Virus record (IMG/VR): IMGVR_UViG_3300036783_000349
Span: 1 to 34,659 of that record
Source of the DNA: a virus
Taxonomy: Duplodnaviria; Caudoviricetes
Strand: one strand, 5' to 3'
Length of the DNA stretch: 34,659 bases
Under the pieces are notes generated by a model. It saw nothing but the letters and a program-made list of their open reading frames with translations. It was not told the origin of the DNA and made no database searches. A program made the position numbers and the translations under genes. Below are positions 1 to 34,659 of this stretch, piece after piece; the stretch's first letter is position 1; each line of letters opens with the position of its first letter.

Positions 1-390
1 TCAGCGAGCCGGTTTTTTTGTGTCTTTATTTCGCCTGCGCAGCATATTGAGCAGCAGGAAGCACAGCGATCCGAGAGACGTCCAGAACACGGCGCTGCAC
101 AGCCACGCCACCTCCTGCCAGAAAGAGCGCGTGGGTGTCAGGGCCGTATGAATTATCACCAGACAAAGCGGCAGTGCCAGCATAGCCCCGGCCAGCGGCC
201 CGACCACCTTATCTTCTTTCGCGAAAAAGCTGGCGACCGCACCGGGCAGGATGAAGAGCAACAGCCCCAGTTCAACGTGCCCCGTGGCGACAAAGCGCCC
301 GGCCACATTTAAACGTAGCGACAAGAAAACCAGAATAAAGAGCACAAAGCAGCAGATTATCCCTAACCAGCGTTGTCCACGCCTGTACAT
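1..390 (-). CDS. ybjM: Inner membrane protein YbjM-like
   Basis: 129 aa with about 4 hydrophobic segments; 'LGLLLFILPGAVAS' and 'RSFWQEVAWLCSAVFW' resemble YbjM; divergent from ybjL as in enterobacteria. Confidence 0.8.
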   Translation of the reverse strand: MYRRGQRWLGIICCFVLFILVFLSLRLNVAGRFVATGHVELGLLLFILPGAVASFFAKEDKVVGPLAGAMLALPLCLVIIHTALTPTRSFWQEVAWLCSAVFWTSLGSLCFLLLNMLRRRNKDTKKPAR

Positions 391-687
391 ACCCTCTCCT
401 TCTAGTCACCTGTATCGAACCAATAAATAGCTGCTCTTCGCAGCACGAAGAGACCCGAGTCTGATAAAGTTGCGGCAATCCATGCCAAAAAATTGCGCCA
501 CAATTAGCACAATATTCTTACTAGCCGTTAATCCTCATAAAGATTAAACTAGCGGCCGTTGTTAGGGTGTCGCGTGTGATATTTTGATGCTGTTAAAAAG
601 CATTCTTTCACGCTGTTTTCGGCAAAAACCTTAACCTAAAAAACTTTCTCTTTCAATAGCTTACTGGTAAACAAGAAGTTAGCCTTC

Positions 688-2367
688 GTGAATATAAACG
701 TCGCAGATTTGTTAAACGGGAATTACATCCTGTTATTATTTGTGGTGCTGGCCTTAGGGTTGTGCCTGGGTAAATTACGCCTTGGTTCAATCCAACTGGG
801 TAATTCCATTGGTGTTTTAGTGGTCTCTTTATTATTGGGACAACAGCACTTCGCCATTAACACCGACGCCCTGAATCTCGGCTTTATGCTGTTCATTTTC
901 TGCGTCGGCGTGGAAGCCGGACCCAACTTTTTCTCTATTTTCTTCCGCGACGGTAAAAACTACCTGATGCTCGCCCTGGTGATGGTCGGCAGCGCCATGC
1001 TGCTGGCTCTGGGCCTCGGTAAGCTGTTCGGCTGGGACATTGGCCTCACCGCCGGGATGCTGGCAGGCTCCATGACCTCCACGCCGGTATTGGTCGGCGC
1101 GGGCGATACGTTGCGCCACTCCGGCATGTCGGGCGATACGCTCGCAGCCTCACTGGATCATCTGAGCCTTGGCTACGCTCTGACCTATCTGATTGGTCTG
1201 GTAAGCCTGATAATCGGCGCGCGCTATCTGCCGAAGCTACAGCATCAGGATCTGCAAACCAGCGCCCAGCAAATCGCCCGCGAACGCGGCCTGGACACGG
1301 ACGCCACCCGCAAAGTTTATCTGCCGGTGATTCGCGCCTACCGCGTGGGTTCCGAGCTGGTGGCCTGGGCAGACGGTAAAAATCTGCGCGAGCTGGGAAT
1401 TTATCGCCAGACGGGCTGCTATATCGAACGTATTCGCCGCAACGGCATTCTGGCGAACCCCGACGGCGACGCCGTGCTGCAAAAAGGAGATGAAATCTCC
1501 CTGGTCGGCTACCCCGATGCCCATTCACGCCTCGACCCAAGCTTCCGCAACGGTAAAGAAGTCTTCGACCGCGACCTGCTGGATATGCGCATCGTCACCG
1601 AAGAAATCGTGGTCAAAAATCACAATGCCGTGGGCCGCCGCCTGGGCCAGCTCAAGCTGACCGATCACGGCTGCTTCCTCAACCGCGTGATTCGCAGCCA
1701 GATTGAAATGCCCATCGACGATAACATCGTGCTCAATAAGGGCGACGTGTTGCAGGTCAGCGGCGATGCAAGACGCGTGAAAACAGTGGCCGAACGCATT
1801 GGCTTTATCTCGATTCACAGCCAGATAACCGACCTGCTCGCCTTCTGCGCCTTCTTTATCATCGGCCTGATGATCGGCATGATCACCTTCCAGTTCAGCT
1901 CGTTCAGCTTCGGCGTCGGCAACGCGGCGGGCCTGCTGTTTGCGGGGATCATGCTCGGCTTCCTGCGCGCCAACCACCCGACCTTCGGCTATATCCCGCA
2001 GGGCGCGCTGAACATGGTGAAAGAATTTGGCCTGATGGTCTTTATGGCAGGCGTTGGTCTGAGCGCGGGCAGCGGCATTGGCAGCGTCGGCGCGGTCGGC
2101 GGACAAATGCTGGTTGCCGGCCTGATTGTCAGCCTCGTGCCGGTCATCATCTGCTTCCTGTTTGGCGCCTACGTGCTGCGCATGAACCGCGCTCTGCTCT
2201 TCGGAGCCATGATGGGCGCCCGCACCTGCGCGCCGGCCATGGAAATCATCAGCGACGTCTCGCGCAGCAACATTCCGGCCCTCGGCTACGCGGGCACCTA
2301 CGCGATAGCTAACGTGCTGTTAACGCTGGCAGGTACGCTGATAGTGATCGTATGGCCCGGTTTGTGA
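688..2367 (+). CDS. ybjL: Putative transporter YbjL (AAE aspartate:alanine exchanger family, two TrkA-C domains)
   Basis: 559 aa, GTG start, N-terminus [29 protein letters not shown]; two membrane repeats flank a soluble region; synteny with ybjM and rybB. Confidence 0.93.
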
Positions 2368-2412
2368 TCGAGGGCACAGACAAAGAAAAATAGTTTTTTT
2401 TTAAGATGGGCA

Positions 2413-2439
2413 GAACTTTTTGCCCAGGCAAAAGTCTTA
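2413..2439 (+). promoter_or_regulatory. SigmaE promoter of rybB
   Basis: GAACTT (2413-2418), 16 bp spacer, TCTTA (2435-2439), then the RybB 5' end at 2446. Confidence 0.85.
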
Positions 2440-2445
2440 ATTAGT

Positions 2446-2524
2446 GCCACTGCTTTTCTTTGATGTCCCCAATTTGTGGAGCCCATCAACCCCGCCTCTT
2501 TGGTTCAAGGTTGATGGGTTTTTT
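2446..2524 (+). ncRNA. rybB: RybB sRNA with its intrinsic terminator
   Basis: Starts with the conserved seed GCCACTGCTTTTCTTTGATGTCCCC; ends in the CCCATCAACC...GGTTGATGGG hairpin plus T-run; located downstream of ybjL. Confidence 0.95.
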
Positions 2525-2549
2525 ATTGCCTGAAATTTGTGGCCTTTCT

Positions 2550-2621
2550 AATCAGATACTTACCAACCACCTTTAAGCCTGATGGCGACAAAATGGCGGC
2601 AGTGATTTCGCCATGGCGGCA
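2550..2621 (+). repeat. att-arm region: IHF site and three ATGGCGRCA repeats (probable integrase arm-type sites)
   Basis: AATCAGATACTTA (2550-2562) fits WATCARNNNNTTR; ATGGCGACA at 2582, ATGGCGGCA at 2593 and 2613. Confidence 0.6.
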
Positions 2622-2629
2622 ACAGGCAT

Positions 2630-2652
2630 AAAAAAACCCGCCAGCGGCGGGT
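2630..2652 (-). terminator. Intrinsic terminator after ogr
   Basis: On the minus strand ACCCGCC-GCT-GGCGGGT followed by a T-run, just past the ogr stop. Confidence 0.85.
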
Positions 2653-2657
2653 CAGAG

Positions 2658-2873
2658 TCAGTAAGCAAATTGTTCCTGCATACCTTTGGGATGAGGTGGT
2701 GCAGCGCTGATTTTTTGCGGACGGCAGACTGACCGGACGAAAGTCTCATGCGTCACAAAAGTATGCCCACACTCGATGTTAGTACACTGGTTGTAGCGTT
2801 CTTTGGTTTCGTTAGAAACCTGGAAGCTGCTTCGGGTATGTGCCGCCTGTCCGCACATAGGACAATTCATCAT
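2658..2873 (-). CDS. ogr: Late transcriptional activator Ogr/B (zinc finger)
   Basis: MMNCPMCGQAAHTRSS...YNQCTNIECGHTF, a C4 zinc finger; follows gene D. Confidence 0.93.
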   Translation of the reverse strand: MMNCPMCGQAAHTRSSFQVSNETKERYNQCTNIECGHTFVTHETFVRSVCRPQKISAAPPHPKGMQEQFAY

Positions 2874-2940
2874 AATAATCAGCCCTCATTATTAACCAGT
2901 TCGCAATAATGATACATCATTGTTCGCAATTTGGAACTAA

Positions 2941-4038
2941 TCATTCAATTGCGAACTCATCTATTTTCACCTCAAACTCAATGCTGGTTGTGAAACCACT
3001 GTCAGCATTGACCGTATGTGTGAGCGTGGTGATCGTCCATTCCGCCTCCTCAATAGGCTGTTTGAAGCCGCTGACCTTCACAGGCATTTCCGTGTAGAGA
3101 TCGGCCCGACCTTCCGCCAGCTGCAGCGAGAAGGACGCCACACCGCGCTGCAGGCGCTCCCACTGCATTTTGGCGGCCCGTTCAGCGTTGGCCCGGTTGG
3201 CATAGGTCCTGTTCAGTACCAGCACGTTTTCATCCGTGCCCACCAGATAATCTCCCTGCTTTGCCTCCGGCTCCTTTGGTGTCCTGGTTTTCTTCCGGCG
3301 CTTAACGCTTGTGGTTTCCTTCTTTGCTGGCTCCCGCGTATGCAGCCAGCTGGCAATCACCCCCGTATAGGCCCCGCGATCTGCCAGGCTGAAACGGTGA
3401 CTGTCTCCGGCCTTGCGGGTGAGGGTGATTACCGGCAGCGGCTTTCCGCTGGCGGTTCTGCCCTGCCCCTGACGGATAAACAGCAGATGCCCGTCTTTCA
3501 CCGATGCAATGGCCCCAAACTGCCGCGCCAGCTTCATCAAAAAACTCGCGTCGCTTTCGTTGGTCTGGTCCAGGTGATCCAGCGGCTTGTCGGCAAGGCT
3601 CTGGCCCAGGGCCATTGTCAGGTTGTGGCGGGTGGCAATATCTTTCACCACGTCGCCCACCGTCGTCTGATGCCAGGATTTCTCCCGCCTGGTGTTCAGG
3701 GTTTCCCGGAAGTCGGCACTGCGGGCGCGGATGGTCAGCCTGTCCGGTGCGCCAGCGTGCTCAATTTCATCCACCGTGAAACTGCCCTTTGGAAAAAGGG
3801 GCTGCCCTTTCCAGCCCAGCGCCAGGGTGATGACCGCCCCGCGCCGTGGCAACACGATTTGCCCGTCGGCGTCGTCCAGTTCCAGGTCGAGCTGGTCAGC
3901 TTCAAAGCCCCGGTTGTCCGTCAGGGTCAGGCTCATCAGGCGCTTATCCAGCACCTCCGTCACGTTCTTGCCCTCAATCACGATACTGAAAGCGGGTGTT
4001 TTGCTGTTAAGGTCCAGCAGATCGGAGCTGATATTCAT
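2941..4038 (-). CDS. D: Tail/baseplate hub protein gpD
   Basis: 'LTDNRGFEADQLDLELDDADG' and 'DQTNESDASFL' motifs; position after U. Confidence 0.92.
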   Translation of the reverse strand: MNISSDLLDLNSKTPAFSIVIEGKNVTEVLDKRLMSLTLTDNRGFEADQLDLELDDADGQIVLPRRGAVITLALGWKGQPLFPKGSFTVDEIEHAGAPDRLTIRARSADFRETLNTRREKSWHQTTVGDVVKDIATRHNLTMALGQSLADKPLDHLDQTNESDASFLMKLARQFGAIASVKDGHLLFIRQGQGRTASGKPLPVITLTRKAGDSHRFSLADRGAYTGVIASWLHTREPAKKETTSVKRRKKTRTPKEPEAKQGDYLVGTDENVLVLNRTYANRANAERAAKMQWERLQRGVASFSLQLAEGRADLYTEMPVKVSGFKQPIEEAEWTITTLTHTVNADSGFTTSIEFEVKIDEFAIE

Positions 4039-4520
4039 TGCAGCAGCCCTCCGACGGTGCTGGTGATGTTACCGATAGCTGACGCGGCGGAATCCTGCAG
4101 GTTGCTCAGCTGGTCGCTGAGGCTGCCGAACATATCAGACAGAGACTCATCCGCCCGTTTGAGAGTCAGCGAAAACTCAATCCGGCGCGCCTCACCTCCG
4201 GCGAAAAATTCGGTTTTGGTCTGGCTCAGGCTCTCGATCACGAACATGCCATATATCGTGCCGCTGCCCTCAATCAGGGGCCATGATTTACCCAGCTCCG
4301 CCATCTGCTCCAGCGCCAGCAGGGACAGCCTGCCGCCCGTGATTTCAGGCAGCAGGACGCCGGAAAGTGTGAGTGAATCATTGTCCGGGCCAAGAAACTG
4401 CGTGGACGGCAGGCGGCTCACCCGGCTGTTGGTTGCGTGCCGCCAGCTGCGCTGATATTGCAGCTCCTGATAAGGCACGGTGCGCAGTTGAAAAACATAT
4501 AACCCCAGCACCATCATCAT
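4035..4520 (-). CDS. U: Tail protein gpU
   Basis: MMMVLGLYVFQLRTVPYQELQ...QFLGPDNDSLTLSG; overlaps T and D by ATGA. Confidence 0.92.
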   Translation of the reverse strand: MMMVLGLYVFQLRTVPYQELQYQRSWRHATNSRVSRLPSTQFLGPDNDSLTLSGVLLPEITGGRLSLLALEQMAELGKSWPLIEGSGTIYGMFVIESLSQTKTEFFAGGEARRIEFSLTLKRADESLSDMFGSLSDQLSNLQDSAASAIGNITSTVGGLLQ

Positions 4521-7315
4521 GATTCATATCCCCCCTGGTCGCTGTAGTTGCTGCGGGCTTTCGCCCTGGCGCGGCGTTCCCGTTCGTCCAGTTGCCTTGC
4601 CACCTCACGGGCAATATCCTGCGCGCTTTGCCCCGGCTGGGCGACAATATGGATAGGCGCGTTGATTTCGTAGCGCATTGCAGGCGGCTGGCTGACAGCT
4701 TTCGCCTGCGGGGCGCGATATGTCGCAGCGGGCAGGCTCATAGGGTGAAGTGGCGCTGCCTCAGCAGGCACAGCTGCGGCGCCCATCATTCCGGCAACGA
4801 CGGATGCCAGCGCCGCCGTACGCCTGCGGCTGGTCACATTAGCCGGGCCGTTAACAATCTCCGGCCCGTTTTCGCCGACAATGCCAAACTGACCTCGCGG
4901 AATAATGCCACCGCTGTCATACATTCCGGCAAACGGAACCACAGCAGCAGCGCCACCAACTTCCTGCACCTGTGTTTTACCCGCCACGTTATTATTTCCG
5001 GTCATCCAGTCCGGCAGATAATCGGTGACGGAGGACAACTTGCTTTTGAGCGTTTCCCATTTCGCATTGATGCCGTTCAGAATGCTGTCAATGATGGCGC
5101 TGCCCATCTCCTGGAATTTAGCCGGGAGCGCGGCAACGTCTGCCAGAATGGCATTCCATTTATCACTGATGGTCTGCCGAACAGTGGTCCATGCCTCAGA
5201 CACTCCAGCCTTAATTGCGTCCCAGTTTTTAGCAATTAAGCCCGGCAGGGTGTAATTGAAAAACAGAGATTTGATACCTTCCCAGGTGCTGCTGGCAGCC
5301 TGTTTAATCCATTCCCACGCCGCCGTGGTTGCAGCGCAAACCGTGTCCCACATGGCTTTGAACTTCGGCCCCAGGGTGTCCCAGTTCTGCCAGATAAGAA
5401 TAGCGCCCATGGCTATCAGGCCGATCACTGCCAGGATAGGATTTGCAAACATCAGACGGCCCAGCCACATGATCCCCTTACCGACGCCACCGAGTGCTTT
5501 GGTAATCATGCCAAAGGCGCTACCACCCTTGATGCCCAGGATTGAAAACTGCAGACGCATCAGCGCCAACGGCCCCAGTACAGCGGACACCGCCAGCATC
5601 ACCGTGCCCAGCACCACCGCAATCGACGCCAGCGCTGCCATGACTTTCAGCAGGCCACCTGCCAGCTTCGGGTTTTCCTCCACCCAGCGGCGGAATGAGC
5701 CGGTGACCTGCTTGACCGTGTTCATGATTGCCATCAGTGGGGCGCGCAGCGTTTCGCCCAGACTGCTGAACGTGTTTTGCGCGCCTGTTTTGACCAGCAA
5801 CCACTGCGCAGACAGGGAGTCTTTGTTGATGTCGGACTCTTTCTGCATAGAGCCGTTGGCGTCACTGCCGGAAGTGAGCTTGAGCTGACGCTGCAGCTCC
5901 GGCAGATTGTTTGCGAGCTTCGCCGCATCATCACCAAACTCCTTGCCAAAAATCAGCGTCATCGCACCCAGGCGCTTGTCTTTCGGCAGGTTGTTGACCT
6001 TTTCCAGCACGCGCTGAATGGTGCCCATTGCATCCTCGGTCATCTCCTTTTCAATCTGCGCCGGATTCAGCTTCAACAGGTCCATGCCTGCAAAAAAGCT
6101 TTTGCTCTGCATGGTGGCAATTGACAGCTCGCGCACCATGGCGTTTGCCGCACTGGCCGCAACTTCCGGCGCGGTGCCAAGGGAAAGGAACGTGGAACCG
6201 AGCGCGGCAGCCTTGCGATAATCCAGACGGTCCGCCACGCCGCCCATGCGCTGCAGGACGTCGATAATATCTCCGCCCTTTGACATGGCGTTATCGTCCA
6301 GGTAGTTCAGCGCATCACCCAGTTGCTCAATGTTGCGAGTGGGTACTTTGTAGAGCGAGGCGATTTTCCCCAGGCTTTCGGAAAGCTCATCCGCCGGAAG
6401 CTCAAACGCCGTTGACGCTTTCGCCGCCGTGGCAGCAAAAGCCAGCAAATCACGCTTCTGGTCTGCCCAGGCGTCATTGGGGTTTGCCACGTTCATGCGC
6501 GCGCCGCCCTCAACCAGCGCGGCAAAGTCCACCGCCCCGTTTTCCATCGGCAGCTGTTCGCAGGCAGCCTTGATGGCGTCCTGCATTTCATAGAACCGAG
6601 CGGTACGGTTGCCGTTATCATCGCGCAGACCATTAACCTGCTTCGCCACCCCTTTCATGGCATCTTCCATGCTGGCATAGCTTTTCACGGCAGCCATTAC
6701 CGGTGCGCCCATTGCCACCCCGGCGGCGGTTGTCGTCGCCCCAGCCCCGGCAATCCGATCACGCACTTCCAGACGGTGAGAATAGTCCGCACGGGCAGCG
6801 TGCATTTTCCGCTGCTGCTCCCCTACCCGTTTCAACCTCGCCTCCTGCACAGAAAGCTGGCTGTTGTAGCGTTCCGTTTCACGGGTAATTCTGGCGGTGG
6901 CATTCGCGCCATCCTTTGCAGAAATGCCCGTCCGGTAAAGTTCAGCACGAACCAGCGCACTCTGGCGCTGCAGCTTTTGCTGCTTTTCTTCCAGCCGTTG
7001 CACCGCCAGCCGCTGACGATCCAGCGCCACAATCTGCCGCTGCGACGGCGGCCCCATCGCGCCCAGCTCATTTTTCAGCAAAGAAGAACGCTGGCGGGCA
7101 TAGTTCAGCCTGTCGCCCAGCTTCTGGCTTTCAGCCTGCAGTTTGCGGAAGCTGTCCAGGCTGCTTCCTGCCTGGTCAAGCTGTTTGATAGCGTCACGGG
7201 ATTTTTTCACAGCGGCAGCCAGCTCTCTTGTGCTGGCCTGCGCGCTTTTGAAAGGGCGGGTGAGTTTATCAACCGCATTCAGTACCACCTGCAGGCGCAG
7301 GTTATTATCACTCAT
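4517..7315 (-). CDS. T: Tail tape measure protein gpT
   Basis: 932 aa, helical and Ala-rich; 'NLRLQVVLNAVDKLTRP' start and 'GIVGENGPEIV' near the C-terminus. Confidence 0.93.
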   Translation of the reverse strand: MSDNNLRLQVVLNAVDKLTRPFKSAQASTRELAAAVKKSRDAIKQLDQAGSSLDSFRKLQAESQKLGDRLNYARQRSSLLKNELGAMGPPSQRQIVALDRQRLAVQRLEEKQQKLQRQSALVRAELYRTGISAKDGANATARITRETERYNSQLSVQEARLKRVGEQQRKMHAARADYSHRLEVRDRIAGAGATTTAAGVAMGAPVMAAVKSYASMEDAMKGVAKQVNGLRDDNGNRTARFYEMQDAIKAACEQLPMENGAVDFAALVEGGARMNVANPNDAWADQKRDLLAFAATAAKASTAFELPADELSESLGKIASLYKVPTRNIEQLGDALNYLDDNAMSKGGDIIDVLQRMGGVADRLDYRKAAALGSTFLSLGTAPEVAASAANAMVRELSIATMQSKSFFAGMDLLKLNPAQIEKEMTEDAMGTIQRVLEKVNNLPKDKRLGAMTLIFGKEFGDDAAKLANNLPELQRQLKLTSGSDANGSMQKESDINKDSLSAQWLLVKTGAQNTFSSLGETLRAPLMAIMNTVKQVTGSFRRWVEENPKLAGGLLKVMAALASIAVVLGTVMLAVSAVLGPLALMRLQFSILGIKGGSAFGMITKALGGVGKGIMWLGRLMFANPILAVIGLIAMGAILIWQNWDTLGPKFKAMWDTVCAATTAAWEWIKQAASSTWEGIKSLFFNYTLPGLIAKNWDAIKAGVSEAWTTVRQTISDKWNAILADVAALPAKFQEMGSAIIDSILNGINAKWETLKSKLSSVTDYLPDWMTGNNNVAGKTQVQEVGGAAAVVPFAGMYDSGGIIPRGQFGIVGENGPEIVNGPANVTSRRRTAALASVVAGMMGAAAVPAEAAPLHPMSLPAATYRAPQAKAVSQPPAMRYEINAPIHIVAQPGQSAQDIAREVARQLDERERRARAKARSNYSDQGGYES

Positions 7316-7427
7316 CGCTGGCCCCGCTTCTCAGGATCGCTTTATGCCGCCACTCCAGCACCTCAGTCAGCGGCATAACGTCAGTGACGGACGGCGGCCA
7401 GTGAAAAATGGTGGCAATGTCTGCCAC
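7308..7427 (-). CDS. E': gpE' frame, expressed as E+E' by -1 frameshift
   Basis: Translated by hand (absent from ORF track): VADIATIFHWPPSVTDVMPLTEVLEWRHKAILRSGASDE*. Confidence 0.88.
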   Translation of the reverse strand: MADIATIFHWPPSVTDVMPLTEVLEWRHKAILRSGASDE

Positions 7428-7441
7428 CAGGTCATCAACCG

Positions 7442-7744
7442 TCAGGCTGTCGGCAAATCGGCAAGCACCGATTTCTTCAACAAAAAAGTGACCACCTCCA
7501 CGGACATTGCGGTAAGGTCCGCCGGGTCCAGCTCTGCCATTTCCTGCGGGGTCAGCGTCGGGCTGGAGATACGCGGAATGATGGTCATCATTGCGCTCAC
7601 GTCCATATCCATGATGGCCTGCAGGCGGGTGCCACGCAGCGCGCCGGATTGTGGTTTACGCAGTACCACCTCGTTGATTTCACTTTTACCCCGCAGGATT
7701 GGCGTATCCAGTACCACGGTTTTTTCGTTTGCTTTGTCGCTCAT
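7442..7744 (-). CDS. E: Tail assembly chaperone gpE
   Basis: 'VVLRKPQSGALRGTRL...LDPADL'; lies between FII and T. Confidence 0.9.
   Translation of the reverse strand: MSDKANEKTVVLDTPILRGKSEINEVVLRKPQSGALRGTRLQAIMDMDVSAMMTIIPRISSPTLTPQEMAELDPADLTAMSVEVVTFLLKKSVLADLPTA
7481..7487 (-). promoter_or_regulatory. Programmed -1 frameshift slippery site TTTTTTG
   Basis: The T6G motif known from P2 E/E' lies near the 3' end of E, and the -1 frame is open into E'. Confidence 0.85.
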
Positions 7745-7797
7745 GTTCTTGTCCTTAGGTCGGGAAACAGGGCGCGGAAGCGCGCCGTTATGGATTA

Positions 7798-8313
7798 TCA
7801 GAGGCCAATGGCGCGACGGTGCGCTTCCATCAGGTCCACGCCGTCCACGATTTCAACCATGTTGATCGTGTCGACCTCATAGAGCACTTCGCCGTTAATG
7901 GTCAGTTTGGCGTAGCTGTTGGTGCTGCTGACCTTGGTACTGTTGCTTTCCCCGGTTTTCAGCTCGCCTGCGTCAATTTCTTTATGACGCCCGCGCACTA
8001 CCAGCTCCACCGCCTGCACTTCCCCGGTATCATCACGCTGAATAGAACCCGTGAAACGCAACTGGATGCCGTCGGCAGTGGTTTTTGCCAGCTGCTTGTA
8101 GAGCAGCGATTCCATCCCGCCGATGGAAAATTCCGTGTCCAGCGCGCCGTCATCCAGCCCCATGTCCACATCCACCGCGCCAGCCATGCCGCCGCCGCGA
8201 TACTTCTCAAACTTGCGGGTAAATTTCGGCAGGGTCAGGGACTCAACGATCCCCTGCCAGTTGTTCCCGTCGTTAAACAGGTTCAGGTGTTTTAACTTAC
8301 GTGGTAAAGCCAT
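7798..8313 (-). CDS. FII: Tail tube protein FII
   Basis: MALPRKLKHLNLFNDGN N-terminus, 171 aa. Confidence 0.95.
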   Translation of the reverse strand: MALPRKLKHLNLFNDGNNWQGIVESLTLPKFTRKFEKYRGGGMAGAVDVDMGLDDGALDTEFSIGGMESLLYKQLAKTTADGIQLRFTGSIQRDDTGEVQAVELVVRGRHKEIDAGELKTGESNSTKVSSTNSYAKLTINGEVLYEVDTINMVEIVDGVDLMEAHRRAIGL

Positions 8314-8322
8314 GGTGCCCCC

Positions 8323-9495
8323 TTATGCGCTGACCTGGCTGGCAAAATTCATCAGGTACTGGTCAGTGATGCGCTGGCGTAGCAGCAGATTTTCCAGTGG
8401 TGGCACTGGCGTGTAGTCGTAATCGATCAGCAGCTTCCCGGCCTTGAGCGTGTCCTTATCGTTCACGGCCTCATCCAGCCAGCAGTCACCGCCGATGAGG
8501 TAGCCCTGGCTCACCAGGCTGCGCATTTTGGCGCGGATACCTTCGATAATGTCGCGCGCCAGCGACGGGTTAAGCGGCTTGTCCACCGCCCACATATGGG
8601 CTTCTGCCATGGTGTCAGCCAGCACCTGCGCCGTGCGGGTGTAGCTTTCAAACTGGAACAGTGGATCGTCGCTAAGGCTGCGGGAACCCCAGAAACGGAA
8701 GCCGTCTTTGCGGATCAGCGTAGTGACGTCGCTCTGGTTCAGCAGCCCCGCATCGGTTGCCGGGTCCTGCAGATCCCAGAACACATCCGCAGACAGTCCG
8801 GTGACACCGTTCACGCCGACATTGGACAGGGTTTTGTGCCATCCGGTCTGCTCGTCGATTTTGGCGCGCAGGCCAAGGGCGCGGGCCGTGGCAAACGCGG
8901 TGGCATCGGCCTGCAGCACGGTGTCAAAGTTGATGAAGTCAGGCCAGATAAGCATCCCCTCGCGCTGGCTGAAGCTCTCACGGTAGGTGATCGCTTCTTC
9001 CACGGTTTTGCAGCCGTAGGCGGCGAGGTACGCAAACCCGCGCAGGCTTTGCGCCACACCCAGCAGCTCCGTTGCCACAGCCTGGCTGTCGTGGCCCGGT
9101 ACGCCGAGGATGCGCGGCTTAACGCCCAGCTGTGACTGTGCAGACAGCAGTGCTTTGATGCCTGTTTTTTTGCCGTCAGACGTCACACCGCCGATGATAT
9201 TGGTGGTGGTTTCCGCTTCGGTTTCGCCCTGCTCCACGCGGACAACCACGGTGACGGGTTTGGCCTGATCGGCAATCGCATCCAGCGAGCGGGCCAGCGT
9301 GCCGGACTCGCCCGCTTTGCCGCTGGCAGTCAGCACGTCAGTCAGTAAGACAGGTTTATTGAGGGGGAACACTGACGGGTCGGCGTCGTCCCCGGTACAG
9401 ACCATACCCACAATGGCGGTGCTCACCGTGGTAATGGTGCGGGTGCCCTCGTTGATTTCCTCAACGCGCACCCCGTGGTGGTAATCCTGAGCCAT
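8323..9495 (-). CDS. FI: Tail sheath protein FI
   Basis: [20 protein letters not shown]-terminus; 'GFRFWG' and '[12 protein letters not shown]' motifs. Confidence 0.95.
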
Positions 9496-9567
9496 AAGGC
9501 ATTTCTCCGGTTTACAGGGGTGCGTCTATGTTCTGGTGGTTTCGTGCGTGGCGCACGTGCTGGGCTT

Positions 9568-9585
9568 TGTGTGGCAGTTGGTACA
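9568..9585 (-). promoter_or_regulatory. Ogr-binding box of the F late promoter
   Basis: TGT-GTGGCAGTTGGT-ACA fits TGT-N12-ACA, upstream of FI. Confidence 0.75.
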
Positions 9586-9646
9586 ATGAGAGGATGACGA
9601 GGATTGAAAATGCACGCCCATGACAAGTGGACGTGCTTCTCAGAAT

Positions 9647-10732
9647 TTAGGCTGTCGTTTTTAAGTTATTCTGCGCTTTGCTGGTCGATAAACGCTTACT
9701 CATCCTGATGATTGGCTTTTCAATACCGATATGGCACAGCCAGGATAGAATCAGCAATACCCCCAGCAGTCCCAGACCAGATAAAATGAGTTGTTGATCG
9801 GTCACACCCGGCGTAACAACAAGCTTTCTGAAATAAAGAAATGAAACCCCATGCAGTAAATATAACGGATAGGATACATCGCCTAAAAATTTTAACAGTA
9901 GATGCAATGGTTTAATGCTTTGCAAATCGCCAATAAGGAAGAATGCTGAACACAGCCCTAACGTTAAAAGGCTAAACACGATCTTTGTCGAACCTGTAAT
10001 AATATTAATCTGATCACCACTTACGGGGTAACACACAAAGGCTGTGAACAATAACAATGCAGTCAGGACCATTATTTTTCTATTTTGTCCAACAAGCGGC
10101 AAAAGCCACTTTGCAGCAAGTACGCCGAGGGAAAAGTAATACACCTGATTCATTGGGTCAATATAGATTGCCCATTGCTTAGAGAGCGTGGTCGTTGGGT
10201 CTATAAAATAAAATGCGCAATAAACGAGTAAAGCCGCTGATGCAGAAAGTAGCAAAACGGACAATACTTTATTGTTTGCCATCAAAATAAAGAGAGGGAA
10301 CAGTAAGTAAAACACAACCTCATTGCCAATGGACCAGCCGCCCATAATCATATATTCAGTGGGATTTGTAAGACCGAAAATAAGAAATATATTCTGAATA
10401 TATTTCCAGCCATCTATAACAAAGCCGTTATAATACTGAAAGCAAAAAATAGTATAAACAATAAGCGGAACCCAATAGACAGGAGCGAGCCTTAAAAATC
10501 GCCGTAATATAAATACACCATACTGAGGGACAGTCCATTTATCTTTACGATGCGCAAGATAAAGTGCCATTCCACTGATAACATAAAATGCCGTCACAGC
10601 ATAAATCCCCAAACGTCCTAAAATGGTGCTGGAATCTGTCATCCCCCAAGTGGTGAACTGCGTCGAAAAGTGGTAAATCACAATGCTCAGTGACATCAAA
10701 CCACGTAAATAGTCAATTGATTGAATGCGCAT
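9647..10732 (-). CDS. Membrane O-acyltransferase (acyltransferase-3/OafA-Oac family), moron
   Basis: 'IDYLRG...VIYH', 'FYVISG', 'RRFLRLAPVY', 'WSIGNEVVFY' and 'LGDVSYPLYLLH' motifs; about 10 TM segments; AT-rich; ATG at 10732 preferred over TTG at 10738. Confidence 0.9.
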   Translation of the reverse strand: MRIQSIDYLRGLMSLSIVIYHFSTQFTTWGMTDSSTILGRLGIYAVTAFYVISGMALYLAHRKDKWTVPQYGVFILRRFLRLAPVYWVPLIVYTIFCFQYYNGFVIDGWKYIQNIFLIFGLTNPTEYMIMGGWSIGNEVVFYLLFPLFILMANNKVLSVLLLSASAALLVYCAFYFIDPTTTLSKQWAIYIDPMNQVYYFSLGVLAAKWLLPLVGQNRKIMVLTALLLFTAFVCYPVSGDQINIITGSTKIVFSLLTLGLCSAFFLIGDLQSIKPLHLLLKFLGDVSYPLYLLHGVSFLYFRKLVVTPGVTDQQLILSGLGLLGVLLILSWLCHIGIEKPIIRMSKRLSTSKAQNNLKTTA

Positions 10733-10792
10733 AGCCAAGTCTCAAGGTGCTCTATGCGCATAATCTACCAAATCAGGGGTTAAAAGCCCAAC

Positions 10793-11197
10793 CTACCCAA
10801 GGGGTTTCTCCGGCCACACAACATGCGGCGCAGGAGTAATATCTACACGACGGAGTATTACACGGTAAGCTTTCCATTTCAGAAGAAGTCCCTTTTCTGC
10901 TTCATTCGCCATTTCGAGATCGGCAGCGTCCTGTAATGTATCAATGATCATGGTGCAGTCGGTTAGCAAAGCGCTTTTTGTCTGTTCTGCCTCCATCATG
11001 GCATCTACACCAGATTGCTCAGACACTGCTGGCGGTGTAAAAATCCCCTGATGATAATAGCTGCCAATCACACAATTGTCAGAATTACAGGCAATGACTT
11101 CCATGCCGTTAGGGCAATCCCACTCAGACACCCCGTCCCATTGAATGGTATTGAGAACCAAGCCCGTACTATCAATGACCGCATAAAAATTCATCAT
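10793..11197 (-). CDS. Tail fibre assembly chaperone (gpG/Tfa-like)
   Basis: C-terminal 'LQDAADLEMANEAEKGLLLKWKAYRVILRRVD...WPEKP'; ATG at 11197 overlaps the fibre stop. Confidence 0.85.
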   Translation of the reverse strand: MMNFYAVIDSTGLVLNTIQWDGVSEWDCPNGMEVIACNSDNCVIGSYYHQGIFTPPAVSEQSGVDAMMEAEQTKSALLTDCTMIIDTLQDAADLEMANEAEKGLLLKWKAYRVILRRVDITPAPHVVWPEKPLG

Positions 11198-12543
11198 GAG
11201 TACTCCCACACAACGACAACACCATTTGCCCCATTACCGCCTGCATGTGCGATGTCCGCCCCCCCCGCAAACCAGCTCTTAGCGCCAGAACCACCAGAAC
11301 CATATGCAGAAGCATTCGCCCCAGCCCCAGAACTAGTACCAGAGCCACCGCCTGCGCCAAAGAAAGAGCGACCGCCCATTCCCGTTACGCCGCCGGCTGA
11401 GTAAGCATTGTTTAATCGGATAGCAAAATAAAACGTCCCAGCATAACCGCTTGAGAATAGGTTTGCGCCCGTAACTATTGGCGGTGATAGTAATGTGGTA
11501 CCTTCAATACCGACAAATGAAACACCGGCTCCCTCTGGCATCCCTCCGCCACCATAGCCCCCGCCAGCAGTGAGAGTGCTGCCAAACGAAGTCATTCCGC
11601 CGCCACCTCCAGAGCCACCAACAACACCTTTCCCTCCCGTTCCAATCGTTACGGAATAGCTAGTTCCCAGTCCAGAAAAAAGTGACTTGCCATAGCACCC
11701 CTCAGCCCCTCCCGCCCCCAAACTAACGTTCCCTGATGTGGTTGCATAACTTCCCCCACCTGCGCCTCCCGCCCCTTGGACCTCAACAATGATCGTTTTT
11801 GTCCCTTTAGTCGGGGTATAAGTCCCCGAAGAAGTGAAAGTTTGCACATTCAGTAAGCGCCCCAAAAACTTTGAGTCCATTAAATTCAGAGCCGAGATCG
11901 CCGTTTGAACAAACGCCGTGGTAGCGAGCTGGGTTGTATTATTTCCTGCCGCTGCTGTCGGCGCTTTTGGGGTGCCGGTTAACGTCGGGCTGGCCTTTGG
12001 TGCGTACTGCGTATGCGGATCAGCAGCAGCAATATGCTTCGCCATCTGGTCATCCACATACACTTTTAACTCCAGCACCTTATCATCCACATACTTGCGG
12101 GTTGCCAGCACCACTGCAGGGTCAATTTTCAGGGTGATGTTATCGGTGCTACTGGTGATCAGCACCATGCGCACCGTCTGCGTGCGCCCGCTGCCCTCTG
12201 CCAGCTGCGGCTTGTAGCTTTCCGGGCAGTTACCGACGGCGATCAGTGCACCCGTTTCGTCAAACAGGCCGACCTCACGAATCCACCAACCGCCCTCCGT
12301 TTCGGGAATAACCTGCTCCGCGATAATCTGGCTGCTGTTCTGCGGGTCGATGTACAGCATATTGAGATCGGCACGGCGCTTTTCAGCAATCAGGGCTGTC
12401 TGCTGTGCGCTGGGTGTCGGCAACACACCGCCGCCATCGCCCACCGCCATTTTAGTAATTTTCAGCGGCACACCCAGCGCGGCGGCGCTTGCCAGTTTCG
12501 CCGCGCCGATCTCCGTCAGCAGGGTATAAAATTTTGCGCTCAT
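11194..12543 (-). CDS. H: Tail fibre gpH with Gly-rich C-terminal module
   Basis: P2-type N-terminus (KFYTLLTEIGAAKLA, GNCPESYKPQLAEGSGR), SPTLTGTPKAPT repeat, then 'FTSSGTYTP...VEVQGAGGAGG...GANGVVVVWEY'. Confidence 0.9.
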   Translation of the reverse strand: MSAKFYTLLTEIGAAKLASAAALGVPLKITKMAVGDGGGVLPTPSAQQTALIAEKRRADLNMLYIDPQNSSQIIAEQVIPETEGGWWIREVGLFDETGALIAVGNCPESYKPQLAEGSGRTQTVRMVLITSSTDNITLKIDPAVVLATRKYVDDKVLELKVYVDDQMAKHIAAADPHTQYAPKASPTLTGTPKAPTAAAGNNTTQLATTAFVQTAISALNLMDSKFLGRLLNVQTFTSSGTYTPTKGTKTIIVEVQGAGGAGGGSYATTSGNVSLGAGGAEGCYGKSLFSGLGTSYSVTIGTGGKGVVGGSGGGGGMTSFGSTLTAGGGYGGGGMPEGAGVSFVGIEGTTLLSPPIVTGANLFSSGYAGTFYFAIRLNNAYSAGGVTGMGGRSFFGAGGGSGTSSGAGANASAYGSGGSGAKSWFAGGADIAHAGGNGANGVVVVWEYS

Positions 12544-13145
12544 GGGTTCACTCTCATTGTGTCAATAACATGGACCGCCCCGCCTGCATACGCCGGGCCG
12601 CCGGAAGTAATGGTGTCGTTGATATACGGGTAAATGGTGATTTCTTCCCCGATGTAAGTTCCTGCCCCCACCCAAAACGGGCCACTGGTCTGCAGGTTGA
12701 TGGACATGCCGATCAGATGGCGGCTGCATGGCTTTGCATCGCTAATCAGGCGCTCCAGCTCCAGATAGGTTTCCTCTGTGATGCCCTGGTCCTGCACGCC
12801 AATATCCAGCCGGAACGTGCCGGGAGCCTCGTTGGTCTGCCACCATTCCAGAATGCGGATCAGAAATCCGAACGGCTCCACCACGCGCCGCACGGCACTG
12901 GTTGTGCCCTTGTGCTGATGGATGTAGAAAGCATCCTGCACCACCCGGCGCTTAACGCTTTCCGCCCAGCTTTCGTCCCAGCGGTCCACGGAGAACGCCC
13001 AGGCCAGATACGGCAGAAAACTGACCGGGCACGCCGCCGGGTTCCACAGGTCACGCAGTGGCACCTGCAGATCGGAAATACCGCTGCAGCTTTCCGCCAG
13101 ACGGCGTTCAAGCATGGACGAACCTGGCGGCAACAGGCTATTCAT
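12540..13145 (-). CDS. I: Baseplate/tail protein gpI
   Basis: Start reassigned to MNSLLPPGSS (13145); 'LPYLAWAFSVDRWD' and 'HKGT' motifs. Confidence 0.92.
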   Translation of the reverse strand: MNSLLPPGSSMLERRLAESCSGISDLQVPLRDLWNPAACPVSFLPYLAWAFSVDRWDESWAESVKRRVVQDAFYIHQHKGTTSAVRRVVEPFGFLIRILEWWQTNEAPGTFRLDIGVQDQGITEETYLELERLISDAKPCSRHLIGMSINLQTSGPFWVGAGTYIGEEITIYPYINDTITSGGPAYAGGAVHVIDTMRVNP

Positions 13146-14046
13146 CCGTGCCCCCGTTGGTAACGCTCCATTCCCTACAGGATGCCGCCTGCGTTTTATC
13201 CAGCACCACATCTTCCAGCGGTGAGGCCAGTTCAACGCGCTGTACACCTTCAACGTGCAGCGCGGCATAAATGGCGCTCAGGCGAATGTCACGCCCCAAC
13301 CGTGTCTGGCTGGCAATGTATTTCTGCAGGTTGGCCCTGGCTTCCGCCATTACCGGCTCTGCTTCCGGCCCCGGGTAAATAAAGATCGTAGCGTCCACGC
13401 TGTACGGGATAATTTCCGCGCTGCGCACTGTCAGACGGTCAGCCACCGGGCGCACGCTCTCGCTGTTGAGTGCCTTATCAACCACCGCCAGCAGATCAGC
13501 GCCTGCCGTGCCGTCACCCTCGCGGCTTAATACGGTAAGCACCACCTCCGCTGGGGCCGGGCTGGTTGCGCTGGCATCCGCCACGCGCCCGTCTGCGCTT
13601 TTAGCGTGAAACTCGTAGGCCGCCGTCGGCCCGGCGACGGACAACCCTTCAAAGGCTCCGGGGATACGCGGGCGCAATTCTTCGTCAGACTCGTACACCG
13701 CCGGGACGGGTGGCACGGCGTTATCATCTGCGGGCGTCACAATCAGGCGTTTCACGTTGTAGTTGGCGGCGAGCTGGTCAAGATCGGTATTACCGGAGTA
13801 AGCCACCATGACCGCCAGGGCCGCCTCATTAATACGCTGTAGCAGGAGAATTTCCCGGTAGGTATTTTCCTGCAGCTGTTTGGTGATTGGCTCAGACTCC
13901 AGCGCCAGCGTTCGCCGCACGGCGTCCTGCTGGTCCACCGGATAAAGCGCCACAAAAGACGCCTTACGCTCAGCCAGCAGAGTTTCAAAATCCGGCACTT
14001 TTACAATCTGCGGCGGCGGGAGTTGGGAAAGGTCAATGGCTGCCAC
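13138..14046 (-). CDS. J: Baseplate wedge gpJ
   Basis: GTG start at 14046 (IDLSQLPPP); 'EGLSVAGPTAAYEFHA' and 'VRPVADR' motifs. Confidence 0.92.
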   Translation of the reverse strand: MAAIDLSQLPPPQIVKVPDFETLLAERKASFVALYPVDQQDAVRRTLALESEPITKQLQENTYREILLLQRINEAALAVMVAYSGNTDLDQLAANYNVKRLIVTPADDNAVPPVPAVYESDEELRPRIPGAFEGLSVAGPTAAYEFHAKSADGRVADASATSPAPAEVVLTVLSREGDGTAGADLLAVVDKALNSESVRPVADRLTVRSAEIIPYSVDATIFIYPGPEAEPVMAEARANLQKYIASQTRLGRDIRLSAIYAALHVEGVQRVELASPLEDVVLDKTQAASCREWSVTNGGTDE

Positions 14047-14392
14047 TTTGTGCTCCTGTTGCAACAGAGAGAGAAACAGGCGTGCCGTCAGTGCGTCGTC
14101 CGGTCAGGTCCACGACCATGGAGCCGTCAAAGCCGCTGCCGATCGTGATTGCGTCGAGTGTTAGACGCGGCTCCCAGCGCATCAGCGCCACATAGACGGC
14201 ACTCATCATCTGCAGGCGCAGCGCCGGGTTTTGTGGCTGGTCAATCAGCGCGGACAGCAGCGAACCATATTCCCGGCGGGCAATGCGGCTGCCCTGCGGC
14301 GTGATCAGAATGTCCTTTACGGACTGATTAAGGTGCTCAGTGTCGGTTATGGCTTTGCCCGTGGCGCTGTTCATGCCGTAATACATCGTCAT
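14033..14392 (-). CDS. W: Baseplate gpW (gp25-like)
   Basis: 'QSVKDILITPQGSRIARREYGS' and 'RWEPRL' motifs. Confidence 0.93.
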   Translation of the reverse strand: MTMYYGMNSATGKAITDTEHLNQSVKDILITPQGSRIARREYGSLLSALIDQPQNPALRLQMMSAVYVALMRWEPRLTLDAITIGSGFDGSMVVDLTGRRTDGTPVSLSVATGAQSGSH

Positions 14393-14967
14393 ACCGGGCC
14401 TCCCGATGTGTCGCCGCCGGCCTTCACTTTGTTGTGCGCGTGATTATCCACCACGATCCCGTTGGAACTCATCGCGCCGCCGCCCTGGGTGACGCCACCA
14501 TTGATCACCACTTCACTGTTAATGCGGGTGGTGTCGGCTTCCACTACAAACTCCCCGGTTTTAAAGGTGACGTTATCTGCCGCCTCGATCACCATGGATT
14601 TAATACCCCGGACGTACCAGCGCCCGGTTTCGGGTTCGTACTCAAACCAGCCGCCGTCCGGGTATTCCATCACGCAGCCGTTCACGGAATCCGACGGCGG
14701 CGCAAACTGATTGGAGTAGATGGCAGGCAACGCAAAAGCAGTTTCCAGATTGCCGCCCATGCTCAGCACCACCACCTGCTCATCCGGAGAGGGACACCAC
14801 CAGGTGCGGCCGCTTCCGGCCCGCAGCGTCAGCCAGTTAATCCAGTTGGTTTCAAGCTCGCCTATCTTTACCCGGCACAGCCAGTTTTCCCGGTCCACTT
14901 CGGTCACGGTACCGGTGCGGATCAGGTTGGTGATAAGGCGCATGATTTCGGTTAGTTGTGCGTTCAT
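14389..14967 (-). CDS. V: Baseplate spike gpV
   Basis: 'NLIRTGTV', 'WWCPSPDEQV' and the C-terminal HxH iron-binding motif (NHAH). Confidence 0.93.
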   Translation of the reverse strand: MNAQLTEIMRLITNLIRTGTVTEVDRENWLCRVKIGELETNWINWLTLRAGSGRTWWCPSPDEQVVVLSMGGNLETAFALPAIYSNQFAPPSDSVNGCVMEYPDGGWFEYEPETGRWYVRGIKSMVIEAADNVTFKTGEFVVEADTTRINSEVVINGGVTQGGGAMSSNGIVVDNHAHNKVKAGGDTSGGPV

Positions 14968-15013
14968 AAAAAAAGCCTGACAGATCTTGGCAGGCTTTAG
15001 TATTTGGCAGAAT

Positions 15014-15031
15014 TGTTTGGTGAATCACACA
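15014..15031 (-). promoter_or_regulatory. Ogr-binding box of the V late promoter
   Basis: TGT-TTGGTGAATCAC-ACA fits TGT-N12-ACA, upstream of V. Confidence 0.75.
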
Positions 15032-15044
15032 ATGATGAGGAATA

Positions 15045-15848
15045 TTAACGATTAAGTGCCGTTCTCAACAAATCGATATTGAAATTAATATCAACGTCTA
15101 CATAAGTGTGAATTCCTCTCGTTCCGCCACCCATTCTAGATCCACCAATTTGGTAGCTAACTACGTGATTCAGACCTCCATCTATAATCTTGAAAATTTG
15201 ATCTGCAATTACTTGTTCGGTGCTTGTTTTAATCGTGAAGTTTTTCAATGTTGCTATTCCTACTTGCTGCTTTAAATTTTTTTTATTTTCAGCATCAACC
15301 CCAAATAGCTCAAGTATCGTTGTTACCTTATCCACGAGCATATAATCTTTCTCAAACTCAACGACCTGATCCGCTAATGCATCAAAATCAGTTTTTAACC
15401 GCCCCCGGCCACCGACTGCCATCTGAAGAGATTTGAACGCGAACTCCAATTTTGAGGATAAATTTGCTTCAATAGAATTCAAATTACAGATAGGTTGAGG
15501 CAAATCTTTGAAGTTCATACCTGAGTGACAAAAAGGGAGTGCAGGGATTTCTATGTCTCCCTTCCGTTGGCTGATCGTATTTCTAATCCAAACGGCGCCT
15601 AGTTCGAAGCTAATCCAGCTTCTTTGTACTGATATAGGACTAATTAAGTAGATCGCGGCTATACAATCAACAAGTCCATCTTCAATTACTTTCAGAAAAT
15701 TTTGACCAGCTTTAATCGTTTCGCCATCAGAAGAAACAAATACCTTAACAAATCCAGAAAATTCATCCTCAATTGCATCTTTGATGATTTTTGCTAGTTT
15801 TTTTTCTTCCGTAATATGAGATAAAAAAATCAATTTATCAGACATCAC
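15045..15848 (-). CDS. TIR-domain protein (moron between S and V)
   Basis: 'IFLSH..EEKKLA', 'VFVSS...IKAGQNF', 'LISPISVQRSWISFELG' with the catalytic-position Glu; AT-rich; GGGAG SD upstream. Confidence 0.85.
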   Translation of the reverse strand: MMSDKLIFLSHITEEKKLAKIIKDAIEDEFSGFVKVFVSSDGETIKAGQNFLKVIEDGLVDCIAAIYLISPISVQRSWISFELGAVWIRNTISQRKGDIEIPALPFCHSGMNFKDLPQPICNLNSIEANLSSKLEFAFKSLQMAVGGRGRLKTDFDALADQVVEFEKDYMLVDKVTTILELFGVDAENKKNLKQQVGIATLKNFTIKTSTEQVIADQIFKIIDGGLNHVVSYQIGGSRMGGGTRGIHTYVDVDINFNIDLLRTALNR

Positions 15849-15949
15849 AATACTCCCTATCAGACTGAAAGGTAGGCAATTTAGCAGGAATACAAGAGCA
15901 GAAATAGGATGAAGATCATGGTGGTTGCAACCTCCTGCGGCTTTCTCTT

Positions 15950-16405
15950 TTAAGTTGCTCCTTTAGAAATCCATTTTAACAAAGCGTCTATGGTTAACGT
16001 TTCAGTCTCGTAATTGACTCCCAACAACCGCCGCTCTGCATATCGCACCTCCGGTCCCCTACGGCTTACACGATCCCGTAAGCCGTAATGATGCACCCGC
16101 GCAATACGCTTAACCTGCCCGGCAAACTCAACGCTGGCTGAGTCAGCCGTTGCGGCGGTTTTCAGGTATTTCGTGGTGCGGAGCCTGGCGAACATCTGCC
16201 GCTTGATACGGCCCTTTTTCGTTCGGGCCGTCACCCTGCGCGGCTCGTAGCCGGTTCCGTCAGGATTGCGCTGCAGGCGGATGTTGTTCTGCTGGGTTCG
16301 GCGCAGCTGTTGCGCCAGTTCCCGCATCATGCGCTTGCGCGCCGCTGGCTCCAGATTTGCCAGCAGCGCTGTCAGCCAGGCATCGACTTTCTGCAGCTCA
16401 TCCAC
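15950..16405 (-). CDS. S: Virion morphogenesis/tail completion gpS
   Basis: 'QRNPDGTGYEPR', 'RIARVHHYGL' and 'YAERRLLG' motifs. Confidence 0.92.
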   Translation of the reverse strand: MDELQKVDAWLTALLANLEPAARKRMMRELAQQLRRTQQNNIRLQRNPDGTGYEPRRVTARTKKGRIKRQMFARLRTTKYLKTAATADSASVEFAGQVKRIARVHHYGLRDRVSRRGPEVRYAERRLLGVNYETETLTIDALLKWISKGAT

Positions 16406-16829
16406 GGCTCATCGTCCACATTTCTTCTGGTACATCTGGCTCAGGCTCCGCCTTAACGATTGAGGTTCCGCCCTCCGCGCTCACCAGGATGCGCTCCGTC
16501 AGCTGCAGGTCCAGACTGATGTCGCAAATGTCATTGCGCAGAATATCCACCTCAAAAGAAAACAACTTTTCGCGCCATTCCGGGTTATTGATGGCATCAG
16601 GCTGATTCTCCATCAGCCACAGCAGCACCGGGGCCATCAGCAGATTTTGATCGCCGCTGAAATCTTCAATCACCACATTCAGGGTGTAACGGTATTCCCA
16701 CGACATGGAGCTGGCCCCGGTTGCCACCAGGGAGCCTTTATCCACAAACAGGTGCAGCTTGTCCGGGTTCTCCCGGACGTAAGCCACCGCCTTATTCAGC
16801 GCGGCGCGTAGGGACTGCGGCTTGTTCAC
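16398..16829 (-). CDS. R: Tail completion gpR
   Basis: GTG start at 16829 (NKPQSLRAAL); 'NPDKLHLFVD' and 'LQLTER' motifs. Confidence 0.92.
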   Translation of the reverse strand: MNKPQSLRAALNKAVAYVRENPDKLHLFVDKGSLVATGASSMSWEYRYTLNVVIEDFSGDQNLLMAPVLLWLMENQPDAINNPEWREKLFSFEVDILRNDICDISLDLQLTERILVSAEGGTSIVKAEPEPDVPEEMWTMSRG

Positions 16830-17082
16830 TGTCTCGCTCCTGGCAGGACACAATAGTGTCCACTTTGTCTGCACAGACCGCCCAGGCGGCCTCCGTTTCA
16901 TCCAGCAGGCTCAGCAGGTCGCCGTTACTGCGCGGCGCTGACCTTTCCAGGCGGCACTGCGTCACCTTTGGGCAGCCACTCACGGTAAGCTGCACCTCCG
17001 GTGATGGCGGGTCTTTCGCGCAGCCTGACAACATCAGGAGGCAAAAGAGTGTCAGCCCAGCGGCGCAAATCTTCGATTTCAC
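16792..17082 (-). CDS. lysC: o-spanin LysC (lipoprotein)
   Basis: GTG start at 17082 gives 96 aa; lipobox LSGC; 'CPKVTQC' and 'AWAVCADKVD'; overlaps lysB. Confidence 0.87.
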   Translation of the reverse strand: MKSKICAAGLTLFCLLMLSGCAKDPPSPEVQLTVSGCPKVTQCRLERSAPRSNGDLLSLLDETEAAWAVCADKVDTIVSCQERDSEQAAVPTRRAE

Positions 17083-17353
17083 GTTTAAGCTCCTCGATCC
17101 GGTTCTGGCGCTGATGCAGCAAAGAGCGCGTATCCTCTGCCGCCGCATAGAGCCGTGTCTGCTCCCGGCTGTTGGCTTCGGTCAGAATGGACAGGCCGAT
17201 CAGCTGGCTATTTTTCTTCGTCAACTCCAGGGTTTTACTGTTCAGCGCAGCCCCCTGAGTTTCGATGATGTGGCTGGCGTTATTGAGCCGCCATGCCTGC
17301 CAACCCAGTACGGCTAACATCAGAGCCAGAAAAGTAGAATATAAGCGTGTCAT
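16925..17353 (-). CDS. lysB: i-spanin LysB
   Basis: N-terminal TM, coiled coil, 'LRRWADTLLPPDVVRL'. Confidence 0.9.
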   Translation of the reverse strand: MTRLYSTFLALMLAVLGWQAWRLNNASHIIETQGAALNSKTLELTKKNSQLIGLSILTEANSREQTRLYAAAEDTRSLLHQRQNRIEELKREIEDLRRWADTLLPPDVVRLRERPAITGGAAYREWLPKGDAVPPGKVSAAQ

Positions 17354-17865
17354 GCAGAAACGCCTTTTAAGCACCAGGCCATTTCCCGCGCGCGGCGGTT
17401 GTCCAGCCCCTGATTAAACACACCTTTGACATACACCCAGCGCGGCAGCTGGCGGCACGCCTCTGCCCAGCGCTGCTGATTGAGCAACTTAACCAGCGTG
17501 GAGCTGCAGGCATTGCCCGTGCCGACGTTGAACGCGAACGACACCACCGCGTCATAGACCTTTTGCGGCATCGTCTGCTGCACGCATTTTTCCAGGGCCC
17601 TTTCCACTTTCACTACGTTAGTGATGAGCCCCTGCGCCGCCTGCCGTTCGTTGATGGTCCGGCCCGGCACCACGCCGGAGGTATTACCGATACCATCGGT
17701 CCACACACCCGCGCTGCACTGGTACGGCTGCAGGCGGCAGCCCTCGTAATCCGCAATCAGTTTCAGGCCATCCAGTGACGTATGGAGGGTCTGAAAGCCG
17801 GGCAGCGTGGCGGCGATTGCCAGCACCGCACCCACCAGGCAGCGCTTAACGATTGATGGATTCAT
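17350..17865 (-). CDS. Endolysin (GH24 lysozyme, probable SAR type)
   Basis: MNPSIVKRCLVGAVLAIAA weakly hydrophobic N-terminus; 'EGCRLQPYQCSAGVWTDGIG' and 'FNVG' motifs. Confidence 0.9.
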   Translation of the reverse strand: MNPSIVKRCLVGAVLAIAATLPGFQTLHTSLDGLKLIADYEGCRLQPYQCSAGVWTDGIGNTSGVVPGRTINERQAAQGLITNVVKVERALEKCVQQTMPQKVYDAVVSFAFNVGTGNACSSTLVKLLNQQRWAEACRQLPRWVYVKGVFNQGLDNRRAREMAWCLKGVSA

Positions 17866-18061
17866 ACGCCTCCCGCGATAGCTTCCCGTCACGCAGCAGC
17901 TGGAAAGTCCTGTGTTTGTAATACCAGTTGATCAGCAGCATCAGCGCGCCAATCAACACGCCGCCTACCGTGGAGGCATCCTTGAGAGACATGTCCCCCA
18001 TCCATGCCAGCACAACGGCGATGCAGTACGTGATAAAGGCGCTGATTCTTTCAAGCGTCAT
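17846..18061 (-). CDS. Holin (HP1-like)
   Basis: 71 aa with TM segments and 'INWYYK'; immediately upstream of the endolysin. Confidence 0.82.
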   Translation of the reverse strand: MTLERISAFITYCIAVVLAWMGDMSLKDASTVGGVLIGALMLLINWYYKHRTFQLLRDGKLSREAYESINR

Positions 18062-18064
18062 GAT

Positions 18065-18268
18065 TCAGTCCCATAGCTGAACGGTCTGCACGGTGGGTGT
18101 TTCCGTTATATCCGGCAGCTCCACCTGCAGCCCGTGAGGTAAAAAGGGGCCGTATTCAGCCAGCCCCGGATTTGCCCGCAATACCTGCTCAGTGACACCC
18201 TGCGTGCGCCCGTAATAACGCCAGCACAGCGCGTCCACGGTGTCATACTGATACGCACGCACTTTCAT
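18065..18268 (-). CDS. X: Tail protein gpX (LysM-like)
   Basis: 'DTVDALCWRYYGRT...ANPGLA...VQLWD'. Confidence 0.93.
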   Translation of the reverse strand: MKVRAYQYDTVDALCWRYYGRTQGVTEQVLRANPGLAEYGPFLPHGLQVELPDITETPTVQTVQLWD

Positions 18269-18732
18269 CAGATAAGCTCCACCGTGCAGTGCGGCGCATC
18301 CTGCACCCGGCTGATAGCCCAGCGGGCATCACGCCATAGATCGGCACTGGCTTCTGCCAGCTCATCACCGCGCTTTACCGCTGACGCCGTAGCGTCATAG
18401 TCCTGATAGCGCTCATTGAGTACCGCCCGCGCCCAGCAATACACCGCATTGCCGTAGTGGTGCAGGCGCTCGCTTTTGCCGTCCAGTTCTTCTGCGGGCA
18501 CGTCAGTCAGCATCCGATAGCCCAGCGCCTGCTGACGCTGGCGGAAGGTGTACAGCTCCGCGTTGACCTCTGATATTGCCGTGAGCGCCAGCTGTTTCAG
18601 CCGGGCGGGCGTCACCGTGCCGTCAGTGCGCATCACGCTGCGAAATTCGCACAGGTCCACATCGGGCCAGAACGGCGTATTTTTGATGACCTCCGCCTGC
18701 TCCGGGGCCTGTTCAGGCGCAACAAACTGCAT
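18268..18732 (-). CDS. L: Head completion protein gpL
   Basis: Start reassigned to MQFVAPEQ (18732, SD GGAG upstream); 'NTPFWPDV' and 'WRDARWAI' motifs. Confidence 0.9.
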   Translation of the reverse strand: MQFVAPEQAPEQAEVIKNTPFWPDVDLCEFRSVMRTDGTVTPARLKQLALTAISEVNAELYTFRQRQQALGYRMLTDVPAEELDGKSERLHHYGNAVYCWARAVLNERYQDYDATASAVKRGDELAEASADLWRDARWAISRVQDAPHCTVELI

Positions 18733-18826
18733 ACGGCTTTCTCCTGAAAAAATGGGCGGTGGACGGGATTTTGGTAAGGCAATGCCTGCCGCCATCCCGT
18801 GCCGCCCGTGCGCGGGGCACGTTCCG

Positions 18827-19477
18827 TTACTGGCTCTCATTGCGCAGTCTGCGCTCAAGCCGTTCTTTGTCTTTTTTCACGCCGCAGCGCGGGTCCAGTT
18901 GCAACGCGTGAGTGATGTGATTCAGGGCGGAGGCCGGGCTGGATTCACAGAGCAACAGGCCGATGGCTTTATGCAAACGGGCGCGGGACTGATCGGGCAT
19001 ATCGGTGCCGTCCGTCATATCCAGCGCCTGCAGCAACAGCTCCGCCTCAAAAGGTTGTACGGCAGTGATGGCGGCCTGCGCCGCGTCTGCCAGTTCCTCA
19101 ACCAGCACTGTCTGCGTGTTGCGGTTGCCAAGCGGCATCACCCAGCTCCGGCGCAGCGCGTGGCCTGCGATTTGCAGCGCCCCGGCATAATCACCGGCAT
19201 CAATGCGCCAGAGCATCACGTACATCACCACGTCATCCTGCTGCGTGGCATCAGCCGCCAGCACACCATCAACCCAGGCGGCATATTTCGGCAGCAGCTC
19301 CACCTTGATTTGCGCCTTTTTCAACGTGGACTGAATGCCTTTCAGGCGGCGCTTATCCTCCGCCAGCTGCAGCAGCATCTGGTCATAACCCGACGCGTGG
19401 CGAACATTGCCGCCCAGACGGGCGGCCTGTTCAGCCTGGACGCGCAGGCGGTGCTGCCGTGCGGGACTCAGGCTCAT
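18827..19477 (-). CDS. M: Terminase small subunit gpM
   Basis: 'SPARQHR', 'LWRIDAGDY' and 'GVKKDKERLER' motifs. Confidence 0.92.
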   Translation of the reverse strand: MSLSPARQHRLRVQAEQAARLGGNVRHASGYDQMLLQLAEDKRRLKGIQSTLKKAQIKVELLPKYAAWVDGVLAADATQQDDVVMYVMLWRIDAGDYAGALQIAGHALRRSWVMPLGNRNTQTVLVEELADAAQAAITAVQPFEAELLLQALDMTDGTDMPDQSRARLHKAIGLLLCESSPASALNHITHALQLDPRCGVKKDKERLERRLRNESQ

Positions 19478-19480
19478 GAT

Positions 19481-20545
19481 TTATTCCCCACCTTCCGGTG
19501 CCACTGGCGCGCTGAAATCACGGATCTCAATGTTTTCCACCAGAGCCACGCAGCGGTAATCCTCCACCACATACGCCTCATTGACGGATTCAAAGTTTTC
19601 GATGCGGTCACGCTTCGGATTGTCGATCACCGCTCGGCGGCGGGTGTCTTCCTGCCAGTAGATGGACAGGTTATCCAGACGGGTGATCATCAGAGCATTT
19701 GACGGGAAGAACGGCGCGCGCACCGCCTGCAGGCCACCCATGCGTTTCTGGCTAATGATGAGATCGGCCGCCATTTTTTCGCTGTTGTCCTGCTCTTTGT
19801 TGACCAGCGGGAAATACTTGTCCGCCAGCAGCTCACGACCACAGACCACCACCAGACCGTCATCGTCCTGGAAAATCGGGTCGATCAACTCGTTGACGGC
19901 ATCCATTACCAGCGCATCCAGATTCAGGTACTGACCACCTGAACCGACTTTCACCGGGGCTGCGGTGGTGGTTCCGTCTTCTGCCGTGGCGCTGCCCATT
20001 ACGCAGTCCGCCGCGTCTTCACGCACCTTCTGCAGCCAGCCTTTGTTCACGTCCTGCAGCATTGGGTTGTCGGTGCGGTTAGAGGTTTTGGCGCGCTTTA
20101 CGCCATTGAAGCCAATCATGATGCGGTCCAGCGCCTGGCGCTGAATGATGGCGTTACGGATACGCAGCTGGAAATCCTGGAATTTGGCCCACAGGTCCAG
20201 CTTCGCGTAAGTCAGCACCGTGTCGAAGTTGGTCTGCTCGCATTTGTATTCCACGTCCGTCATCAACGTTGGATCAACGGCTTCGCGCTCTTTGGCGGTG
20301 GTGTCGGTGGTTCCGGCAATGGTGCTGCCCACACCCAGCCCCAGCAACTGACCGGACTGCTCAGATACACCCATGACGTTAATCAGGGTGAGGAACGCAG
20401 CGGACTGTTGGATCTGATCTTCCAGGGTCTGCTGCACGGACGGCTCCACCGTGAATTTGCTGGAGAGTTCTTCAACCGGAATATTATTCAGGCGGGCCAG
20501 CTGCATCAGGTAGGCGTTAAAGGCAAATTTGGTTTTCTGTTTCAT
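19481..20545 (-). CDS. N: Major capsid protein gpN
   Basis: 'FTVEPSVQQTLE', 'ALDRIMIGFNG' and 'LQDVNKGWLQK' motifs. Confidence 0.95.
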   Translation of the reverse strand: MKQKTKFAFNAYLMQLARLNNIPVEELSSKFTVEPSVQQTLEDQIQQSAAFLTLINVMGVSEQSGQLLGLGVGSTIAGTTDTTAKEREAVDPTLMTDVEYKCEQTNFDTVLTYAKLDLWAKFQDFQLRIRNAIIQRQALDRIMIGFNGVKRAKTSNRTDNPMLQDVNKGWLQKVREDAADCVMGSATAEDGTTTAAPVKVGSGGQYLNLDALVMDAVNELIDPIFQDDDGLVVVCGRELLADKYFPLVNKEQDNSEKMAADLIISQKRMGGLQAVRAPFFPSNALMITRLDNLSIYWQEDTRRRAVIDNPKRDRIENFESVNEAYVVEDYRCVALVENIEIRDFSAPVAPEGGE

Positions 20546-20561
20546 CGGGCGTTGTGCTCCA

Positions 20562-21395
20562 TCAGCAGTTAGTCACGGTGCCAGCCGGAGCGTCACCGCC
20601 CGGCGCACGCTGGCGGTAATCCTTGCGGCTGTCTTCGGTACTCAGCTGCTGTTGCAGCGCCGCAAAATCGGCCTGCTGTTTCTGCAGTGAGGTTTCCAGC
20701 GAAGACAAGCGGGTTTCCTGCTCAGACAGGGATTTGTCGGTGCGCTCGCCAAAACTCTGCTGCTCAGTAGCGACCAGCTCCACGGCTTTATGTACATCAG
20801 AGAAACGCGCATCATCGGTCTGCTCTTTTTTGGCAAACAGCGCGGTCACGCGAGAAAAGAGGGAGGGTTTGTCGTCATGGGTTTCGTCGAGTTCGATAAC
20901 CGTTTCGACGGCGGCGGAAAACAGGTTTTCCGGGTTTTGTTTGCGGTTCGCCAGCGGGTTCTGGGTAGCGGTGGCGCTGAAGGTCAGCATTTCCGTGCCC
21001 AGGCTTGCCGGGTCATCCGTTGCTGCCAAGCCGACCAGATAGGCTTTACCGGAATCGGCAAACTGCGGGCTGACTTCCATGGAGGTAAAGAGCTTCTGCC
21101 CTTTCTTCACCAGGGCGATCAGCGCATCCGTCGGGGCCACATCGGCATACAGCGCCATCTTGCCCGCCATTGGACCGTCTTTGATTTCCTCAGCTACCAG
21201 GGCAGACACGGTGCCGTAACGGTTAAAAGTGCTGTCCGGCAGATAAGACTTGATGTGCTCAAGGTTAATTTGCGCGGTGTAGAGCGTCGGGTTGTAACTG
21301 GCTGCCATCTGTACCAGCCAGTCACGCTGGATTTCGCGCCCGTCAGTGGTGGCACCTTCCACCCCGATGCGGAAACGCTTTGCTTTCGCTGTCAT
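20562..21395 (-). CDS. O: Capsid scaffolding protein/protease gpO
   Basis: 'FRIGVEGATTDGR', 'INLEH' and 'YLVGLAATDDPASLGTE' motifs. Confidence 0.95.
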   Translation of the reverse strand: MTAKAKRFRIGVEGATTDGREIQRDWLVQMAASYNPTLYTAQINLEHIKSYLPDSTFNRYGTVSALVAEEIKDGPMAGKMALYADVAPTDALIALVKKGQKLFTSMEVSPQFADSGKAYLVGLAATDDPASLGTEMLTFSATATQNPLANRKQNPENLFSAAVETVIELDETHDDKPSLFSRVTALFAKKEQTDDARFSDVHKAVELVATEQQSFGERTDKSLSEQETRLSSLETSLQKQQADFAALQQQLSTEDSRKDYRQRAPGGDAPAGTVTNC

Positions 21396-21473
21396 GAGCC
21401 ATGCTCCGTTAGAAAATACTTACTGGAGCCTTATGTTTGCTGGGATGGGGGGAGTGAAACAACGCGCGGGGCT

Positions 21474-21491
21474 TGTACTAAGGACTACACA
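21474..21491. promoter_or_regulatory. Ogr-binding box between divergent O and P
   Basis: TGT-ACTAAGGACTAC-ACA fits TGT-N12-ACA. Confidence 0.7.
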
Positions 21492-21537
21492 AACCGCAGC
21501 CGGGGAAAGGTGTCAGTCAAGACCGTAATCTTGTGTC

Positions 21538-23304
21538 ATGAACACCACACTGACTCCCGCAGATCTCGATCCCCGCCGGCAGGCCATGATGCTGTACTTT
21601 CAGGGATACCGCGTAGCCCGCATTGCTGAAATGCTGGGCGAGAAAGTTGCAACCGTACACAGCTGGAAGAAGCGCGACAAGTGGGGCGAATATGGCCCGC
21701 TGGATCAGATGCAGCTCACCACTGCCGCGCGTTATTGCCAGCTCATCATGAAGGAGCAGAAAGAGGGGAAAGACTTCAAAGAGATTGACCTGCTGGCGCG
21801 TCAGTCAGAACGTCATGCCCGCATCGGCAAATTTAACGACGGCGGCAACGAGGCCGACCTTAATCCCAACGTATCAAACCGCAACAAAGGCCCGCGCAAG
21901 CCACCGGAAAAGAACGTATTCAGCGATGACCAGACCGAAAAGCTGCAGGAGATTTTCCATAGCTCGATGTTCGCCTATCAGCGCCACTGGTGGGAGGCAG
22001 GAAACCGTCACCGCATCCGTAACCTGCTCAAGTCCCGCCAGATTGGCGCAACCTTCTTCTTTGCCCGTGAGGCGCTGATTGACGCCATTACCACCGGGCG
22101 TAACCAGATTTTCCTTTCAGCCAGTAAGGCCCAGGCGCACGTCTTCAAGCAGTACATTATCGACTTCGCCAAAGAGGTTGATGTGGAGCTGAAAGGCGAT
22201 CCGATGGTGCTGCCCAACGGCGCAACGCTCTATTTCCTGGGCACCAACGCCCGCACGGCGCAGAGCTACCACGGCAACCTGTACCTGGATGAATATTTCT
22301 GGATCCCGAAATTCCAGGAGCTGCGCAAAGTGGCCTCCGGCATGGCAATTCATAAGCGCTGGCGGCAGACCTACTTTTCCACCCCGTCGAGCCTGACACA
22401 CAGCGCCTATCCGTTCTGGTCAGGCGCGCTATTCAACCGAGGCCGGGCCAAAGCCGATAAGGTGGACATTGACCTCACCCACAGCGGCCTGGCTCCCGGC
22501 CTGCTCTGCCCGGACGGGCAATACCGCCAGATTGTCACCGTAGAAGACGCGGTGCGCGGCGGCTGTAACCTGTTCGACCTCGACCAGCTGCGTATGGAGT
22601 ACAGCCCGGACGAATATCAGAACCTGCTGATGTGCGAATTTATCGACGATCTCGCGTCGGTATTCCCGCTCAGCGAGCTGCAGGCATGCATGGTGGACAG
22701 CTGGGAAGTGTGGGCAGATTTTCAGGCCCTGGCCCTGCGCCCGTTTGGCTGGCGTGAAGTCTGGATCGGCTATGACCCGGCGAAGGGCACGCAGAACGGT
22801 GACAGCGCCGGATGCGTGGTCATGGCTCCACCTGCCGTGCCGGGCGGCAAGTTCCGCATTCTGGAGCGCCACCAGTGGCGCGGCATGGACTTCCGCGCTC
22901 AGGCCGACGCCATCAAGCAACTCACTCAGCAGTACAACGTGACCTATATCGGCATCGACTCAACGGGCGTGGGCCACGGCGTGTATGAGAACGTGAAAGC
23001 GTTCTTCCCGGCCGTGCGCGAATTCGTCTACAACCCGAACGTAAAAAACGCCCTGGTACTCAAGGCCTACGACATTATCAGCCACCGCCGCCTGGAGTTC
23101 GACGCCGGGCACACCGACATTGCGCAGTCATTCATGGCAATCCGCCGGGCCACCACCGCCAGCGGCAATCGCCCAACCTACGAAGCCAGCCGCAGCGAAG
23201 AAGCCAGCCACGCAGATTTGGCCTGGGCAACGATGCACGCGCTGTTTAACGAACCGCTGCAGGGCGAAGCCGCCAATACCAGCAACATTGTGGAGATTTT
23301 TTAA
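21538..23304 (+). CDS. P: Terminase large subunit gpP
   Basis: N-terminal HTH, Walker A 'KSRQIGAT', Walker B 'LYLDE', nuclease motifs 'IGYDP' and 'HADLAWA'. Confidence 0.96.
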   Translation: MNTTLTPADLDPRRQAMMLYFQGYRVARIAEMLGEKVATVHSWKKRDKWGEYGPLDQMQLTTAARYCQLIMKEQKEGKDFKEIDLLARQSERHARIGKFNDGGNEADLNPNVSNRNKGPRKPPEKNVFSDDQTEKLQEIFHSSMFAYQRHWWEAGNRHRIRNLLKSRQIGATFFFAREALIDAITTGRNQIFLSASKAQAHVFKQYIIDFAKEVDVELKGDPMVLPNGATLYFLGTNARTAQSYHGNLYLDEYFWIPKFQELRKVASGMAIHKRWRQTYFSTPSSLTHSAYPFWSGALFNRGRAKADKVDIDLTHSGLAPGLLCPDGQYRQIVTVEDAVRGGCNLFDLDQLRMEYSPDEYQNLLMCEFIDDLASVFPLSELQACMVDSWEVWADFQALALRPFGWREVWIGYDPAKGTQNGDSAGCVVMAPPAVPGGKFRILERHQWRGMDFRAQADAIKQLTQQYNVTYIGIDSTGVGHGVYENVKAFFPAVREFVYNPNVKNALVLKAYDIISHRRLEFDAGHTDIAQSFMAIRRATTASGNRPTYEASRSEEASHADLAWATMHALFNEPLQGEAANTSNIVEIF

Positions 23305-24011
23305 TGAAACCAACGCTTATCAATCTGTTTTCAGATGCCTGTTTTTATAGCCGCGCAACTCCGTTTAATTACCAGATGAGCTGGAATGCAGGCGCTCGCG
23401 GCACACGCAGGGTGCTGACCAAAATGCGCCAGTGTGGCGCTGATTGGTTTTTCTCACTTGAGGCGCTGTCTGACGCGTTAACCACCGGACGAAACCAAAT
23501 TTTCCTGGGATGCGGTGACGATCATTCGCAGGTTAACAGGACCTATATCAACGCGCTGCTGTTGAACGCGGGACCACAACTGCAAATCCATGTATTGCGT
23601 ATGACAGACCACTATCTGGAACTGAGCAACGGCGCATTCATCTACTTTATCGACCCGGACAGCCACTGCGCTGCGCTCTATGGAAACGTCTACGTGTCAG
23701 AGTATGCCTGGGCAGACTCGCCCAAAAATGTTATTGCGCTTGCCAGGGCGCTATCCATGAACGCCCGCTATCACACGACCTACTACACCACCCCCAGCCA
23801 CAACCCGGAAGCATGGCGGGAATACAAAAAGCTGCTCGCCAGCAACAACACAGCCAGCCTTATTTTTACCGCTGAGGATGCAGCAGCATCAGGAGCACCA
23901 CTCTTTGATGATGATTGGCTGGGTCAAATGAAAAAAGAAACATCGGCTAAGAACTGGAAAATGCTGTTTATGTGCGAATGGCCACAGGCTGACAAGGAGC
24001 TGGGGGCATGA
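23304..24011 (+). CDS. Terminase-ATPase-like paralog (degenerate motifs, no nuclease domain)
   Basis: Aligns by eye to the ATPase region of gpP (DALTTGRNQIFL vs DAITTGRNQIFL; LFMCEW vs LLMCEF); overlaps both P and Q. Confidence 0.85.
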   Translation: MKPTLINLFSDACFYSRATPFNYQMSWNAGARGTRRVLTKMRQCGADWFFSLEALSDALTTGRNQIFLGCGDDHSQVNRTYINALLLNAGPQLQIHVLRMTDHYLELSNGAFIYFIDPDSHCAALYGNVYVSEYAWADSPKNVIALARALSMNARYHTTYYTTPSHNPEAWREYKKLLASNNTASLIFTAEDAAASGAPLFDDDWLGQMKKETSAKNWKMLFMCEWPQADKELGA

Positions 24012-25063
24012 GCAATCCTGAAAACCAAAACTCTCAATCCCCAGCCATCACCAGCCCTGCGCCAGCAGAAGCCACCGCACAGCAAAATACCGCCATGTCT
24101 GCGGAGGCGTTCAGCTTTGGCGACCCGATCCCGGTACTGGACCGCCGCGAGCTGCTGGATTATGTGGAGTGCGTGCAGATGGACCGGTGGTATGAGCCGC
24201 CGGTGAGTTTTGACGGGCTGGCGCGTACCTACCGCGCCGCCGTACATCACAGTTCCCCGATTGCGGTGAAGCGCAACATTCTGACCAGCACCTTTATCCC
24301 GCACCCGCTGCTGAGCCAGCAGGCGTTCAGCCGATTTGTGCAGGACTATCTGGTGTTCGGTAACGCCTATCTGGAGAAGCGTACCAACCGGCTCGGCGGC
24401 ATTCTGTCGCTGGAACCATCGCTGTCGAAATACACCCGCCGCGGCGTGGATCTGGATACCTACTGGTTTGTGCAGTACGGCATGACCACCCAGCCGTATG
24501 AGTTCACCAAAGGCAGCATTTTTCATCTGATGGAGCCGGACTTAAACCAGGAGATTTACGGCCTGCCAGAATACCTGTCCGCCATCCCCTCAGCCCTGCT
24601 GAACGAGTCCGCCACGCTGTTCCGCCGCAAGTATTATATCAACGGCAGCCATGCGGGGTTCATTATGTACATGACCGACGCTGCGCAGAACCAGGAGGAC
24701 GTGAACAACATCCGCCAGGCCATGAAAAGCGCCAAAGGGCCGGGCAACTTCCGCAACCTGTTTATGTACTCACCCAACGGCAAAAAGGACGGGATTCAGA
24801 TCATCCCGTTGTCAGAGGTAGCGGCAAAGGATGAGTTTCTGAACATCAAGAACGTGAGCCGGGATGACATGATGGCAGCGCACCGCGTGCCGCCGCAGAT
24901 GATGGGGATTATGCCGAGTAACGTTGGGGGATTTGGGGATGTGGAAAAGGCGAGCAACGTTTTTGTAAGGAATGAACTAATACCATTACAAAAAAGATTA
25001 GAGGAACTAAATGTGTGGTTAGGTAAAAAAGTCATCCAGTTTCAGCAATATATATTGACTTAA
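24008..25063 (+). CDS. Q: Portal protein gpQ (PBSX family)
   Basis: 'AFSFGDPIPV', 'QEIYGLPEYL' and 'AHRVPPQMMG' motifs. Confidence 0.95.
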   Translation: MSNPENQNSQSPAITSPAPAEATAQQNTAMSAEAFSFGDPIPVLDRRELLDYVECVQMDRWYEPPVSFDGLARTYRAAVHHSSPIAVKRNILTSTFIPHPLLSQQAFSRFVQDYLVFGNAYLEKRTNRLGGILSLEPSLSKYTRRGVDLDTYWFVQYGMTTQPYEFTKGSIFHLMEPDLNQEIYGLPEYLSAIPSALLNESATLFRRKYYINGSHAGFIMYMTDAAQNQEDVNNIRQAMKSAKGPGNFRNLFMYSPNGKKDGIQIIPLSEVAAKDEFLNIKNVSRDDMMAAHRVPPQMMGIMPSNVGGFGDVEKASNVFVRNELIPLQKRLEELNVWLGKKVIQFQQYILT

Positions 25064-25073
25064 ATTTAATTTC

Positions 25074-25097
25074 AAGGCTGCCGAATTCGGCAGCCTT
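25074..25097. terminator. 24 bp perfect palindrome between convergent Q and ATPase genes
   Basis: AAGGCTGCCGAATTCGGCAGCCTT; U-tracts are weak on both strands. Confidence 0.6.
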
Positions 25098-25103
25098 AAA
25101 AAT

Positions 25104-26354
25104 TTATCGCCATTTAAGATAGAAGGCAAAGAATGGATCAGTAATGTGCAACTTACGGTCTTCTTTATCCCAATCAATTACAGGAGTTGACGCTTCTTCA
25201 GTTGCAGCAATTTTTGCCATTTTCTCTATCACACGCGTTACTTCGTGGGCTTGTGGTGGAGAGTCTTGTACCAATTCACGTATAGCTGCCCTTAATTCTT
25301 CATACTGGATACTTTGCATTCCAGGTTTCATATGCGACAAAGCATATAATACAACTTTATATATATCTACCTCCTCTCCATTTTTGAGTTTCCTCGGGAT
25401 TCTATCCGTACGCTGATTCGGCCCGCTAGCCAACTTATCGAATACTATTTTACCTGTTGATTCTGCAACACGTTTAAAAATATCGTCGTCTAAATTATTA
25501 ATATTCAATTCAGATTGCAATGTTTCCTTAACATCATTTGCCAAACAGATAGCCTTACAAAATTCTTGCATTAAATGAGGGCTTCCCAATGATTCGTGAG
25601 CAAGTCTATCAGCAACTGACTCACTAACATTTATGTTCAAAAGCGGAAAACCTATTTTTGCAATTTGTTTTAACTCATCCATTTCCCATGAAGGCATTGA
25701 AATGTTTTCTAGGCGACCCGTAATTTCTTTTTCAACTTTTACTGCATCATATCTTCGATGTGGTATTGCTATCAATACAACTGGAACACCATCAAAAACC
25801 AATGGTTTTACTGCTCTAATAAAGCTCCCTTGTAGTTCACGCTCAAGGTAATGAAAATCATCGATAATTAGAGAAGCTTTGGTTGTAGAAAGTACTTTTA
25901 ATGCAGAACTTTTCGCTGTGGTCGTGCGCGATTTTTTATTCCCACTTGACGAGCCATCAGTCTGAACTACACCTGCTTCACCTGTACCTTTAACAAGTAA
26001 TGCACTAGCAGTCCCTGACACCTTACCACTAATAGCAAGAGCGCTATTCTCTCCAGAATTAACTTCCACATTATGATAGCCGTTTAGTTTATCTAACACC
26101 TGCTCCCAAATATCATTTTCTGATGTAATACTCCCACCATCAATCCATATAACGTTATCGTCAAGGGCGGGAAATACCATTCTTGTAATTACAGTTTTAC
26201 CTGACTTAGTTTGTCCGGTTAATGTTACTAGCTTGCATAAATTATCTTTAACACTTTCCAGCTTTCCATGAACCTCACCTTCAGAGCGTTCAACATATGT
26301 CAATTTCGGCATACCGCCAGGCACAAAAACTTGTGAAGCTCGTTGTTTATCCAT
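25104..26354 (-). CDS. P-loop ATPase (AAA+/STAND-like) with probable C-terminal winged helix, moron
   Basis: Walker A GQTKSGKT, Walker B LIIDDFH, 'GSPHLMQ' helical-domain motif, C-terminal 'ITDPFFAFYL'; AT-rich; ATG at 26354 (TTG alternative at 26360). Confidence 0.8.
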   Translation of the reverse strand: MDKQRASQVFVPGGMPKLTYVERSEGEVHGKLESVKDNLCKLVTLTGQTKSGKTVITRMVFPALDDNVIWIDGGSITSENDIWEQVLDKLNGYHNVEVNSGENSALAISGKVSGTASALLVKGTGEAGVVQTDGSSSGNKKSRTTTAKSSALKVLSTTKASLIIDDFHYLERELQGSFIRAVKPLVFDGVPVVLIAIPHRRYDAVKVEKEITGRLENISMPSWEMDELKQIAKIGFPLLNINVSESVADRLAHESLGSPHLMQEFCKAICLANDVKETLQSELNINNLDDDIFKRVAESTGKIVFDKLASGPNQRTDRIPRKLKNGEEVDIYKVVLYALSHMKPGMQSIQYEELRAAIRELVQDSPPQAHEVTRVIEKMAKIAATEEASTPVIDWDKEDRKLHITDPFFAFYLKWR

Positions 26355-26467
26355 GAACAAGTCCCATCAATATAGTTATACGATTTATCAATCTCATAAA
26401 GAACTGAAGCAGCTCAGTTAGTCCTTTAACATTACCTTAATTCATTCTTCAAGACCACTAGCGCGCG

Positions 26468-26486
26468 CTCGTATCCCCGCCACGCC
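26468..26486 (-). other. cos site (19 nt cohesive-end sequence)
   Basis: GGCGTGGCGGGGATACGAG closely resembles P2/186 cos (GGCGWGGCGGGGAAAGCAY); followed by TGCATG/CATGCA repeats to about 26610. Confidence 0.8.
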
Positions 26487-26668
26487 TGCGCGCTTTATGG
26501 AGTGGTTTTCATGCAGGTGCATGACGGGCCAGAAGGTACGCCAGCGCTGGCGGTTCTGACCCGTTGCGATCCTTTTGCGATCATGCGAATTCATGCACCA
26601 TACGCATGCACTGCCTTCGTATAACTTGCGACGCCATTTGGGAGGGAGTTTTCCCAGGCAAAAATTCG

Positions 26669-26854
26669 CTAATGCGTGCTTTCATCCTGCCCTACTCCGT
26701 ATACATTTAGCCTGGTCACCAGATCGCTCGTCAGTTCTGACAACCATGAAATGGCAACTTCCTTATCATCATCGCTGCAGTCTGAGCTGGCGACCAGTCG
26801 GGCCATAAGTTCGATACGCTGTAGTGCAAGTGACTCCATGAACAAATCGTTCAC
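26669..26854 (-). CDS. tum: Tum-like SOS-induced antirepressor
   Basis: 61 aa acidic ORF with a strong SD, downstream of A and directly behind a LexA box, matching the position of tum in 186/Fels-2. Confidence 0.65.
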   Translation of the reverse strand: MNDLFMESLALQRIELMARLVASSDCSDDDKEVAISWLSELTSDLVTRLNVYGVGQDESTH

Positions 26855-26870
26855 AACTCCCTCCCCTTAT

Positions 26871-26913
26871 TACTGTTTATATATACAGTACATCATGTGT
26901 AATTAAAGCTGAA
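26871..26913 (-). promoter_or_regulatory. LexA box and overlapping sigma70 promoter for tum
   Basis: TACTGTTTATATATACAGTA (26871-26890, CTG-N10-CAG); on the minus strand TTCAGC-17 bp-TACTGT. Confidence 0.88.
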
Positions 26914-26969
26914 ATACTTTTTTACTCAGCTAACCCTTTGATTAATAGATAACCTCATTCCCGACCTTC

Positions 26970-29315
26970 TCAGTACCATTGACGCCATTTGTCATCTTCC
27001 TGCAGGCGCTGGTTTCGATAGAACAAGCGTAGCCCGGCCCCAGATGGGATGCTGCCACCGCGCAGAAGGAGATCCACTTCCGCTTCACTGGCATCAAAGC
27101 CCCTGGACCGCAGTTCCACTTCGAGCTACAGCCGTTGGTGCTCCGTAATTTCCTGTTTGTACCCTTTCCGGCGCTTCGGTTTTACCAGGCGTAGCCGTGC
27201 CGTCAGCTCCCGCAATTCCTTTTTGCTCATATTTTCGAAGTCCGGCAGCGGCGTGGCCTCATCACTGCAGGATAGATCCCCCCCTGATATGTTTAAATTT
27301 TCTACAGGGGGACAGTTATTGCCACGAGTCCAAGGGGCGCGAGCGCCCTGGTCGGCTGTCGCCTCCTGAACGTCAACGGCCTTACGAACCTTTTTCCACT
27401 TCACCGCATGCGTGCAGATGCGGCCCTGCGTTAACGGGGACCAGACACCATAAATACGAATGCCGTGATCGCCGTAGGTGCTCGGCTCGTCGCTAAGCTC
27501 GTATGCCGTTCTGATTAGGTGATGTTTGCGGGGGACCAGCACACCGCCCTGCTTCGTGATGTAGGTTGCGAAGCAGCCCGCATCGGCAGCCGCCAGTACT
27601 GCATCCAGACGGGTTTCAGCCAGAACTGGCGCGCCGGCCTTCTTATCGCCTTGCTGTCTCGCAGCCTGACCGGCCAGCAATCGCAGCTCTCGGTATGCCT
27701 GCCGCCCCGGAATACCGAAGAATCGGAACTGCTGAACGCGGTGCAGGGAAGACCAGGCTGTGACGTGCTCCGCGCTGTCGCGCAGTGATCTGCCCGTTTC
27801 CTTGCTGACTTCTTTAGCCAGCCCGCGCCCGTCTATGTTCTTGCTGATGTATTTAGCGATATAGCTAGTCGGCGTGCCTTTGCGCGGATTGATCAACTCG
27901 GACTTAAAACGTGGGCCGGTATTTTTTCCCAGCTCCTCGCGGTCTTCGCGGATGGCGAATTTACGCAGCAATGCAGTGATAGAGCGGCGTTCTTTTTTGC
28001 GCATGAAACATAAAAGGTGCCAGTGTACGGTGCCGTCATGGTGTGGCTCGGCAACGCGAACGCCATACCAACGCAGTCCGGCCTTGTGCATGGCTTTGCG
28101 GAAGGCGGCAAATGTATCAACCAGATAATTACTGCTCTGCCGGACCGTTTCGCTGGTCCACTTCGGATTGGGCCTGCCGTTGTTGAGGGTGGCGTGGAAG
28201 CGTGACGGGCAGGTGATGGTATAGAAAACGGCACAGTCACTGCGCATTTCCGCGATAAGCTCCAACCCCTTAACGCAGGCCATCATTTCATTGCGACGGT
28301 GCGCGGGATTACTGCTGCTGGCGTTCACCACATCTTCCATATCCAGCGTATCACCGGCCTCATTGACCAGCTCATGCGAACGGAAGAACTCCAGTGACTT
28401 GCGACGCTGCTCGCGCTTATGGATCACAGCTTCATAGCTGACATACGGCGAAGCTTTTTTGTTAACCAGACAGACGGCGCGCAGCTGCTCTTCCCGCCAC
28501 TCACATCGCATCTGCCACAGCTTGCGATACCACCAGTTCGCGCAAAGCATGCGTGCCAGCGAACCCGGAATAAGGTCATAAGGCACGGGCTTACGGCGGC
28601 GTTTCTTGCGGCGAAGCTGCTCAAAAGCGGGCGGGATGACGTCTAAACGCATGGCTTCCGCAGCAACCCTTTCCCATGCCTGGCGGATTTCTTCCGGCTT
28701 GATGTCATCCGTAACAAACAGCTCACCGCAGGTCGAATCCAGACACATGCTCATGTGTGCGGCAACCAGCGTAGAAAGGCGTTTTACCTGGCCCTGGCTC
28801 ATTTCAGGCAGAACCAGCAACCCCTCCAGACCGTCATGGCTTGCCATGAACCGGAAAGAGGCAGACACCTGACTTTCACGTACACGCTCCAGTCGCTCAA
28901 GACACGGCCTGATGGTTTCGCGCAGATAGCGGGAGTAAGCCTTTGCCCGGCCCAGGCCATGAAAGAATTTAATGCGTTCCAGAAGAGGTTTGCTGACGTG
29001 TGCGGGTTCGGCGCTGACGTTAGCCAAAATGACTAAATCAGGATTAAAACGCTGTTGCTCACGCGCCATTCTGGCGCGGCTGCTTAGCTGTTCCTGTTCC
29101 ATTTCACGCTGAACAGGATCACGGGATTCATTGAAGAAATAGCGCTCCCAGACCTCATCACTCAGCGCCTCACGACGGAGCTGTTCCTGCTCGTTGTCGG
29201 CAGCGTACAGAGTGATCAGGTTTGAAAGCACAGAACCCGGCGCAACCTCCGCCGGGTCCAGATAGGGGTTTATCGCTTTTCTGCCTGCATTCCAGGAATA
29301 AGGATAGTTACTCAT
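26970..29315 (-). CDS. A: Replication endonuclease gpA, interrupted by in-frame TAG at 27126-27128
   Basis: HUH motif '[11 protein letters not shown]' and two-Tyr motif 'YIAKYISK'; the frame continues for 51 codons after the TAG to TGA at 26970-26972. Confidence 0.9.
27312..27340 (-). other. Probable rolling-circle ori within gene A
   Basis: GCGCCCCTTGGACTCGTGGCAATAACTGT resembles the P2 ori (GCGCCTCGGAGTCCTGTCAATAACTGT) at the equivalent position. Confidence 0.65.
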
Positions 29316-30142
29316 GCGATCCCCAGCTCAAGCTGGAAAGGCTGTAATCCTTTCGCTACCCATTCAGTAATAGATTGAGGCTGGACCGCTTCTATAGCGC
29401 CTTTAAGAATGGCGCAGCGATTTTTCAGGATGGTCGCTGTGAGTTCCTCTTCTGACAGGCCACGTGAATATTCAGCCTCACGTATTGCACGAGTCAGCTC
29501 AGGATATTTGGTATTAAATTTGGGGACATTGCAGGCAAGGTTTGTGCTGTCGGCCGTCGCCAGCGGATAGTTACCCAATACACGCCCATCGAGCATCCGC
29601 AGCCCATAAACCTGTGTCTGGAAATCGAACTTGCAGTAAATGGTTTCAAAAGCATCCTGCATTCGCCGGTGCCAGCGCTCAGTCCTAATCGTCGCGTACT
29701 CACCAGAGGACCCGAAGCAAACACGGGGCCACTCACGACACAGTTCAACCAAGCGGTGAATTGATTCATGGAAATGCCAGACTGGAACAGCCTTATCTCG
29801 CAGCATGGCAGGGACCTGTCGAATAAGAGCATCGTTATCTTTTTCACCCCCCTCAACTACATCAGGAATGACATAAAAGCTCACTTTGGGGTGGTGATAA
29901 AACGCCAAAAGCCACTGGTAAAACTTTGACCAGTCAATCACCAGATCACGTTTCCATGCTGAAAACGCGCCATTATCAATCGCGACAAGAGAAGCGAATT
30001 TTATGGAGGCATCAATCTGATCTGGCCGCGCATAGGAAACAAAAGCACCGGCTCCGCTCACCGCAATACGATGAACGTCACCGGCGCTCCCCCAGACAGG
30101 AGTACCGTGAAAATGGTGTACCGTCCGCGCAAGAACAGTCAT
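29312..30142 (-). CDS. TGT/DpdA-like TIM-barrel protein (putative base-exchange enzyme)
   Basis: Ordered motifs DNGAFS, PDVV, PVWH, FGSSG, (Y)GLRM, ADST; ATGA overlap with gene A. Confidence 0.55.
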
Positions 30143-30198
30143 GCACGAATCTCAAAAATCGTGCTGTTGCTGTAAGCCAGGACGATGTGAGTTTTCAT
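30139..30198 (-). CDS. 19-codon mini-ORF ([19 protein letters not shown]), possible gene remnant
   Basis: ATGA overlaps at both ends link the TraR-type gene to the TGT-like gene. Confidence 0.45.
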   Translation of the reverse strand: MKTHIVLAYSNSTIFEIRA

Positions 30199-30422
30199 AC
30201 GACTCCACCGTGATAGTGCTTCCCTTTCAGTTCTGCGATTTCCTGACACGTCACGCAACACTGCACGCCTGGAATAGCTTGTCTGCGAGCTGTTGGAATT
30301 GGCGCGTCACAGTCGATGCAAAGAACGCGGGCAATGCCCGGTTTTCTAGTGCGAGCGTTCTGAATATGGCGCTGCAGATTTTCTTCGACGCGCTGCTGTA
30401 CGAGATCCATGGAATCAGCCAT
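30195..30422 (-). CDS. TraR/DksA C4 zinc-finger protein (P2 orf82-like)
   Basis: MADSMDLVQQR...CIDCDAPIPTARR...CCVTCQ. Confidence 0.9.
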   Translation of the reverse strand: MADSMDLVQQRVEENLQRHIQNARTRKPGIARVLCIDCDAPIPTARRQAIPGVQCCVTCQEIAELKGKHYHGGVV

Positions 30423-30658
30423 CAGTGCCAGTCCCCGCGTGATTCAGCTTCATAACGGGCAACTTCACGGCGCAACAATTCCGCTGCCTCTATTCCGGTC
30501 ATTTCCTTCTGTAAGATGTGGAGCGCAAGCGCCTCCAAGCGGATGGAAACGGCAAAGGCACAGCTTTTACGCTCATCCAGACGGGTCTCGTTAAACAGCT
30601 GGAATAAACCGGCATCATCAGGTCCGGTTTTTGTGGTTCGGGTTTCACTATTTCGCAT
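30422..30658 (-). CDS. Conserved P2-family early protein (DUF2732-like)
   Basis: 'RLEALALHI...EAAELLR' motif and position upstream of the TraR-type gene. Confidence 0.7.
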   Translation of the reverse strand: MRNSETRTTKTGPDDAGLFQLFNETRLDERKSCAFAVSIRLEALALHILQKEMTGIEAAELLRREVARYEAESRGDWH

Positions 30659-30681
30659 CAACAATTCTCCTGAATTTGGGC

Positions 30682-30710
30682 AAAAGAATGCCCGGCGGGT
30701 TTACGCCATT
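30682..30710 (-). terminator. Probable early terminator (tR1-like)
   Basis: AATGGCGTAAACCCGCCGGGCATTCTTTT, a GC-rich stem followed by a T-rich tract in the intergenic gap. Confidence 0.45.
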
Positions 30711-30725
30711 AATTTCTGTTTTGGG

Positions 30726-31067
30726 TTAATTCGGCATGGTTAGCCGTTTTGGAAATAAGCTCACCACTGCACGAAAATGATTCATTGCTTTAATCAGCTC
30801 CCGCGTTTCGTCAGTAGTCAGCTCACTAATATTGACGCTGTGACGTTCTGCCGGAATTTTTGCCATAAAGAATATGGCGGCCAGTGCCCTCTCGTTCTGT
30901 TTGTGATTAATGTCGCGTGGGTCGCGCATCTCATGAATAAACCGTTCCAGCTCGTGCTCAATATTCAGACCAAACACTTTTGCTCTCAGCTCCGCTATAT
31001 GGTTCAGCCCATTCAGGCGCTGACCGGTGCTTAGTGGAACAGTCGCTGCAGGACCTTCAATAGCCAT
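30726..31067 (-). CDS. Conserved P2-family early protein (DUF5347-like)
   Basis: Start reassigned to MAIEGPAATVPLS; 'GLNHIAELR' and 'LIKAMNHFRAVVSLFP' motifs. Confidence 0.7.
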   Translation of the reverse strand: MAIEGPAATVPLSTGQRLNGLNHIAELRAKVFGLNIEHELERFIHEMRDPRDINHKQNERALAAIFFMAKIPAERHSVNISELTTDETRELIKAMNHFRAVVSLFPKRLTMPN

Positions 31068-31231
31068 GGTTTCCCCTGTTGGATAGTGGACAGGTCGGCC
31101 AAAAGTGCATCCTGCGAGCGGCACGGATGCCAGCGCTTACCATCTTTCCCCATGATCCAGCCGTGGCCGCAGTGCATTGCCGGGCTTTGCTTAACGAGAA
31201 GGGACGCAAATGAAGGTTCATTGTTCAGCAT
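31031..31231 (-). CDS. fil: Fil-family protein (186 fil-like)
   Basis: 'EPSFASLLVKQSPAMHCGHGWIMGKDGKRWHP'. Confidence 0.8.
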   Translation of the reverse strand: MLNNEPSFASLLVKQSPAMHCGHGWIMGKDGKRWHPCRSQDALLADLSTIQQGKPWLLKVLQRLFH

Positions 31232-31238
31232 AAACACC

Positions 31239-31748
31239 TCAGCTCAGCCCAAACGAGGAGCCAAGGCCCGTTACGGTATCGACGACGCTGGCCATTGCAG
31301 GGTTAGCCTGTAAACGAGCCTGCAGAGAAATCGCGGTAAGTGCCATTAGACGGGTAACGGAGTTGACACTTTCGACAACCTGGCGGCGAGTGGTCGCGTT
31401 CAGTTGAACACCAGAAACCGCACTGGCAGCGACACGACCGATTTCGGCGGTGGCTTTCAGGACGTACTGCGGCATTTTCTCCCGCGCGACTTCATTGGTT
31501 GGTACACATGGCAGGCAATGGATCTGCGCCAGAAAACCATCAACCAGCGTTGAGTCTTCGGTGATATCGGTTAGCAGCCAGATATCTGGCGCGGTGAGCT
31601 GGTGCGGCTGTTCCGGGTTCAGCTTGTTGCGCAGGGTTTGAACGTTCATACCTGCACGTTCTGCCAGCTTCGCCATGTTGTGACGTAGCGCGAAAGCCCG
31701 GCAGGCTTCATAGAAATGGGGATGTTTTGATATGCGATAGTCAAACAT
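31239..31748 (-). CDS. cII: CII establishment activator (186-type)
   Basis: MFDYRISKHPHF...TLRNKLNPEQPHQLT, 169 aa. Confidence 0.92.
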   Translation of the reverse strand: MFDYRISKHPHFYEACRAFALRHNMAKLAERAGMNVQTLRNKLNPEQPHQLTAPDIWLLTDITEDSTLVDGFLAQIHCLPCVPTNEVAREKMPQYVLKATAEIGRVAASAVSGVQLNATTRRQVVESVNSVTRLMALTAISLQARLQANPAMASVVDTVTGLGSSFGLS

Positions 31749-31780
31749 AGTCAGTTGCTCCGTGAAGTCTCAAAATGGAA

Positions 31781-32002
31781 CTAGTTGATAGCCACGTTGC
31801 AATCAGAAAGGGCATCGACAGTCATCGCAGCCATGTTAATCATCACTTTTTCACGCTTTTTGTCCTTGCGTAGGCGATGACGAGGCAACCGACCATCTGC
31901 AAGCATGTCGTTGATGGTGTCGATAGATAACCCAGTGAGTTCACTATATCTTTCGATAGTGACGTGGGGGGTGATGAGAGTGATTGAAATGTTAGGTCTC
32001 AT
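31781..32002 (-). CDS. apl: Apl/Cox regulator and excisionase
   Basis: MRPNISITLITPHVTIERYSELTGL winged-HTH; first gene of the lytic operon, divergent from cI. Confidence 0.85.
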   Translation of the reverse strand: MRPNISITLITPHVTIERYSELTGLSIDTINDMLADGRLPRHRLRKDKKREKVMINMAAMTVDALSDCNVAIN

Positions 32003-32051
32003 GATGCAACATTCCTCGTTTAGCAATGATTAATCAGGATGAATACTGATC

Positions 32052-32127
32052 GTTTGTATTTTGTGAACACCATAAACATACGGTCACATCATGAAATCGT
32101 CAAGGAAAAAGTTCACCTGGAGTGACC
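32052..32127. promoter_or_regulatory. Three 17 bp imperfect palindromes (probable CI operators)
   Basis: GTTTGTATTTTGTGAAC (32052), GGTCACATCATGAAATC (32082), GTTCACCTGGAGTGACC (32111); consensus GTTCACA-N3-TGTGAAC. Confidence 0.6.
32075..32103 (-). promoter_or_regulatory. Early lytic promoter pR
   Basis: TTGACG-17 bp-TATGTT pointing at apl. Confidence 0.8.
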
Positions 32128-32691
32128 ATGAATCTGGAAAAAGGCGGCCGTGGTGCCATAGAGCGTATGGTTGAAGCCTATGGTTTCAAGACAAGACAAG
32201 CTTTATGTGATCATTTAGGAATTTCAAAGAGCACACTAGCAACACGCTACATGCGCGATTCATTCCCTGCAGAATGGGTGATTCAATGTGCACTTGAAAC
32301 GGGCATCTCGCTTGAATGGTTGACGAAGGGGCACGGAGTAAAAGAAAGGTCACAAAATGTGAACCATATGAACATCGAGTTCTTAAGACTTGAGGACGGC
32401 GAGTTACAAAGCGTCGGCTGGAAGTTATTTGATCCTACAATTTTCTCAAAAGCACTTGTAAATCCCATATTAGTTAAAGAAAAAGAAAATTTATTTTTAT
32501 GTGATAAAAGCAACTCTGATATTAGGGATGGGCTTTGGCTTATTGAAATAGACCAGCATGTCTCATTAAAAGAAATCACAAGACTTCCTAATCAACAAGT
32601 TAAAGTCCATTCATCTAATGGTGCATTTGAATGCGCCATAGAAGAACTTAACTTTATTGGCCAAGTTAAATTCAAAATTTCATCATACTAA
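32128..32691 (+). CDS. cI: CI immunity repressor (186-type)
   Basis: 'AIERMVEAYGFKTRQALCDHLGISKSTLATRYMRDSFP' HTH and C-terminal 'DGLWLIEID' beta domain; ATG at 32128 or GTG at 32122. Confidence 0.92.
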   Translation: MNLEKGGRGAIERMVEAYGFKTRQALCDHLGISKSTLATRYMRDSFPAEWVIQCALETGISLEWLTKGHGVKERSQNVNHMNIEFLRLEDGELQSVGWKLFDPTIFSKALVNPILVKEKENLFLCDKSNSDIRDGLWLIEIDQHVSLKEITRLPNQQVKVHSSNGAFECAIEELNFIGQVKFKISSY

Positions 32692-32700
32692 GGTAGACTG

Positions 32701-33888
32701 ATGGAAAATTCATACTTTGACAAACATGAAATTAAAAAAATCATCGGACAAGTTCGACGCAGTAGCATTTTAAGAGATTCAAATCTATATCAGGGAAGTC
32801 TTTATCTAGATCTTGTAAAGACGTTCGAGAAATATCAAAACTTTATTCTTGATTGTGATGATAGCGGCCCTTTATCACAGAATTTAAAAAATAATCACAC
32901 TCTTATCTGTGAATTATGCAATGCATTATTAGAGGTTATGCAGGCTTTTTTAACAGGCGATGTACGTAGAGCATACAATATTTTCAGCGATATGCTTGAT
33001 AGACAAGAAGTAATCGATTGTTTTAACTTTATATCTAAACCTCTTGGTGAATGGGCCAGGCCAGAAAGACCACTATACCGCGTAAGGGCCAGTAGTAAAC
33101 CATTAGAATACAGAGAGGATATTTTTCACATACCCTTTAACATGAGACATTTGGTACAAACCCAGCGCTATTCTATTGCAGGTTTGCCATGTTTATATTT
33201 AGGAACATCATTATATATATGCTGGCAAGAGGTGGGCAAACCTGATTTTGATAAGCTATACGTTTCAGCATTATATGCAACCTCTGCAGCTAAAGAGTTA
33301 AACATTCTAAACTTTGCTTATAACTTAAATACTTTGGCAGATTATAGGTTTCTTAACGCGTTGAATGATGAATATAAAAACGATGGTGATATAAATAATA
33401 TACTATTATCCCACCTAATCCTCTGGCCTTTAGTTGCATCATGTAGTTATATAAAAAACAATGAATCTGGGGCGTTCAATCAAGAATATATAATCCCTAA
33501 TCTACTGATGCAAAAAATTGCCTCAGAGAGATTAAACAACATATCAGGCATAGCATATCTTTCAACAAAGTCAGTGAGAAATACGAATGCCAACCTAGGG
33601 GTAAATATAATTATACCCCCAAAATCCGATTTTGAAGAAATGCAAAGTAATAAATACTGTTCAATCTTATCTAATAGTTTTTTAATGACTACGCCTATTT
33701 CATGGCAACTATTAGAGGCATTAACCTACGATTATAAAGTTAGTAATGGCTTATCCCTAACGAAGAAAATTGAAAATATTCATGAAACTTTAATGGATGA
33801 TTATCATTTCACAACATTTTATAAACTTGAAGAAAAACTTAAGGATAAATTCCAGTTCAGAGCCTTAAATTCTTCTCGCATTGTTTAA
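32701..33888 (+). CDS. RES-domain protein (moron between cI and int)
   Basis: 'LYRVR', 'QRYSIAGLPCLYLG', 'WQE', 'EYIIPNLL' and 'GIAYLS' supply the R-E-S residues; very AT-rich. Confidence 0.8.
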   Translation: MENSYFDKHEIKKIIGQVRRSSILRDSNLYQGSLYLDLVKTFEKYQNFILDCDDSGPLSQNLKNNHTLICELCNALLEVMQAFLTGDVRRAYNIFSDMLDRQEVIDCFNFISKPLGEWARPERPLYRVRASSKPLEYREDIFHIPFNMRHLVQTQRYSIAGLPCLYLGTSLYICWQEVGKPDFDKLYVSALYATSAAKELNILNFAYNLNTLADYRFLNALNDEYKNDGDINNILLSHLILWPLVASCSYIKNNESGAFNQEYIIPNLLMQKIASERLNNISGIAYLSTKSVRNTNANLGVNIIIPPKSDFEEMQSNKYCSILSNSFLMTTPISWQLLEALTYDYKVSNGLSLTKKIENIHETLMDDYHFTTFYKLEEKLKDKFQFRALNSSRIV

Positions 33889-33906
33889 GCCTTGAAAAAA
33901 CATACA

Positions 33907-33936
33907 TTGACCACTGTTCAAACATACAGTTAAATT
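33907..33936 (+). promoter_or_regulatory. Putative int promoter with LexA-like box
   Basis: TTGACC-18 bp-TAAATT enclosing CTG-TTCAAACATA-CAG (33914-33929). Confidence 0.6.
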
Positions 33937-33937
33937 T

Positions 33938-33963
33938 AGCCCTCAGACATGAGGGCTTTTTTT
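33938..33963 (+). terminator. Terminator-like hairpin abutting the int start
   Basis: AGCCCTCA-GACA-TGAGGGCT followed by a T-run, then ATG at 33964. Confidence 0.75.
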
Positions 33964-34659
33964 ATGGCAGTACGAAAACTCGACACAGGAAAATGGATAT
34001 GCGAATGCTACCCTACAGGGCGCAGCGGCCGCCGTGTGCGTAAGCAGTTTGCCACCAAAGGCGAAGCGCTGGCTTTTGAGCGTCACACGATGGATGAGGC
34101 AGAAGCTAAGCCCTGGCTGGGTGAATCGGTAGACCGTCGGACTCTGAAAGACGTGGTTGAACTCTGGTACAAACTGCACGGCAAATCCCTAACCGCTGGC
34201 GAGCATGTTTACGACAAGCTGGTCCTGATAGTCGATGCACTCGGAAACCCTCTTGCTAGTGATCTCAGCTCGAAATTGTTCGCGCATTACCGTGACAAAC
34301 GCCTGACGGGTGAAATCTATTTCAGTGAGAAGTGGAAGAAAGGTGCCAGCCCGGTAACAATCAACCTCGAACAAAGTTATCTGAGTGGCGTTTTTAGCGA
34401 GCTGGCCCGACTCGGAGAATGGACTGCACCGAATCCGCTAGAGAATATGCGCAAATTCACCATTGCCGAGAAGGAAATGGCCTGGCTAACGCATGAGCAG
34501 ATCACAGAACTACTATACGATTGCCAACGCCAAAGCACCCTGCTCGCTTTGGTCGTCAAAATCTGCTTGAGTACTGGAGCGCGCTGGCGCGAAGCGGTGA
34601 ACCTCACCCGCTCCCAGGTCACAAAGTACCGAATCACGTTCGTCAGGACCAAAGGCAAA
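33964..34659 (+). CDS. int: Tyrosine integrase (186/HP1-type), 3' truncated by window edge
   Basis: Translated by hand: MAVRKLDTGKWICECYPTGRSGRRVRKQFATKGEA...ICLSTGARWREA...RTKGK; start and end segments are in the same frame. Confidence 0.93.
   Translation, partial: MAVRKLDTGKWICECYPTGRSGRRVRKQFATKGEALAFERHTMDEAEAKPWLGESVDRRTLKDVVELWYKLHGKSLTAGEHVYDKLVLIVDALGNPLASDLSSKLFAHYRDKRLTGEIYFSEKWKKGASPVTINLEQSYLSGVFSELARLGEWTAPNPLENMRKFTIAEKEMAWLTHEQITELLYDCQRQSTLLALVVKICLSTGARWREAVNLTRSQVTKYRITFVRTKGK

Follow-up and report, generated by a model that had tools for sequence, protein, structure and literature searches.

A compact singleton DpdA upstream of gene A in a P2-like prophage: carriers enriched in Dpd-positive hosts and a possible forgery of the Dpd self-mark

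The bacterial Dpd system marks self DNA with the deazaguanine base dADG at a low level (<0.1% of G) in a CxGCxG-type motif, where the mark blocks PvuII, and it restricts unmarked DNA (PMC10164549, PMC10516641). Its DpdA is a protein of 423 residues that has a CxCxxC zinc site and depends on DpdB, ATP and DpdC; the last of these converts dPreQ0 to dADG independently of DpdA and DpdB (PMC10164549). Phages have DpdA too. In the Escherichia phage CAjan the enzyme (DpdA1) stands alongside folE/queCDE and modifies ~30% of G, and knocking out the gene abolishes dPreQ0 (PMC6884629). A further 76 phages carry DpdA alone (PMC6884629, PMC8306585). Hutinet 2019 (PMC6884629, Supplementary Data 1) lists the P2-like phage SEN1, HK106, SPN3UB and 7-11 as DpdA-only, and the MED16 paper (PMC8306585) names SEN1 gp38; the singleton group ('DpdA-only', group 3), from gamma-proteobacterial phages, corresponds to the DpdA/TGT_1 cluster of that paper. 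Where would such a phage obtain its deazaguanine, and what is the base for? Use of host preQ0 was proposed, with functional divergence of the singleton cluster raised as a possibility (PMC6884629). MED16 has 354 dADG per 10^6 nt and is not noticeably protected from the enzymes that were tried (PMC8306585), and 7-11 has 50 per 10^6 nt (PMC6884629), which we compute to be ~33 and ~9 marks per genome. Such a mark is too sparse against common restriction enzymes, and the accessible text of both papers leaves the purpose of singleton DpdA as an open question and does not tie the group to the host Dpd system.

The window analysed here is a stretch of 34,659 nucleotides that constitutes a complete-looking Fels-2/SEN8-like P2 prophage and ends within the integrase gene. 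Most of its ORFs match SEN8 genes or PHROG families. The features around the gene of interest are:

30195..30422, minus strand, DksA-like zinc-finger gene, the upstream border of a variable modification slot
29312..30142, minus strand, gene for a predicted singleton phage DpdA of 276 aa, between the DksA-like gene and gene A
29312..29315, minus strand, ATGA stop/start overlap of the dpdA TGA with the gene A ATG, common to the slot
29233..29259, minus strand, terminator-like hairpin early in gene A, like tM1 of phage 186 by consensus match only
27126..29315, minus strand, replication gene A (PF05840), ending at a premature TAG (27126-27128)

The ORF at 29312-30142 is a real, conserved gene. It has 2,738 near-length homologues, 533 representatives remain at 50% clustering, and purifying selection on the family is strong (dN/dS of 0.01-0.18 for those pairs of nine alleles in which it could be computed). 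The closest titled genome that carries it, at 98%, is a Lelliottia. The overlap with gene A was part of the original prediction and is present at 29312-29315. Is this coupling informative about dpdA? The phage 186 record, from which the tM1 comparison is taken, notes that translation to the end of orf84 appears necessary for translation of A; orf84 is a different gene from dpdA that occupies the same slot, and it is the slot as such that is coupled to gene A. The hairpin scan that includes 29233..29259 found four against 3.1 in shuffles, a promoter scan was at chance level and no repeats of note were seen. As predicted originally, folE/queCDE or other preQ0/G+ synthesis genes were not seen among the window ORFs by SEN8 and PHROG matching; three ORFs have no such match (4-390, 688-2367 and 15045-15848), none of them with a Que/FolE hit.

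What kind of protein does the gene encode? It matches PHROG 887, 'queuine tRNA-ribosyltransferase', with E 2e-88, and an AF2 model built from 121 sequences is a predicted TIM barrel (pLDDT 94.7). The four best structural matches of this model in VIA all belong to the TGT superfamily (Cap10, Z 15.2; archaeal TGT, 14.2; bacterial TGT, 14.1; bacterial DpdA, 13.8; rmsd 3.9-4.5 over 232-242 aligned residues), with unrelated barrels close behind at Z 13.3. Foldseek agrees with a TGT-type fold, weakly, and the matches in a viral structure library are phage TGT-likes. A profile comparison with CAjan DpdA (hhalign, probability 98.6, E 1e-15, 172 columns) is sharper evidence than the fold, whose Z margin over other barrels is small. 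The TGT/DpdA fold call, originally made by eye, is thus borne out by family, model and profile, and fold searching does bring the TGT superfamily to the top. At the same time, sequence searches of Pfam, NCBIfam, PADLOC and the PDB with the protein or its profile gave no TGT hit. An identity as tRNA-guanine transglycosylase (Tgt) was rejected: neither the protein nor its 121 relatives hit PF01702 or Pfam otherwise, the zinc subdomain is missing (CxCxxC in 0/121 sequences) and the profile against host Tgt is not significant. The DpdA of bacterial Dpd restriction-modification was rejected as well, as NF041059 and the PADLOC DpdA models do not hit the protein, the profile match to bacterial DpdA is not significant, CxCxxC is lacking and the neighbours are dksA and A rather than dpdB or dpdC. 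The similarity to Cap10 of type IV CBASS (PDB 9NTN) is by fold alone, at 9-13% identity; Cap10 shares an Asp/His catalytic pair and binds an ADG-type base, but it belongs to a defence operon and there binds a deazaguanylated CD-NTase, and no CD-NTase/Cap9 operon appears in the window or in the slot survey described below. By sequence and model, then, the product is best described as a compact, zinc-free, TGT-fold singleton phage DpdA of PHROG 887.

The six motifs named in the original prediction occur in the order given there: DNGAFS (residues 56-61), PD (93-94), PVWH (120-123), GSSG (144-147), YGL (179-181) and ADST (197-200). The residue roles below are carried over by analogy from bacterial DpdA, in which an acid/base, two base readers and a nucleophile have been assigned (PMC10164549).

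29960..29977, minus strand, DNGAFS, with D56 the predicted general acid/base (DpdA D95) and F60 predicted to stack on the base (DpdA F99); aligned to CAjan DSGAFS
29861..29863, minus strand, D94, predicted reader of the Watson-Crick edge (DpdA D130); 120/120 relatives, CAjan alignment
29774..29776, minus strand, H123 of PVWH, predicted base reader (DpdA H181), intact; 120/120, aligned to CAjan CFHF
29702..29713, minus strand, GSSG loop after strand 6, predicted pocket for the 7-substituent, from alignments
29606..29608, minus strand, Y179, predicted hydrogen-bond donor to the nucleophile Asp; aligned to the CAjan His of KLH
29549..29551, minus strand, D198 of ADST, predicted nucleophile (DpdA D256); 120/120, aligned to CAjan CDSSS

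The relatives counted here span 27-94% identity and overlap in part with the 120 top hits used further on; D56 is Asp in 119/120 of them. D56, D94, H123 and D198 all have counterparts in CAjan DpdA over the 172 aligned columns. The two proteins share only ~19% identity, and CAjan DpdA, which by sequence is also zinc-free, has GG and FG where the singleton family has GSSG and LR. At the loop, where preQ0 enzymes have the consensus GGh (PMC10164549), the singleton family has GSSG, and its Arg182 takes the place of a Gly; these departures could alter base choice. Bacterial DpdA (PDB 7UI4) has the same fold and catalytic layout, with low-level dADG as its end product, and is a much larger protein dependent on its partners.

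The gene had been taken for an orphan. It is not novel: SEN1 gp38 from the same slot, 77% identical, is already catalogued as a DpdA (PMC6884629). Identity to other published singleton members is 53% for MED16, 39% for HK106 and 36% for 7-11. The nearest of these systems are SEN1 gp38 and SW9 gp39 (77-78%), which likewise overlap gene A in P2-like temperate phages without precursor genes; the window prophage is not an Eganvirus, and its allele carries H179Y. Gp38 of the Pantoea phage MED16 (52.8%) and gp32 of the Salmonella phage 7-11 have the same motifs, with His at that position, in phages whose virion DNA contains sparse dADG. Both phages are lytic and have the gene away from the replication initiator, and dADG was measured for whole phages, with the gene as a candidate writer.

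If the product modifies DNA, does it do so in place of Dam? That was the original proposal: the enzyme would take over the function of Dam and protect broadly against restriction enzymes. We surveyed 67 viral loci with the dpdA gene, of which 66 show the whole slot (one incomplete locus was left out; the loci are redundant). Dam is also present upstream in 54/66 and lacking in 12/66, and the window is a further case with dpdA as the only modifier. Seen from gene A, 80 loci gave dam alone (45), an empty slot (8), ASCH plus dam (8), dam plus a PAPS-reductase-like gene (6), the PAPS-reductase-like gene alone (3), dam with dpdA (3), an exonuclease plus dam (2), dam plus a C5 methylase (1), ASCH alone (1) and incomplete slots (3). 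Optional DNA-modification genes are stacked in the slot upstream of A, and absence of dpdA from 74/77 complete gene-A slots indicates that it is dispensable for P2-like replication. Dam does not exclude dpdA and co-occurs with it. In E. coli, too, the annotation at most of the matches listed includes dam, and in two genomes a DpdA domain is fused to two different adenine methylase families. The repeated pairing and the two fusions point to DNA as the substrate. In one phage only, a YhhQ/Vut_1 transporter gene adjoins dpdA.

A substitute for Dam would fit the window and 11 other loci where dpdA is the only modifier, and dense dPreQ0 does protect CAjan (PMC6884629). Against this, 54/66 slots hold both genes and 8/80 gene-A slots hold neither. 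Of 12 enzymes tested on MED16 DNA, 10 cut it and the two that did not are Dam-sensitive (PMC8306585), and ~33 or ~9 marks per genome are too few for broad shielding. The expected restriction protection likewise finds no support in MED16, where dADG had no noticeable effect on those enzymes. Co-occurrence, together with the two fusions, largely refutes the Dam-substitute reading, which we regard as very improbable. Orphan Dam of phages remains an instructive parallel, with the same slot, usually as the adjacent gene, and possibly the same logic of forging a host self-mark; it differs in its unrelated fold and chemistry, and in co-occurring with dpdA rather than alternating.

Which host mark could be forged? 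The genome with the 98% His allele contains queC, queE and tgt and, on another contig, a dpdC-A-B-D-K-J island, and this island prompted an association test. QueC and queE are present in 5/5 host genomes of relatives, which makes the predicted use of host precursors likely. Among 401 one-per-species genomes of that host's family, bacterial dpdA occurs in 9, the phage gene in 15 and both in 4; the phage gene is thus found in 4/9 Dpd-positive and 11/392 other species representatives. Without the centre genome the numbers are 3/8 and 11/392 (p 0.002). A second genome draw (n=367) is nested in the first and is not a replication. In the four double-positive genomes dpdC adjoins dpdA, with the phage gene far away from the island, and these genomes span P2-type, lambdoid-type and a Dam fusion. 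E. coli gives a larger sample, with bacterial dpdA in 159/5,426 complete genomes (2.9%). Carriers of the P2-type gene include 20 Dpd-positive among 59 listed of 107, and carriers of the HK106-type (lambdoid) gene, from a different phage family and with 39% protein identity to the P2-type, 17 among 60 listed of 79. By comparison, sister dam-A prophages without the gene have 1 Dpd-positive host among 113 listed of about 1,100, and many of them sit at similar chromosome positions as carriers. Fisher tests against these sisters give p 7e-10 (P2-type) and 4e-8 (HK106-type), values inflated because the genomes were not dereplicated by lineage; the control is P2-type, leaving the lambdoid set without a matched one. 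Dpd status was scored by one dpdA subtype, and rows left out were H195 (a 90-base fragment) from the P2-type set and H254-H255 (partial) plus five duplicates from the controls. Dpd-positive carriers are spread over all three dpdA allele groups (8/7/5 for P2-type, 6/5/6 for HK106-type), and four E. coli genomes belong to both carrier sets. Of nine split HK106-type alleles, possibly representing few clones, none is in a Dpd-positive genome. Carriers are ~tenfold enriched for host Dpd over background, kinship among genomes ignored, and they are enriched over matched phages, again uncorrected for lineage. In the accessible literature, PMC12707154 included, no prior report of a link between singleton DpdA and host Dpd was found; reviews or supplements may already hint at it.

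The dADG levels of the two measured phages offer another comparison. The MED16 mark amounts to 0.13%, near the bacterial Dpd level and with the same base. CAGCTG density predicts 56 per 10^6 for 7-11 (measured 50) and 824 per 10^6 for MED16 (measured 354), a fit that is suggestive, being from two phages only and for a motif narrower than that of Dpd. The window keeps 25 CAGCTG sites. Avoidance of CAGCTG was considered as a signature of carriers and rejected: SEN1, SW9 and SI22 have 0-1 sites, but the gene-less 186 and PsP3 have 1 and 0. Nor is the 0.67-fold CAGCTG frequency in fetched carrier loci a usable signal, CTGCAG being equally low and the loci redundant and differently centred.

We propose that singleton DpdA swaps G for a host-made 7-deazaguanine and so forges the Dpd self-mark, with the window copy probably impaired, a reading whose chances we judge evenly balanced. 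In intact relatives, freshly replicated phage DNA would have guanine exchanged at a sparse motif, with D56 as putative acid/base and D198 forming the covalent intermediate. The enzyme could insert preQ0, which host DpdC would hydrate afterwards, or directly ADG, the QueC intermediate. The target motif would overlap the CxGCxG of Dpd, co-expression with gene A would mark progeny DNA during lytic replication, and the marked phage might survive in, or enter, Dpd-positive cells. Singleton DpdA would then act beside Dam as a second orphan modifier. The broader proposition that the singleton clade is a dedicated Dpd counter-defence, a one-gene and DpdB-independent writer of dADG at a CxGCxG-type motif from host precursors, we hold tentatively, as falling just short of even. 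In its favour, base and level of the dADG in MED16 and 7-11 match the Dpd self-mark. The hosts of these two phages are unsequenced, however, and a Dpd system of their own could have written it. The bacterial DpdA depends on DpdB and ATP, and the phage gene has no gene for a partner beside it.

The enrichment itself is open to another reading, in which the sparse mark has a phage-internal or other protective role, in replication, in packaging or against another nuclease, and the Dpd link reflects dependence on DpdC or precursors, or shared lineage and ecology. DpdC's ability to convert dPreQ0 without DpdA and DpdB would allow for such dependence, the statistics ignore clonality, and about two thirds of carriers (39/59 P2-type, 43/60 HK106-type) lack the dpdA searched for, which counts against the Dpd-mark reading as well. 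Moreover, gene-less sister prophages are not significantly depleted in Dpd-positive hosts (1/113 against 2.9%, p 0.15). Yet the enrichment turns up in each of two unrelated phage types and in the comparison across species, while sister prophages, many of them at similar positions in the chromosome, do not show it, and an internal function sits poorly with a gene that P2-like replication can do without; we consider this reading unlikely. Could Dpd be countered with no DNA mark at all? The protein might be a decoy or inhibitor of the restriction complex, or a Cap10-like enzyme acting on protein, with the dADG of MED16 and 7-11 made by their hosts. Cap10 is the top structural hit, the zinc insertion that bacterial DpdA uses to bind DNA is missing, and the dADG levels are low in phages with unsequenced hosts. 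However, Cap10 leads the TGT and DpdA hits by no more than ~1.4 in Z, and significance in profile matching is reached only with the CAjan DNA enzyme, itself zinc-free by sequence. The full catalytic set is invariant in relatives, neither a CD-NTase nor a Cap9 gene is a neighbour, and there are the fusions to DNA methylases. This makes a markless counter rather improbable.

The gene in the window is probably a damaged copy of a catalogued family, and what is new is the enrichment of carriers in Dpd-positive hosts, a testable functional lead for the singleton family. If the forged-mark proposal is true, phages would possess a means of countering Dpd, and a compact single enzyme would become available as a tool that writes deazaguanine at a defined motif. 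The proposal would also explain the sparse and seemingly useless dADG of MED16 and 7-11, open a way into the uncharacterised step of Dpd restriction, and make singleton DpdA the deazaguanine counterpart of orphan Dam.

Is the window copy itself active? The private amino-acid changes of this allele are G66D, L124F, H179Y and K232E. Codon 179 is TAT, against CAT/CAC in relatives, and residue 179 is His in 120/120 top hits of the 2,738 homologues, in 120/120 of the 27-94% identity set (one of five invariant columns), in 14/14 other cluster members and in 77/77 fetched loci. A second assembly (run X1, word depth 64.5), possibly from one and the same sample, is identical over 28800-30600, so Y179 is not an assembly slip. 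L124F was rejected as damage, since CAjan and one relative have Phe there. The original prediction had noted the Tyr of VYGLRM at a position usually held by His and inferred possible impairment. The first point agrees with every relative examined and is qualified by the tRNA-TGTs, which have Tyr. In Cap10 the nucleophile-donor pair is D248/H226 and in TGT it is Asp/Tyr, with Tyr in QTRT1 (10.1101/2025.04.06.647259), and by analogy H179 is probably the donor holding the nucleophile Asp. Tyr179 might therefore work. A host Tgt has KPRYLMG on the strand that corresponds by motif analogy only, as a six-way MAFFT alignment misplaces Tgt. With the base-reading H123 intact and Tyr in that role in tRNA-TGTs, loss of activity is likely, not certain.

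A fully active allele, with Tyr standing in for His as it does in tRNA-TGTs and with no effect of the other changes, would be consistent with the KPRYLMG strand, with Phe at the CAjan position matching 124, with the intact reading frame and with a dN/dS to the nearest relatives that is still 0.10-0.18. We find it possible though doubtful. The frame may persist only through the translational coupling of A, and the private changes number 4 nonsynonymous to 2 synonymous, against 3 to 14 on two sister branches (p 0.045). Gene A of the same prophage is truncated at codon 730, ~52 residues short of relatives, at a position that is a sense codon in 131/131 loci covering it (Gln in 125); this TAG lies outside the coverage of the second assembly and rests on one assembly. 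From its sequence, we lean towards an impaired allele, in line with the second part of the original remark. H179Y at an invariant His and the premature stop in gene A suggest a copy that is probably decaying. Selection can also favour the loss of dpdA, for instance where it allows Dag glycosylases to be escaped (10.1101/2025.10.29.685425). No stops occur in those virion genes that have SEN8 matches.

What else occupies the slot upstream of replication gene A, where the window carries its stand-alone DpdA gene? In other loci it holds PAPS-reductase-like, ASCH/DUF3850 and C5 methylase genes (L081, L093, L098, L117; phage 186 orf84), which are likely to be further uncharacterised DNA-modification enzymes. 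The DpdA domain is also found fused to adenine methylases (families PF02086 and PF05869) in two loci:

L175:1456-3189, DpdA domain-adenine methylase fusion
L185:1492-3210, DpdA domain-adenine methylase fusion

These fusions are two independent events, and a further homologue, P0062, is a partial Dam-DpdA chimera. In Flyfo siphovirus Tbat1_6 (L003:3525-4783) a Vut_1 gene lies immediately upstream of the DpdA homologue; Vut_1 belongs to the YhhQ-type preQ0 transporter family.

CAGCTG is nearly absent from the Eganviruses SEN1, 186, PsP3, SW9 and SI22 (0-1 per 30 kb) and occurs at 24-25 sites in SEN8 and the window, from both of which GTCGAC sites are absent. Site avoidance is opposite in the Eganviruses and in SEN8 and the window (CAGCTG versus GTCGAC), and this is genus-wide. 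On the host side, SspBCD-E directly adjoins dpdC-A-B-D-K-J in one defence island (L170; G001, the genome with the 98% identical His allele, C22:128000-147999). Among the matches listed, the HK106-type DpdA gene is split in nine E. coli genomes (H546-H553, H555), none of which is Dpd-positive.

Gene A of the window is shortened by about 52 codons by a premature TAG (27126-27128, minus strand), a position at which all 131 related loci examined (131/131) read through. The prophage may be replication-defective as a result of this early stop, despite which its virion genes look intact. The window carries several further genes:

688-2367, plus strand, 559-aa PHROG 4489 protein ('unknown function')
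9647-10738, minus strand, O-acetyltransferase moron adjoining the tail fibre genes
15045-15848, minus strand, 267-aa PHROG 29177 protein ('unknown function')
23304-24011, plus strand, second terminase-like ORF, 235 aa, in the gpP/portal interval (Terminase_6N, E 2e-12)
25104-26360, minus strand, 418-aa AAA-family ATPase (PADLOC PDC-S59, E 7e-32), with the portal gene on one side and A on the other
32701-33888, plus strand, low-GC 395-aa gene in the cI/int interval (PHROG 7835, 'unknown function')

The 395-aa gene, whose product we take by eye to be RES-domain-like, is a candidate defence moron. The ATPase gene is low-GC cargo at a known P2 hotspot. SEN8 has dinI after its tum-like ORF, whereas in the window no dinI match was found beyond that ORF (26440-26670). 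The second terminase-like ORF shows 28% identity to gpP residues 63-368.
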